A stretch of 64,000 nucleotides of DNA from an uncultured Clostridium sp. (GTDB lineage: Bacteria; Bacillota_I; Bacilli_A; RF39; UBA660): assembly GCA_905199855.1 (NCBI GenBank), contig CAJKHY010000003.1, positions 6,823 to 70,822 on the forward strand. Direction: 5' to 3'. Below, piece after piece: positions 1 to 64,000 of this stretch. Position numbers and translations under genes: made by a program. The notes below the pieces were generated by a model. The model saw only the letters and a list, made by a program, of their open reading frames with translations, was not told the DNA's origin and did no database searches. Each line of letters opens with the position of its first letter. The stretch's first letter is position 1.

Positions 1-880
1 TAATGCTAATAGCATGGTATGAACTTTTTTCTTTTATTTTTATATAATCAAAGCCTATTTCCATGTTAACTCCTGCTTCTTTTAATTTGGATATTAGTGA
101 TTCTAAATGGCTTGGAATAATATTATTAATAGTTAGGTTTTCTCCAAGTAATGAGGCAATGATTAGATATGTTCCTGCTTCAATACGATCTGGTATTACT
201 TCATGAAAACATTTGTGTAAATATGTTACTCCTTCTATTTTTATGACATTGGTTCCTGCACCTTTGATTTTGGCTCCCATATTATTTAGGAATGTTGCAA
301 CATTTACTATTTCTGGTTCTTTAGCAGCATTTTCGATAATGGTTGTACCTTCAGCTTTAACCGCGGCGAGCATGATGTTAATTGTAGCTCCAACACTAGG
401 CATATCTAAATAAATTTTTGCTCCAGTTAATTTTGAGGCTCTGATGGTGTATTTGTTACTTTTTTCTACTACTTCTGCCCCGAGTAAACGGTAGCCTTTT
501 AGGGTTTGGTCAATTGGTCTTGCTCCAATATTGCAACCTCCAGGAAAATACATTTCTACTTTTTTATATTTTCCTAAAAGAGCAGACATGAAGTAGTATG
601 ATGCTCTTAGTTTGTTTGAAATATTTTCTGGTATTTCTTTGTTTTTTATTTCTTTAGGGTTTATGGTAATTGTGCCATTTGTCGTTTTAACTTGTGCTCC
701 TAGGTAAAATAATATTTCTTCTAGGGATTCAACATCCGCGATATTAGGGATATTGCTAATTGAGACAATTTCATCACATAGGATAGCCGCAGGGATTAAA
801 GCTACCGCACTATTCTTAGCTCCACTGACGGTTATTTGTCCAGTTAGTTTGTGTTTACCTTCTATTTTTATTTTAGGCAT
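1..880 (-). CDS. murA: UDP-N-acetylglucosamine 1-carboxyvinyltransferase (MurA), 5' part only; gene runs off the window start
   Basis: Reverse translation from ATG at 878-880 gives MPKIKIEGKHKLTGQITVSGAKNSAVALIPAAIL..., a typical MurA N-terminus. AGGAGG RBS upstream. Adjacent to fba as in Bacillus. Confidence 0.8.
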   Translation of the reverse strand, partial: MPKIKIEGKHKLTGQITVSGAKNSAVALIPAAILCDEIVSISNIPNIADVESLEEILFYLGAQVKTTNGTITINPKEIKNKEIPENISNKLRASYYFMSALLGKYKKVEMYFPGGCNIGARPIDQTLKGYRLLGAEVVEKSNKYTIRASKLTGAKIYLDMPSVGATINIMLAAVKAEGTTIIENAAKEPEIVNVATFLNNMGAKIKGAGTNVIKIEGVTYLHKCFHEVIPDRIEAGTYLIIASLLGENLTINNIIPSHLESLISKLKEAGVNMEIGFDYIKIKEKSSYHAISI

Positions 881-896
881 ATTTCCTCCTACTGTA

Positions 897-1748
897 TTAT
901 ATGTTTTTAAATAATTTTGTTTTTTCTTTAACAACCTTTTTAATGGCTTTTTCTCCACTCGTGATAACTTTTCTTGGGTCATAGGCTGTTTCATTTTCTT
1001 TTAGGAATTTTCTTACTTCGCTTGCCCAGGCTATTTGTAGTTCGGTGTTAATGTTGATTTTGTTAATGCCATTTCTTATTGCTTCTTGAATAAGATTATC
1101 AGGAATGCCCGTTCCACCATGTAAGACAAGAGGAATAGAAACATTTTCGCTTATTTTTTTCATGGTTATAAAATCAAGGTTTGGTTTCCCTTTATATAGT
1201 CCATGGACACTTCCTAAAGCTGGGGCTATAGAATCAATATGAGTGCTATTTACTAGAGTAATGACATCTTCTAATTTGGCATTATAATTTTTGCCTTCCA
1301 TGTCATCTTCGCTTCCACCTATTTGTCCTATTTCGGCTTCTACTGTTACATTTTTTGAATGTGCATATTCAACTACTCTTTTTGTTATATTTATATTTTC
1401 TAGAAGAGGGTAGTGAGAGGCATCGATCATAACAGAGGTAAAGCCTGCATCAATACATTTTTGGCATATTTCAAATGAAGAACCATGGTCTAAATGGAGA
1501 ACAACATCAATTTGAATGTTTAAGTCTTTGATTAATGATTTTACAAGGTTGGCTACAACATTTACGCCTCCCATGTATTTTATGGCTCCTTCACTTACAC
1601 CAAGGATAACATCACTGTTTAATTCTTGCATTTCTTCAAGGATATATCTCGTCCACTCTAGGTTGTTTATATTAAAGTGAGGAACAGCATAATTACCTTG
1701 TTTTGCTTTTTCTAATATTTCTTTACTGTTTACTAACATATTTATCAC
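897..1748 (-). CDS. fba: class II fructose-bisphosphate aldolase
   Basis: 283 aa; VVLHLDHGSS metal-binding motif; overall FbaA-like sequence. Confidence 0.85.
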   Translation of the reverse strand: MINMLVNSKEILEKAKQGNYAVPHFNINNLEWTRYILEEMQELNSDVILGVSEGAIKYMGGVNVVANLVKSLIKDLNIQIDVVLHLDHGSSFEICQKCIDAGFTSVMIDASHYPLLENINITKRVVEYAHSKNVTVEAEIGQIGGSEDDMEGKNYNAKLEDVITLVNSTHIDSIAPALGSVHGLYKGKPNLDFITMKKISENVSIPLVLHGGTGIPDNLIQEAIRNGINKININTELQIAWASEVRKFLKENETAYDPRKVITSGEKAIKKVVKEKTKLFKNI

Positions 1749-1844
1749 CCATTATAATATTAAGATAAATTTTGCTTTTAGTCAAATAAAAAAGACATAT
1801 ACTTGACAGTATACATCTTTTACCCCTTTTTTTATTTCGTTTTA

Positions 1845-3302
1845 TTAAATAGTTAATTTTCTTGTATATGCTTTTGAACTTGTACTGCAGTTGGTGTTTT
1901 CTTCAATATTACTGAATTGTTCATCTAATTTTGCTTGTTCTTTTTCAGTTAATCTATATAATGAGTTTGCTCTTTCAAGATCTGACATGATTAGATTAAC
2001 TGCATTTTCCATTGAGTATTCAATATCTAACATTAGGTATTTGCTATGTTCATAGTTTTCTGGATTTGTGTTAGCTGGTGCTCCTTTAGATGCGTTGTAA
2101 TTTAATATCGAATTATCTATTTCTCCTAATGTATTTGTATACTCAACAACTGTATCTTCAGGTAATAATTGAACGGCAACTTGAGCAACATCTAATAAGA
2201 TAAATTGTACTTGGTTTGATACTGATGTCGTTCCTAAAGAGGCTACTTCTAATTCTCTTACTTCATTGATAGTTAAATTCATTTTGTTAGCAAGTTCTTC
2301 GTAACTTGGTATTTTATTTAATTCTTTGATTAGTCCTTGTCTTACTTTTAAGTAGTTCTTTACATTGTCTTTTTGGACTGGATTATTTGGATAAACAATT
2401 GTCTCGGCAATTGATCTTACAAAATCATAAGATTCTCCCAATGCTTCTTCTTTATCTTTTTCATATGATGCAGATACAACACTTTGTATTCTATCAGCAA
2501 AGTAACTATATACTATTCTATCTTTGTCATCCATGATATATTTAGCATAGATACTTGTTCCATTTGATGGATTGCTTCCTTTAATTTTGTGATTAAATGA
2601 TAAATAATTTACTGATGGAATAGTTAACTCTTGTAGTATTGTTTCATAATCTTCAGCAAAATCCAACCAATAATCGTGGCTATATACATCTATTTGCTCT
2701 AGTGTTAAACCATTGATAAAGCCTAATTGAATTAATACTTCATCGTCATTTAATACAATTCCTGTTGCTAATTCAATATCATTTTTAAAGTTTTCAAGGT
2801 TGTTTTTGATAAATTCTAGTTTCTCTGCTGGAAGAAATGTATTTAACTTATCTTCAACTATAGGTGCAAATGAAGGTGCTGGAGTATTTTCAATTTCATA
2901 ATTTATTTTGTTTTCATTTGCAACAAGTGCATTCTCATCAATAGAGGTTTCTATATTTGACTTTTCTGTTCTTGTCCCTTTAATATCATTTAATATTGAT
3001 TTTGCCAAAGAAACAATACCATAACCCGCTAAAGTAACTGCAACAGTTCCCGCTAAAGCGAGAGAAGTTATTTTTACAAAATTGTTTTTTCTTTGTATTG
3101 TATAACATACTTCTGCTCTTTGGTCTCTTGGTTTTTTTCTTTCACTTATTTCTATATTTCTTAGAATATCATCTAAGTCTTCAGGATCTATATATTTTGT
3201 TGTTGAATTGATTGGTGTTTTTGATTTTTCGTTAGCAAAAACTCCAATTCTTAATTCATTTTCCTTATCATAATAAGGTCTTATAATTTTTCCATTTTTC
3301 AT
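1845..3302 (-). CDS. hypothetical membrane protein (ORF-A); N-terminal cytoplasmic ~75 aa, one TM, large C-terminal domain; possible anti-sigma-factor-like architecture
   Basis: 485 aa ORF. TM segment VKITSLALAGTVAVTLAGYGIV. The N-terminus MKNGKIIRPYYDKENELRIGVF weakly resembles RsgI-N-type anti-sigma domains. The internal segment YLKVRQGLIKELNKIPSYEELANKMNLTINEVRELEV resembles sigma-70 region 3. Own consensus promoter. Confidence 0.5.
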   Translation of the reverse strand: MKNGKIIRPYYDKENELRIGVFANEKSKTPINSTTKYIDPEDLDDILRNIEISERKKPRDQRAEVCYTIQRKNNFVKITSLALAGTVAVTLAGYGIVSLAKSILNDIKGTRTEKSNIETSIDENALVANENKINYEIENTPAPSFAPIVEDKLNTFLPAEKLEFIKNNLENFKNDIELATGIVLNDDEVLIQLGFINGLTLEQIDVYSHDYWLDFAEDYETILQELTIPSVNYLSFNHKIKGSNPSNGTSIYAKYIMDDKDRIVYSYFADRIQSVVSASYEKDKEEALGESYDFVRSIAETIVYPNNPVQKDNVKNYLKVRQGLIKELNKIPSYEELANKMNLTINEVRELEVASLGTTSVSNQVQFILLDVAQVAVQLLPEDTVVEYTNTLGEIDNSILNYNASKGAPANTNPENYEHSKYLMLDIEYSMENAVNLIMSDLERANSLYRLTEKEQAKLDEQFSNIEENTNCSTSSKAYTRKLTI

Positions 3303-3368
3303 AATTTTCCCCCTCTTTCAAAAAGATGTCTCATATTCTAGCACGTATGTTTGTATTTGTCAAGTGTT
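3303..3368 (-). promoter_or_regulatory. Consensus sigma-A promoter plus leader of ORF-A: TTGACA-17-TGcTAGAAT with extended -10, and RBS AGAGGGGGAA
   Basis: Reverse complement reads CTTGACAAATACAAACATACGTGCTAGAATATGAGACATCTTTTTGAAAGAGGGGGAAAATTATG. About 80% identical to the promoter/leader of ORF-B at 18903-18970. Confidence 0.6.
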
Positions 3369-3382
3369 TTTTTGTTTTTTTT

Positions 3383-3916
3383 TTAAAATAAATACGATAA
3401 ACCTATAATTATTAGGACTATTCCACCACATATTGTTGATATTTTTCCATATTTTTGACTTAGTTTATCTCCTATATTTAGGCCAAAGTAAGTAAATAAG
3501 GCACTTGTAAGGCAAAATGTGGTGCTTACTATTAAGTAATTGTTATTGATGATATTTAATCCTATTCCGGTAGTAAAACTATCAATACTAACACTTAGGC
3601 CAAAAATAAGGAAACTTACGATGTTTTCTAATGGTACTACTTCTTTTTCTTTGATGTTGGATAGAATTAGTTCTAGTCCAATGATAATAAATATAATTGA
3701 TACTAAGTATTTTAGGTTTAAAACTAGGTATTTAGCTATGAATAAGCCTATTGATAATCCTAGCAAGGGCATTAAAAAGTGATAAATACCGACGATAATG
3801 GATAGGATAATTTTATTTTTTTTATCAATGTTTAATGTGCCATATACAAGTGATAAGGAAAAGGCATCCATGCTTAAGCTTATGGCAATGATAAGTGTAG
3901 TAAGAAATGTGTTCAT
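3383..3916 (-). CDS. mntP: manganese efflux pump MntP family (DUF204) membrane protein
   Basis: 177 aa polytopic membrane protein with the LSMDAFSLSL motif typical of MntP/YwlD. Confidence 0.6.
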   Translation of the reverse strand: MNTFLTTLIIAISLSMDAFSLSLVYGTLNIDKKNKIILSIIVGIYHFLMPLLGLSIGLFIAKYLVLNLKYLVSIIFIIIGLELILSNIKEKEVVPLENIVSFLIFGLSVSIDSFTTGIGLNIINNNYLIVSTTFCLTSALFTYFGLNIGDKLSQKYGKISTICGGIVLIIIGLSYLF

Positions 3917-3963
3917 GTAAGAGAACCTCCTAATTAAATTTTATTTAGGAGGTTTTACTTTAT

Positions 3964-4497
3964 TCAAAATATTTTATTTAGAAGTTCTTTTACTAAAAAT
4001 TTGTATTCTACCTCATCTTGATTTTCGTTATCTAATAGGCATAGTGGGGGAAACAAAACACACCACCAATTGTCTCCTTTACCATCACCAAGTGTTATTA
4101 CTAAAGATTCATAATAACCGTCATTATATGTAATACCTTTATATTGTTTCTTAGGAAAATAATTTTGTCCATATTTAATGGTATAATCAATGTTATAATT
4201 TTTATCTTTTATTGTTTTATCTATTTCTTTTTTTAAATTATCTAAGTTATTTTGAATGGTATTTCTTGCATCGTTGATATTATTTAAGTCAATTAGGTTA
4301 TTTGCTATGTAGCTTTCAATAGTATTTTTTATTACTTGTTTTTGGGTTTGGTCTTCAATTGTGTTACTGTTTGATATTACTCTTAATCTTATTGCTGTAT
4401 CAGGGATAACGATATTATCTTTATTATTTGTGCTATCATATGCGATAAATGTTATAGTTATTGCTATAATTATTAGTATTTTTTTAATAATTATCAC
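3964..4497 (-). CDS. spoIIR: stage II sporulation protein R (SpoIIR)
   Basis: N-terminal signal/TM; IRLRVISNSNTIEDQ motif and C-terminal NWWCVLFPPLCL typical of SpoIIR; located next to prmC-prfA as in B. subtilis. Confidence 0.7.
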   Translation of the reverse strand: MIIIKKILIIIAITITFIAYDSTNNKDNIVIPDTAIRLRVISNSNTIEDQTQKQVIKNTIESYIANNLIDLNNINDARNTIQNNLDNLKKEIDKTIKDKNYNIDYTIKYGQNYFPKKQYKGITYNDGYYESLVITLGDGKGDNWWCVLFPPLCLLDNENQDEVEYKFLVKELLNKIF

Positions 4498-4533
4498 CCT
4501 TTCTAATAGTGTTATGGGGGATAATGATTTTTT

Positions 4534-5328
4534 TTATTCAGTTTTATAGATAAAAACGTAGCGATCTTTGTTACTATAGTCTTTTTCGATGGATACTGTA
4601 GGGGTATCTAAATATTTATAGGCAATAGCTTTTATTTGCTTGCCTTGATTCATGCCTATTTCAAAGGCTATTAGGTATTTAGATTTTTGTTTCATATTTT
4701 TTAGTATTTGTTCATAGAAGTATAGTCCATCTTTTTTAGCATATAAAGCCATGTGGGGTTCATTATTCCTTACTATGTCCATAATTTTTTCATCATTTGC
4801 AATGTAAGGTGGGTTACTAATAATAATATCATAATATGAAGGTAATGGTTTTGTGATGTCGTGCTTTATAATATTTATTAGAGTGTTGTTTGTTTTTGCA
4901 TTTTCTATGGCTACACTTATAGCTTTTGCTGATAGTTCGTAGGCGTCTATTTTGATAGTAGGGAAAAATTTTTTTAGGGTGATAGCTATACAACCTGAGC
5001 CTGTTCCTAAATCGGCTATGGTTAAATTGTTTTGATTAGGATAGAGTTTTTTTATGTAATTGATAGTCTTTTCTACTAATAATTCTGTTTCAAAACGCGG
5101 TATTAAGACATTTTTATTTACTTTGATGATGTTGCCATAGAAGTTAACATTGCCAATTATGTATTGAATAGGTTTTCCTTTTATTAATTGATTAATACCT
5201 TGATTATAGGTTTTCTCATTGTAAATATTTTCTTCTTGTAAGTAGTTATAGTAATAATCGGCTAAAGATTCTTCGATGTTGTGTTCTTTTAGAATTTGTT
5301 TGGCTTTAGTTATGGTATTATTTGTCAT
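4534..5328 (-). CDS. prmC: release factor glutamine N5-methyltransferase PrmC/HemK
   Basis: SAM MTase motifs DLGTGSGCIA and NPPY (ISNPPYI); overlaps prfA. Confidence 0.8.
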   Translation of the reverse strand: MTNNTITKAKQILKEHNIEESLADYYYNYLQEENIYNEKTYNQGINQLIKGKPIQYIIGNVNFYGNIIKVNKNVLIPRFETELLVEKTINYIKKLYPNQNNLTIADLGTGSGCIAITLKKFFPTIKIDAYELSAKAISVAIENAKTNNTLINIIKHDITKPLPSYYDIIISNPPYIANDEKIMDIVRNNEPHMALYAKKDGLYFYEQILKNMKQKSKYLIAFEIGMNQGKQIKAIAYKYLDTPTVSIEKDYSNKDRYVFIYKTE

Positions 5329-6379
5329 TTCCTTCTAAGGCTCTTTTCTGATTTTCGTTTATTAAGGCATCAATTATGATTCCTAATTCACCATCCATGA
5401 TGCGATCTAGATTCATTGATGTAAATCCAATTCGATGGTCGGTTACTCTATTTTGAGGGTAATTATAGGTTCTTATTTTTTCTGAGCGATCGCCAGTTCC
5501 TATTTTAATTCTTCTTTCAGCACTTTCTTTTTCTTCGTTTTCTTTTAATTTCAAGTCATATAATCTTGTTTTTAAGATTTTCATGGCTTTTTCTTTGTTT
5601 TTGATTTGGCTTCTTTCTGTTTGGGAATAAACAATGATACCTGTTGGGATATGGGTTAATCTTACTGCTGAGTCAGTTGTGTTTACGCCTTGTCCTCCAC
5701 AGCCACTTGAACGGGTGATATCTACTCGTACTTCTGATTCATCTAATTCAAAATCAAATTCTTCAGCTTCTGGCATGACTAAAACGGTTGCTGTTGAAGT
5801 ATGAACACGGCCTTGAGATTCGGTTTCTGGTACTCTTTGAACACGATGCGAACCACTTTCAAACTTTAATTTAGAATATGCTCCTTCTCCTTTAATCATA
5901 AATTCTATTTGGGCATATCCTCCAGCCGAACCTTCAACACTGTTTAAGATTTCACTTTTCCAACCATAGTTGGCTATATATTTTTGGTACATGTCATATA
6001 AATCGCCTGCGAAAATGTTGGCTTCATCTCCTCCTGCGGCTCCACGAATTTCTATGATAACATTCTTTTCATCATTAGGATCGTGTGGTAGTAATAAGAT
6101 TTCTAATTCTTTTTCAGTTTTGTTTTTTTCTTCTTCTAATCTAATTAATTCTTCTTTAGCAAACTCTCCTAATTCTTTATCGTGGATTAGTTCTTTACTT
6201 TCTTTGATATCATTTAATATTTTTTTATATTTGAGATATAGTTCTACTGTTTCTTTTAATCTTACTTGTTCTTTTGATAATTCGGTCATTTTTTTAATAT
6301 CTTTTAATACTTCTTCGCTTGATAGTAGGGAAGTTGTTTCGTCATATCTTTCTTTGATTTTTTCTAATCTTTCAATCAT
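5318..6379 (-). CDS. prfA: peptide chain release factor 1
   Basis: GGQ motif (SGCGGQGVNTTDSAVRLTHIPTGI) and RF1-type PxT region (RVQRVPETESQGR). Confidence 0.9.
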   Translation of the reverse strand: MIERLEKIKERYDETTSLLSSEEVLKDIKKMTELSKEQVRLKETVELYLKYKKILNDIKESKELIHDKELGEFAKEELIRLEEEKNKTEKELEILLLPHDPNDEKNVIIEIRGAAGGDEANIFAGDLYDMYQKYIANYGWKSEILNSVEGSAGGYAQIEFMIKGEGAYSKLKFESGSHRVQRVPETESQGRVHTSTATVLVMPEAEEFDFELDESEVRVDITRSSGCGGQGVNTTDSAVRLTHIPTGIIVYSQTERSQIKNKEKAMKILKTRLYDLKLKENEEKESAERRIKIGTGDRSEKIRTYNYPQNRVTDHRIGFTSMNLDRIMDGELGIIIDALINENQKRALEGNDK

Positions 6380-6466
6380 GAGTAATTCTCCTTTTCTATT
6401 AGAATTATATTATATAATTAACTTTTATGCAAATAAAAATATGTTTTTAGGACATATTTTCATTTT

Positions 6467-6898
6467 TTATTCGATTTCGTCTTCATCTATGATAGATAAA
6501 TCAGTTAATTCATCATCTTCGTAGTCATCATCTGTGGCATCGTAGTCGTCAATATCAATGTCATCATCTTCTTCAGGTTCAATATCATCTTCATCACTGG
6601 TTTCTGGTTCGATTTCGTCTTCTTCCTCTTCTTCTAAGTCTATTTTAACGGCATGATTAGATTTTAAATCCCACTTGCCATCTGTTAGTAAGATAAATTC
6701 TTTTGATGTTGTTAATGATTGGAAGAAATCTGCAATTTTTTCTTCATATTCATTTTCGCTTAGTTCTAATAAATCACATACTTCTTTGAACAATTCTTTT
6801 GTTGTTAATGTTTTTTTAGTTTCCTCTAAATACATTTTTGCTATTTGTGTGTATGAGAGTAACTCCAATTCTTCTTTAGGCATTTTTTTTATACTCAT
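6467..6898 (-). CDS. rpoE: DNA-directed RNA polymerase delta subunit (RpoE)
   Basis: N-terminal HARE-HTH-like domain (MSIKKMPKEELELLSYTQIAKMYL...TDGKWDL) followed by a long poly-acidic D/E tail. Confidence 0.75.
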   Translation of the reverse strand: MSIKKMPKEELELLSYTQIAKMYLEETKKTLTTKELFKEVCDLLELSENEYEEKIADFFQSLTTSKEFILLTDGKWDLKSNHAVKIDLEEEEEDEIEPETSDEDDIEPEEDDDIDIDDYDATDDDYEDDELTDLSIIDEDEIE

Positions 6899-6908
6899 TT
6901 TTTTCCTC

Positions 6909-8528
6909 CTACATTTCCTCTCTTGGTATTATACCTATTAAATTTAAACTATTATTGATAACAATTTGTATAGCTTTTAGTAAATTAGTTCTTTCACTAG
7001 TATACTGAATGTCCTCAGTTATAATTTTTTCTTGATTATAGTATGTGTGGAATAATGAGGCTAATTCGTAAACGTAGCTTGCTATAATATGTGGTGCTTT
7101 TTTGCTCGCTGAGGTTTCAACAATGTCTTTAAATTCATTTAGTTTATTCAAAATATTATATGTATATTGACTTTTTAATGTTTGATATTTGTCAATGTTG
7201 GTAGCAAAATTTTTGGAATTCTTTAAAATAGAGCATATTCTTGCATTGGCATATTCAATATAGTATACAGGATTTTCACTGTTTTGTTTTAAGGCTAAGT
7301 CAATATTGAAGTCTAATTGGGTGTCAAGGCTTTTTGATGAAAATAGATATCTTGTAGCATTTACGCCAACTTCTTCGATTATTTCACTTAGAGTTACAGT
7401 TTTACCTGTTCTTTTACTTAATTTTAATTCTTCGTTATCTTTCATTAGTCTTACCATTTGTAATATTTTGATATCTAGGATACTGCTATCTTTACCCATC
7501 ATTTCTAATGAGGCCTTTAATCTGTCTATATAGCCATGGTGATCTGCTCCAAGGACATCAATTAATTCATCAAAGCCTCTTTCTATTTTATCACAGTGAT
7601 AAGCTATATCAGGTAATAAATAAGTATAGTTACCATCGCTTTTGATTAGAACACGATTTTTTTCATCACCATAGTCTATTGTTTTTAACCATAGAGCTCC
7701 ATCTTCAATATAGCAGTGGTTGTCATTTTTTAGTTTGGTAATTACTTTTTCTACTAAACCACGGTCATATAATGATTGTTCACTAGAGAATACATCAAAG
7801 TTAACACGATAGATGTCTAAGTCTTTTTTTATTTTTTCTAATAGGATGTTTAGTCCATATTTTTTAAAGAATGGGATGTCTTCGTTTAATTTAGTATCTT
7901 GATATTCTTCTTTAATTTTTTTGGCGATGTCAATTATTTCTTGTCCATGATACCCATCTTCTGGTAATGTGGATTCGATATTGTATAAGTTTTGGTATCT
8001 TACTTTAATGGAAATTCCAAGATTATTCATTTGATTACCTGCATCGTTGATATAATATTCTTTAGTTACATCGTACCCCGCAAAGGTCATGATTCTTGCT
8101 AAGTTATCTCCGTAGGTTGCTCCACGGCCATGTCCTAAGTGTAAGTTTCCTGTTGGATTTGCACTTACAAACTCAATATTTACTTTTTTTCCTTGCCCTA
8201 GATCACTTTTACCATAGTTAGTGTTTTCTTTAATTATGGTATTAATGCTTTCTAGTAAGTATTGCTCACTTATAAAGATATTAATAAATCCTGGCGGTAA
8301 TACTTCAATTTTAGATATTATTTCACTTTGAATTTTATTTTTAATTTTATTTGCTATGTTTATTGGATTATCTTTTAAAGATTTAGCTAAAGATAAAGCA
8401 ATATTAGTCGAATAATCTCCATGATTTTTATCCTTTGGTATGCTTACTTCAATTTCTTGCTCATAGTCAATTTGTAATTCAATTAATGTTTTTTTTAGTA
8501 TTTCTTGTATTTCTTTTTTTATACTCAT
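6909..8528 (-). CDS. argS: arginine--tRNA ligase
   Basis: 539 aa; class I aaRS HIGH-like motif (PTGNLHLGHGRG) and ArgRS-type anticodon-binding C-terminus. Confidence 0.9.
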   Translation of the reverse strand: MSIKKEIQEILKKTLIELQIDYEQEIEVSIPKDKNHGDYSTNIALSLAKSLKDNPINIANKIKNKIQSEIISKIEVLPPGFINIFISEQYLLESINTIIKENTNYGKSDLGQGKKVNIEFVSANPTGNLHLGHGRGATYGDNLARIMTFAGYDVTKEYYINDAGNQMNNLGISIKVRYQNLYNIESTLPEDGYHGQEIIDIAKKIKEEYQDTKLNEDIPFFKKYGLNILLEKIKKDLDIYRVNFDVFSSEQSLYDRGLVEKVITKLKNDNHCYIEDGALWLKTIDYGDEKNRVLIKSDGNYTYLLPDIAYHCDKIERGFDELIDVLGADHHGYIDRLKASLEMMGKDSSILDIKILQMVRLMKDNEELKLSKRTGKTVTLSEIIEEVGVNATRYLFSSKSLDTQLDFNIDLALKQNSENPVYYIEYANARICSILKNSKNFATNIDKYQTLKSQYTYNILNKLNEFKDIVETSASKKAPHIIASYVYELASLFHTYYNQEKIITEDIQYTSERTNLLKAIQIVINNSLNLIGIIPREEM

Positions 8529-8893
8529 AATATATCCTCCAATTCTATTTTATATTCAAATATGTTATTACTTTCTAAGATTTCATATTTGATATATATT
8601 TTATCTTCTTTAATATCTAATTCTCTTGTTTTGATATTTAGTTCTAAATTTAAACCTGATTCTTTTAGTAAATAATTACTCTTATGAGTTTTGTCTTTTT
8701 GGAACTGCATAGCGTGAGTAAATTTAGAATTATCTCTAATAACGATTATCTCATTATTTTTGATACGTATTTCATATGATGTATCATTGTCTTGATATTT
8801 TATTTTGTTTTGGTTAACAATGCAGTTAGAATTATGGTTAGTAATTTCATTAGTTGTTAAATTCTTTAATTCACTTTTAATTTTTCTTCGCAC
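8525..8893 (-). CDS. small hypothetical protein, probably the DUF1934 family protein commonly found upstream of argS in Firmicutes
   Basis: 122 aa; overlaps the argS start; beta-rich composition; synteny argument only. Confidence 0.4.
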   Translation of the reverse strand: MRRKIKSELKNLTTNEITNHNSNCIVNQNKIKYQDNDTSYEIRIKNNEIIVIRDNSKFTHAMQFQKDKTHKSNYLLKESGLNLELNIKTRELDIKEDKIYIKYEILESNNIFEYKIELEDIL

Positions 8894-9018
8894 AATATCA
8901 CCTGATTTTTTCGTTTCTCATTATATCATAACATTTAAAAAAATAAAACTTATATTTTATTTTTTTTAGTAAATATTATTATTAGGTTAGAAAAATCGTT
9001 TATTTTAAAGGAATTCAG

Positions 9019-10989
9019 GTGATTAAAATGTTTAAGAAAATTTTTAAATATATTAAATTTTCTGTTATTTTGGTTGTTTTTGGGATAATTGCTTTTTTTA
9101 GTTTATATATTTATGCTTTGGTTACACCTAAACCTGACATTAATAAGGCTAGAAGTTATTATTTATATGATAAGGATAGTAATCTTGTTTTTAATAATAA
9201 TGATGAATGGATAAGTTTAGATAATATTAGTGACTATTTAATTGATGCGACAATTTATACTGAGGATAAGAAGTTTTATAAGCATAGTGGTTTTGATTTT
9301 TTGAGAATTATTAAGGCTGTTTATGTTAATTTGTTATCTGGTAGTAAGAAGGAAGGTGCATCTACGATTACCCAGCAATATGCTAGGAATTTGTTTTTGA
9401 ATTTTGATAAGACTTGGAAAAGAAAATTTGATGAGGCTAAGCTTGCTTTGGAATTGGAATGCCACTACAAAAAGGAGGAGATTTTGGAAGGGTATTTGAA
9501 TACTATTAATTATGGTGGAGTTTTTGGAATTGAGAATGCTTCTAAGTACTATTTTGGTAAAAGTGCTAGTGAACTTAATTTAGCGGAGGCTTCGATGTTA
9601 GCAGGTATTCCTAAATCTCCTAGTACTTATTCTCCTTTGATAAATCCTTTGAAAGCTAAGAAGAGGCAAGGTTTAATTCTTTCGATTTTACTTAAAAATA
9701 AGGTTATTAGTGAGAATGATTATAATGCGGCTTTAAATTATGAACTCGTTTTTAAGAGTTTTGAGGATGAAGATGGTTTAAATGCTGTGATGTATTATCA
9801 GGATGCGGTTATTAATGAACTTAAGAAGATAGAGTCAATTCCTAATTCTTTACTTGAAACTGGTGGTTTAAAGATTTATACTACTTTGGATAAGGATGCT
9901 CAAAAATACTTGGAGAATGCTACAAATAAGTATATTAATAAGGATAGTGAGTTGCAATCTTCTTCTATTATGATGGATCCTAATACGGGTGAAGTTTTGG
10001 CTTTAATGGGTGGAGTTGATTATAATAAGAGTCAATTTAATCGCGCTACGTCGGCAGTTAGGCAAGTAGGTTCTACGATGAAACCATTTTTATATTATGC
10101 GGCTTTGGAGAACGGTTTTACTGCTTCTAGTGCTTTTATAAGTGAAAGAACGACTTTTACTTTTTCAGGTAACAAGACTTATTCACCAAAAAATTATAAT
10201 GATAGATATCCTAATAAGCAAATATCTTTAGGTGCTGCGATTTCTTATTCCGACAATGTTTATGCTGTTAAAACACATTTGTTTTTGGGGGAAGATGTGC
10301 TTGTGGATATGGCTAAAAGGGTTGGAATAAGTGGTAATTTAGAAGCTATTCCTTCTTTGGCTCTTGGTAGTGAAGAGATTAGTATGATAGATATGGTTGG
10401 TGGATATGCTTGTTTTGCTAATGAGGGTTACAAGGTTAAGCCACATTTTATTAGGAAGGTGTTGGATAGTAAGGGTAATGTTATTTATGAGTATAATAAT
10501 GTTAAAGAGGGTGTTCTTAATAGGAGTATTGTATTTATTTTAAATGAGTTAATGACTTCAACTTATGATACGGCTTTTATTGATTATAATTATCCTACAA
10601 TTATTAGTTTACTTCCTGATATGACCCACAAATACGCGGTTAAAACGGGGACAACGGATACTGATGTGTGGATAATTGGTTATAATAAGAATGTTGTTTT
10701 GGGGGTATGGAATGGTTTTGATGATAATCGAGTAATGTCTAAAGAAGATTCTGGTAAGCATAAGAAGATATGGGTTGAGGCAATAGAAAATTATTTAAAA
10801 GATACGGATAAAAATACGGAATGGTATGATATTCCTAGTAATGTTGTGGGAGTTTTAGTTAATCCAATTACTGGTGAGCCTGTAAATGAGGCTAGTAAGA
10901 ATAGTAAGATATTTTATTTTATTAAAGGAACTGAACCATATTACAATAATGTTGATTTAGATACGGTTTTCAAACAGGAAAATAATTAG
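9019..10989 (+). CDS. bifunctional class A penicillin-binding protein (glycosyltransferase GT51 + transpeptidase)
   Basis: N-terminal TM anchor; GT51 motifs EDKKFYKHSGFD and GASTITQQYARNLFL; transpeptidase SxxK-type region (QVGSTMKP). Alternative ATG at 9028 with a better RBS. Confidence 0.8.
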   Translation: MIKMFKKIFKYIKFSVILVVFGIIAFFSLYIYALVTPKPDINKARSYYLYDKDSNLVFNNNDEWISLDNISDYLIDATIYTEDKKFYKHSGFDFLRIIKAVYVNLLSGSKKEGASTITQQYARNLFLNFDKTWKRKFDEAKLALELECHYKKEEILEGYLNTINYGGVFGIENASKYYFGKSASELNLAEASMLAGIPKSPSTYSPLINPLKAKKRQGLILSILLKNKVISENDYNAALNYELVFKSFEDEDGLNAVMYYQDAVINELKKIESIPNSLLETGGLKIYTTLDKDAQKYLENATNKYINKDSELQSSSIMMDPNTGEVLALMGGVDYNKSQFNRATSAVRQVGSTMKPFLYYAALENGFTASSAFISERTTFTFSGNKTYSPKNYNDRYPNKQISLGAAISYSDNVYAVKTHLFLGEDVLVDMAKRVGISGNLEAIPSLALGSEEISMIDMVGGYACFANEGYKVKPHFIRKVLDSKGNVIYEYNNVKEGVLNRSIVFILNELMTSTYDTAFIDYNYPTIISLLPDMTHKYAVKTGTTDTDVWIIGYNKNVVLGVWNGFDDNRVMSKEDSGKHKKIWVEAIENYLKDTDKNTEWYDIPSNVVGVLVNPITGEPVNEASKNSKIFYFIKGTEPYYNNVDLDTVFKQENN

Positions 10990-11019
10990 GAGAATTAGTT
11001 GACTTATTCATTATTTCTG

Positions 11020-11313
11020 TTATCATTTTTTTGTTGATGGTATTAATGATTATACTGATATTTTACTTGGAGTTAGAGATGATGCGAAGAATAGGTCAAG
11101 GTACAAAAGCACTTATTATAAAGGGGATATCCGCCTAGTAATGAAGGAGTTTGTACTGATTTAGTCTTGAGTGCGTTAGATGAGGCTGGTTATAAGTTGA
11201 AGGATTTTGTGGATGAGGATATTAAGAATAATGTTAGTGCATATCCTAGGATTAATGGAAACCCTGATTCTAATATTGATTTTAGAAAGTTGCCTGAGAT
11301 TTTTTTATTAGAT
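11020..11313 (+). pseudogene. degenerate coding remnant, possibly DUF1287-like; frameshifted and lacking a start
   Basis: Two adjacent frames read ...GINDYTDILLGVRDDAKNRSRYKSTYYKG and YPPSNEGVCTDLVLSALDEAGYKLKDFVDEDIKNNVSAYPRINGNPDSNIDFRKLPEIF*. No start codon; a 1-nt shift separates them. Confidence 0.35.
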
Positions 11314-11321
11314 TAAACAAA

Positions 11322-11357
11322 AACTGAATGAAGTTAAAATTCATTCAGTTATTTTAT
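11322..11357. terminator. bidirectional rho-independent terminator between the PBP/remnant region and parB
   Basis: AACTGAATGAA-gttaaaa-TTCATTCAGTT: 11-bp perfect stem, flanked by T-runs on both strands. Confidence 0.7.
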
Positions 11358-11360
11358 TAG

Positions 11361-13238
11361 TTATTTTTTTTGAATTTTTATTATAAATTGATATTCGTTA
11401 GGTAAATCTAATTCGTCTACATCAACAATGTAACCTGATGCTTCTAAGTTATCTATTAGTTGTCTACTCATATTTAAGGCATTCCTTAAATAGTATGGAG
11501 AATATTCTTGTTTTGCTTGTGGTTGTTCTTCAAACGAAGGTGCCCCCTCTGTATTAAATTCTGGCAAGAATGGTTCTTCAATTTTTGATGGTTGAATGTT
11601 TGGTTGTGTTTCAACTGGAGAGGATACAAAAGTTGGATTATTGTTTTGTAGCGAAGGTTGAGTTGATGCTGTGATGCTTTCTTGAGTTGCAACTGGTTGA
11701 ATATTATTTACTGTTTCTTCTTGGGGTACGAACTGAGGTGTTATATTGTTTGAAATATTCTCTGGAGTTTGTTCAATTTTTTGGTTAGGTTCTAAATTAA
11801 TGTTTGAAATTGTTGGTTCTATTTTTGGTGTTTGAACACTTGGAATGTCATTTGTAGTTGGAGTTTGAATTGTATTTAAGTTAGGTAATGGCATCGTATT
11901 TTCAATAGATGATGTAGGCATTGGGGTAATATTTGATGCCATGGTTTCTGGAGTTGGCATTTCCCAAGTATTTATTGGATTATTTAAGTTTAGTTCTTGG
12001 TAAGATTCTGTAGGAGTTGCAATATTAACTTCTGGATGTGGTGTTTCTTTAGCCCCTTGTATATTTATTTGTTCAGGTTGATTTTGAAAATTATTTGGTA
12101 CTGCAGGTTGTGGTGTTGGTTCTACTAGAGTTGAATTTAATTCCGGCATATTAAATATAGGGGTAGGATTTATAGTTTGTGATGTTACTTCAGGGGTTTG
12201 TTCATTATTTACAGTATCAGGCATGTTTATTCTTTCTATATTAATTGGTTGTGGAGTTTGTGGTTGCATAGGTAAAGGCATTTCGACATTTTTTGCAGGT
12301 TCCATAAAGTTAGAGCCTGTGTTCATGTTTGTGCTTTCATCTTCTAGTGATGTGAAAAATTTGCCTGCGAATGAAAATTTTGGTTTTTCAACAGGTTGTT
12401 CTTGTTTTGGCATACTTTCATCTACTTTTAATAAATTGTTGATATCTGCAGTTTGCTCTTGATGATTTATATCTTGGGCTGATGCTTTAATTGCATCAAT
12501 GTTAATCATTTGTGTTTTATCCATTTTATCCTCCACTATTTCTGGTTCAACATCATCGAACGTATTTGATTTTTTATTTACTATATCAAGTCCTGATAGA
12601 ACTTTTTGCATATTAGGATTAATATCCATTTCCTCTACTTGTTCTTTGTTTTCTTTAATTATATCTTGGACTTGTTTAACTGTTAATCTTTCTTTTTTGA
12701 TTCTTTCTAGCATTGCATTTTCTTCCTGTTCATTTTCTAATTGAAGTAATGCTTTAGCATGTCCTTCGCTAATTTCATTATTTTGTAAAGCTTCTTGGAC
12801 ATTTTTACTTAATTTTAATAGTTTCATTTTGTTATTTATTTCTTTTTCTTCTTTAGACATTAAATTGGCTATTTCTTTAGTGTTACTATTTCCCGCTAGA
12901 TTTTGATAAGCTTTGGCTTCTTCAATTGGAGTAAGACTTTGTCTTTGAAGATTTTCAACGATGGCTAGTTCGGCACTTGCTTGGTCATTTATTTCCATAA
13001 TAATAGCTGGTACTTGGGTTAAACCTACTAAAGAGGCGGCTTTTAATCTTCGTTCACCTGCGATTACTTCATAACCATTAGGTATTTTTCTTAGAATAAG
13101 GGGTTCTATTATCCCATATTTTTTTATAGAGTTTGCCAATTCTTGTAGTGCTTTCTCATCAAATTTAATACGTGGTTGAAAACGGTTAGGTTTTATTTCA
13201 GTAATGTTTATTTGTTTTATTTCATTACTTTGTTGCAT
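11361..13238 (-). CDS. parB: ParB/Spo0J-family partition protein with a long low-complexity insertion
   Basis: ParB N-terminal domain with the IAGERRLKA motif and HTH. Then ~350 aa rich in P/T/N/Q, then a short C-terminal domain. Start set at MQQSNEIK with AAGGAGGG RBS; the ORF track extends to 13313. Confidence 0.75.
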   Translation of the reverse strand: MQQSNEIKQINITEIKPNRFQPRIKFDEKALQELANSIKKYGIIEPLILRKIPNGYEVIAGERRLKAASLVGLTQVPAIIMEINDQASAELAIVENLQRQSLTPIEEAKAYQNLAGNSNTKEIANLMSKEEKEINNKMKLLKLSKNVQEALQNNEISEGHAKALLQLENEQEENAMLERIKKERLTVKQVQDIIKENKEQVEEMDINPNMQKVLSGLDIVNKKSNTFDDVEPEIVEDKMDKTQMINIDAIKASAQDINHQEQTADINNLLKVDESMPKQEQPVEKPKFSFAGKFFTSLEDESTNMNTGSNFMEPAKNVEMPLPMQPQTPQPINIERINMPDTVNNEQTPEVTSQTINPTPIFNMPELNSTLVEPTPQPAVPNNFQNQPEQINIQGAKETPHPEVNIATPTESYQELNLNNPINTWEMPTPETMASNITPMPTSSIENTMPLPNLNTIQTPTTNDIPSVQTPKIEPTISNINLEPNQKIEQTPENISNNITPQFVPQEETVNNIQPVATQESITASTQPSLQNNNPTFVSSPVETQPNIQPSKIEEPFLPEFNTEGAPSFEEQPQAKQEYSPYYLRNALNMSRQLIDNLEASGYIVDVDELDLPNEYQFIIKIQKK

Positions 13239-13371
13239 AAAAAATCCCTCCTTATTCTTTTTTCTTACCCTTATGATATAATAATACACTAAGAAAAGGA
13301 AAAATTCAATCATTTTTTGTCGAAATAATATAAAAAAAATTAGAATTTTATGTTAATCTAACTTTTTTTAT

Positions 13372-14073
13372 TTATAGTGGATTTTTTTTTATTTGACTAT
13401 AGTTTCTAGGATATATATTTTTAGTTGGTTCTAATTTAATTATGTCTAAGAGGGTTCTCTCACTTTCTTCAATAGGTAGTTTAAATTTTTCTATTTTTAT
13501 TATTTTTGATTTCAATTTACTTAATGATGTTTCTATATTATTCAATTCTTTATCAATATTAGATTTCATAGGAATGAAGTGGCCATTTACTTTTAGTAAG
13601 GGAATAGAGTATTCTATAAGTTCTTTTAAATTGGCTACTGCTCTTGATGTTACTATATCATAGGTTTCTCTCACTTTTTTACCATAATCTTCAGCTCTTT
13701 CATTTATAATGGTAATATCTTTTAATTCTAAGGTGTCAATTACTAGTTTTAAGAAGTTACATCTTTTGTTTAGTGGTTCTATTAAAGTTACTTTTAAATT
13801 AGGGAATACTATCTTTAAAACAATTCCTGGGAATCCTGCACCTGTTCCTATATCACATAAGGTTTGATTGTCTAATTTTATTATTTTATTTAAGGTTAAT
13901 GAATCATAGAAATGTTTTAGGTATACTAGATTGTATTCGGTAATACCAGTTAAATTAATTTTTTGATTTTCTGTAATAAGAAGGTTATAGTACATATCTA
14001 ATTGGTTTATTTGGTTTTCTTTTATGTTTATGTCTATTTTTTTTAAGTAATTAATAAATTGTTCTTTATTCAT
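13372..14073 (-). CDS. rsmG: 16S rRNA (guanine527-N7)-methyltransferase RsmG/GidB
   Basis: DIGTGAGFPGI SAM motif; overlaps mnmG. Confidence 0.85.
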   Translation of the reverse strand: MNKEQFINYLKKIDINIKENQINQLDMYYNLLITENQKINLTGITEYNLVYLKHFYDSLTLNKIIKLDNQTLCDIGTGAGFPGIVLKIVFPNLKVTLIEPLNKRCNFLKLVIDTLELKDITIINERAEDYGKKVRETYDIVTSRAVANLKELIEYSIPLLKVNGHFIPMKSNIDKELNNIETSLSKLKSKIIKIEKFKLPIEESERTLLDIIKLEPTKNIYPRNYSQIKKNPL

Positions 14074-15889
14074 TATATTTTTTCTTTAAATAAACCATTA
14101 GAATAGATATGTCAGCAGGGTTTACGCCACTTATTCTTAGTGCCATGCCTATTGAAGTTGGGGCATATTTGATTAGTTTTTGTCTTGCTTCCGTGGCTAA
14201 ATTAGGTACTTTGTTGTAGTCTATGTCTGAGGGTATTTGTTTTTCTTCGTATTTAAGCATTTTTTCGGCTTCTTTCTCTGTTTTTCTTATATAACCTTCA
14301 TATTTTATTTGTATTTCTACTTGTTCTATAACATATTTATCATAATTTAGTTTGATATTATATTTATCTATCAAGTTATTTATATTTATCTCAGGATTTT
14401 TAAGGGCATTATAAATGGTATCACTTTTGTTTTCTAGTTTTATTTTAGTTTCTTTAAAGTAGTTTAGGAGTTTTTGAATATTCTGTTTTTTTTCTTTGAA
14501 TTTTTGATATGTTTCTTCATCAATTAGTCCTACTTGGTAACCATATTCTCTTAGTCTTAAGTCAGCATTGTCATGTCTTAATAGGAGGCGATATTCGGCA
14601 CGTGATGTTAGTAGGCGATATGGCTCGTTTGTTCCTTTGGTAATTAAATCATCAATTAATACTCCTATATAGGCTTCGTTTCTTTTTAATATTAATGGTT
14701 CTTTATTTTCTAGTTTTAGACTAGCGTTGATACCTGCGATTAACCCTTGACATGCGGCCTCTTCATAGCCTGATGTGCCATTTATTTGACCAGCGGTAAA
14801 TAAATTAGTTATAACTTTGGTTTCAAGGCTTTGTTTTAGTTGGGTAGGGTAGATGGCATCATACTCTATGGCATATGCATATTTTAGTATTTTAGCATTT
14901 TCTAATCCTTCTAGGCTATGTACCATTTCTTCTTGGACAGAGGTAGGCATACTCGTAGAAAAACCTTGAATGTAGATGTCATCATAGTAAAGGCTTTCAG
15001 GTTCTAAGAATAGTTGATGTCTTTCTTTGTCTTTGAATTTTACTAATTTATCTTCTATTGATGGGCAATATCTTGGTCCTACGGCATCTTTAATATATCC
15101 TCCGTACATGGCTGATTTGTCTAAGTTAGATTGAATTATGGCATGGGTTTTTTCATTGGTATAAATAAGATGACATGGTATTTGGTTTTTGACATCGTAT
15201 TTAGGATTTCCATTTATTTCAAAGGTATATGGTTCTTGATCGCCATCTTCTACTTTAGTTTTGGTAAAGTCAATGGTTGATTTTTCGATCCTAGGAGGTG
15301 TTCCTGTTTTTAATCTTAGAATTTCAAAACCATATTTTTTTAAATTATCACTTAGATGGTTAGAAGGTTTTTCTCCATGTGGTCCTTCTCTTTTTCTGGT
15401 GCTTCCAATTAGAATATCAGCTTTTAAATAAGTCCCAGTTGTTAAAATAACAATAGTTGATGTTATTTTTGTTTTATCTTCTAAGATTACTCCTTTTACT
15501 TGTTTGTTTTCTATGATTAAGTCTTCAACGATTGCTTCTTTGATGGTTATGTTTTGGGTATTATTTAGTGTTTTTAGCATTTCTTTAGGATATATTATTT
15601 TATCTATTTGAGATCTTAGGCTTCTAACCGCTGGACCTTTGGATGAATTTAACATTTTCATTTGTAATATTGCTTTGTCAGCATTTTTACCCATTTCGCC
15701 CCCTAGAGCATCGATTTCTCTTACCACGATACCTTTGGCGGAACCGCCAATTGATGGGTTACATGGCATGGTGGCTATATTATCAATTCGTCCTGTTATT
15801 AATAGGGTTTTGTGTCCTTTTCTTGCTGAAGCTAAAGCGGCTTCACAACCAGCATGTCCTCCTCCTACTACGATTATTTCATATTCCAT
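14066..15889 (-). CDS. mnmG: tRNA uridine 5-carboxymethylaminomethyl modification enzyme MnmG/GidA
   Basis: 607 aa; FAD motif IVVGGGHAGCEAALASA; full-length GidA similarity. Confidence 0.9.
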   Translation of the reverse strand: MEYEIIVVGGGHAGCEAALASARKGHKTLLITGRIDNIATMPCNPSIGGSAKGIVVREIDALGGEMGKNADKAILQMKMLNSSKGPAVRSLRSQIDKIIYPKEMLKTLNNTQNITIKEAIVEDLIIENKQVKGVILEDKTKITSTIVILTTGTYLKADILIGSTRKREGPHGEKPSNHLSDNLKKYGFEILRLKTGTPPRIEKSTIDFTKTKVEDGDQEPYTFEINGNPKYDVKNQIPCHLIYTNEKTHAIIQSNLDKSAMYGGYIKDAVGPRYCPSIEDKLVKFKDKERHQLFLEPESLYYDDIYIQGFSTSMPTSVQEEMVHSLEGLENAKILKYAYAIEYDAIYPTQLKQSLETKVITNLFTAGQINGTSGYEEAACQGLIAGINASLKLENKEPLILKRNEAYIGVLIDDLITKGTNEPYRLLTSRAEYRLLLRHDNADLRLREYGYQVGLIDEETYQKFKEKKQNIQKLLNYFKETKIKLENKSDTIYNALKNPEININNLIDKYNIKLNYDKYVIEQVEIQIKYEGYIRKTEKEAEKMLKYEEKQIPSDIDYNKVPNLATEARQKLIKYAPTSIGMALRISGVNPADISILMVYLKKKYNE

Positions 15890-15958
15890 TGGTGCACCTC
15901 CTTAAAATTTCTTATATATTATATACTATTTTAAGAAGTTTTTCAATGAAATTATATG

Positions 15959-16852
15959 CTATGTTTCTATTATTCTTTTTACTCTTTCTATTGATACTTT
16001 GTAATTACGATATTCGATGTTGGTTGTACCTATTGTTTCAAAATTAGTTATTATTTTACTATAATAAGTGTAAATTAAGACAATAGCACTTATATCTATT
16101 AGATTTTGCTTGGTTAAGGTTATAGCATAGAAGATAATACCATATCTACTTAAATCAATGATAAATAATACTAGATAAATAATACCTTGCGACATGACGT
16201 TAAATTTGTAATTACTTTCTAGGTATTTTGTCGTGGTAATATTATTTATTTCACTGATGGCGTTTATTTCTTTGTTACGTATTTGTTCTTGCATTTCTAA
16301 ATCTTGGATTATTTTTTCGTCTAAAAGTTTTTTTTTGTTTTTGTTATATTCTTGTAGTTCTTTACCAGCATATATTTGAAATACTAACATTAAAACAATT
16401 ATGATAAAGGCAAAAATAAATATTTTATAATTTACTAAATAAAATGAAATTAAAATAACAATAAATTCTACTAATTGTAGAAGTCTTGTTACAAGATTAC
16501 CTAGGAATGTACATATGATGTCGGTATCATTATAAGCGATGTTGGCAAACTTTCCCGAATTTATTTCAGTTATTTTTTTATTTTTAAATTTTTTACTTAT
16601 TGTTAAAAATAACCGGCTATAGTAGTTATACCATGTTTTTTGGTTTATGTAGCACCAAAAGTAGTATAATGAAGAGATTATAAAGCAGATTATTATTAGG
16701 TAATACGCTTTTTCATAATTAACATTTGTAATGTATTTGACGACTTTACCCCAGTAAATAGGGATGAGTAGAGAAGTTACACACATCATGATGGAAGTTA
16801 ATATTTTAAGTATTAGTGGTTTTTTATTTTGTTTAATTATTTGTTTTATCAT
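15959..16852 (-). CDS. ABC exporter transmembrane domain (ABC_membrane-like), no nucleotide-binding domain; possible gene remnant
   Basis: 297 aa with 5-6 TM helices and a type-I exporter TMD pattern (…SGKFANIAYNDTDIICTFLGNLV…AGKELQEYNKNKKKLLDEKIIQDLEMQEQ…). The ORF stops where an NBD would begin. Confidence 0.5.
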   Translation of the reverse strand: MIKQIIKQNKKPLILKILTSIMMCVTSLLIPIYWGKVVKYITNVNYEKAYYLIIICFIISSLYYFWCYINQKTWYNYYSRLFLTISKKFKNKKITEINSGKFANIAYNDTDIICTFLGNLVTRLLQLVEFIVILISFYLVNYKIFIFAFIIIVLMLVFQIYAGKELQEYNKNKKKLLDEKIIQDLEMQEQIRNKEINAISEINNITTTKYLESNYKFNVMSQGIIYLVLFIIDLSRYGIIFYAITLTKQNLIDISAIVLIYTYYSKIITNFETIGTTNIEYRNYKVSIERVKRIIET

Positions 16853-16944
16853 TTTACCTCCTTATATTATTAGTTTGGCATTTTTTGTTATTTTTATATA
16901 TATTAATTTAAATTAATGTTATAATAATTTATGAAGGTGAAGAT

Positions 16945-17820
16945 ATGAGGTTTGAAAAAGAAATAAGAATTGCAAAAGAAATTATGGAAAATTTTATTAA
17001 TAAATTAGGTCTTGATGGAAAGAATTTTTGCAGAATTATGAAATTTCCTGTGGTTATATATAATAATGTTATTTTTGATGGTGATGGAAGGTATGTGTCA
17101 ATAAATAATAAATATTTAAATAAGATAATTAATTCGTTTTCTTTTAGTGAAGAGGAAAAGACGAACATTTTAGAAAATGGACTTATTGAGATAGATAAAA
17201 AATATGAAAATAATCATAATTCTATGTTTTATGTAACTTTAGTTCATGAAATTTTACATGCTAATAGGGATTTGCTTTTATATGATTATTTTAACAATGT
17301 TGGGGGTAGTGAATTTTCTAATGAATATGCTTATGTTTATAAAGATGGGAGATTTTTTAAGAATACTAGTAATTTGTCTTTTGATTATGGAGATGCTAGT
17401 CAAAATATATTGAATGGTAATATTGATAGTTCTAAGATAGAGAATGCTCAGGATGAATTAGATATGGATGAAAAGGTAGCGGAAAAAATGGACAAACAAG
17501 TTGAGATTGATGAGGCTTTGATTGATACTATGTCTATTGTAGCAAATAAGATTTATAATGAGAAAAAAAAGGGGAATAAGTTGGGTATTTTTGAGTGTTT
17601 AGAATTACTTAGAGACTGTATAGATGTTAATAATGTTAAGGTTATTTGTGATATTATTTTAAGACATAGAGATTATGGTTTATTTTATTGGGTGTTAGAT
17701 CCTATTGGCTATACATATGGTGATATTCATTATGATTTTTTTAGTAACTATACTAAAAATGATGGTGATTTAGTTAGTTGTTTTGATTCTTATCAGGATT
17801 TTGGCAAAAGAAAAAACTAG
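16945..17820 (+). CDS. hypothetical protein with an HExxH zinc-metallopeptidase-like motif
   Basis: 291 aa; HEILHANRD motif around residue 100; no TM; extended -10 promoter TGTTATAAT upstream. Confidence 0.4.
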   Translation: MRFEKEIRIAKEIMENFINKLGLDGKNFCRIMKFPVVIYNNVIFDGDGRYVSINNKYLNKIINSFSFSEEEKTNILENGLIEIDKKYENNHNSMFYVTLVHEILHANRDLLLYDYFNNVGGSEFSNEYAYVYKDGRFFKNTSNLSFDYGDASQNILNGNIDSSKIENAQDELDMDEKVAEKMDKQVEIDEALIDTMSIVANKIYNEKKKGNKLGIFECLELLRDCIDVNNVKVICDIILRHRDYGLFYWVLDPIGYTYGDIHYDFFSNYTKNDGDLVSCFDSYQDFGKRKN

Positions 17821-17825
17821 TTTTG

Positions 17826-18902
17826 CTAGTTTTTTCTTTTTTTTAATCTTTTGTTCATGTTATGAAGGGCTACACCGTTCATGATTAAATTACCATGTTT
17901 GTATTCTTGATATTGAAGTCGGTTTGCCTCTTCGATGTCTTCTCCACCAAAGTATAGTATTTTAATACTTTCTTTTAGTTTTTTTAGTTTTTCTAGTCTT
18001 TCTGTTGGTGTACTTCTTACTTCGTCTTTTTTATAGTTATCACATTTTGATACTATAAATTTTTTCATTTCTCCATTTTCTTTTATTTCTTGGATTCCTT
18101 CAGTTATAAAGTCGTAAGAATCTATTCTTGATTTAATACGGTCTTTTATTTTAGGACAAAGTGTTGCTGTAGCATTTTGACAACTAAAGCATAGATGGTT
18201 TTGACTTTTAGTGTAAATTATGTCTATTAAATCTGCAAATATGTTTTGTGATAATTCATAAATTCCATTATTAATGTTATTCGTTTTGGTGTATGAAGCA
18301 AATATTTCATTTATTGGTGTATTTATTTTTTTATTTTCTAATTCTCTTATTGTTCTTTCTGGTAATCTTAATAATAAGTTAGTATAATATGTCATTATCA
18401 TTTCTTTTATCATGATAGATATTGTGGCTTTTTTATTATTTATTAAACTTTTTTCTATATATTTGACATTATTGTTAACTTTGTTTTTTGTTATCTTTTT
18501 TGTAGATGTGTAAAGACTTAATGGAATAAGGTGGTTCTGTTTTAAGATGTCATTTACTATTGTAGATGTGTAAAAACTTAATGGAATAAGGTAGTACTGT
18601 TTTAAGATGTCATTTACTATTTGTAATAGTTCTTCTTCTGTTTTTGCTTCATTTATTTTTTTTATGATGTTACTTGTTTCATTTAATGAACAATGGGCGT
18701 TTAATTCGTTTGTTATTGATTTTGCTTTTCTTATGATTTCACTTTTTTCCTTGCTAGGTAATTTTATGATGTCTTCTTGGCTTAAGATGTTTTCAAAACA
18801 TTTATCTTTTTTAGTAAAATATGGTATGAAATTACTTCTTTTTATTTTTTCTACCTCAGCAATTTGTCCGTTTTCTTTTTTAATTATAATACTTTTTCCC
18901 AT
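17826..18902 (-). CDS. hypothetical protein (ORF-B) with an internal 20-aa tandem duplication and a Cys-rich C-terminal half
   Basis: 358 aa from MGKSIIIKKENGQIAEV. The start is chosen because a perfect sigma-A promoter and GGGGG RBS lie immediately upstream; the track's longer ORF reaches 19037. Contains HLCFSCQNATATLCP…SKCDNY. Confidence 0.5.
   Translation of the reverse strand: MGKSIIIKKENGQIAEVEKIKRSNFIPYFTKKDKCFENILSQEDIIKLPSKEKSEIIRKAKSITNELNAHCSLNETSNIIKKINEAKTEEELLQIVNDILKQYYLIPLSFYTSTIVNDILKQNHLIPLSLYTSTKKITKNKVNNNVKYIEKSLINNKKATISIMIKEMIMTYYTNLLLRLPERTIRELENKKINTPINEIFASYTKTNNINNGIYELSQNIFADLIDIIYTKSQNHLCFSCQNATATLCPKIKDRIKSRIDSYDFITEGIQEIKENGEMKKFIVSKCDNYKKDEVRSTPTERLEKLKKLKESIKILYFGGEDIEEANRLQYQEYKHGNLIMNGVALHNMNKRLKKRKN
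18501..18620. repeat. 2 x 60-bp direct tandem repeat (~95% identity) inside ORF-B, in frame
   Basis: tgtagatgtgtaaagacttaatggaataaggtggttctgttttaagatgtcatttactat repeated; encodes IVNDILKQYYLIPLSFYTST / IVNDILKQNHLIPLSLYTST. Confidence 0.9.
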
Positions 18903-18970
18903 ATAAAATTCCCCCTTTTTTTGAAATATGACTCGTATTATAGCACGTTTGTTTTTGTTTGTCAAGTTTT
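18903..18970 (-). promoter_or_regulatory. Consensus sigma-A promoter plus leader of ORF-B: TTGACA-17-TGcTATAAT, RBS AAGGGGGAA
   Basis: Reverse complement reads CTTGACAAACAAAAACAAACGTGCTATAATACGAGTCATATTTCAAAAAAAGGGGGAATTTTATATG. About 80% identity over 56 nt to the ORF-A promoter/leader. Confidence 0.65.
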
Positions 18971-19021
18971 TTATTCGAGTGGGAGGAGTACTAAAAACAA
19001 TAACAAAAGAAAAAAGAAGAA

Positions 19022-20371
19022 TTATTTTCCTAGACAAAATCTTTTAAACATTTCGTCTAGCATTTCTTCTTTATATGTAGCACCGATTATTTCGCCTAGT
19101 ATGTTCCATGCTTCTTTGATATCTATTTCTAATAGATATGGTTCTATTCCTTGACGTGTTTTATTAATTACTTCTTTTAGAATGTCATGGGCTTTTTTTA
19201 GTAATCCGATGCTTCTTGCACTTGTTAGATAATTCATATCTGTTGTTTCTATTTTATCAATGTTAAATAAGTATTTTATTTTGTTTTTTAAATCATCTAT
19301 TCCTATATTATATTCTGCACTTATTTTAACTATGTTTTCATGGTTAATTTCTTCAATATTGGTAGGTAAGTCTATTTTATTTAAAACAATTATACTTGTT
19401 TTGTTTTTAATTAATTCTAATAAATATTTATCTTCTTCTGTTAATTGTTCATTACTGTTTAAGATAAGTATTATTAGGTTACTATTTTCTATAACTTCTT
19501 TGCTTTTGTTTACTCCAATTTGTTCTACAATATCATTTGTCTCTCTTATTCCTGCAGTATCAATTAGGTGGATAGGAATGTTATCTATTTGGATTGTTCC
19601 TTCGACAATATCTCTTGTTGTTCCTGCAATATTGGTTACTATTGCTTTGTTTTCTTCTAAGAGTGTATTTAGTAAACTGCTTTTTCCAACATTTGGCCTA
19701 CCTATTAGACATACTTTTATTCCTTCGGTTATTATTTTCCCATTTTCGCTTTGAGTTATTGTATCTTCTAGGCTTTTGTTTACTTCTTTTAGAATTGGTA
19801 ATATTTTTTCATTGTTAATAACTTCGATATCATCGTATTCTGGGTAATCAATGTTTACTTCAATATTAGAGATTACTTGAATTAGTTTATCTCTTAGAGA
19901 TATTATCTTATTTGAAACATTACCACTTAATTGGTTGATTGATAGTTTTCTGGATGTTTCTGTTTTGGCTTCGATTAGATTCATGATACCATCGGCCTCG
20001 ATTAGGTCAATTCTTCCATTTAAAAAGGCTCTTTTGGTGAATTCTCCTGGTTCTGCTAGACGAATACCTTTTTGAATAAGTAATTCTAATACTTTATTAG
20101 TTGTGGATATACCTCCATGGCAATTTATTTCGACAATGTCTTCTTTGGTATAGGTTTTAGGACTTTTCATGATGCTTATTAGGACTTCATCTATTATTTC
20201 TTCTTTGTTTACGATATGTCCATAGTGAATGGTATGGGTGTTTACTTTGGTTAAATCTTTTCCTTTAAATATTTCATTTACTAATGGTATTGCATCTTTG
20301 CCACTTACTCTTATGATGGATATAGCTCCAACTCCTAAGGCCGTTGATATACCTGCAATTGTATCATTCAT
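19022..20371 (-). CDS. mnmE: tRNA modification GTPase MnmE/TrmE
   Basis: 449 aa; G-domain GRPNVGKSSLLN, DTAGIRE; C-terminal CLGK motif. Confidence 0.9.
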   Translation of the reverse strand: MNDTIAGISTALGVGAISIIRVSGKDAIPLVNEIFKGKDLTKVNTHTIHYGHIVNKEEIIDEVLISIMKSPKTYTKEDIVEINCHGGISTTNKVLELLIQKGIRLAEPGEFTKRAFLNGRIDLIEADGIMNLIEAKTETSRKLSINQLSGNVSNKIISLRDKLIQVISNIEVNIDYPEYDDIEVINNEKILPILKEVNKSLEDTITQSENGKIITEGIKVCLIGRPNVGKSSLLNTLLEENKAIVTNIAGTTRDIVEGTIQIDNIPIHLIDTAGIRETNDIVEQIGVNKSKEVIENSNLIILILNSNEQLTEEDKYLLELIKNKTSIIVLNKIDLPTNIEEINHENIVKISAEYNIGIDDLKNKIKYLFNIDKIETTDMNYLTSARSIGLLKKAHDILKEVINKTRQGIEPYLLEIDIKEAWNILGEIIGATYKEEMLDEMFKRFCLGK

Positions 20372-20435
20372 ATTGTCAGTCCTTTCTTTTTTTTCCTAGT
20401 AGTATACCATATTTTGTTTATTTAGAAAAGTATTT

Positions 20436-20855
20436 TTAGATTTCATAATATTTTCTTTTTTTTACTTTTGGTAACTCTTTTGATGGAGTGTAGTTATAGA
20501 TTAATGAGGCTGTCATAGTAACAAAACTTTCTTTATTATTTGAACAGATCTTCTTCTCAAGATTTATTCCTTTTTCCTGGCATAGGTCTTGGAAGTATTC
20601 TTCGTTGATGTTTTCAAATATTGGATTAGAATAATTATATTTTTTGCTATTTTTTTCACAATATGTATATTTGGTTTCAAATTTTGTTATTTTTTGTTCT
20701 TCTTCTAAATTTTCTATTATTTTATTTATTAAATCTTCTTTGATGTAGTTAAAAGCTTCTTCGGTTTCATTTTTTTTTGTTATTTTTATTATGTGATTTT
20801 CACATAGTTGGTCTAAATATTTTTTAAATTCTTTGTTTATTTCTATTTTACTCAT
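20436..20855 (-). CDS. hypothetical protein, lineage-specific
   Basis: 139 aa, K/E-rich, 4 Cys; directly downstream (10-bp gap) of the 437-aa ORF. Confidence 0.4.
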   Translation of the reverse strand: MSKIEINKEFKKYLDQLCENHIIKITKKNETEEAFNYIKEDLINKIIENLEEEQKITKFETKYTYCEKNSKKYNYSNPIFENINEEYFQDLCQEKGINLEKKICSNNKESFVTMTASLIYNYTPSKELPKVKKRKYYEI

Positions 20856-20865
20856 TTTTTTACTC

Positions 20866-22179
20866 CTATTTTGTTTTATTTTTTAGTTTACTAGATATGA
20901 GTTGTTGAACTTGTTCATCTATTTTTCTTTGTTCTTCTTCATTTATGTTATTTAATATGGTATCTTTATTATATTGTTTGATTCTTTGTTTTATTGATTC
21001 ATTGTCTTGTTTGGTTGAAAATGAAGATTTTTTTTCTAATATCATTATGATACCATAGGTGTTATTTTCTAGGTACTCACAGATTATTCTTGCTTGTGAA
21101 GAGTTAGAATTAGATCTTATTCTTTTTATTTTACGATATGGGATGTCTTTTTGATATGTACTCTTTAATGGGATATTATTTTCTTTTATTTTGATTAGAA
21201 GAGAATAGATATCTTTTAATGTTTTTTGTTCTTCTATATTATCTATATCTTTTAAGATGTTATTAGATAGATAAACTATTTTATTTTTATGATTTTGGTA
21301 ATCAAAGTAGGTATCTGTTGGTTCTTCTTCAATACTTTCTTCTTTTTCTTTTAGATGTTTAAATAGTTCATATAGGATATCAATATTTTCTTTTACTATT
21401 TGTTTATCTTCTTCGTCTAATTCATTTAATAGAGATGTTTCTTCTTCGATTTCTTCTTTTAAGATGCTACTTAATATAACAATAGTATTTGTTGTATTGG
21501 AATTGTTTTCATATATGTTATTGTTTATTAAAACATCAAGTTTTTGAATTTTTTCTTCAATTGTTGGTAATTTATCAATTTCGGTAATAAAGACTTGTTT
21601 TGCTATGTCAAATGTTAGGGAGAAGCCTTCTTCGATTAGGTCTTTTTTACTCGGTGTATCTTTTAAAATTTCTTCTCTGTTAATTTGTTTAATAGTATTT
21701 TCTTCTATATATTTAGATATTTGCTCATATTCTTCTTTGGTTAGGGGAATATTTTTAATAATGTTATTTAATTTGTTTGGTTCTAGATTATAGAGTTTGG
21801 TTTTCTGTAAAATGTTTTTTATGTTTTCTAGGATGTCTATGTCTTTGATAATTAGAGTTTCTTTAGTTTGGAGGGAAAGTTTTTTTAAATATTCTAAAAG
21901 GACATTTACTTCAATAAGATAGTCTTCTATTCCGTTTGTTCCAATTTGTTTATATGCTATATAGATTTCTTGAGCATTTTTAATGGATTTGTTGTTTTGA
22001 AAATCCGGTATGAGTTTTGTAAATATAGAATTTAATAAGTTTGTATTGTTTTTATCTAATATGCTAAGTGGTTCATGTGTATATATTTCTAAGAACTTTT
22101 CGATATTTTCTTTTAGTTCTTGTTTTTGAGTTTCTTTTATAATTGTTTCTTCTATTTTGTTAATAAGAAAATTTTCCAT
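20866..22179 (-). CDS. hypothetical protein, lineage-specific
   Basis: 437 aa, acidic/K-rich, no recognisable motif; own promoter TTGTCA-17-TATAAT and RBS upstream. Confidence 0.45.
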   Translation of the reverse strand: MENFLINKIEETIIKETQKQELKENIEKFLEIYTHEPLSILDKNNTNLLNSIFTKLIPDFQNNKSIKNAQEIYIAYKQIGTNGIEDYLIEVNVLLEYLKKLSLQTKETLIIKDIDILENIKNILQKTKLYNLEPNKLNNIIKNIPLTKEEYEQISKYIEENTIKQINREEILKDTPSKKDLIEEGFSLTFDIAKQVFITEIDKLPTIEEKIQKLDVLINNNIYENNSNTTNTIVILSSILKEEIEEETSLLNELDEEDKQIVKENIDILYELFKHLKEKEESIEEEPTDTYFDYQNHKNKIVYLSNNILKDIDNIEEQKTLKDIYSLLIKIKENNIPLKSTYQKDIPYRKIKRIRSNSNSSQARIICEYLENNTYGIIMILEKKSSFSTKQDNESIKQRIKQYNKDTILNNINEEEQRKIDEQVQQLISSKLKNKTK

Positions 22180-22232
22180 TTATTTTTCACCTACCTTGAT
22201 TAAATTATACTATTGATAATTGGTTTTGACAA

Positions 22233-22262
22233 GGCGATTTGACAGAAAAAAAGAAACTATTT
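22233..22262 (-). terminator. rho-independent terminator at the end of jag
   Basis: On the minus strand: AAGAAAC-aaaata-GTTTCTT followed by TTTTTTT. Confidence 0.6.
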
Positions 22263-22868
22263 TGTTTCTTTTGGTTTGATAACAACGCATCTATTTGGTT
22301 CCTCGCCAGTACTTTCTGTGTATACGTATCGATTATTAGATAAAGCTTCATGAATGATTCTTCTTTCATATGAGTTCATGCTATCTAATTTAGCTTCAAT
22401 TTTAGTTTTAGATACTTCTTTAGCGGTGTTTTTTGCTAGGTATTCTAATGATTTTATTCTTTTTTCTTTGTAGTTTTCAACGTCTAAGATAATGGATATT
22501 TTTTCTTCTAAGACATTGTATACCATTTGTTTGATAAGGTTTTGTAAGGCGGATATAGTACGACCATTTTTACCTATTAGTATGGCATTGTTGTCTGAAA
22601 ATATTTTGATAGATATTGTTTCATTTCTTTTTCTTACTTCTAGGTTGATGTTTACTCCCATACTTTTTGTTATTTCATTCAATGTGTCTTTGATAAAGTC
22701 TACTATTTCGTCTTGTTTAATTACTTTAACTACAACTTTTTTCTTAACGATGCCTTTTGTTTCTTCTAGGACTTCAACGATAAGATTTTCTCTTATAGTA
22801 TTTAGTTCGTTTACGGCTTTGTTGATGGCTTCCTCTTTATTCTTTCCTTCGTACGTGTACGATTTCAT
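22257..22868 (-). CDS. khpB: RNA-binding protein KhpB/Jag (KH + R3H domains)
   Basis: 203 aa; KH-like GKNGRTISALQNLIKQ and a C-terminal R3H-like region; conserved position next to yidC. Confidence 0.8.
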   Translation of the reverse strand: MKSYTYEGKNKEEAINKAVNELNTIRENLIVEVLEETKGIVKKKVVVKVIKQDEIVDFIKDTLNEITKSMGVNINLEVRKRNETISIKIFSDNNAILIGKNGRTISALQNLIKQMVYNVLEEKISIILDVENYKEKRIKSLEYLAKNTAKEVSKTKIEAKLDSMNSYERRIIHEALSNNRYVYTESTGEEPNRCVVIKPKETK

Positions 22869-22871
22869 TTT

Positions 22872-23786
22872 TTATACCTTCTTTCTTTTAACTATTTCAT
22901 TTTGCACTATTGTGAATAAACTTGATGTTATCCAATAAATTGCTATTGCTGTTGGTAGGGTAATGGATGCCATTGCTATAAAGAATAACATAAAATAAAT
23001 AGTAAATTTCATTTGATTTGCTGCTTGAGTTGCTTGATCTTTTAATGTATTTTTAAATGAGAAATAGGTAGTACCAATGATAAGGATAATTAAAATTATG
23101 TAGTAATAATTGCCATTTGCAATACCGACTGAAGGGTTAGTCCCCATTTGAAGAGATAAGAATTTTTTTTCAAATATTGCTGGAACACGGTTGATAGCTT
23201 CAAGGAAAGCAAAGAATAATGGTAATTGGATAAAAGCAAGTAAACAACCTGATGCTGGTGAAATATTATATTTTTTATATATTATCATTAGTTCTTGAGC
23301 TTTTTGCATTTGACTTTCACGATCTAGTTTATCAGCATATTTTTTTTCTAGTTTGTCTAGTTCAGGTTTTGCTTTTTTCATATTTTCGGATTGTACTGCG
23401 GTTTTATTTGTAAGAGGATAGGCAATTAAACGAATAATTATGGTTGCTATAATGATTGCAAGACCATTATTTTTTACTATTTTACCTATTTGGATTATTG
23501 CCCAGGCTAGTGGTTTTACAAATATTGAAGTCCAAAGTCCTTCATAGCCTCCATCTGTTGGTTTGAAATTATCACATGTAGGTAGTTTGGTTATATCTTT
23601 GTTATTTTCTTTATATAGTTTGATTGCATTTTCATTAGTTGGTTGACAAAGAATATTTTCTGTTAATGATTGTCCTGTTTCTTTATTGACTATTGTTTTT
23701 TTATCATCACCTTTTAGGTATTTTGTACATCCCGTTAATAGGAACAGTGATAATACTATAATTATTATTTTTTTATTTTTTGACAT
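22872..23786 (-). CDS. yidC: membrane protein insertase YidC/SpoIIIJ/Oxa1 family
   Basis: Lipoprotein-like N-terminus (LLTGC) and 5 TM helices with the YidC core pattern. Confidence 0.85.
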   Translation of the reverse strand: MSKNKKIIIIVLSLFLLTGCTKYLKGDDKKTIVNKETGQSLTENILCQPTNENAIKLYKENNKDITKLPTCDNFKPTDGGYEGLWTSIFVKPLAWAIIQIGKIVKNNGLAIIIATIIIRLIAYPLTNKTAVQSENMKKAKPELDKLEKKYADKLDRESQMQKAQELMIIYKKYNISPASGCLLAFIQLPLFFAFLEAINRVPAIFEKKFLSLQMGTNPSVGIANGNYYYIILIILIIGTTYFSFKNTLKDQATQAANQMKFTIYFMLFFIAMASITLPTAIAIYWITSSLFTIVQNEIVKRKKV

Positions 23787-24117
23787 GTTTTTCTCCTTCT
23801 ACTTTATTGAATAGGTTAATTAATTCAGTTTGCATTTTAGAATAATCAATATTTTTTACCCACTCTCTTACTATTATAACATAATCATATGATTTTGGTA
23901 TAGATATTTTGTTATTATCAATAATACTTTTTATTTGTCTTTTGATTTTGTTGCGGGTAACGGCATTTCCTGTTTTTTTAGGAATTGAGATGCCATAGTA
24001 ATTTTTCTCTTGATTAGGTTGATAGAAAATACTAAAATATTTATTTTTAATAGCATTTTTTTTGTTTATTATTTTGGAAAATTCATAATTTTTTTTAATA
24101 ATTTCTTTTTTTTTCAT
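23773..24117 (-). CDS. rnpA: ribonuclease P protein component
   Basis: Basic ~115 aa protein with an RnpA-type RNR motif region (VTRNKIKRQIK). Start chosen at the ATG with GGAGG RBS; the track ORF extends to a GTG at 24144. Confidence 0.8.
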   Translation of the reverse strand: MKKKEIIKKNYEFSKIINKKNAIKNKYFSIFYQPNQEKNYYGISIPKKTGNAVTRNKIKRQIKSIIDNNKISIPKSYDYVIIVREWVKNIDYSKMQTELINLFNKVEGEKHVKK

Positions 24118-24160
24118 ATGTTCCTCCAATAAGAAAAAAGCCACTTAAAAGATTAGTGGT

Positions 24161-24283
24161 TTAAGCACATAATTTTTTACGGCCTTTTGCTCTTCTTTTG
24201 TTTAATACTTTTCCTTCAATACGGGCAAAGAAACCATGTTTTTTCTTTTTATTTCTATTATTTGGTTGAAAAGTTCTTTTCAT
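24161..24283 (-). CDS. rpmH: 50S ribosomal protein L34
   Basis: Reverse translation gives [40 protein letters not shown]. Confidence 0.95.
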
Positions 24284-24599
24284 TATTACACCTCCAAAGT
24301 TCTTTTTTTAATATAAAATGCTATTTTATTATATAGGTGTTTTATTTTAAAGTCAATAAAAATTTTTATTTTGTCTATTTTTTTGTTATGATACAAGTTA
24401 TTTATAGTTGATATTGACATTAGCAAATAATGTCTTTTTTTATTAGAATGTTGTATCCTAAATAAGGTATGTTTCTATTTTTTAACTAAATTTTTCTTGT
24501 GATAACGGCGTAGCAAAGGCATAAGAAAATTAAAATTGGTGTTTTAAAAATTATAGTTTTGGTGTATAATGGTTTTAAGAATAGAATTTGGGTGATTAT

Positions 24600-26366
24600 A
24601 TGTTTAAGAGGATACTTGCTATTAGTAAGAATTATGCTTTTGTAGAGATAGATAATTTAATGAGTGAAGATTTGCTTAATTATTATGTTATTTTTGTCGA
24701 TGATGATAAGAAGTTTCTTGGCGAGGTTAATGAGGTAGATGGTAATAGGGTTAAGATTACTTTTTTAGGCGAATTTATTAATGATAAGTTTGTTAGTGGT
24801 ATTATTAGAAAACCTAGTTTGACTTCTAATATTAGAATTATTAACAATATTGAGCTCGATGAGTTAATGGGGACTGTTAATGATAAGAATATGGTTCTTG
24901 GTTTATCTCCTTTATATAATGATCATCCAATTAATATAGATATTAATAGTATGTTTAGTAACCATAGTTCAATATTTGGTAACACAGGAAGTGGTAAAAC
25001 ATATGGGGTTGCTAGAATTTATCAGTCTTTGTTTGATAGAAATGATATTATTCCTTTTAATGCTAATATTTTTATATTTAATTCAACTAATGAGTATCAT
25101 AATTCTTTTTCTTCTATTAATAAGTTTAATATTAATTATAATTATAAGATGTATACGACTAATACTAATAATAAGGATAGTTTAATTATTAAGTTGCCTC
25201 TTTGGCATTTAACTGTTGATGATTATGCTAATTTACTTGATGTTTACGAATATTCACAGATTAATATTATAGAGAAGATGTTATCCTATGTATGTGCTTT
25301 TGCTAAGAATGATGAGTATTCAATAAGATATAAGAATCATTTGATAGCTTCTGCAATTATATCAGTTATGTATACGAATCAAACGGCTTTTAGGATAAGG
25401 GATCAAATATTTAATATTCTTAGTACTTGCAGTACAAAAGATTTAAATTTGGATTATGAAATTCCTGGTGTTGGATATACTAGAACTTTTAGAAAATGTT
25501 TTGATATTGATAGTCAAGGAGAATTTGTTGAGCGATTACTTGTTTCTAAATATGTGGAACAGTTTGTTGATAATAATACGAAATGGAATGAAGATTATAC
25601 TCCCATTTATTATACTTTAGAGGATTTAGAGATAGCTTTAAACTTTACTTTGATTAGTGAAGGATTACTTTTAAATGAAAAATATTATGCGGAGGCGATT
25701 GCTTTAAAAGTAAAGTTGCATTCTATTATTAATAGTTCTTATCATAAATTTTTTGATTATAATAGATTTGTTAGTTTGACTGAGTTTATTACTGATATCG
25801 TGGTTAATAAAGAAAATAAAAGATGTCAAATAATTAATTTTGTCTTAGAAGATGTGGATGATAGATTTGCTAAGGCTTTAACTAAGATTTATTCAAGATT
25901 ATTTTTTAAGTTTGCTAGAAGTTTGCCTCAGCGTGGGACATTTCCTATGCATATTTTATTGGAAGAAGCCCACAGATATGTGCAAAACGATGCAGATACT
26001 AGGACTTTAGGTTATAATATTTTTGAGAGAATTGCTAAGGAAGGTAGAAAATATGGGGTAATTTTAGATTTGGTTACTCAAAGGCCTACGGAATTATCCG
26101 AATCAGTTATTTCTCAGTGTAGTAACTTTTTGATTTTTAAGATTAATCACCCAACTGATTTAGATTATATTGGTAAAATGGTTCCTAATATTACGGATGA
26201 TATAATTGAAAAGCAAAAAAGTTTGCAGTCTGGGATATGCGTAGCGTTTGGCAAGATGATGAAGTTACCTATGATAGTTAAGATGAAACTTCCTAATCCT
26301 CCTCCTAGCTCCGCGAATGCTGATGTATATGATAAATGGATGTTTAATTTAAAAGGTAGATATTAA
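24600..26366 (+). CDS. HerA/DUF87-family ATPase (HAS-barrel + RecA-like hexameric ATPase), standalone
   Basis: Walker A GNTGSGKTYG; Walker B/catalytic ILLEEAHRY; HerA-type C-terminal block GRKYGVILDLVTQRPTELSESVISQCSNFLIFKINHPTDLDYI; ~125-aa N-terminal barrel-like region. Confidence 0.7.
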   Translation: MFKRILAISKNYAFVEIDNLMSEDLLNYYVIFVDDDKKFLGEVNEVDGNRVKITFLGEFINDKFVSGIIRKPSLTSNIRIINNIELDELMGTVNDKNMVLGLSPLYNDHPINIDINSMFSNHSSIFGNTGSGKTYGVARIYQSLFDRNDIIPFNANIFIFNSTNEYHNSFSSINKFNINYNYKMYTTNTNNKDSLIIKLPLWHLTVDDYANLLDVYEYSQINIIEKMLSYVCAFAKNDEYSIRYKNHLIASAIISVMYTNQTAFRIRDQIFNILSTCSTKDLNLDYEIPGVGYTRTFRKCFDIDSQGEFVERLLVSKYVEQFVDNNTKWNEDYTPIYYTLEDLEIALNFTLISEGLLLNEKYYAEAIALKVKLHSIINSSYHKFFDYNRFVSLTEFITDIVVNKENKRCQIINFVLEDVDDRFAKALTKIYSRLFFKFARSLPQRGTFPMHILLEEAHRYVQNDADTRTLGYNIFERIAKEGRKYGVILDLVTQRPTELSESVISQCSNFLIFKINHPTDLDYIGKMVPNITDDIIEKQKSLQSGICVAFGKMMKLPMIVKMKLPNPPPSSANADVYDKWMFNLKGRY

Positions 26367-26389
26367 TCTATCTTTTTTTTATAAATTGA

Positions 26390-26735
26390 ATGAAAAAAGA
26401 GTTATCCACAGTAAAATGTGGAATAAATTTTCTATTTGTTGTCTAATTGTGTAAAAATTTGACACATTTTTGGTACTAAATACAAGAAAAAAGAAAAGTT
26501 ATCCACATAACGAATAAGTTATCCACATGTGAGGATGGGTGTTGATAATAATATACACATAAAATTTTTTTTGTGTAAATTTGTGGAAAAAAGAAGAAAT
26601 CCTTATAAAATATATAAAATATAAGTGGAATTTTGTGTGGAAAAACTGAGGATAGTTAGTATTTTTTAAAAAAATTCTTTTCATTTTCCACATTATAGTG
26701 TAAAATATAGATAGAAATCCAAAAAATAAGGAGTA
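26390..26735. promoter_or_regulatory. oriC upstream DnaA-box cluster and dnaA promoter region
   Basis: Perfect TTATCCACA boxes at 26404, 26507 and 26525. Near-consensus boxes TGTGGAAtA, TGTGGAAAA (x2) and TTTTCCACA. TTGACA promoter at 26459. Confidence 0.85.
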
Positions 26736-26741
26736 ATGGTT

Positions 26742-28094
26742 ATGGATACATTAGTAATTTGGAATAGTTTTTTAGAAAAAATTAAAGAACAGGTTTCTTC
26801 TTTATCTTACGAAACTTGGTTTAAGGATACGAAATTAGTTAGTTTAGATAATAATACCGCGACTGTTATTGTCCCTATGAACTTACATAAGAAGCATTTA
26901 AAAGAAAATTATATTTCTTTAATGGAAGATATTTTTAATAGTATTACGGGTACTAATTTTACTTTTTCTTTCTTACTTGAAGAAGAATACGAGACAGAAA
27001 CTGTAGTAGAAGATGTGGATGTTGGAGTACCTAAGTATCATAGGGAAGATGCTAATTTAAAACCAAATTACACTTTTGAATCATTTATTATTGGTGAAAG
27101 CAATAAGTTTGCTTATACTGCTGCGATGTCGGTAGCAGAAAAACCTGGAAAAGCTTATAATCCTTTATTTTTGTATGGTAAAAGTGGTTTAGGTAAAACA
27201 CACTTAATGCATGCAATAGGTAATTATATTATAAATAATACTAATTTAAAGGTTTTATATGTTACTAGTGATGATTTTGTTAACGATTTTATTAGAGTAG
27301 TACGCAACAAGGATAAGGAAAATTTTGAATTAATTAATACTTTTAAGGCAAAATATAGAAATGTGGATGTTTTAATGATTGATGATATTCAGTTTTTAGA
27401 AAATGCGGCTGCTACACAGCAAGAATTTTTTCACACATTTAATGAGTTATATAATTCTAATAGGCAAATCATCATTTCTTCCGATAGATCGGTTAATGAT
27501 TTAAAGTTACTTGAGGATAGACTTAGGACACGTTTTGCTTGTGGACTTACTGCAAATATTTTTCCACCCGATCTGAAATTAAGCAAGGATATTATAAAGA
27601 AAAAGATAATGTATCAAGAATCAGCCAAAGACATACCAGAAGATGTAATTGATTATATTGCTAATAGTTTTAGTACTGATGTTAGGTCATTAGAAGGGGC
27701 TATTACTAGGGTATTTGCTTATTCTTTAATGATGGGGCATGGGGAAATTACTTTAGACATTGCAGTTGATGCTTTAAAAGATCAAATGATTAAATCTTGT
27801 AATTTTAAGAATGATATACATCGTATTCAAATGGTGGTAAGTGATTATTTCCACATAAAAGTGGAAGATTTAAAGGGAAAGAAAAGGTCTAAGTCGATTG
27901 CTTTTCCTAGACAGATAGCAATTTACCTGTGTAGAACTTTAACTAATGAGTCTTTCCCTAGAATAGGTGGTTATTTTGGTGGAAGAGACCATTCAACAAT
28001 AATGCATTCTTATGATAAAATAAGTGTGGATATGAAAAATAATGAACAAGTTAAAGAAATAATAAAAGATATTAAAAAAACTTTATCTAATTAA
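26742..28094 (+). CDS. dnaA: chromosomal replication initiator DnaA
   Basis: AAA+ Walker A LFLYGKSGLGKTHL, box VII, C-terminal DNA-binding domain; start at the second ATG (8-nt spacing to AAGGAG). Confidence 0.95.
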   Translation: MDTLVIWNSFLEKIKEQVSSLSYETWFKDTKLVSLDNNTATVIVPMNLHKKHLKENYISLMEDIFNSITGTNFTFSFLLEEEYETETVVEDVDVGVPKYHREDANLKPNYTFESFIIGESNKFAYTAAMSVAEKPGKAYNPLFLYGKSGLGKTHLMHAIGNYIINNTNLKVLYVTSDDFVNDFIRVVRNKDKENFELINTFKAKYRNVDVLMIDDIQFLENAAATQQEFFHTFNELYNSNRQIIISSDRSVNDLKLLEDRLRTRFACGLTANIFPPDLKLSKDIIKKKIMYQESAKDIPEDVIDYIANSFSTDVRSLEGAITRVFAYSLMMGHGEITLDIAVDALKDQMIKSCNFKNDIHRIQMVVSDYFHIKVEDLKGKKRSKSIAFPRQIAIYLCRTLTNESFPRIGGYFGGRDHSTIMHSYDKISVDMKNNEQVKEIIKDIKKTLSN

Positions 28095-28226
28095 CTTGTG
28101 TAAAGTTATTTGACATTATGCACAAGAAAAAATGTTAAAAACACTTATAAAATAAGAGATAGTAAAGTTATCCACAGTTATCCACAATATAATCATTAAT
28201 AAAAAAATAAAGAAAGAAGGTATATT
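28095..28226. promoter_or_regulatory. oriC downstream part: two tandem DnaA boxes plus an AT-rich putative unwinding region between dnaA and dnaN
   Basis: TTATCCACAgTTATCCACA at 28168-28186, preceded by ~70 bp of >80% AT. Confidence 0.8.
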
Positions 28227-29339
28227 ATGAAATTTATTATCAAGAAAGAATATTTAATTGAGGGGTTAAATAATGTTTCAAAGGCTATTTCTTCAAAAAA
28301 TTTAATTCCTATATTAGCTGGGATAAAATTTGAGTTAAAAAAAGATGGACTTTATTTAAGTGCTAGTGATACTGATATTTCTATACAGTCATTTATTAGT
28401 AATGAAAAAATTAGTGAAGTAATTGAGTTAGGTAGTATTGTTATATATGGAAAGTATATTGTGGAGATAATTAGAAAGTTACCTAATGTGGATATATCTA
28501 TTGAAGTTTTAGATGGTTTTAAAATGTTGATTACTACAGATAATTCTTCATTTAATTTAAATGGGATAAATCCTAATGAATTTCCTAATTTATATTTAGA
28601 AGAAACTAAGGAACCAATTGTTTTGAAGAATAGTGAGCTAAAGGCTTTAATTAATAAGGTAGCATTTGCTACTTCACCTAGTGAGAGTAGACCAATTTTA
28701 ACTGGGATTAATTTTATTATAAATGGTGATAATTTGGAAGTTCTTGCTACTGATTCATATCGTTTGGCTAAATATAGCATAAATATTGATAAATTTAATA
28801 GTAATTCAGTTAATTTAGTAATACCATGTAGAAATTTATTAGAATTGATTAAAATTATTGATGATAATGGAGAAATTGAGATGCATTTATTTAACAATAA
28901 GGTGTTATTTAAATATAAAAATATTTTATTTCAGTCAAGGTTATTAAGTGGAACTTATCCTACTAATTCTAGTGTTATTCCTTCAAATTTTGAAATCCAA
29001 ATAGATGTTGATGTTAATGTGCTATATGAGATGATAGATCGTGCAAGTTTGTTAACTAGTGATAAGGATAAAAATACAATTAAGTTAATGCTTAATAAAA
29101 ATGAATTAGTAATTTTATCAAATAGTCCTGAAATAGGAAAGGTTGAAGAAAAACTTAGTTTAGTAACAGATAAGGAAATTGACATATCATTTAGTTCTAA
29201 ATATATGATGGAGGCTTTAAGAAGTTTTGAAGCTGAAACTGTTACTATTTGTATGAATAATGATATTTCTCCAATTGTTATCAAATCAACAGATGATAAT
29301 AATTTAGTTCAATTATTATTACCAATTAAGACATATTAG
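28227..29339 (+). CDS. dnaN: DNA polymerase III beta sliding clamp
   Basis: 370 aa, three-domain DnaN pattern, conserved position. Confidence 0.9.
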   Translation: MKFIIKKEYLIEGLNNVSKAISSKNLIPILAGIKFELKKDGLYLSASDTDISIQSFISNEKISEVIELGSIVIYGKYIVEIIRKLPNVDISIEVLDGFKMLITTDNSSFNLNGINPNEFPNLYLEETKEPIVLKNSELKALINKVAFATSPSESRPILTGINFIINGDNLEVLATDSYRLAKYSINIDKFNSNSVNLVIPCRNLLELIKIIDDNGEIEMHLFNNKVLFKYKNILFQSRLLSGTYPTNSSVIPSNFEIQIDVDVNVLYEMIDRASLLTSDKDKNTIKLMLNKNELVILSNSPEIGKVEEKLSLVTDKEIDISFSSKYMMEALRSFEAETVTICMNNDISPIVIKSTDDNNLVQLLLPIKTY

Positions 29340-29366
29340 TTGAATTTAGGCCGAAAAAGTTAATTT

Positions 29367-29393
29367 TTTGGTTTTTTTCGACAAAATTCGACA
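29367..29393. promoter_or_regulatory. three direct repeats TTCGACAAAA/TTCGACAAAA/TTCGACAATA at 10-bp phasing; each contains the reverse complement of the Spo0A box TGTCGAA
   Basis: Seen directly at 29367-73, 29377-83 and 29387-93; ~70 bp upstream of the comK-like start, right after the dnaN terminator hairpin. Confidence 0.5.
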
Positions 29394-29462
29394 AAATTCG
29401 ACAATATGTGTGTGTTAAAGTACAAGCCATATATATTTATATATATGTTTGGAGGTGATATA

Positions 29463-29930
29463 ATGGATTATTTTATTACGCAAGAGACATTACTTATTAT
29501 GCCAATTACGAAAACACAGACTAAGATATTAGAAAATGATAATGTCATGTTTGTTGATTCTAAAACATTCAAAATTGTAAATGATAATTGTAAGTTATAT
29601 GGAAGTACTTATTTGAATAGAGTAGAGTTTAGTAAAACAATACTTAAGTGTAGATGCAAAATGCCTATAATTTTAGATAATGATGGAAATATAATACTTT
29701 TTCCAACAACTTCTAAGCGTCAAGAACATTGTGCATGGTTAAATTATAATAATATTAAGTCTTATAAAGAACAGGGTTCAAAAAACGTAGTTGTTACCTT
29801 TTTAAATGGTATTAAGATTGTTATTAATATGTCATATTATACATTTGAGCACCAAATAAATAAATGTCATAGATTAAAATTGGATTATTTGGAAAAAAAA
29901 GTTTCAATTGTATACAAAAATGCCAGATAA
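29463..29930 (+). CDS. comK: ComK-family competence transcription factor-like protein
   Basis: Blocks IILFPTTSKRQEHCAWL and VVVTFLNGIKIVINMSYYTFEHQI align with B. subtilis ComK IFLFPTLSSTRPQCGWI and TEVTFSNGKTMELPISYNSFENQV; GGAGGTG RBS. Confidence 0.65.
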   Translation: MDYFITQETLLIMPITKTQTKILENDNVMFVDSKTFKIVNDNCKLYGSTYLNRVEFSKTILKCRCKMPIILDNDGNIILFPTTSKRQEHCAWLNYNNIKSYKEQGSKNVVVTFLNGIKIVINMSYYTFEHQINKCHRLKLDYLEKKVSIVYKNAR

Positions 29931-29949
29931 AACTGGCATTTTTTTTTTA
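29922..29949 (+). terminator. rho-independent terminator after the comK-like gene
   Basis: GCCAG-ataaaa-CTGGC followed by a T-run of 10. Confidence 0.6.
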
Positions 29950-30033
29950 TATGTGATATAATTTATGTGGGTATGATTAGGGATACTAAGTAATTAGAAA
30001 AGGTGAAAAAATGAGCAAAAAATATAATTTAAA

Positions 30034-33077
<3,044 letters not shown>

Positions 33078-33089
33078 GAGGTGTAGAAA

Positions 33090-35684
33090 ATGGATAATGA
33101 TAATAATTTAAACGAACTATTGAATATGGCAATGAATGACAATGATGTGGATAACAAAGAGGTAGATAATAATACGGATGTTGAGAATGTTGATGATGAG
33201 ATGGTAAATACTGATTTTGGTGGAACATTTCATGAACATGATAGTTTAACTGAGAATAATATAGTTGATGAGGTAAGCAAGAGTTTTTTACAATATTCTA
33301 TGAGTGTTATTACTTCAAGAGCATTGCCTGATTTGCGTGATGGATTAAAGCCTGTTCATAGGAGAATTTTGTGGAGTATGTTTTGTTCAGGTTATACTCC
33401 AGATAAACCTCATAGAAAATCAGCAAAGACTGTTGGTGAGGTTATGGGTAATTACCATCCACATGGTGATTCTTCAATATATGAAGCAATGGTAAGAATG
33501 GCTCAAGATTTTAATGAGCGATATTTACTTATTGATGGACATGGTAATTTTGGTAATATTGAGGGTGATGGCGCGGCGGCAATGCGTTATACTGAATCAA
33601 GGTTATCTAAACTTTCACTAGAATTGCTTAGGGATATTAAGAAAAACACAGTTGATATGACTAAGAATTTCGACGAATCTTTGGATGAGCCAACGGTATT
33701 GCCTAGTAGGTTTCCAAATATTTTAGTTAATGGAACAATGGGTATCGCGGTAGGTATGGCCACAAATATTCCTCCTCATAATTTATGTGAGGTAATTGAT
33801 GGTTGTATAGCATATATAGATAATCCTGATATTGATACTTTAGGTTTAATGCAATATATTAAGGGGCCTGATTTTCCAACTGGTGGTATTATTTTAGGAA
33901 ATTCTGGTATTCGTAAGGCTTATGAAACTGGTCGTGGTTCTATTACGATTCGTAGTAAAGCTATAATTGAGGAAGGTACTAATCATAGTAATATAATTAT
34001 TACTGAGGTTCCATATGGTGTTAATACAATGGAGCTAAAGAATAAGGTGGCAGAATTGGTTAGGGATAAGGTAATTGAAGGTATTTCTGATTATCATACT
34101 GATTTGAAGGATGGTGTGAAGATTACAATTACTTTGAAGCGTGATGCTAATCCTCAAGTTATTTTAAATAATTTATATAAGCATACTAATTTGCAGGTAC
34201 AATATGGAATTATTTTCTTAATGATAGATAATAAGACACCAAGAACTTTAGGGTTAAAGGATATTATTGCTAAATATATTGATCATCAAAAAGAAGTTAT
34301 TATAAGGCGTACAAATTTCGATTTGGAAAAAGATGAGAAGCGTGTGCATATTTTAGAGGGGTATAAGATAGCTCAAGATAATATTGATGAGGTTATTAAT
34401 ATAATTAAGACTGCTAAAACAGATATTATTGCTAAGGAAAAGTTAATGTCAAGGTTTGGGCTTACTGATATTCAATCTGATGCTATTTTGGAATTGAAGT
34501 TACGTCGTTTAACTGGTCTAGAAAGAGATAAAATTGAGACTGAGTTAAGGGATTTGTTGCTTGAAATTGAAGATTTACGTTCTATTTTGGCTTCAAATGA
34601 AAAGATTCTTAATATTATTAAGGAAGAGCTGTTGGAGGTTAAGTCTAAATATGGTGATGAGAGAAGAACTAAAATTGATATGACCGCAATTGATTACATT
34701 GATGATGAGTCTTTGATACCTGAAGAGAATATTGTTGTTACTTTGACAGGAAAAGGTTATATTAAGAGATTACCTGTGGATACTTATAAAACGCAAAATC
34801 GTGGTGGTGTAGGTATTAAGGGTATGAGTACGAATGACGAAGATTATGTGGAAAACATGATTGAAGCTAGTTCTCATGATTATATATTATTCTTTACTAA
34901 TAATGGTAAGGTTTATCGTATTAAGGGTTATGAGATACCAGAGTATAGTAGGCAGTCAAAGGGGTTACCAATTATTAATTTGTTAAATTTAGAGAAAAAC
35001 GAAAAGGTTGCTGCTTTAATTAGGATTGCTAATGACGATGAGAGTAATAATTTAGTTTTTGCTACAAAGAGTGGTTTAATTAAGAGGACTGCAATTAGTG
35101 AATTTAATAATATTAGAAATAATGGTAAAAAATTTATTACTTTGCGCGATGATGATGAGTTAATATCTGTTGAAAAGACTACTGGCGATAACGATATATT
35201 AATGGCTTCTTCTAATGGTAGAATGGTTCGTTTTAATGAGAATTCTATTAGAGTTATGGGTCGCGGAGCTGCAGGAGTAAGAGGTATTAATTTAGAAGGT
35301 GGATTTTTGGTTGGTATGTCTAAGGCTGTGGATAATCAACAAGTATTGGTTGTTACTGAAAGGGGTTATGGTAAAAAAACTGATATTAGTGAGTATCGCA
35401 TTACTAATCGTGGTGGTAAAGGTGTTAAGACTTTAAATATTACTGATAAGAATGGATCAATTGTAGCATTTAAAACAGTAAATTGTAATAGTGATTTAAT
35501 GATTATTACTAATGAGGGTATTGTGATTAGATTAGATATAGATAAGATTTCTACTATGAGTCGTGTAACTCAGGGTGTAAAGCTTATAAATCTTAGGGAA
35601 AATCAATGTGTATCTTCAATAGCTGTTGTTGATAAGATAATTGAGGATGATTCTAATGTTGATGATGAAGTTACAAATAATTAG
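33090..35684 (+). CDS. gyrA: DNA gyrase subunit A
   Basis: Active-site region [11 protein letters not shown]; QRDR-like segment [15 protein letters not shown]; C-terminal beta-pinwheel repeats. Confidence 0.95.
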
Positions 35685-35864
35685 TAACTTCTTTTTTTAG
35701 AAGAAATGTTTGTGTTTTTTTACAAAATGTATTTTATTTATTACAAAAATTGTGGATAACTCATATTTATTAAACCAAATTAGGGATATTATTTAGTTAA
35801 ATAAATGTGGAAAGAATAATTTTGTTATTAAATGAGTGATTATATAGTAGCCTTATTAAGAATA

Positions 35865-36010
35865 ATGTTTCACGTGAAACATAGTATAATCTCAATAAAA
35901 TATATAGAGTTAGTATTATAATTAATGTTTCACGTGAAACATAGTATAACCTCAATAAAATATATAGCGTTAATATTAAAATTAATGTTCCACGTGAAAC
36001 ATAGGGCGTA
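35865..36010. repeat. 2.4 copies of a 60-bp tandem repeat, each carrying the 18-bp perfect palindrome ATGTTTCACGTGAAACAT followed by TAGTATAAT
   Basis: Palindromes at 35865-82, 35925-42 and 35985-36002 (third has 1 mismatch); the units differ at only a few positions. Confidence 0.9.
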
Positions 36011-36142
36011 GTTAAAATTAATTATATGGACATATATAGGATAAAAACTAAAAGAGAATATTAATATTTTTGTGTGGATAAATTTTTATTTTTTTTATAT
36101 AAATGCTTGATTTATTTTTATAATTAATGTATATTATTTATT

Positions 36143-36224
36143 GATGCAACAATAATGTTGAAAATGAGTCAGGATCGGGAGATAGCAGCTATAACAACCT
36201 CTTATTGTGTGCATCTTTTTTTTT
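36143..36224 (+). ncRNA. ffs: small signal recognition particle RNA (4.5S/scRNA-type)
   Basis: GUCAGGAUCGGGAGAUAGCAGC matches SRP domain IV consensus GUCAGGUCCGGAAGGAAGCAGC, with a compensatory pair and GNRA tetraloop. Long imperfect hairpin GAUGCAACAAUAA…UUAUUGUGUGCAUC followed by a T9 terminator. TTGATT-17-TATATT promoter upstream. Confidence 0.75.
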
Positions 36225-36348
36225 GTAGTAATGTAGATAAGTGTTTTTTACATATTAATGAACAAATGTTTTCTATAAAAAAATATTGACATAGTATATA
36301 CTTTTTGATATACTATAAAGTTATATAGATAGTAGTGGGTGGTAAGTT

Positions 36349-36777
36349 GTGGATAACTATTATATGAACTTAGCTATTAAGATGGCAAGGTTTGCTTATA
36401 TGAGAAATGAAGTTCCTGTTGGCGCGGTTGTTATTAATTGTGATAATAATATGGTTACAAAGGGGTATAATCAAAAAAATTCTTCTAAATTGGTTACTAA
36501 GCATGCTGAGATAATAGCAATTGAACGAATGTGTAAAAAAATTGGTGATTGGCGTTTAAGTAATTGCGTTTTATATGTAACATTAGAACCTTGTTTGATG
36601 TGTATTGGTGCAATAATTGAATCACGTATTAAAAAAGTAGTTATAGGATGTAATAATAGTCATAATCGAGATTTAATTGACATATTGAAAAAAAATAAGA
36701 TTGAGGTTGTGGAAAATGTTTTGAGTAATGAATGTTGTATGATTTTAAAAGACTTTTTTAAAGCAAAAAGAAAATAA
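36349..36777 (+). CDS. tadA: tRNA-specific adenosine deaminase TadA (CDA fold)
   Basis: HAEIIAIE…TLEPCLMCIGAI zinc-binding motifs; position upstream of dnaX as in B. subtilis. Confidence 0.8.
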   Translation: MDNYYMNLAIKMARFAYMRNEVPVGAVVINCDNNMVTKGYNQKNSSKLVTKHAEIIAIERMCKKIGDWRLSNCVLYVTLEPCLMCIGAIIESRIKKVVIGCNNSHNRDLIDILKKNKIEVVENVLSNECCMILKDFFKAKRK

Positions 36778-36822
36778 TCTTCATTTTTGTGTTATAATTA
36801 ATTTGATTGGAGGTTTGATAGT

Positions 36823-38520
36823 TTGAAATATTTAGCTTTATATCGTAAATATAGACCTTCTAGGTTTGAGGAAATATCTGGACAAGAAGGTGTAGTTGGT
36901 GTTTTAAAGAATGCTATTAAAACTGGACGTATTTCTCATGCTTATTTGTTTTGCGGTCCACGTGGAACAGGTAAAACTACTACGGCAAAGTTACTTGCTA
37001 AGATGGTTAATTGTACTAATCCAATTGATGGAGAACCTTGTGGAAAATGCGAAAGTTGTTTGAGTATATTTAATAATACTAATGATGATATTATTGAGAT
37101 TGATGCTGCTTCTAATAATGGTGTAGATGAAATTAGAGAGTTGAGAGATAAAATTAATTTAGTTCCATCTAATTCAAAATATAAGGTTTATATTATTGAT
37201 GAAGTACATATGCTTACTGTTGGAGCCTTTAATGCCTTGCTTAAAACCTTGGAAGAACCACCTAGCCATGTAATCTTTGTTCTTGCTACTACTGAGACTT
37301 ATAAGGTTCCACTTACAATTTCTTCTAGATGCCAAAAATTTAGATTTGATAAAATAACTGTGGATAACATAGTAAAAAGGCTTGAAGAAATTTGTAATAT
37401 TGAAAAAATAGTTGTTTCTAGTGATATTTTGAATGAAATAGCGCGTTTGGCAGATGGTGGGATGAGGGATGCTATTAATTTATTAGATCAGCTTGTTAGT
37501 TATAAGGGCAATGATATAACTATAAATGATGTTTATGATATTACAGGTCTTGTTTCTTATGAAATAATCTATGAATTGTTGTTAAGCAGTTATAATAAAG
37601 ATATGTCATCAATAGTTAAAATATTAGATGATATTAATTATAGTGGGAAAAATATTTCTAAATTTATTGAAGAAATTATATTGTTTTTAAAAGATGTACT
37701 TGTTTATAAGAATATTACTGATTATTCTTTAAATTTGGATAAACTTAACAAAGTTAAAGAAATTAGTGATTTGTATGATAATAATTTAATTTATAATTAT
37801 GTTAATGAATTAAATAATGTACTTAATAATATTAAAAATTCCAGTTATCCCTTGCTTCTTTTAGAAGTTGCTTTGATAAAATTAGTTAATTTAGAAAAAA
37901 AAGAAGAATCTATTTTAGAAAAAGTCAATGTCAAGGAAAGTAAAAATAATGTAAAAGCAGAGAAAAATACTAGTAATATGTCTATAAAAAATGATATAAT
38001 TAAAGAAGATGTTTTTCCTAAATTATCTAATGAAGAATTGAAGCATATCAGTTATTTAAAAGAAGTTAGGGTAAACAATGCTTTTGTAAGTGCAAATAAA
38101 AGTTTGCTTAACAAATTTAAAGAAAAATGGTCCCTTGTATTTGAATATTTGACAAATGATAAGTATGAGAATATTGTAGGATTACTTAAGGATGTTAATG
38201 TTGTTGTGGCAGGAAAAGAGAATTTAATATTTCAGTCAAAGTTTTCTTCAGTAGCGGCATCTTTGAATAGTCAAAGTGAATTATTAAGTGAATTATTTTA
38301 TGAAATATATGGTGTTAATTATAAAACTATTGTACTTAGTAACAGCGAATGGGATTATGAGAAAAAAAAGTATATTGATAATTTGAATAATAAATATGTA
38401 TATGAAATGAAGGTGGAAAAAACTAAGGGACAGAATGATATTAAGTATGAAAAAAGTAGTAATTTAGGTGCAAATGATTTAGTAGATATATTAGGGGCAG
38501 AGGTTATTGAATATAAGTAA
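36823..38520 (+). CDS. dnaX: DNA polymerase III subunit tau/gamma
   Basis: TTG start with GGAGG RBS; Walker A GPRGTGKTT; Zn module CGKCESC; SRC motif. Confidence 0.9.
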   Translation: MKYLALYRKYRPSRFEEISGQEGVVGVLKNAIKTGRISHAYLFCGPRGTGKTTTAKLLAKMVNCTNPIDGEPCGKCESCLSIFNNTNDDIIEIDAASNNGVDEIRELRDKINLVPSNSKYKVYIIDEVHMLTVGAFNALLKTLEEPPSHVIFVLATTETYKVPLTISSRCQKFRFDKITVDNIVKRLEEICNIEKIVVSSDILNEIARLADGGMRDAINLLDQLVSYKGNDITINDVYDITGLVSYEIIYELLLSSYNKDMSSIVKILDDINYSGKNISKFIEEIILFLKDVLVYKNITDYSLNLDKLNKVKEISDLYDNNLIYNYVNELNNVLNNIKNSSYPLLLLEVALIKLVNLEKKEESILEKVNVKESKNNVKAEKNTSNMSIKNDIIKEDVFPKLSNEELKHISYLKEVRVNNAFVSANKSLLNKFKEKWSLVFEYLTNDKYENIVGLLKDVNVVVAGKENLIFQSKFSSVAASLNSQSELLSELFYEIYGVNYKTIVLSNSEWDYEKKKYIDNLNNKYVYEMKVEKTKGQNDIKYEKSSNLGANDLVDILGAEVIEYK

Positions 38521-38542
38521 TTAAAGAAAGGAAGATGTTATT

Positions 38543-38839
38543 ATGAATATGCAAGCAATTATGAGACAAGCTCAACAAATGCAAAGTGAAATTATGAAAA
38601 TACAAAAGGAGTTAGAAAAAACAGAATACGAAGGAAATTCTTCGCTGGTTACAGTTGTTTTGAACGGAAAAAAGGAAATGTTAAAGTTAACTATTAAAGA
38701 TAAAGAAAATTTAAACAGTGATGATATGGATATATTAGAGGATATGGTAGTTGTGGCTTTTAATGAGGCTATGAAAAAAGTAGATGTTGACAAAGAAAAA
38801 AAGTTAAGTAAATATCAAGGGTTAGCAGGTATGATGTAA
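38543..38839 (+). CDS. ybaB: nucleoid-associated protein YbaB/EbfC
   Basis: 98 aa; dnaX-ybaB-recR synteny; typical N-terminal MNMQAIMRQAQQMQ. Confidence 0.85.
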   Translation: MNMQAIMRQAQQMQSEIMKIQKELEKTEYEGNSSLVTVVLNGKKEMLKLTIKDKENLNSDDMDILEDMVVVAFNEAMKKVDVDKEKKLSKYQGLAGMM

Positions 38840-38840
38840 G

Positions 38841-39437
38841 ATGTATCCTAAAAATATTAAAGATTTAATGGAATGTTTTGAGTTATTACCTGGTATTGGT
38901 GAGAAAACAGCAGAAAGGTTAAGCTTTTCTTTGATTAATTTTGATAAGGATAAATTAACTGAGTTTGCTGATTCAATTATTGGTATTAGAGATAATATTA
39001 AAAATTGTAAGATATGTAACAATATAACTGATAAAGATATATGTTATATATGTGAAAATAGAAATCGGAAAAATGGGACGATTTTTGTTGTGGAAAATCC
39101 TAAAGATGTTATTTTGTTTGAAAAATTGGGTATTTATAAAGGTGAATATCATGTATTGGGTGGTTTAATTTCACCGCTTGACGGAATAAATCCTGAGGAT
39201 ATTAGTGTAGATAATTTAATTGAGAGAATTAAGAATGGAAAATATACGGAAATTATTGTGGCTTTGAAACCTAGTGTTGAAGGTGAAACGACAGTGCAAT
39301 ATATTAAAAAAATGCTTGAAGGATATGATATTAAAGTTAGTAAAATTGCTAGTGGAGTACCAATTGGTGCTGAGATAGAGTATATTGATCCTATGACTTT
39401 AGAAATGGCTTTGGAAGAGAGAAAATATTTATCATAA
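38841..39437 (+). CDS. recR: recombination protein RecR
   Basis: HhH N-terminus; C4 zinc finger CKICNNITDKDICYIC; Toprim. Confidence 0.9.
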   Translation: MYPKNIKDLMECFELLPGIGEKTAERLSFSLINFDKDKLTEFADSIIGIRDNIKNCKICNNITDKDICYICENRNRKNGTIFVVENPKDVILFEKLGIYKGEYHVLGGLISPLDGINPEDISVDNLIERIKNGKYTEIIVALKPSVEGETTVQYIKKMLEGYDIKVSKIASGVPIGAEIEYIDPMTLEMALEERKYLS

Positions 39438-39476
39438 TAGTAAGAAAGTAACATAGTATTTACTGGGTGAATTATT

Positions 39477-39665
39477 ATGTTAAAAAAAATATTTAAATTA
39501 GTTAAAAAGATTGTTGTATCTGGTTTGGTAATATATGCTTATAATGTGTTGGCTACTCCTATAAATGCGACAATTCCAATTAATTTTATAACACTTTTTA
39601 CAGTGGCAATATTAGGTATGCCATGTTTAGCAGGTTTTATAATTTTGATGCTTATTTTTTATTAA
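39477..39665 (+). CDS. small membrane protein, BofA-like (pro-sigma-K processing inhibitor) by position and shape
   Basis: 62 aa, two TM helices, …ILGMPCLAGFIILML C-terminus; follows recR as bofA does in B. subtilis. Confidence 0.4.
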   Translation: MLKKIFKLVKKIVVSGLVIYAYNVLATPINATIPINFITLFTVAILGMPCLAGFIILMLIFY

Positions 39666-39678
39666 AGATGGTGATTTT

Positions 39679-40548
39679 ATGTTGGATGATTACAAAGATG
39701 GACAAGTTATATTTTATAATGTACTTAGTATGGCAATAAAAAACAATAAAATATCACATGCTTATTTGTTTGAAAATAAAGGAAATGATAAATATATAGA
39801 AATCATTTTATCATTTGTTAAGGCTATTTTGTGTCCAAATAATTATTTTAATAACGAAAAATGTGGAGAATGTTTGCAATGCTTGAGAATTGAAAATGGT
39901 AATTATCCTGAAATAAAAATTATTAAACCTGAAGGAATGTGGATAAAAAAAGAACAATTAATGGATTTGCAAGAAGCATTTAATAAAACAGCAATTGAAG
40001 GTAGTAAAAGAATATATATAATTTTGGAATGCGAAAAATTAAATAAGCAGGCAGCTAATTCAATTTTAAAATTTTTAGAGGAACCAAATGATGATATTAT
40101 TGCTTTATTAGTTACAAATAATAAGGATTTAGTATTAGATACTATTAAATCTAGGTGTCAAGATATATTGATCTTAGCTGATAATGAAGTTAATTTTGAC
40201 TCGTTGATGATTAATGATGTTCTAGATTTTATTAGAGTATTAGAAAATAAGAAAAAAGATACTATTATATATGCTAAACCTTTATGGCTTACTAAATTTA
40301 AGGATAGAAATAGTTTTATAAAAGCCATAGATATTATGATATATTTTTATAATGATGTTTTACTTTTTAAATTAGGTTGTGATTTAAAATATTTTAATAA
40401 TTATTATGATGATGTTACTAATATTAATGGTTCTATTGATGAGATTATAAAAAAAATAAAAATTTTGATAGAAAATGAATATTTAATTAGGTACAATTTA
40501 AATTTGAATTTACTTATTAATAAAATAATTATAGAATTTGGAGGTTAA
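39679..40548 (+). CDS. holB: DNA polymerase III delta-prime subunit
   Basis: 289 aa; degenerate AAA+ with a Zn-module-like CGECLQC. Confidence 0.75.
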   Translation: MLDDYKDGQVIFYNVLSMAIKNNKISHAYLFENKGNDKYIEIILSFVKAILCPNNYFNNEKCGECLQCLRIENGNYPEIKIIKPEGMWIKKEQLMDLQEAFNKTAIEGSKRIYIILECEKLNKQAANSILKFLEEPNDDIIALLVTNNKDLVLDTIKSRCQDILILADNEVNFDSLMINDVLDFIRVLENKKKDTIIYAKPLWLTKFKDRNSFIKAIDIMIYFYNDVLLFKLGCDLKYFNNYYDDVTNINGSIDEIIKKIKILIENEYLIRYNLNLNLLINKIIIEFGG

Positions 40549-40551
40549 TGT

Positions 40552-41328
40552 ATGGGTGTTGTAGGAGTTACTTTAAGTGATAATGGGAAAATTTATTATT
40601 TTTACGATAATAACTTACGATTGAAAAAAAATCTTACAGTAATTGTAGAAACAGAAAAAGGTTTACAGTTTGGTAAGGTAGTTAGTTTTATTGATCCTGA
40701 AAAGGTTGATAATAGAATTAAATATAAAAAAATAATTAGAATATCAACTAAAGCTGATTATTTACAACATTTAAATAATTTGAAGGATGCTGATCGTGCT
40801 ATTCAAAGATGTAATTATTTTGTTAATAAGAACAACCTTAATATGACTATTATGGATGCTTTTTATACTTTTGATAGGAGTCAGTTAATATTTCGCTTTA
40901 TTGCTGATGATAGGGTTGATTTTAGACAACTTGCTAAGGATTTAGGTTCTGCTTTTAAGACTAGAATAGAACTTAGGCAAGTTGGAATTCGTGATAAAGC
41001 AAGAGAAATTGGAGGAATTGGTCCTTGTGGTAGAAAATTATGTTGTACAACATTTTTAACTGATTTTGATTCTGTGTCAATTAATATGGCAAAGAATCAG
41101 TCTTTAGCTCTTAATCCGTCTAAGATAAATGGTAGTTGTGGAAGACTTTTATGTTGTTTAAAGTATGAAGATGATAATTATTTAGATTATAAAAAAGGTT
41201 TACCTGAAGTTGGTAGTATTGTAACAATAGAAGCTGGGAAAGGAAAAGTAGTATCAGTAAATTTGTTTAAGAGAAAGTATAATGTTTTTATAGAAGGTAC
41301 TGGTATTGTTACTGTTGAAGTGGAGTAG
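40552..41328 (+). CDS. yaaT: PSP1-domain protein (stage 0 sporulation protein YaaT homolog)
   Basis: PSP1 C-terminal Cys-rich block GPCGRKLCCTTFL…GSCGRLLCCLKYE. Confidence 0.8.
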   Translation: MGVVGVTLSDNGKIYYFYDNNLRLKKNLTVIVETEKGLQFGKVVSFIDPEKVDNRIKYKKIIRISTKADYLQHLNNLKDADRAIQRCNYFVNKNNLNMTIMDAFYTFDRSQLIFRFIADDRVDFRQLAKDLGSAFKTRIELRQVGIRDKAREIGGIGPCGRKLCCTTFLTDFDSVSINMAKNQSLALNPSKINGSCGRLLCCLKYEDDNYLDYKKGLPEVGSIVTIEAGKGKVVSVNLFKRKYNVFIEGTGIVTVEVE

Positions 41329-41329
41329 T

Positions 41330-42052
41330 ATGGAAGTTAAACATCGATTACTAAATTTCAGTAATAAAGTAATTTATCAAAATGATGATTGGTTTTTGTT
41401 TTCTTTAGATTCTTTATTACTTGCTAATTTTGTTACATTAAGAAAAAGTGATAAAAAAATACTTGATTTATGTACTGGAAATGCTCCAGTAGCAATGTTT
41501 CTTGCAATGAAGAGTAAGGCTTCAATAGTGGGTATTGAGTTGCAAAAAGAGATATATGATTTGGGAGAAAAATCGGTTATAGAAAATGCTATGGACAAGC
41601 AGATTACACTTATTAATGATGATATTAGAAATATTAGTAAGTACTATGAAACAGATAGTTTTGATGTTATAACTTGTAATCCGCCTTATTTTAAGGTTAA
41701 TGATACAAAGATGATAAATGATAATAAAATTAAGTCAATTGCTAGGCATGAGATTATGTGTAATTTAGATAGCATTTTGGAGATAAGTAAAAAAATGCTT
41801 AGGACAGGTGGTGTAATTGCGTTAGTTTATCCAGTTTCTAGATTAATTGAAATTATATATAAAATGAAAGAAAATAATATAGAGCCTAAGAAAATGCAAA
41901 TAATTTATCCTAAACAAGGAAAAAGTGCTAATTTGTTATTAATTGAAGGTGTTAAAAATGGAAAATCTAGTTTAAAAATTATGCCTCCTTTATATATCCA
42001 TAATGAAGACGGAAGTTATAAAGAGAATATTAGGAAAATGTTTCAGGAGTGA
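41330..42052 (+). CDS. SAM-dependent N6-adenine methyltransferase, YabB/tRNA1(Val) m6A37 MTase family
   Basis: DLCTGNAPVA SAM motif and NPPYF catalytic motif; start set at MEVKHRL (GGAG RBS). Confidence 0.7.
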   Translation: MEVKHRLLNFSNKVIYQNDDWFLFSLDSLLLANFVTLRKSDKKILDLCTGNAPVAMFLAMKSKASIVGIELQKEIYDLGEKSVIENAMDKQITLINDDIRNISKYYETDSFDVITCNPPYFKVNDTKMINDNKIKSIARHEIMCNLDSILEISKKMLRTGGVIALVYPVSRLIEIIYKMKENNIEPKKMQIIYPKQGKSANLLLIEGVKNGKSSLKIMPPLYIHNEDGSYKENIRKMFQE

Positions 42053-42056
42053 TTTT

Positions 42057-42899
42057 ATGTGGCAAAATAGTTATGATGGTAGTCCTACTTTATATTTAGT
42101 TCCAACGCCAATTGGTAATTTGGAAGATATGACTTTTAGGGCAATTGATATATTAAAAACTGTTAGTGTTATTTTTTGTGAAGATACACGTGTTACTTTA
42201 CAACTTCTTAATCATTTTGAGATAAAAAAGAAGTTAATTACTTTACATGACTACAATGAGGAAAAAGTAAAGGAAATATTGATTAAATATTTAGAAAATG
42301 GTGAGAGTGTTGCAATAGTTACTGACAGGGGTACTCCAATTATTAGTGATCCAGGACATAAAACTGTAGCATATGTGATAGAAAAAGGTTATAATGTTGT
42401 GTGTTTACCTGGTGCTTGCGCATTAGTTCCTGCGATTGTTACTTCTGGATTATCTACCGAGCATTTTATATTTTATGGTTTTTTAAATAGTAACAGTACT
42501 AAGAGAAAAAAGGAATTAATGGAATTAGAAAGTTTTCCTTATACTGTTATATTTTATGAAGCACCGCATAGAATAAAAAAGACTTTGTGTGATATGTATG
42601 AAATATTTGGTGATAGAAATATTTCTTTATCTAGGGAAATAAGCAAGAGGTATGAAAGTATTTATCATGGAAAATTGTCTAATTTAGTTCATAGTGATGT
42701 TGAAATTAAAGGTGAAATTGTTTTAGTAGTAGAGGGAAATAGTAATATATTTACTTTAAGTGATATGACTATAGTAGAAATGGTAAATATTTATATTAGT
42801 AATGGTTATAGTGTAATGGATGCAATTAAGAAAGTGGCTAAGGATACAGGTAAGAAAAAAAATGATATATATAAGGAATATCATGGAGGTGTGTCATGA
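42057..42899 (+). CDS. rsmI: 16S rRNA (cytidine1402-2'-O)-methyltransferase RsmI
   Basis: LYLVPTPIGNLEDMTFRA N-terminus typical of RsmI/YabC; tetrapyrrole-MTase fold. Confidence 0.85.
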   Translation: MWQNSYDGSPTLYLVPTPIGNLEDMTFRAIDILKTVSVIFCEDTRVTLQLLNHFEIKKKLITLHDYNEEKVKEILIKYLENGESVAIVTDRGTPIISDPGHKTVAYVIEKGYNVVCLPGACALVPAIVTSGLSTEHFIFYGFLNSNSTKRKKELMELESFPYTVIFYEAPHRIKKTLCDMYEIFGDRNISLSREISKRYESIYHGKLSNLVHSDVEIKGEIVLVVEGNSNIFTLSDMTIVEMVNIYISNGYSVMDAIKKVAKDTGKKKNDIYKEYHGGVS

Positions 42900-43444
42900 A
42901 AATAGTTTTTGGTTTGGGTAATGTAGGAAGAGAGTATGATAATACTAGACATAATATGGGTTTTATGTTTTTAGATTATTTATATCCTAATATTTCTTAT
43001 AAAAAAAAGTTTGATGGAATGTATGCTGAAGTTGTTATAGATAATGAGAAAATTTTATTGGTAAAACCGTGTAAGTATATGAATTTATCTGGAGAGGTAG
43101 TTTCTAGTTATATTGATTATTATAAAGTTGGTTTAGATGATATTTTGGTTATTCATGATGATTTAGATATGAATTTAGGCACTTTTAAGTTAACTTATAA
43201 TCATTCTAGTGGAGGTCATAATGGAATAAAGAATATTTTTAATAATATTAATTCCAATAATTATTTGAGATTAAAATTGGGAATATCTAAGAATGGTAAT
43301 GATATTATAGATTATGTGTTGGGTAAGTTTAATAAAGAAGAATGCAATGTAATAAATAATACATTTAGTAAGTTGGATAATATTGTTTATGATTTTGTTA
43401 AATTAGACAGAGACAAGCTTATGAATAAATATAATTCTATGTAA
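42896..43444 (+). CDS. pth: peptidyl-tRNA hydrolase
   Basis: MKIVFGLGNVGREYDNTRHNMGF and HNG motif. Confidence 0.9.
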   Translation: MKIVFGLGNVGREYDNTRHNMGFMFLDYLYPNISYKKKFDGMYAEVVIDNEKILLVKPCKYMNLSGEVVSSYIDYYKVGLDDILVIHDDLDMNLGTFKLTYNHSSGGHNGIKNIFNNINSNNYLRLKLGISKNGNDIIDYVLGKFNKEECNVINNTFSKLDNIVYDFVKLDRDKLMNKYNSM

Positions 43445-43507
43445 ATTTGACAAAAAACAAGCAAATGTGTTAGGATATGAACAAATTTGTTGAGAGGGGA
43501 AGTTAGT

Positions 43508-44545
43508 ATGAGATTAATAGTAAGACCATATATTGATGAGAATGGAGTTTTAAAAATTGCTAGTTTTGAAGTGAATAATTTAAAGGTTCCTGTTGAAATA
43601 TCTAAAAGAAGTTTTAATAGTATGGATGAAGTGGAAAATATTCTTAAATTAATGAAAAAGGAAACTAAAAGTAATCATAATTATGGAAGTTATAAGATAG
43701 AGAGAAATGGTGTTAAAAATTTAGTATTTAAGCCTTCTGCATACGATAAGTTGAGAAATGGTTTTATACTTGAGAAGTGTTCTATTAAATCAACAAAACA
43801 TAGTAAAAATGAAGATGCTACAACAATACTAAAAAAAGGTAATAATTATTTATTGATGGTATGTGATGGTGTCGGTGGTGTTAGAGGTGGTGAAATCGCA
43901 TCAAATATGGTTGTTGATAATATGTCTAAATTCTTTTTAACTTATGATTTTTCTAAGGTAGATAACACTAATGATGTTGTTAATGATTTTGCTTACAAGA
44001 TAAAAGAAATTTCTAATGAATTAGCTAGTCTATTTAGAGATAATCCCTTAACGACTTTGAATATGGCGATTGTTTTGGAAAATGAGACAGAGATATTTAA
44101 TGTTGGAGATTCAAGATGTTATGCTATTGGTAATGATAATAATATTAAGTTAGTAACAAGTGATCATTCTTTTGTATGGAATAATTATATTAAGACTAAT
44201 AAATTAGGTGTTGATGATTTGAGGTTTACTCCTGGAAATAATATTATTACTAGTTCTATTGGTGATTTTATGGGTCCTAAGATAGATGTTTATTGGCTTA
44301 ATAATAATGATTATAAGGCTTTAATATTATGTAGTGATGGAGTTAGTGATGTTTTATCTAGTAGAGAGATTAGGGATACAGTTATTAATAATAAAGATAA
44401 TATTGCTAATAAAATGGTTGGTTTAGTTAGAAGCAAGACTGGTTATAATTACTTAGACGTGCAAAGATGTAGGGAATTATTTGCTAATGTTGATCAAAAT
44501 TATGTTAAAGATGATGATGCTAGTGTTGTAGTTTTTAAGAAATAG
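43508..44545 (+). CDS. PP2C-family Ser/Thr protein phosphatase with a ~110-aa N-terminal extension
   Basis: LMVCDGVGGVRGGEIAS, VGDSRCYAI, LCSDGVSD metal-binding blocks; no kinase gene adjacent. Confidence 0.65.
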   Translation: MRLIVRPYIDENGVLKIASFEVNNLKVPVEISKRSFNSMDEVENILKLMKKETKSNHNYGSYKIERNGVKNLVFKPSAYDKLRNGFILEKCSIKSTKHSKNEDATTILKKGNNYLLMVCDGVGGVRGGEIASNMVVDNMSKFFLTYDFSKVDNTNDVVNDFAYKIKEISNELASLFRDNPLTTLNMAIVLENETEIFNVGDSRCYAIGNDNNIKLVTSDHSFVWNNYIKTNKLGVDDLRFTPGNNIITSSIGDFMGPKIDVYWLNNNDYKALILCSDGVSDVLSSREIRDTVINNKDNIANKMVGLVRSKTGYNYLDVQRCRELFANVDQNYVKDDDASVVVFKK

Positions 44546-44606
44546 TAAAAAATATATAAATTTAAGTTAGATACAATTGATTTTGTATCTTTTTGTGGGT
44601 GATATA

Positions 44607-47600
44607 ATGAAATTATTTGATAATCTATTTAAACAAGATAATGATAATTATTATGGTGTTGTTGGTTTAAACAAAGAAACTAATTATATATATATTTATA
44701 ATAAGTTTTTAAATAATAATAAGAATGTTTTAGTTCTTGCTAGTAGTTTGTATGAAGCATCGTATGTTTATCAGGGAATACTTAATTATACTGATAAAGT
44801 ATTGTTTTTTCCAATGGATGATTTTATTACAAGCGAGGCTGTATCAATTAGTCCTGAATTTAAGGTTGAAAGAATTAATACTATTAATAAGTTAATTACT
44901 AATGATAAATATATTGTAGTTACTAATTTAATGGGATTTTTAAGATATCTACCCAATAAGAAAACTTGGCTAAACAGTATAGTTCATTTGAGCGTTAATG
45001 ATAAAATTGATAGGAATAAATTATTGGAATCTTTTTATAATTTAGGTTATGAAGTAGATAATTTGGTTAGTAAGACTGGTAGTATAGCTTCACGAGGATA
45101 TATCATTGATATTTTTCCTATTGGAGAAGAATATCCTGTTAGAATAGAATTATGGGGAAATGTTATCGATAGTATTAGATATTTTGATGTTGATACGCAG
45201 TTATCTACTAAGCATTTAAAAAAAATAACAGTTATGCCTACTAGTGAATTTTTATTAAATAAATATGATGAAGATATTGTTAGAAAACAAAAATATTTAA
45301 AACATTATGCTAATGATATTGAGTCATTAAGTGATTATATGAATGATTATGTTTGTTTTTATTATGATTATAGTCAAATTAAAGCTAGTTATGAAAAGAT
45401 AATGAGTGATATAGTTGATTATAATGCTAGAAATAATAACGAGTTTGAGACTGATTATATGTTTCATTTAGAAGAAATTAATGTTAAAAACGAGATATTT
45501 TTGATGAATATAGATAACTTATCTAATTTAGAATTGAAGAAGTATAAGGTAAGTGATATTGTTAATTATAATGAAGATATTGAAGCTTTGAAAAAAAGTG
45601 TTAATAAGTATGTTACTAGTGGTAAAACTGTTGTTATTGCTGTAACTAATAGAAATATTTTTAATAAGATAAGAGATAATATGGATGTTTTAATTACTAA
45701 TGAAGATAAAATAGTTAGTAATAAAGTTAATTTAATTAATAAAAAAATAGGCAATGGTTTTGTTATTAATGATTTAGTAGTAATTAGTGAATTTGATTTA
45801 TATAAGGTTAAAGAAAAAAATTATACTTATAAGAGTAAATATAAACTTGGTACTAAAGTAAAAGATATTAACAATATTCATAATGGTGATTATATTGTTC
45901 ATGAGATACATGGTATTGGTCAATATGAGGGAATTGTTACTTTAAACAAGAATGGTTATCTTAAAGATTATATAAAACTTCTTTATAATAAGGGAGATGT
46001 TTTGTATTTACCTGTTGAGAAAATAGATAGAATTAGTTTGTATTCGGCTAAAGAAGGACATATTCCTAAGATTAATACTTTAGGTAGTGGAGATTTTATT
46101 AAGAAAAAATTAGCTTTGAAGAAAAAATTTGAAGACATTGCTTCTAAGTTGTTAAAAATATATGCAATGCGTGAGAGTCAAAGTGGATATGCTTTTAGTC
46201 ATGATGATGAGAATCAAGTGATGTTTGAAAGTGAATTTATGTATGAGGAGACTGAGGACCAGTTAAATGCTGTTAAAAAAATTAAGGAAGAAATGGAAAA
46301 AAGTAAACCAATGGATATGCTTTTATGTGGAGATGTTGGTTATGGTAAAACAGAGGTTGCGTTTAGAGCAATGTTTAAGGCTGTTAATGATGGCAAGCAA
46401 GTTGCTTATTTGTGTCCTACAACGATTCTTTCTAGTCAACAATATAATAATGCTCTTATTAGATTTAAAAATTTTCCTATTAATATTGCTTTAATGAATA
46501 GGTTTGTCAGTAAGGGTGAACAAAATATAATACTTCAAAAACTAAAGGATGGAAAAATTGATATTTTATTCGGTACGCATCGTATTTTATCTAATGATAT
46601 TGTTTTTAAAGATTTGGGTTTGCTTGTAATAGACGAGGAGCAAAGATTTGGGGTTAAACATAAGGAAAAAATTAAAGAGTATAAGAATAATATAGATGTT
46701 TTAACGTTAAGTGCTACGCCTATACCAAGGACGCTTCAAATGTCGATAGCTGGGATTAGAAGTCTTGCTTTAATTGAAACTCCTCCTGTTGATAGATTAC
46801 CTATTCAAACTTATGTCTTGCCTTTAAATGATAGTGTAGTTAAAGATGCAATATATAAGGAATTGGCAAGACAAGGACAGGCATTTATTTTGTATAATAA
46901 AATAGAAGATATTGAGTTAGAGGTAGAAAAAATTAAGTCTTTAGTTCCTGAGGCTAGGGTTAGTTATGCCCATGGACAAATGAGTAAGGAAATGTTAGAA
47001 GATAGAATGCAAGATTTTATTAATTATAAGAGCGATGTTATGGTGTGTACAACAATCATTGAAACAGGTATTGATATACCTAATGTTAATACTTTAATTA
47101 TAAAGGATGCTGATCTTTTTGGTTTATCACAGTTATATCAAATAAGAGGACGAATTGGAAGAAGTAGTAAAATAGGTTATGCATATTTGATGTATGATAA
47201 TAGAAAAGAATTAAATGATATTGCGGTGAAAAGGTTGCAGGCAATTAAAGAATTTACGGAACTTGGTAGTGGATTTAAGATTGCTATGAGAGATTTGTCA
47301 ATTCGTGGTGTTGGTGATATTCTTGGAAGTGAACAGTCTGGTTTTGTTGAATCAGTGGGAATTGATTTATATATGAAATTATTAAATGATGAGATTAATA
47401 AGTTAAAAGGTATTGAAGTAGTTGATGAAGATAATGTTGAGGACTCGAAACCACTTATTGACATTGCTACGCATATTAGTAGTGATTATACAGTAAATGA
47501 TGATATTAAAATAGAAATGCATAAGAAAATTAATGAAGTTGATAGTTATGCTAAGTTACTTAAATTAAAAGATGAGTTGGATGATAGGTTTGGAACTGTT

Positions 47601-47903
47601 ACTAAGGATATGGAAATATATATGTATGAGGAATGGTTTGAGAAATTAGCTAAGAAACTTTCTATTCAAAAGGTTAATCAAACTAAGAATTATATTGAGT
47701 TAATATTACCTAGTGAAATTAGTAATAAAATTGATGGTGAGAAGTTATTTATGGATGCTTATAAGATAAGTAGGATGTTTAGATTTAATTATAAGAATGG
47801 TAATATTAGTATTATTCTTGATACGGTTAAGTTAGAAAATCATTTTTTTGTATATTTAAATAATTTATTAGAAGTAATAATTAAAGACATAGAAAAAAAG
47901 TAA
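44607..47903 (+). CDS. mfd: transcription-repair coupling factor Mfd
   Basis: SF2 helicase motifs GDVGYGKTEVA, DEEQRFG; TRG region; ~1100 aa. Confidence 0.9.
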   Translation: MKLFDNLFKQDNDNYYGVVGLNKETNYIYIYNKFLNNNKNVLVLASSLYEASYVYQGILNYTDKVLFFPMDDFITSEAVSISPEFKVERINTINKLITNDKYIVVTNLMGFLRYLPNKKTWLNSIVHLSVNDKIDRNKLLESFYNLGYEVDNLVSKTGSIASRGYIIDIFPIGEEYPVRIELWGNVIDSIRYFDVDTQLSTKHLKKITVMPTSEFLLNKYDEDIVRKQKYLKHYANDIESLSDYMNDYVCFYYDYSQIKASYEKIMSDIVDYNARNNNEFETDYMFHLEEINVKNEIFLMNIDNLSNLELKKYKVSDIVNYNEDIEALKKSVNKYVTSGKTVVIAVTNRNIFNKIRDNMDVLITNEDKIVSNKVNLINKKIGNGFVINDLVVISEFDLYKVKEKNYTYKSKYKLGTKVKDINNIHNGDYIVHEIHGIGQYEGIVTLNKNGYLKDYIKLLYNKGDVLYLPVEKIDRISLYSAKEGHIPKINTLGSGDFIKKKLALKKKFEDIASKLLKIYAMRESQSGYAFSHDDENQVMFESEFMYEETEDQLNAVKKIKEEMEKSKPMDMLLCGDVGYGKTEVAFRAMFKAVNDGKQVAYLCPTTILSSQQYNNALIRFKNFPINIALMNRFVSKGEQNIILQKLKDGKIDILFGTHRILSNDIVFKDLGLLVIDEEQRFGVKHKEKIKEYKNNIDVLTLSATPIPRTLQMSIAGIRSLALIETPPVDRLPIQTYVLPLNDSVVKDAIYKELARQGQAFILYNKIEDIELEVEKIKSLVPEARVSYAHGQMSKEMLEDRMQDFINYKSDVMVCTTIIETGIDIPNVNTLIIKDADLFGLSQLYQIRGRIGRSSKIGYAYLMYDNRKELNDIAVKRLQAIKEFTELGSGFKIAMRDLSIRGVGDILGSEQSGFVESVGIDLYMKLLNDEINKLKGIEVVDEDNVEDSKPLIDIATHISSDYTVNDDIKIEMHKKINEVDSYAKLLKLKDELDDRFGTVTKDMEIYMYEEWFEKLAKKLSIQKVNQTKNYIELILPSEISNKIDGEKLFMDAYKISRMFRFNYKNGNISIILDTVKLENHFFVYLNNLLEVIIKDIEKK

Positions 47904-47928
47904 GTATTCTTGTTAATACTTGCTTTTT
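47902..47928. terminator. terminator hairpin between convergent mfd and ppa
   Basis: AAGTATT-cttgtt-AATACTT followed by GCTTTTT. Confidence 0.55.
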
Positions 47929-47964
47929 GCTATGCTGATACTTTAAAGTGATTTTTATTTTAAA

Positions 47965-48711
47965 TTAGTTTTCTTTTTTTGTGTTTTGATATGTTTTAAT
48001 AATTGTTTTTTCTAAATAATTTAAGAATTCTTTGTCGGCAACAATATCACTTATATTACTTTCATTAAATACAACATGATATTTGTTTTGGCGCTCTATA
48101 ATTTTAATATTTTCAATAGTTTTATTATTGCTTAAGATAATATTACAAATCGCTTTACAATTTCTATTTTGGTTATTGTTTAAAAAGAATTTTATTTTTT
48201 CTATTTGTACTTTGTTTAGATTTTCTTTGTTTTTGTATCTTTGTTGACAATTTTCTATTATTTCTAAGGCTTCTTCAGTATCGTGATAATTTAATACTTC
48301 AACGGGAATGTTTTGGAGTGTTTTGTAGTTTGAAAAGAAGTCTTTTATTTCTTCTAGGATAAATTTTGGCATATCATTTAGGGTGTTAATTTCATTATAT
48401 CTAGGATCAACATTTACTACAGAAATTATTTTGTAATCTTCATGTCCATTGTCAATAACTTCTAGATAGCCAATAACTCTGGCTTCAACAATACATCCAG
48501 GGAAAGTTGGAGCAGAAGATACTAATAAGATGTCTAATGGATCTCCGTCTAAGGCTAAGGTGTTTTCAATGTATCCATATTCTACAGGATAATTCATGGC
48601 AGAGTAGAGTACTCTATCTAATCTAATTTTGCCTGTTGTTTCATCAATTTCAAATTTATTTTTAGTATTAAGTGGTATTTCAATTATTGCATCAACGATA
48701 TTATTTTTCAT
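47965..48711 (-). CDS. ppa: family I inorganic pyrophosphatase with a ~75-aa C-terminal extension
   Basis: First ~170 aa match soluble PPase (…DGDPLDILLVS…); the K/N-rich tail has no counterpart in canonical Ppa. Confidence 0.7.
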   Translation of the reverse strand: MKNNIVDAIIEIPLNTKNKFEIDETTGKIRLDRVLYSAMNYPVEYGYIENTLALDGDPLDILLVSSAPTFPGCIVEARVIGYLEVIDNGHEDYKIISVVNVDPRYNEINTLNDMPKFILEEIKDFFSNYKTLQNIPVEVLNYHDTEEALEIIENCQQRYKNKENLNKVQIEKIKFFLNNNQNRNCKAICNIILSNNKTIENIKIIERQNKYHVVFNESNISDIVADKEFLNYLEKTIIKTYQNTKKEN

Positions 48712-48771
48712 ATTTCACCTCGGTTTATTTTGTATATCAAATATAGCATATTTAAGTTTAAAAGTCAATTT

Positions 48772-49434
48772 TTAATGGGGTGATTTTAAGATATTGTAGG
48801 GAATAGTTATATTATAATTACCATAGTAATAAGGGGCTATTTGGTATCTGTCAAAAAAAATTATTATGCCTTCTTTTGAAAATAGAATGTGTTTATAGTT
48901 ATTTAATGTTGCTTTGGTTCCTTCTTTTAACATGTTTAGAACTGTTTTATTTTGAAATATCTTTTTTTGAGAAAGATTTTGATATGTATAGTTTGCTATG
49001 TTATTTAAAATAATTTGATTATTATTAATGATATTGTCGATGGTAATAAATTTATTTTCTTTATAGTCATAGTTAATTGTCCATATTTTATGTATCGGAT
49101 GGGCTCCTAGAAAATATGTTTCGGTAAAGAAAATGTAAGAGATAATTGTTTTATAAGAATATGATTTATAATTAATTATTAAGTAATATGTTGTCTTTTC
49201 TTCGTTTAAGGTAATTTTGGCAAAATCATTGATTTGATTAGTTATAAATTCTTTGATCTTTTTATTTAGTTTAGCATAGTTGGTAGAGGGATAAACTATT
49301 TTAATAGTATTTTTTTGATAATTAGTGTCATTAATTTTGTTGTTAGTTTTTCTTTTTTTTAAAAATACGATAGATAATGATAACAGCATAGCAAAAATGA
49401 AAAAATAAATAATATATTTTTTTAAGTCATTCAT
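48772..49434 (-). CDS. membrane-anchored protein, DUF3298/DUF4163 (RsiV/PdaC-N-like) by composition
   Basis: N-terminal signal anchor; GAHP and YQIAPYYYG motifs. Confidence 0.35.
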   Translation of the reverse strand: MNDLKKYIIYFFIFAMLLSLSIVFLKKRKTNNKINDTNYQKNTIKIVYPSTNYAKLNKKIKEFITNQINDFAKITLNEEKTTYYLIINYKSYSYKTIISYIFFTETYFLGAHPIHKIWTINYDYKENKFITIDNIINNNQIILNNIANYTYQNLSQKKIFQNKTVLNMLKEGTKATLNNYKHILFSKEGIIIFFDRYQIAPYYYGNYNITIPYNILKSPH

Positions 49435-50027
49435 GTTATATTATATGATATTTTCTTTTTTTTATTTTATCTAATAATTAGTTAAAATTTATACTATAAT
49501 CTATATTAGAAGGAAGTATGTTGATTATGAAAAAATATGTAGTAATCCAAAATTATTGGTCATAATCTTCATAATACTGCTTTGTTATATCTTGTATTAG
49601 TACTTTTAATGTACATACTATAATTGGAAATTGACTTGATTTTATTACTAGTGGTTGTTTAGTGTTGTTTTTATATTATATTTTGATTATTTCTAAAAAG
49701 CATATTAATTTAACTACAAAGAAACAAAATGCTATTTAAATACTAATATTATCTAACTATATACCTTTATTTGCTTTATTAATTATTAGGTTAGTAATTA
49801 TATTCTATTCTAAAAATAAAAGTATTATTAAGCCTAATATAATGAGTATAGTATGTATATTATTTTATATTATTTGTTTAATAGGTTCTGTTAATAATTT
49901 GTCAACTTATGAAACAATTAAAATTAATGTGTTATTAAATTTATTATAGAAACAATATATTATATACTAGTAATATTATATTTTAGGTTATATGGACTTA
50001 ATAGATTAGATAAATTGGAGGCAAAAA

Positions 50028-50430
50028 ATGAAGGATAATTTTTTTGATGGTTTAGAAGATGCTAAAGAAAGTATAAAAACAAGATTTGTTAATTGTGGAA
50101 GAGAAGCAAATGATTTAGAAAAAGGATGTCCTTATTGTGATAATTTGAAGGAATATAATACAGAAAAATTTAATATGAGATTAGAATATATTATGAGAGA
50201 AAAAAATACTATTTCAAATATTTTAAAGTATCGCTTGGGTAATTGTTGGATTAGGTTTTGTCCTTGGTTTTATATTAGGAAAAAATCAATATGATGAAAT
50301 AGAATTTGGTTCGTTAATAACTATATGGTTAATTTATGGTGGCATATCACTAGGAATATTTGCCCTAGCGGAAATAATACAAATATTACACATATTAGAT
50401 TTAAAGTTTGGATTAAAAACAAAATGGTAA
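50028..50430 (+). pseudogene. small Cys-rich (CX11CXXC) protein whose hydrophobic C-terminal half is in the +1 frame; frameshifted gene or sequencing error
   Basis: Frame 1 is the 88-aa ORF 50028-50294. An overlapping frame continues from about 50230 as IVGLGFVLGFILGKNQYDEIEFGSLITIWLIYGGISLGIFALAEIIQ… to 50430, with no start of its own. Confidence 0.4.
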
Positions 50431-50518
50431 ATAACGAAATAATCTAAAGTACTTTTAATTAAGTGCTTTTATTATTACATTAATATTTATTTTAAAAAGA
50501 GGTTGTAAAGTGTTAATG

Positions 50519-50546
50519 TAAATTAAGAAAAAGTACTATTGCTAGT
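50519..50546 (-). terminator. terminator downstream of tRNA-Trp
   Basis: AGTACTA-ttgc-TAGTACT palindrome followed on the minus strand by TTTTT. Confidence 0.55.
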
Positions 50547-50611
50547 ACTTAATCAAGTTATATGTTACACAAACCATTCTATAAAGTATAAAAGTTTGTG
50601 TTATTTTCTAA

Positions 50612-50684
50612 TGGCAGGGGATGAGAGAATCGAACTCCCAACAGTGGTTTTGGAGACCATTATTATACCATTTAACTAATCCCC
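50612..50684 (-). tRNA. tRNA-Trp (anticodon CCA)
   Basis: Reverse complement GGGGATTAGTTAAATGGTATAATAATGGTCTCCAAAACCACTGTTGGGAGTTCGATTCTCTCATCCCCTGCCA. T-loop GTTCGATTC; anticodon loop CTCCAAA; encoded CCA end. Confidence 0.85.
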
Positions 50685-50797
50685 TAAAAATATTTGGTAT
50701 ATATAATTTATCATATATTTCTTTTTTTTTCAATACAATATAATAAAAAAATAAAAAATTCATATAATTTTCTTGTAAAGTGGAAAAAGGTGATAAA

Positions 50798-51223
50798 ATG
50801 ATTGTTAAGTATAATCAAAAGGAATTAGAGTTACTAGCTAGGTTAATGAGAGCTGAGGCACTGGGAGAAGGCAATCTTGGGATGTTAATGGTTGGTAATG
50901 TTGTTGTTAATAGGACAATTGCTGATTGTTTGATTTTTAAAGATATTCGTTCTTTAACTGATGCAATTTATCAAAATCCAGGTGGTTTTTCAGGTACTAG
51001 TAGTAGTCTTTTTACTGGGAATCCTACAGTTTTGGAAAAAGATTTGGCTCAAAGAGTAATACGTGGTGAATATTATTATCCTGCGACAAATGCTTTATGG
51101 TTTTATGCTCCTGCGAAAGGAACAAAATGTGGTAGTTCGTGGTGGGAGCAGGACTTTGCTGGGAGATATAAAAATCATTGTTTTTATAAACCTGATGCGG
51201 GTGTGTGTAAAGAACTTCACTAA
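50798..51223 (+). CDS. SleB/CwlJ-family cell wall hydrolase (Hydrolase_2 domain)
   Basis: LLARLMRAEALGEGNLGMLMVGNVVVNR signature; start at MIVKYNQ with AAAGGTGA RBS. Confidence 0.7.
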   Translation: MIVKYNQKELELLARLMRAEALGEGNLGMLMVGNVVVNRTIADCLIFKDIRSLTDAIYQNPGGFSGTSSSLFTGNPTVLEKDLAQRVIRGEYYYPATNALWFYAPAKGTKCGSSWWEQDFAGRYKNHCFYKPDAGVCKELH

Positions 51224-51274
51224 AATGTGTTAGTTTTTCTTTTTTTGTGGTATACTATTTATGAGGTAGATAAT

Positions 51275-53089
51275 ATGTGTGGAATAGTAGGCTTTAGTGA
51301 TAAAAGCAAAAATAAAGAAAAAATAATCAAAGATATGGCAAATAGAATTATTCATCGTGGTCCTGATAGTGATGGGTATTATGTTGATTCAAATGTGGCT
51401 TTAGGCTTTCGTAGGCTATCAATAATAGACCTTAATACTGGTAGTCAACCAATATATAATGAGAAGAAAAATAAAGTTATTATTTTTAATGGAGAAATTT
51501 ATAATTATCAGGAGATAAAAAAGAATCTTATAAAAAAAGGTTATAAATTTAAAACTAAGACGGACACAGAAGTAATTTTACATGGTTATGAGGAATATGG
51601 AGAAGATATTCTTATGAAATTAAGGGGAATGTTTGCTTTTGTTATTTATGATATAAAAACTGGTGAACTTTTTGGAGCTAGAGATTTTTATGGAATTAAG
51701 CCAATGTATTATTATTTTGACAATGATAGTTTCATGTTTGGGTCTGAAATTAAGAGTTTTTTAGCTCATCCTGGATTTAAAAAGGAATTGAATATAGATA
51801 TGCTTGATTATTATTTGACTTTTCAATATAGTGTATACCCTGAAACATTTTTTAAAAATGTTTATAAGTTATTGCCAGGGCATTATTTTAAGTATAAGGA
51901 TGGTAAACTTGATATTTTAAAATATTACGAATTAGAATTTGCACCTGATAATAGTAAAGATTTAAAATACTATGAGAAAGAGATTAATAGATTACTTGAT
52001 GATTCAATTAAGGTTCATAAGATAAGTGATGTTGAAGTTGGTAGCTTTTTATCTAGTGGTGTAGATTCTTCTTATATTGTAGCTAAGGCTGATGTTGATA
52101 AGACTTTTACTGTTGGTTGGGATAATACTAAGTATAGTGAAATTGATTATGCTAAGGATTTATCTAAAAATTTAAAAATAGATAATATTAGTAAAAAGAT
52201 AAGTAAGGAGGAATATTTTGCTAATTTCCCTAAAATTCAGTATTTTATGGACGAACCTTTAGCAGACCCTGCAGCGGTGGCTTTGTATTTCGTGGCAAAT
52301 GAAGCAAGTAAATATGTAAAGGTTGCTTTATCAGGGGAAGGCGCCGATGAAATATTTGGTGGATATAATATATATCATGAGCCATATTCTGTAAGTTCTT
52401 ATTATAAGATACCTTATGTTGTTAGAAGGTTTTTGGGTGTTTTAGTTTATCCTTTTAGGAAACACAGAGGCTTTAATTTTATATATAGAAGAAGTCATAA
52501 GTTAGAAGATAGATATGTAGGTAATGCTTTTATCTTTGATGAGGTTGAGAAAAAAAGAATTTTAAAAAACAAGAAAAAGGATTTATGTTTTAAGGATGTA
52601 ACTAAATATTATTATGAAAAATGTAAGGAATATGATGATGTTACTAAAATGCAGTATATTGATTTTAATACTTGGTTAATTGGTGATATTCTTCTTAAGG
52701 CAGATAAGATGTCAATGGCTAATTCCTTGGAGGTAAGGGTACCTTATCTTGATAGAGTTTTAATTGATACTATGAGAAAAATGCCAACAGAATATAAGAT
52801 TAAGGATGGACAAACTAAGTATGCTTTTCGTAATGTTGCTAAGAAGGAATTAGAGGATAAGGTTGCTAATAAGAAAAAATTAGGCTTTCCTGTTCCTATT
52901 AGAGTGTGGTTAAGAGAAAATGATACATATGAATTAATTAAGAAAACTTTTGAGAGTGATAATCAGTTCTTTAATAAAAAGGAAATAATGAAGCTTTTAG
53001 ATGAGCACTATAGAGGGAAAAGAGATAATAGTAGAAAAATATGGACTGTTTATACATTTTTAGTATGGTACCATGAGTACTTTTCGTAA
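51275..53089 (+). CDS. asnB: asparagine synthase (glutamine-hydrolysing), AsnB family
   Basis: N-terminal MCGIVGF nucleophile; SGGVDSS PP-loop; ~600 aa. Confidence 0.9.
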   Translation: MCGIVGFSDKSKNKEKIIKDMANRIIHRGPDSDGYYVDSNVALGFRRLSIIDLNTGSQPIYNEKKNKVIIFNGEIYNYQEIKKNLIKKGYKFKTKTDTEVILHGYEEYGEDILMKLRGMFAFVIYDIKTGELFGARDFYGIKPMYYYFDNDSFMFGSEIKSFLAHPGFKKELNIDMLDYYLTFQYSVYPETFFKNVYKLLPGHYFKYKDGKLDILKYYELEFAPDNSKDLKYYEKEINRLLDDSIKVHKISDVEVGSFLSSGVDSSYIVAKADVDKTFTVGWDNTKYSEIDYAKDLSKNLKIDNISKKISKEEYFANFPKIQYFMDEPLADPAAVALYFVANEASKYVKVALSGEGADEIFGGYNIYHEPYSVSSYYKIPYVVRRFLGVLVYPFRKHRGFNFIYRRSHKLEDRYVGNAFIFDEVEKKRILKNKKKDLCFKDVTKYYYEKCKEYDDVTKMQYIDFNTWLIGDILLKADKMSMANSLEVRVPYLDRVLIDTMRKMPTEYKIKDGQTKYAFRNVAKKELEDKVANKKKLGFPVPIRVWLRENDTYELIKKTFESDNQFFNKKEIMKLLDEHYRGKRDNSRKIWTVYTFLVWYHEYFS

Positions 53090-53111
53090 TATATTAAAGT
53101 AGGTGAAGTAG

Positions 53112-54704
53112 ATGTTAGGTTTTTATGTTAGTCTTTTGACTTATTTCTTATATGTGTTGATAAGGTATCGAAACGGACTTTATATGTTACAGCAAAATTC
53201 ATATAATGTAAGTAATAGATATATTAAGTGGATAGGGAAAAATGTTAAAAAGGTTTTTGTTTCTTGGGATTTTTTGTATGTTTTAGTTATTCCTTTTTAC
53301 TTTATTTTAGATATTAATTTCTTTTATTTGATTAATATAATGTTTTTTCTGTTCCTTTTTTATTTAGAGGGTAGTAAGATAAAAAGGATGCAAGTTAAGA
53401 AACCTTTTGTAGTTACTAGTCGTATTAAGAGATTAGTTTTAACAATTTTTGTAATATATTTATTTTTAAGTTTAGTTATATGGTTTAATTATAATCAAAA
53501 TGATATTGTATTTTATTATTTAATTTATTTGTTTTTAAGTTATATGTCTTATTTTGTTGTTTTTATTGCTAATATAATTAATAAACCAATAGAAAAATGT
53601 GTTTATTATTATTATAAAAATATGGCTTTAAAGAAGTTAAATGATAAAACTAATCTTATAAAAATTGGAATAACAGGTAGTTATGGGAAGACTAGTAGTA
53701 AGAATATATTAAATGAAATATTGAATGCTAAGTATAATTCTTTTGCTACGCCTAAGAGTTTTAATACTCCATATGGTCTTATGAATGCTATTAATAATTA
53801 TTTGGATAAGTTTGATAATGTTTTTATCGCGGAGATGGGTGCTTGTAAAATTGGTGATATTAAAGAATTATGTGATTTTATTAAACCTAGTTATGGTATT
53901 GTTACAAAAATAGGCGAAGCACATTTAGAAACGTTTAAGTCTTTAGAAAATACTACAATGGAAAAAATGAAGTTAATTGAATCTTTGCCTTGTGATGGAA
54001 TTGGTATTTTAAACGCGGATGATGAAAGGCAAGTAAGTTATCTCATTAAGAATAATTGTAAGATTATATGGATTGGTATTGATAATATAGATAAGGCGGA
54101 TGTTTTTGCTAGAAATATTAAGATAGATAATTTAAAAATGAGTTTTGATGTGGAATTTAAAAATAAGGAAAGTTATCATTTTGAAACTTCTATTCTTGGT
54201 AGGGCTAATATTTATAATATTTTGTCTGCAATTGCACTAGGAAGGGCATTAGGGGTGACTATTTGTGATATGCAAAGAGTGGTTAAATATTTAAAGCCAA
54301 CCGAACATCGTTTGAGTATTAAGAAACTTGGTAATATTACAATAATAGATGATGCGTTTAATTCTAATCCTGATGGGTCTAAAATGGCTTTGGAAGTATT
54401 AGATTTAATGAAGGGTGTTAAGGTAATTGTTACTCCTGGTATGATAGAATTGGGTAGTAAGCAATATGAGTTAAATTATTTATTTGGTAAATTTATAAGC
54501 GAAGTGTGTGATTATGTTATTTTAGTAGGTAAGGAGCAAACTAAACCTATATATGAAGGATTGATTGATAATAATTATTTAAAAGATAAGATATATGTAA
54601 TTAATGATGTAAAGGAATCTTTTGAGATAATTAATAAGATAGATGGTAAGAATAAGTATGTGCTTCTTGAAAATGATTTGCCTGATATATTTAATGAAAA
54701 ATAA
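53112..54704 (+). CDS. Mur ligase family protein (MurF-like central and C-terminal domains) with an N-terminal ~170-aa polytopic membrane domain
   Basis: 4-5 TM helices, then the GITGSYGKTSSKNIL P-loop and Mur ligase middle/C domains; no canonical MurF N-domain. Confidence 0.65.
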   Translation: MLGFYVSLLTYFLYVLIRYRNGLYMLQQNSYNVSNRYIKWIGKNVKKVFVSWDFLYVLVIPFYFILDINFFYLINIMFFLFLFYLEGSKIKRMQVKKPFVVTSRIKRLVLTIFVIYLFLSLVIWFNYNQNDIVFYYLIYLFLSYMSYFVVFIANIINKPIEKCVYYYYKNMALKKLNDKTNLIKIGITGSYGKTSSKNILNEILNAKYNSFATPKSFNTPYGLMNAINNYLDKFDNVFIAEMGACKIGDIKELCDFIKPSYGIVTKIGEAHLETFKSLENTTMEKMKLIESLPCDGIGILNADDERQVSYLIKNNCKIIWIGIDNIDKADVFARNIKIDNLKMSFDVEFKNKESYHFETSILGRANIYNILSAIALGRALGVTICDMQRVVKYLKPTEHRLSIKKLGNITIIDDAFNSNPDGSKMALEVLDLMKGVKVIVTPGMIELGSKQYELNYLFGKFISEVCDYVILVGKEQTKPIYEGLIDNNYLKDKIYVINDVKESFEIINKIDGKNKYVLLENDLPDIFNEK

Positions 54705-54722
54705 GATGTAGGATGTGATTTT

Positions 54723-56078
54723 GTGGTAATAACAGATTCTAGGAAAGTAAAAAAGGGAGATACTTTTTTGGCGCTTAGAGGGGTAGAAACTGATGGGCAT
54801 GATTATATTGTAAGTGCTATTAAAAATGGAGCATTTAAGGTAATATGTGAACATGGTAGTTATGATGTGGAAACAGTTGTTGTGGAGGACACGAGGAAGT
54901 ATTTAGCAGATTATTTGCATGATATGTATTATAATGAGTTGAAAGATGTTAAGTTTGTTGGGATAACTGGTACGAATGGTAAGACTACTACTGCTTATTT
55001 AGTTTATCAAATGTTAAATAAATTAAATTGTCCTACTGCTTATATTGGTACAATTGGTTTTTATATGGTGGATAGTTACAAAGAGACTCAAAATACTACA
55101 CCTGATTTGATGGAATTATATGAGATGTTTGATTTGTGTATTGAGAATAAGATTAAGGTAATTGTTATGGAAGTATCTAGTCATGCTTTAGAAATTGGAC
55201 GTTTGATGGGGATAGATTTTGATATTGTAGCTTTTACTAATTTAACCCAAGATCATTTGGATGTTCATGGTGCTTTTGAAAATTATATGAAGGCTAAGCA
55301 AAAGTTATTTTATAAGGTTAAAAATGGAGGTAAGGCTATTGTTAACATTGATGATGAATATGCAAGTAATTTTCTTATTAAAGGGAATAGCAATATAACA
55401 TTTGCTTTTAATAAGAGTGATTATCAAGTAATATCAAGTAAGTTATTAACTAATAAAACAGTATTTGATTTTAACTATAAGGATGTTATTTATAATGTGG
55501 AAGTTAATTTGCTTGGAAAATATAATATATATAATTATTTACTTGCTTTAATTATTGTTAATGGGCTTGGTTATGATATTAAAGAGATACTAGGTATTGA
55601 TGTAAGTTCTCCACCTGGAAGATTTGAAATAATTAATTATCAAGATAATGTTATTATAATTGATTATGCTCATACTCCTGATGCAATGGAAAATATATTG
55701 AAGTGTTGTAATGAATTAAAAAATGGTAATATTATTACTGTTATTGGATGTGGTGGTAAGCGGGATAAGACAAAAAGACCTATAATGGGCGAAATTGCCA
55801 CGAAGTATTCTAGTTATGCTATATTTACTGATGATAATCCTAGGTGTGAGGATTCAAAAGAAATTACAAATGATATTATAAGGAATTTAGATGTTAAGAA
55901 TTTTGAAGTAATTAATGATAGGTATGATGCTACAAAAAAAGCAATAAGTTTACTTAATCATAATGATATGTTACTTATTCTTGGAAAAGGACATGAGAAT
56001 TATCAAATAATAGGTAATGAGAAGATTCATTATAGTGATAAGGAAACTGTTTTGGAAATAATAAAAAATAGTAATTAG
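54723..56078 (+). CDS. murE: UDP-N-acetylmuramoyl-L-alanyl-D-glutamate--2,6-diaminopimelate ligase (MurE), DNPR type
   Basis: GITGTNGKTTT P-loop; DNPR motif (DDNPRCED) indicates meso-DAP specificity; GTG start. Confidence 0.85.
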   Translation: MVITDSRKVKKGDTFLALRGVETDGHDYIVSAIKNGAFKVICEHGSYDVETVVVEDTRKYLADYLHDMYYNELKDVKFVGITGTNGKTTTAYLVYQMLNKLNCPTAYIGTIGFYMVDSYKETQNTTPDLMELYEMFDLCIENKIKVIVMEVSSHALEIGRLMGIDFDIVAFTNLTQDHLDVHGAFENYMKAKQKLFYKVKNGGKAIVNIDDEYASNFLIKGNSNITFAFNKSDYQVISSKLLTNKTVFDFNYKDVIYNVEVNLLGKYNIYNYLLALIIVNGLGYDIKEILGIDVSSPPGRFEIINYQDNVIIIDYAHTPDAMENILKCCNELKNGNIITVIGCGGKRDKTKRPIMGEIATKYSSYAIFTDDNPRCEDSKEITNDIIRNLDVKNFEVINDRYDATKKAISLLNHNDMLLILGKGHENYQIIGNEKIHYSDKETVLEIIKNSN

Positions 56079-56089
56079 TGAGTTAATTA

Positions 56090-56755
56090 CTATTTTATTT
56101 CTCTTTTTAAGGATACAACTTTTCCTAATATCATGTCATTTGATACGACATTTATATTAATTGTTTGATATTTAGGATTTAAGGCTTGTAAGATAATGCC
56201 TTTAGGATATTTATATAGTCTACGTACAGCTAAAATGTTATTTTTAATAGCTATAACAATGTCGTCTCCGTTTTTGTAAGAATCTAATTTAACAATGTTA
56301 ACTTTATCATTTTTTAAATAGGCAGGCGCCATAGAATCGTCTATGACTTTGATAGTTAAATCACTTGCATTTGTAATAGGTTCATAAATAGCATTTTTGT
56401 AGGTTTCTATAATTTTTTCGATATATGGAGTTAAGTGTTTATCTTTTCTAGTACTATTTACGTAATCTTTAACAAATTTATGCTCGAATTTATTTTTAGT
56501 TTCTTTGTCAACAGGCATATTACTAATATCAATATCTTCGATGTTAAAAATGCGACATATTTCAAATAAAATGTTATAAGGAATATTTAATGTTCCATTT
56601 TCATATTTATGTAATGTTTGCCTGTTTTTTTGATAATTAAGTGCTTTAGCTAAATCTTCTAATGAATATCCAAACTTAATTCTAGCGTCTTTTATTTTTT
56701 GACAAATTATTGGTTTTAATTCATTAGATATTAGTTCTTCTTTGCTTGTTCTCAT
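56090..56755 (-). CDS. XRE-family HTH + S24 (LexA/CI-like) self-cleaving repressor
   Basis: N-terminal HTH (FGYSLEDLAKALNYQKNRQTLHKYENG); C-terminal DDSMAP…K peptidase S24 dyad. Confidence 0.7.
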   Translation of the reverse strand: MRTSKEELISNELKPIICQKIKDARIKFGYSLEDLAKALNYQKNRQTLHKYENGTLNIPYNILFEICRIFNIEDIDISNMPVDKETKNKFEHKFVKDYVNSTRKDKHLTPYIEKIIETYKNAIYEPITNASDLTIKVIDDSMAPAYLKNDKVNIVKLDSYKNGDDIVIAIKNNILAVRRLYKYPKGIILQALNPKYQTININVVSNDMILGKVVSLKREIK

Positions 56756-56768
56756 ATTGTTATACTCC

Positions 56769-57431
56769 TTAATCTTCTATTTTTTTACATATATATATTG
56801 CTCCTGTGCCAATTATACCCACGATGTATTTAATGATGGTAGTAATTATTACAGAAAAGACAAAAATTTTTATGTCGGCAAAAACAAGGTAGGCAATAAT
56901 TGAATATAAGACAGTATCTGTAAATTGGATGATTATGGTACTTATGAAGTTGCTAATCCATATTTTGTTTTTAGTTTTTCTTATTTGATAATATAGTTCA
57001 ATGTTTGCTAATATGGAAGCAATATATGCTATTACGAAAGCTATACATTTGATTATATCTAGTTTAAAAACATTTATAAATGCTTCGTTATTTTCTAAAT
57101 TAATATAACCTATGTTATAGTTATTTAACATAACTATAAGTAAATATGAGAAAATAAGCGACATAATAGAACAGATCACTATTTTTTTATTTTGTTCAGT
57201 TCCATATTTTTGAACTAGGATATTCATACAAATGAAATTAGATACATATGGGACAATACCAAGACTTACTTCATAATTAAATATAATGATGGTTTTGACA
57301 CTGAGAATGGTCGATGTAATTATAGATATTATTAACCAAAAGTAAAGACCATTTTTGCCATATAATTTATTTGCTATGATAAGTGCGGAAAACGTAACAA
57401 TAATTTCTATTAATAAAATTAATTCATTCAT
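56769..57431 (-). CDS. VUT/YhhQ-family (DUF165) membrane transporter, paralog 1
   Basis: 220 aa, 6 TM; QKYGTEQNKKIVI motif region; overlaps the upstream paralog by 4 nt. Confidence 0.55.
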   Translation of the reverse strand: MNELILLIEIIVTFSALIIANKLYGKNGLYFWLIISIITSTILSVKTIIIFNYEVSLGIVPYVSNFICMNILVQKYGTEQNKKIVICSIMSLIFSYLLIVMLNNYNIGYINLENNEAFINVFKLDIIKCIAFVIAYIASILANIELYYQIRKTKNKIWISNFISTIIIQFTDTVLYSIIAYLVFADIKIFVFSVIITTIIKYIVGIIGTGAIYICKKIED

Positions 57432-58093
57432 TTTTTCACCTTCTTTAATGTTAATATATAATATATAAAAGGTAAATAAAGAATTGATGTCATTAATTTA
57501 AAAGTATAAGTAGCAAGTACAACGTAAGTTACATTCATACTATTATTACCGAGGTAGATAATAGGCAAATATATGGCTGTATCAATTATGCTTATGATGA
57601 TAGTGGTTAAACAATTTTTAATAAATGGATTATCATAATATTCTTTAATGTATTTATATATAATAATTATTATATATTCACTTAATCCTAGCATTACTGT
57701 AAATAATATTAAGTTAAGGAAATTATTTTCTAATAGTTTAGTTAGATAAACAGAAGTGTTATCATAGATGCTTGGTCTGTATACTGAAGATATATAGAAG
57801 TAAAATATTGTTATTAGCATCGTGAAAATAGTAACTGAGACAACTTTTTTAGTTTCTTTTTTATTATACTTTTCTATTAGAATAAAAATACATATATAGA
57901 TAGAACTAAGAATTGGAAAAGCTCCATTAACATCAAAGTTGCATAAGGGCATCGTTCTAAATGATGCAATGAATGAAAATATTGTTGCAATGATAATCCA
58001 AAGATATAGACCATCATGACCAAGGTATTTGTAAAAAACGAATATTCCTGTCATGCATACTATAATTGTAACTAAAAAAAGTAATTCATTCAT
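57428..58093 (-). CDS. VUT/YhhQ-family (DUF165) membrane transporter, paralog 2
   Basis: 221 aa; N-terminus MNELLFLVTIIV vs MNELILLIEIIV in its neighbour; tandem duplication. Confidence 0.55.
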   Translation of the reverse strand: MNELLFLVTIIVCMTGIFVFYKYLGHDGLYLWIIIATIFSFIASFRTMPLCNFDVNGAFPILSSIYICIFILIEKYNKKETKKVVSVTIFTMLITIFYFYISSVYRPSIYDNTSVYLTKLLENNFLNLILFTVMLGLSEYIIIIIYKYIKEYYDNPFIKNCLTTIIISIIDTAIYLPIIYLGNNSMNVTYVVLATYTFKLMTSILYLPFIYYILTLKKVKK

Positions 58094-58264
58094 TTTAGCA
58101 CCTCTTTATTCTTTATAATCATTATAACATAGTTTTTATAGTTAGAGAACACTAAATTTGTAAAAAATTGATATTTTTGTTTTTAATAGGTTTGAATTTT
58201 AAAGTTGTTTTAAAAATTGTGTTATATATTTTTTGTTTTTTTCATATCTTATTTGGGGGATTAT

Positions 58265-58912
58265 ATGAAAATAATAGGTATTATTGCTAGACCAGATATG
58301 ACTAGTCAAAATAATTTTGTTATGGTTGCTAACAAAAAGTTATTAGAAGTTATTCAAAGATATAATGTTAATGTTATGGTGATTGTTCCACCGTGTAAAG
58401 ATAATTATATTGATTTTGATTATGAAGATGGACCTAAAATTACTGATTATGATTTTAATAAAATGTTAGATTTAATTAAGATGTGTAATGGTGTTATTTT
58501 ACAGGGTGGAGATGAGTTTTATGATTTTGATATTAAGGTTATAGATTATTTATATAAAAATGATATTCCTACATTAGGAATATGTCTTGGTATGCAAGCT
58601 ATGGCTTCTTATAAGGGAGGTAATTGTGTAAGATTAAATAATCATTATAAGATTAAGCACTCTATAAAGATAAGAAGAGATTCTAAGTTATATAGTATTT
58701 TGAAGAGTGAGAGAATAATGATATCTTCAAGGCATAATTATCAAGTAAAGGGTTCTTGTTTATTTGTAAATGCAATAAGTGAAGATAATGTTATTGAGGG
58801 ATTTGAGGATAATAGCAAAAGATTTTTTCTTGCTTGCCAATGGCACCCGGAAGAAGGTGATGATGTTTATCAAAGAAGGTTATTTCAAAGTTTTATAGAT
58901 AGTTTAGAATAA
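58265..58912 (+). CDS. class I glutamine amidotransferase-like / peptidase C26 (gamma-glutamyl hydrolase family)
   Basis: GICLGMQ nucleophile elbow; C-terminal WHPEE His-Glu. Confidence 0.7.
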   Translation: MKIIGIIARPDMTSQNNFVMVANKKLLEVIQRYNVNVMVIVPPCKDNYIDFDYEDGPKITDYDFNKMLDLIKMCNGVILQGGDEFYDFDIKVIDYLYKNDIPTLGICLGMQAMASYKGGNCVRLNNHYKIKHSIKIRRDSKLYSILKSERIMISSRHNYQVKGSCLFVNAISEDNVIEGFEDNSKRFFLACQWHPEEGDDVYQRRLFQSFIDSLE

Positions 58913-58949
58913 AATTAATATTTATACATAGAGTTTATTGGAGAGATAT

Positions 58950-59771
58950 ATGAGAAAAAAGATAATTGGACTACCTAGGGTATATTTATATTATAAGAAT
59001 AATAAGTTATGGCGAAATTTTTTTAATTATTTGGGGTGTAGTGTCTGTGTAAGTCCTAGTACTAATGAAGAAATACGGGAAATTGCAATAATATTTAATA
59101 TTGATACTAGTTATAATAATAAGATTTATATGAGTCATATTTTTTATTTGTTTAATAAATGTGATTATGTTTTAGTAGAAAATAATTATTTTTATCACGA
59201 TATAATGAGGGTGTTACCTAATATTTCAATGATTTTATATAAAGATTATGATAATTTGTTATTGGAGTTTTATTCTTTTTTGAAAATGGGTTTTAAGGTG
59301 AACAAGAATGTTTTAAGAATAGTTTATGCTTTTATTAGGGCTAAGCATAAGGAATCAAAGGGTAAGAGGATAGTTTTAAATAATCAAAATAATATGCTTT
59401 ATAAGGAGAATAAGAAGATTTTGATTGTTTCAATGTATGATAGTATTTATGATAGATATGTAGACGATTTAAGCTATAATTATATTCTTAATAATGATAT
59501 TAGTTTGATATATGCTAATGTTTTAAACAAAAAACTTGGTGTTAGTTATGCTAAGCATGTTAAAAATTATATTTATAATAAAAAGCTGTGTGGGGCAGTT
59601 TTTTATTATCGGGAGGCGGTTGATGGAATTATATTTTTAGATAATACGGAGATAAGTGATAAAATAGATAATTTTATGAAAGAGTATCAGATAAAGAAAA
59701 AATATTTGGTTGTTAATGGATATAATATGAGTGAAAAGATAGTTAATTTTATTGAGAGAGATATCTTGTAA
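58950..59771 (+). CDS. DUF2229-like protein (acyl-CoA dehydratase activase-associated family), tentative
   Basis: N-terminus KKIIGLPRVYLYYKNNKLWRNFFNYLGCSVCVSPSTNEEI resembles the IGIPRxLLYYExxPLWKTFFExLG signature of that family. Confidence 0.35.
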   Translation: MRKKIIGLPRVYLYYKNNKLWRNFFNYLGCSVCVSPSTNEEIREIAIIFNIDTSYNNKIYMSHIFYLFNKCDYVLVENNYFYHDIMRVLPNISMILYKDYDNLLLEFYSFLKMGFKVNKNVLRIVYAFIRAKHKESKGKRIVLNNQNNMLYKENKKILIVSMYDSIYDRYVDDLSYNYILNNDISLIYANVLNKKLGVSYAKHVKNYIYNKKLCGAVFYYREAVDGIIFLDNTEISDKIDNFMKEYQIKKKYLVVNGYNMSEKIVNFIERDIL

Positions 59772-59827
59772 CTTTGTATCTTTTTTTCTAAATTTGTGAT
59801 AAAATTATAATAGAAAGAAGGTATTAT

Positions 59828-62800
59828 ATGAAATATAAAACAATGGACGCGAATAATGCAGTTGCTAGTGTGGCTTATAATTTTACTGAAATATGTGGTA
59901 TATATCCAATAACTCCTGCTTCACCGATGGCAGAGTTAGTTGATAAAATGACTAAGGATAATGTTAATTTTTTTGGTAATAAAGTTAAAGTGGTAGAAAT
60001 GCAAAGTGAGGCGGGGGCAATAGGGCTTGCTCATGGTGCACTTCAAGCTGGGTCTTTAGCTACGACATTTACGGCTAGTCAAGGTTTGCTTTTAATGATA
60101 CCTTCATTATATAAGGTGGCTGGGGAAATGTTACCTTTAGTTATTCATGTTGCATCCCGTAGTATATCGACACATGCTTTATCAATTTTTGGTGATCATC
60201 AGGATATATATGCAACAAGAATGTCTGGGGTATGTATGTTATGTTCAAATAATCCAACGGAGGCTTATCATTTAGCCAATGTGGCTCATTTAGTGGCGAT
60301 TAAATCTAGTTTGCCTTTTATTCATTTTTTTGATGGATTTCGTACAAGTCATGAAATAAATAAGATTAGGTTAGTAGATGATGATAAAATAAAGGAATTA
60401 ATCGATAAGAAGAGTCTTGATGATTTTAGGGCGAAGGCGATTAATCCAGAAAGACCTAATACGAGAGGGACGGCTCAAAATGAGGATACTTATTTTCAAT
60501 GTATGGAAGTGAGAAATAAGTTTTATGAGGGGGCAATTCTTGATGTATGTTATTATATGGATAAGATTAATAAGATATGTAAGACTAATTATAAGCCATT
60601 TAATTATTATGGGGTAGATAATCCTGATACGATAATTATTGCTATGGGTAGTGTATGTGATACAATACATGAAACTGTTTCTTATTTGAATGATAAGTAT
60701 AATAAAAAATATGGAGTTATTTCAGTACATTTATATCGTCCCTTTAGTAATAAACATTTACTTAGTAAAATACCTAAGGGTGTTAAGAATATTGTTGTAT
60801 TAGATCGTAGTAAGGAAGCAGGTTCTAATGGAGAGGCACTTTATTTAGATGTTTGTAGTGCTTTAAAGGATGTGAATGTTAATATTTATGGTGGTAGATA
60901 TGGATTATCTTCTAAAAATACTACTCCTGCTCATATTAAGGCAATTTTTGATTATGTAGAAGAAGGGAAAATACATAATAATTTTACTATTGGTATTAAT
61001 GATGATGTAACTAATTTAAGTTTGGATTATGATAGGAATTTTATTATACCTAGTGATTTAGATGAGTATTTATTTTATGGCTATGGGTCTGATGGAATTG
61101 TTTCAACATCGAAAGATATTCTTAAGATTATTGGTGATAATACTAATAAGTATGTACAAGGTTATTTTCAATATGATTCTAAGAAAAGTGGGGGTGTTAC
61201 TAGGAGTTATTTGAGAATAGGAAATGAGGAGTTTCAAAAGCCATATTATCCTTTAAATCCTAGATTAGTTGTGGTTTCTAAGGATAGTTACATGTATAAG
61301 TATGATATTTTGGATAATATTTGTGATAATGGGATTCTTTTATTGAATACTAATTTAGATGAAAAAGAAATAGCTCTTAGTTTGCCTGATAAGGTTAAAT
61401 ATTTATTAGCTGTTAAGAATATTAAATTTTATATAATAGATGCAAATAAGATAGTTAATGAGATTGGACTTAAGAATAAGATTAGTACTTGTATGGAGAT
61501 TGTTATTTTTAAACTAATTAATATTATTAAGATAGATAAAGCAAAGACTATTATGAAGGAACAAAATAAACATAGGTTTTTAAGTAAGGGAGAAAAGATA
61601 ATTGAAATTAATAATGCTATAGTAGATAAGGCTCTTGATTATTTAGTAGAAGTTAAAGTAGAAGAGCAATGGAAGAATTTAAGTTATAAGGATAGTGTTT
61701 ATAAAAATAATGAGGAAGTTATTAATCATTTAAAGGGTGATGATTTACCAGTTTCTGCGTTTTTGAAGAACAAGGAAGGTATTTATGAAGGCGGTAATAC
61801 AAAGTATGAAAAGAGGAATATTGCGGATGTAGTACCCTTTTGGAAGAAGGAAAATTGTATCCAATGTAATCAATGTGCTTTTGTTTGTCCTCATTCGGTT
61901 ATTAGGCCATTTTTAACTGAGGATAAAGATAATTCTATTAAGGCAATACTTCCTAAGAGTGATATGGATGTAAATTATAAGGTGGCTATTAGTTATGAAG
62001 ACTGTACAGGATGTGGTTTATGTGTAAATGCTTGTCCTGGTAAGATGGGAAATAAAGCTTTGTGTTTAGTTAATTATGATAAGTGTAAAGGTCCTCAAAT
62101 GGATTTTGATAATTTGGTTAATAATAATTTAAATGATAAGTATAATTACGATGTTAAGAATGTTAAGAATACAATGTTTAATCGACCAAAGTTTGAATTT
62201 TCCGGAGCATGTGCTGGGTGTGGAGAGACACCTTATATTAAGAATTTAACGCAATATGTGGGCAATGGTTTAGTTATTGCTAATGCTACAGGATGTTCTT
62301 CAATTTATGGGGCTTCTTCACCATCAACGCCATATTCAGTGGCTTGGACTAGTTCTCTTTTTGAGGATAATAGTGAGTATGGTCTTGGAATTGAGATAAG
62401 TTATCAAAAGAAACGTGACGATTTAAGAGAATATCTTATGAATACTAAGTTTAGTAAAAAGAATAAGGAACTTGTTAAGAAGTTATTAGATAATTACGAT
62501 GATTATAATATATGTAAGTATGTTTATGATAATCTTGTTTATGATAATTATTTAGAAGAGAATAAGGACTATATTCTTCCTAAGACTGTTTTTGTTATTG
62601 GTGGGGATGGATTTGCTTATGATATTGGTTTTGGTGGTTTAGATCATGTTTTATCTACTGATAATGATATTAATATTTTGGTGCTTGATACGGAAGTTTA
62701 TTCTAATACTGGGGGGCAGGCATCAAAGTCTACTTCTCTTGGGGCAATTGCATCTTTTGCGTCTTCAGGTAAGACTAATTATAAGAAGGATTTGGCAAGG

Positions 62801-63211
62801 ATGGCAATGTGTTATCCTAATGCATATGTAGCTTGTGTTAATATTGGTTATAATAAGGAACAGTATTTAAAAGCACTTGGAGAGGCTATTAATCATAAGG
62901 GCCCTTCTTTGATTATTGCTTATGCTCCTTGTATAGAACATGGTATTAAGAAGGGAATGGGGACTGATTTAGAAAATGCTTCTTTGGCAACAAAATGTGG
63001 ATATTTTTTGACTTTTAGATATAATCCTGATATTTTAAAGTTTACGCTTGATAGTAAGAATGTTGATTTTAACCTTTATGAGGAATTTTTAAGCAGTCAA
63101 AATAGGTATAATGTTTTTGAAAATAAAGAATTACTGGAAAAACAAAAGACATGGGCAAAACAAAGATATGGTTATTATAAGAAATTAGAGGAAGAAAAAA
63201 ATTGCGAATAA
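59828..63211 (+). CDS. por: pyruvate:ferredoxin (flavodoxin) oxidoreductase, single-chain PFOR
   Basis: 1127 aa; two 4Fe-4S motifs CIQCNQCAFVCP and CTGCGLCVNACP; TPP-binding GGDGFAYDIGFGGLDHV. Confidence 0.95.
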   Translation: MKYKTMDANNAVASVAYNFTEICGIYPITPASPMAELVDKMTKDNVNFFGNKVKVVEMQSEAGAIGLAHGALQAGSLATTFTASQGLLLMIPSLYKVAGEMLPLVIHVASRSISTHALSIFGDHQDIYATRMSGVCMLCSNNPTEAYHLANVAHLVAIKSSLPFIHFFDGFRTSHEINKIRLVDDDKIKELIDKKSLDDFRAKAINPERPNTRGTAQNEDTYFQCMEVRNKFYEGAILDVCYYMDKINKICKTNYKPFNYYGVDNPDTIIIAMGSVCDTIHETVSYLNDKYNKKYGVISVHLYRPFSNKHLLSKIPKGVKNIVVLDRSKEAGSNGEALYLDVCSALKDVNVNIYGGRYGLSSKNTTPAHIKAIFDYVEEGKIHNNFTIGINDDVTNLSLDYDRNFIIPSDLDEYLFYGYGSDGIVSTSKDILKIIGDNTNKYVQGYFQYDSKKSGGVTRSYLRIGNEEFQKPYYPLNPRLVVVSKDSYMYKYDILDNICDNGILLLNTNLDEKEIALSLPDKVKYLLAVKNIKFYIIDANKIVNEIGLKNKISTCMEIVIFKLINIIKIDKAKTIMKEQNKHRFLSKGEKIIEINNAIVDKALDYLVEVKVEEQWKNLSYKDSVYKNNEEVINHLKGDDLPVSAFLKNKEGIYEGGNTKYEKRNIADVVPFWKKENCIQCNQCAFVCPHSVIRPFLTEDKDNSIKAILPKSDMDVNYKVAISYEDCTGCGLCVNACPGKMGNKALCLVNYDKCKGPQMDFDNLVNNNLNDKYNYDVKNVKNTMFNRPKFEFSGACAGCGETPYIKNLTQYVGNGLVIANATGCSSIYGASSPSTPYSVAWTSSLFEDNSEYGLGIEISYQKKRDDLREYLMNTKFSKKNKELVKKLLDNYDDYNICKYVYDNLVYDNYLEENKDYILPKTVFVIGGDGFAYDIGFGGLDHVLSTDNDINILVLDTEVYSNTGGQASKSTSLGAIASFASSGKTNYKKDLARMAMCYPNAYVACVNIGYNKEQYLKALGEAINHKGPSLIIAYAPCIEHGIKKGMGTDLENASLATKCGYFLTFRYNPDILKFTLDSKNVDFNLYEEFLSSQNRYNVFENKELLEKQKTWAKQRYGYYKKLEEEKNCE

Positions 63212-63293
63212 TTTAAAATATTTGCATTTTTTTGTATTATTTAAATATTCAATAAATTTTTTTCTACATAGAATTTATGTAGGAAGTGGTTAT

Positions 63294-63374
63294 ATGGAAT
63301 ATTTAGTTGATTATTTAATTGAGATAGTACTTACAATTACAACGACTTTAATTATTACTATACAAGAGAATTAA
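63294..63374 (+). CDS. 26-aa hydrophobic peptide (MEYLVDYLIEIVLTITTTLIITIQEN), speculative
   Basis: Good RBS (AGGAAGTGG, 5-nt spacer) immediately after a 7-bp hairpin CTACATA-gaatt-TATGTAG; single predicted TM. Confidence 0.25.
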   Translation: MEYLVDYLIEIVLTITTTLIITIQEN

Positions 63375-63612
63375 AAAAAATAGTTAGGACAATTGAAGTT
63401 AATCTTGTTTTTATTGTTGTTATTATAAAGAATATCTATGTTGAAAAATACTACTTATACACAAATAAGGGTTGTTTTTCTTTGAATGAAAATGAAACAC
63501 TTAATAATTTATATATTAAATATAAAAAATAGGTGGTAATAGAATAATTGACGATATAAGGGATGAAATAGATAAGATACCTATCAAGAAAGATTGCTAA
63601 GGAGGTGATATA

Positions 63613-63960
63613 ATGGATGTTTTAGTAACTCAAAAACTTTTGGATATATTGATGATTTCTGTTACTTTAAGTTCTGTTGTTATGGCTGCAATTCAAAAAT
63701 GTAAGAGTTTGCCTTTTGTAAAGAAAGAATGGCATATCTTTTTCTTGAATTTAATATTATCTTTTGGAATTGGAATACCTTTTGTATATAGTTTTTATGA
63801 GAAAGATTTGGTTATAAGTATGTGGATTAGTTTGTTTAGTTTTATTGGGGCTCCTGGAATATATAAGTTTTTGAAGAGTCAAAATATTATTAATTATACA
63901 CCTAAGAGTATGGATGATGATAGTATTAAGGTAGATAAAGATAATTATATAGATAGGTAG
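63613..63960 (+). CDS. small two-TM membrane protein, holin-like in shape
   Basis: 115 aa; two hydrophobic helices then a charged tail; AAGGAGGTG RBS. Confidence 0.3.
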   Translation: MDVLVTQKLLDILMISVTLSSVVMAAIQKCKSLPFVKKEWHIFFLNLILSFGIGIPFVYSFYEKDLVISMWISLFSFIGAPGIYKFLKSQNIINYTPKSMDDDSIKVDKDNYIDR

Positions 63961-64000
63961 AAAAAAACTCTGTGTAATAAGTTAATCTTATGTACATGGA

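Follow-up and report, generated by a model that had tools for sequence, protein, structure and literature searches.

The window, by which we mean the whole 64-kb stretch of DNA that was analysed, carries just downstream of gyrA a 60-bp unit built around a short palindrome and repeated head to tail, and the locus raises two questions: whether this repeat is a chromosomal centromere of the parS type and, if it is, which protein reads it. An initial annotation of the stretch had taken the 18-bp palindrome at 35865–35882 as a close match to the Firmicute parS consensus, the repeat as three such sites spaced 60 bp apart between gyrA and ffs, and the ParB homolog encoded at 11361–13238 as the protein that binds them and so nucleates the partition complex.

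The segment 35865–35882 reads ATGTTTCACGTGAAACAT and encloses the first of three 16-mers, all of which fit the Firmicute consensus TGTTNCACGTGAAACA without a mismatch. Copy 1 (35866–35881) and copy 2 (35926–35941, 60 bp further on) are both TGTTTCACGTGAAACA, exact matches to the consensus, and copy 3 (35986–36001) is TGTTCCACGTGAAACA, which departs only at the degenerate N of TGTTNCACGTGAAACA. Tandem Repeats Finder delimits the 60-bp tandem array at 35854–36004, with 2.5 copies and 91% matches, and each unit comprises the 16-bp parS and a 44-bp AT-rich spacer; no strand is assigned to the array or to its copies. Both the resemblance to the parS consensus and the exact 60-bp spacing were thus borne out, as was the placement between gyrA and ffs by the Pfam and Rfam assignments of these flanking genes. 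Chance would supply 0.02 sites per window for the parS 16-mer at up to two mismatches, and three or more sites arose in 0 of 100 shuffles. The mismatch-tolerant search for the 16-mer that the initial annotation had proposed was run on the 64 kb and on the 10-kb extensions that conspecific contigs provide on either side (~84 kb in all), and it left the array as the sole parS locus, since no further 16-mer was found in the window, even at up to three mismatches, and none in the extensions.

The surroundings are those of a Firmicute-type origin region. The oriC region (26402–28186, no strand assigned) consists of DnaA-box clusters flanking dnaA (26736–28094) on both sides; rightward from dnaA the order is dnaN, a comK-like gene, recF, gyrB, gyrA, the array, ffs, tadA, dnaX, ybaB and recR, and the minus strand carries rnpA, yidC, jag, mnmE, mnmG and rsmG. 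G+C content is ~27% across the window, and GC skew is strongly positive from ~24 kb onward. The array is flanked on the left by gyrA (33090–35684, plus strand; Pfam DNA_topoisoIV and DNA_gyraseA_C) and on the right by ffs, encoding the small SRP RNA (36133–36230, plus strand; identified by Rfam RF00169 at 50.4 bits, above the gathering score of 40). The next protein-coding gene is tadA, for a tRNA adenosine deaminase (36364–36777, plus strand; Pfam deaminase domains), whose 137-aa gene call is also present in conspecific contigs. The array is origin-proximal, lying 7.7 kb from the DnaA boxes between dnaA and dnaN (28168–28186) and ~9.4 kb from the cluster upstream of dnaA (26402–26527).

Several other features of this region deserve mention in their own right. 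Perfect DnaA boxes (TTATCCACA) number 14 in the window against 0.93 expected, with five at oriC, and eight share a minus-strand orientation over the 9 kb to the right of oriC (31283–39946). Three of them bracket the parS array, at 35751–35759 (minus strand, 107 bp upstream of parS copy 1), 36073–36081 (minus strand, 72 bp downstream of copy 3) and 36348–36356 (minus strand, just upstream of tadA); the gyrA–tadA gap of the sister species L011 also contains three, and any such box occurs there in just 12 of 66 related loci. The ComK-family gene (29406–29930, plus strand) is placed between dnaN and recF, which is unusual for comK but conserved lineage-wide (L001–L003, L099, L101 and L102). Between rnpA and dnaA, and adjoining the left DnaA-box cluster on its upstream side, lies a HerA/DUF87 ATPase gene (24588–26366, plus strand). 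With the anti-phage HerA model its score is 138 bits, which falls far short of the model cut-off, and a near-origin HerA/DUF87 gene is present in some relatives as well (L102 and L104). A second 60-bp tandem repeat (18500–18621; two copies, 95% matches) lies inside an unannotated ORF (17826–19037), and its sequence is unrelated to the parS unit.

How stable the array is can be seen from ten metagenome contigs that were retrieved by an exact match to the YbaB protein of the window and that are 99.3–100% identical to it at the DNA level. In the gyrA–tadA gap, L010 has six copies of the site and L002 has eight, L001 and L003 have at least six with runs of N interrupting them, and the contigs L005, L006 and L008 start inside the array. 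Therefore, the copy number is variable between strains, collapsed in assembly, or both, and the three copies in the window are probably a minimum, because near-identical contigs have 6–8 or more and because assemblies break inside the array. In a sister species that is ~89–90% identical (L011, labelled Clostridium sp. CAG:762; L106 and L108), there are 7–11 copies with a 61-bp period, and the spacer is homologous to that of the window but diverged. The count of three given by the initial annotation is thus correct for the window but overstated beyond it, as the species spans 3 to at least 8 copies and the sister species reaches 11. Among the distinct units found within the species, the 16-mer varies at its degenerate position 5 alone, as against 11 of the 44 spacer columns; a Fisher test of this difference as a sign of selection gave p = 0.05–0.15, which is weak by itself and suggestive only.

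The position of the sites is kept far beyond the species. A GyrA-based scan with one genome per species gave 80 loci (1.48 Mb), in which parS was counted at up to one mismatch; all 80 are from uncultured gut Bacilli, under the labels Bacilli, Erysipelotrichaceae, Tenericutes, Clostridium sp. CAG:302 or CAG:1193, and Ca. Scybalousia. At least one parS lies between gyrA and tadA in 66 of the 80 loci, at least two in 57 and at least four in 35, so that clusters are common at the homologous position, a point on which the initial annotation had asked whether relatives carry single or arrayed sites. This one gap holds 263 of the 323 parS-type sites in the 1.48 Mb, and most of those inspected among the remaining 60 fall just past tadA/dnaX. 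Spacing among species runs from 33 to ~590 bp, and both the spacers and the spacing diverge while the 16-mer stays constant, which argues for a protein-binding DNA site that is under selection at a fixed chromosomal address. The tight packing, which had been called atypical, turned out to be less exceptional than claimed: the minimum spacing is 70 bp or less in 12 of the 80 related species, and dense clusters have been described before. The parS island downstream of gyrA is the older feature, and the tandem form with its 60- or 61-bp period is an elaboration of it at the level of the genus. A minority of loci (L030, L031, L033, L038, L043, L044 and L049) has no parS downstream of gyrA; these are mostly rabbit-gut MAGs with 70–74% GyrA identity.

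Two readings other than a centromere were considered for the palindromes. As RNA, the array folds strongly (−40.7 kcal/mol, z = −5.95), as would suit palindromes that act in a structured transcript, as a terminator or processing signal for gyrA or ffs, or as an array of small RNAs. However, such a fold is the trivial result of adjacent palindromes pairing with each other; no Rfam family matches (the best E is 0.19, and gathering scores are not approached), a terminator-like T-run is lacking, promoter-like matches are not above those in shuffled sequence, and relatives conserve the 16-mer alone, which suits a protein-binding DNA site. On these grounds the RNA, terminator or promoter reading was rejected as highly improbable. 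The repetition of the entire 60-bp unit, beyond the palindrome, could also be that of a generic interspersed or mobile repeat, or the palindromes could be the operator of an unrelated CACGTG-binding regulator, the match to parS being coincidental. Against this stand the confinement of the 16-mer to the array within the 64 kb and its 10-kb extensions, the concentration of the sites of the wider lineage in a single intergenic gap, the exact match over 16 bp with variation only at the known degenerate position, and the fact that no transposase or integrase was found nearby. This reading was likewise rejected, for lack of dispersed copies in the 64 kb and its extensions and in view of the fixed gap and the exact consensus, and we give it hardly any credence.

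Taken together, we put the probability at roughly 85% that the repeats form a genuine array of parS loading sites, or centromere, and the sole one in the origin region, because the consensus match is exact, the position is at the origin, the sites are conserved in the near-identical contigs, the sister species and the 80 loci, and the pattern of variation suits selection on the 16-mer. The array would accordingly be the expected nucleation site of the partition complex, as had been proposed, given its canonical palindromes, its status as the only parS near oriC and the position kept in relatives.

The second question, who reads the array, leads to the gene at 11361–13238 (minus strand), which encodes a 625-aa ParB-family protein with ParB_N and HTH_ParB domains (Pfam E-values of 1e-30 and 1e-23) and is the candidate reader. 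Its coordinates in the initial annotation are right, with AAGGAGGG placed 7 nt upstream of the ATG at 13238, a ribosome-binding site that fixes the start. Immediately upstream lies rsmG (gidB; 13372–14073, minus strand; Pfam GidB), a place next to rsmG that noc occupies in Bacillus. In the ~84 kb around oriC formed by the window and its conspecific extensions, this is the sole ParB-family gene, and neither the scanned ORFs of the window nor its two 10-kb extensions yielded a ParA-type gene. The CTP motifs FQPR, GERR and ENLQR are intact, and the ISEGHAKAL segment matches that of canonical ParBs with R173 and G201 (R..G; residue numbers and classes are explained below). Between the HTH domain and a short Noc-like C-terminal domain lies a disordered linker of ~370 residues, 61% of which are P, Q, N, T, S or E, and a tether this long would leave a ParB-type clamp with a much larger compartment for holding DNA. 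The best NCBIfam match is nucleoid_noc (TIGR04285), at 232 bits for the protein as encoded, rising to 237 bits once the linker is taken out; the alignment runs end to end, although the Noc cut-off of 315 bits is not reached. As the Noc model aligns from residue 6 and PNRFQPR begins at residue 17, the protein has no N-terminal extension, and both a ParA-activating N-terminal peptide and the N-terminal amphipathic membrane-targeting helix of Noc type are absent from it.

Four positions distinguish the specificities of the two protein types: in Caulobacter numbering, residues 173, 179, 184 and 201 are R-T-A-G in ParB and Q-K-K-R in Noc, and R173 was invariant in every parS-binding variant of a deep mutational scan (PMC7383237). 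In an ungapped alignment to Spo0J and Noc structures and in a 121-sequence alignment, the 625-aa protein has E173, K179, K184 and G201 (E-K-K-G). It therefore lacks R173, the residue that contacts the first base of the parS core, with a further E at 172, and it lacks the Q173 and R201 of Noc type, K179 and K184 being present. Within the clade of the protein the N-terminal half of the recognition helix varies (EEKE, EENI, EQNV, QENV, DEQQ), and parS is constant. As for the Noc-binding sequence, NBS (ATTTCCCGGGAAAT), none was found in the window at up to two mismatches, two matches at three mismatches are at chance level, and the 10-kb extensions contain none. The promoters of the ParB-like gene in the window's clade contain neither parS nor NBS half-sites.

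A different element was noted in front of this gene. One copy of TTCGACAAAA (13315–13324) lies just upstream of its −35 element, and 2.8 tandem copies with 10-bp phasing occur at 29377–29404, between dnaN and the comK-like gene; the window has three exact copies against 0.14 expected. TTCGACAAAA contains TTCGACA, which on the opposite strand reads TGTCGAA, the core of the Spo0A box. The copy in front of the ParB-like gene is retained in L091 and L095 and, in part, in L096.

The slot of the gene is conserved in all loci examined, with rsmG followed by the ParB-family gene and then a class A PBP gene (uvrB in one locus), and soj/spo0J never stand beside the rsmG-linked gene in these loci. When the best 120 homologues were classed by residues 173 and 201, 65 were Q..R, the Noc type, and 37 were R..G, canonical ParBs without the C-terminus of Noc type. 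A further 17 were x..G with a long linker or a Noc-type C-terminus, residue 173 being E (the window's clade), Q, K, I, V or, once, R (P0057), and one was K..R with a Noc-type C-terminus (P0018). Among these 120, the recognition helix is canonical in every R..G homologue lacking the Noc-type C-terminus; all three of those named by source, and one cluster member in addition, bear a Patescibacteria/CPR label. Cluster membership of ten homologues (eight R..G, P0057 and P0022) gave Patescibacteria as the single informative label. Orthologues from the same locus include R173/G201 and K173/G201 forms. The lengths of the orthologues range from ~365 to 654 aa, and islands within the linker are conserved across them (INPNMQKxL... 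and FSFAGKFFxSLEDExxNMN).

Some orthologues depart from the CTP motifs. In P0005 and P0007 (loci L091 and L096), GQRR replaces GERR, the E of which we take to be the glutamate of CTP hydrolysis. The L115 orthologue (1–232; the first ~76 residues only) has FQSH and GNRR, which are degenerate motifs, and its locus still has three parS-type sites, of which two carry a single mismatch. Judging by these motifs, the GQRR orthologues and that of L115 may be natural hydrolysis-deficient or decaying clamps.

NBS are frequent elsewhere in the lineage. The 80 loci contain 105 perfect copies of ATTTCCCGGGAAAT, 50 of which lie inside the gyrA gap, in 31 species. Often a parS lies 26–27 bp away, and this offset recurs in many related species whose gyrA–tadA gaps alternate perfect NBS with parS (L048, L054, L059, L067, L073, L076 and L085); in L048, for example, such pairs are at 3376/3402, 3893/3919 and 4428/4455. 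We know of no earlier description of such composite NBS–parS modules. The hybrid sites ATTTCACGTGAAAT and GTTTCCCGGGAAAC were also searched for, with none in the window and one copy in L075.

Protein type and sites could be paired in a few genomes. The window genome, with E-K-K-G, has parS only and no NBS, and perfect NBS are absent from its species and from the sister species. L102 and L103, with Q-K-S-R proteins, have a perfect NBS and half-sites in the promoter of the gene itself and parS after gyrA; L125, with Q-K-N-R, has five parS and two NBS in its island, and was the sole new usable protein–site pair in a DnaA-centred metagenome scan. Noc would be expected to go with NBS, and NBS do accompany the Q..R proteins in all three genomes paired in this way; the single E..G genome has none. 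In contrast, parS persists in these few pairs whatever the form of the rsmG-linked protein. In the promoter of the Q-K-S-R orthologue of L102 (9834–10000), one perfect NBS was counted together with four or more ATTTCCC/GGGAAAT half-sites, an arrangement that suggests autoregulation; these half-sites have been lost in the window's clade.

Since Q..R genomes with NBS still keep parS, either a second reader of parS exists somewhere in the lineage or the rsmG-linked proteins have an unexpected dual specificity. The persistence of parS would then be due either to a canonical ParB encoded far from the origin or to unconventional reading by the rsmG-linked proteins. On the former account, a canonical Spo0J/ParB with R173 and G201, encoded away from the origin, would read the parS centromere, and the local protein would have another task, for instance DNA binding that is non-specific or directed to different sites, or would be a decaying Noc. 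The two glutamates at 172 and 173 and the poorly conserved start of the recognition helix in the local protein fit this well, as does the invariance of R173 for parS binding (PMC7383237). So do the parS clusters that persist in the three Q..R genomes alongside NBS located in the gyrA gap or the promoter of the gene itself, as well as the parS sites that L115 retains next to degenerate CTP motifs. However, a tblastn search with the ParB N-domain turned up no second ParB-family gene when it covered 10 kb to each side of gyrA in 90 loci and the same distance around the rsmG-linked gene in 15, in line with the ~84 kb covered here; parAB genes are usually origin-proximal (PMC3899335); and, among the best 120 homologues, the labels of the named R..G proteins without Noc-type C-terminus point to Patescibacteria/CPR. 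An unlinked ParB is for us a tentative alternative, to be taken seriously but with the odds against it.

The assignment of the array to the protein at 11361–13238 in the initial annotation holds in so far as the sites are canonical parS and the gene is the only nearby one of the ParB family, but the protein is no more than a candidate binder, given E173, a best match to the Noc model that stays below its cut-off, and the lack of a ParA partner or ParA-activating peptide. We would give this candidate an almost even chance of being the reader, and we slightly favour the local Noc-derived E173 protein over an unlinked canonical ParB. A broader proposal seems rather unlikely to us, though it is worth stating: the lineage would have no canonical ParAB at all, and a single rsmG-linked CTPase derived from Noc would read the array, with E, K, Q or R at 173 together with G201, a disordered tether of ~370 residues, and neither a ParA-activating nor a membrane-targeting N-terminus. 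If this were true, a Noc descendant would have had its specificity reverted or broadened back towards parS, Q..R relatives would run mixed islands with NBS and parS ~26 bp apart, and the strain-variable array would be a natural experiment in the tuning of parS copy number.

Whichever protein is the reader, established ParB biology suggests how the array may work. Dimers of a ParB-family CTPase would bind each 16-bp palindrome, and CTP binding would close them into clamps that slide onto the flanking DNA (PMC7053999, PMC7333895). Several adjacent loading sites would raise the local loading rate, and the resulting ParB–DNA complex, ~8 kb from oriC, would mark the origin as the part to be segregated and probably also as a place where SMC is loaded. 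The system would work without ParA, and ParA-less ParB–parS systems are known from Streptococcus pneumoniae and Staphylococcus aureus (PMC7333895). The array itself might grow and shrink as its 60-bp units slip or recombine unequally, with selection keeping the 16-mer.

Elements of this design have counterparts in well-studied systems. The sites share the 16-bp consensus (TGTTNCACGTGAAACA, bound by Spo0J/ParB), the origin-proximal position and, presumably, CTP-dependent clamp nucleation with parS of Bacillus subtilis and other Firmicutes. In B. subtilis, parS sites are dispersed over the origin domain and spo0J–soj adjoin noc, whereas here they form head-to-tail 60-bp units in one intergenic gap, with no soj/spo0J nearby and a sole ParB-family protein that lacks R173. 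A dense single-locus cluster of many chromosomal parS near the origin is also found in Myxococcus xanthus, which has 22 parS in ~3 kb upstream of parAB (PMC3899335). In contrast to the present case, M. xanthus has canonical, essential ParA and ParB ~4 kb away, and the array here, which comes without a ParA, has fewer copies (between 3 and at least 8, or as many as 11 in the sister species), is shorter, has an exact 60-bp period and varies in copy number between strains. The architecture is that of sopC of the F plasmid, with 12 tandem 43-bp repeats, each containing a 16-bp inverted repeat bound by SopB (PMC3597684), in that both are head-to-tail direct repeats with one 16-bp palindromic ParB-family site each. 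However, sopC is a plasmid centromere of different sequence with its own SopA and SopB, whereas the present array is chromosomal and consists of the universal chromosomal parS; rather than standing beside its own parA/parB, as in plasmids, it lies in the chromosomal order dnaA–dnaN–recF–gyrB–gyrA ... ffs–tadA–dnaX.

The pairing of a ParB-family protein and parS without ParA, presumably in the service of SMC loading and origin organization, resembles S. pneumoniae and S. aureus. The ParBs of these species are canonical proteins of ordinary length, whereas the protein here is Noc-like, with E173 and a linker of ~370 residues. With the Noc–NBS system (PMC7383237, PMC8429893) the protein shares the end-to-end alignment of its linker-less form with the Noc model and the place next to rsmG, and relatives carry perfect NBS, but the window has no NBS, positions 173 and 201 are E and G instead of Q and R, and the score is below the cut-off. 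The membrane-targeting helix of Noc is carried in an N-terminal extension (PMC8429893).

Dense chromosomal parS clusters and plasmid tandem centromeres were already known, and the array is an element of an ordinary kind. What goes beyond the routine is its lineage-wide address after gyrA, the variation of copy number at strain level and the mismatch between parS and the local protein. The array would locate the centromere of an uncultured lineage of gut Bacilli with small genomes, relatives of which are labelled Clostridium sp. CAG:762, CAG:302, CAG:1193 and Ca. Scybalousia, and an island of parS sites placed right after gyrA characterizes this lineage as a whole. For metagenome assembly it is useful to know that the tandem repeat breaks short-read assemblies at this point. 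The field lists the reasons for variation in parS number and for clustering as an open question (PMC7333895), and the variation in copy number between strains that are 99.3–100% identical bears on why parS number varies and on what drives clustering. The more interesting lead is the contrast between a canonical, conserved parS and a sole nearby ParB-family protein without the residue that is thought to be required for reading it.
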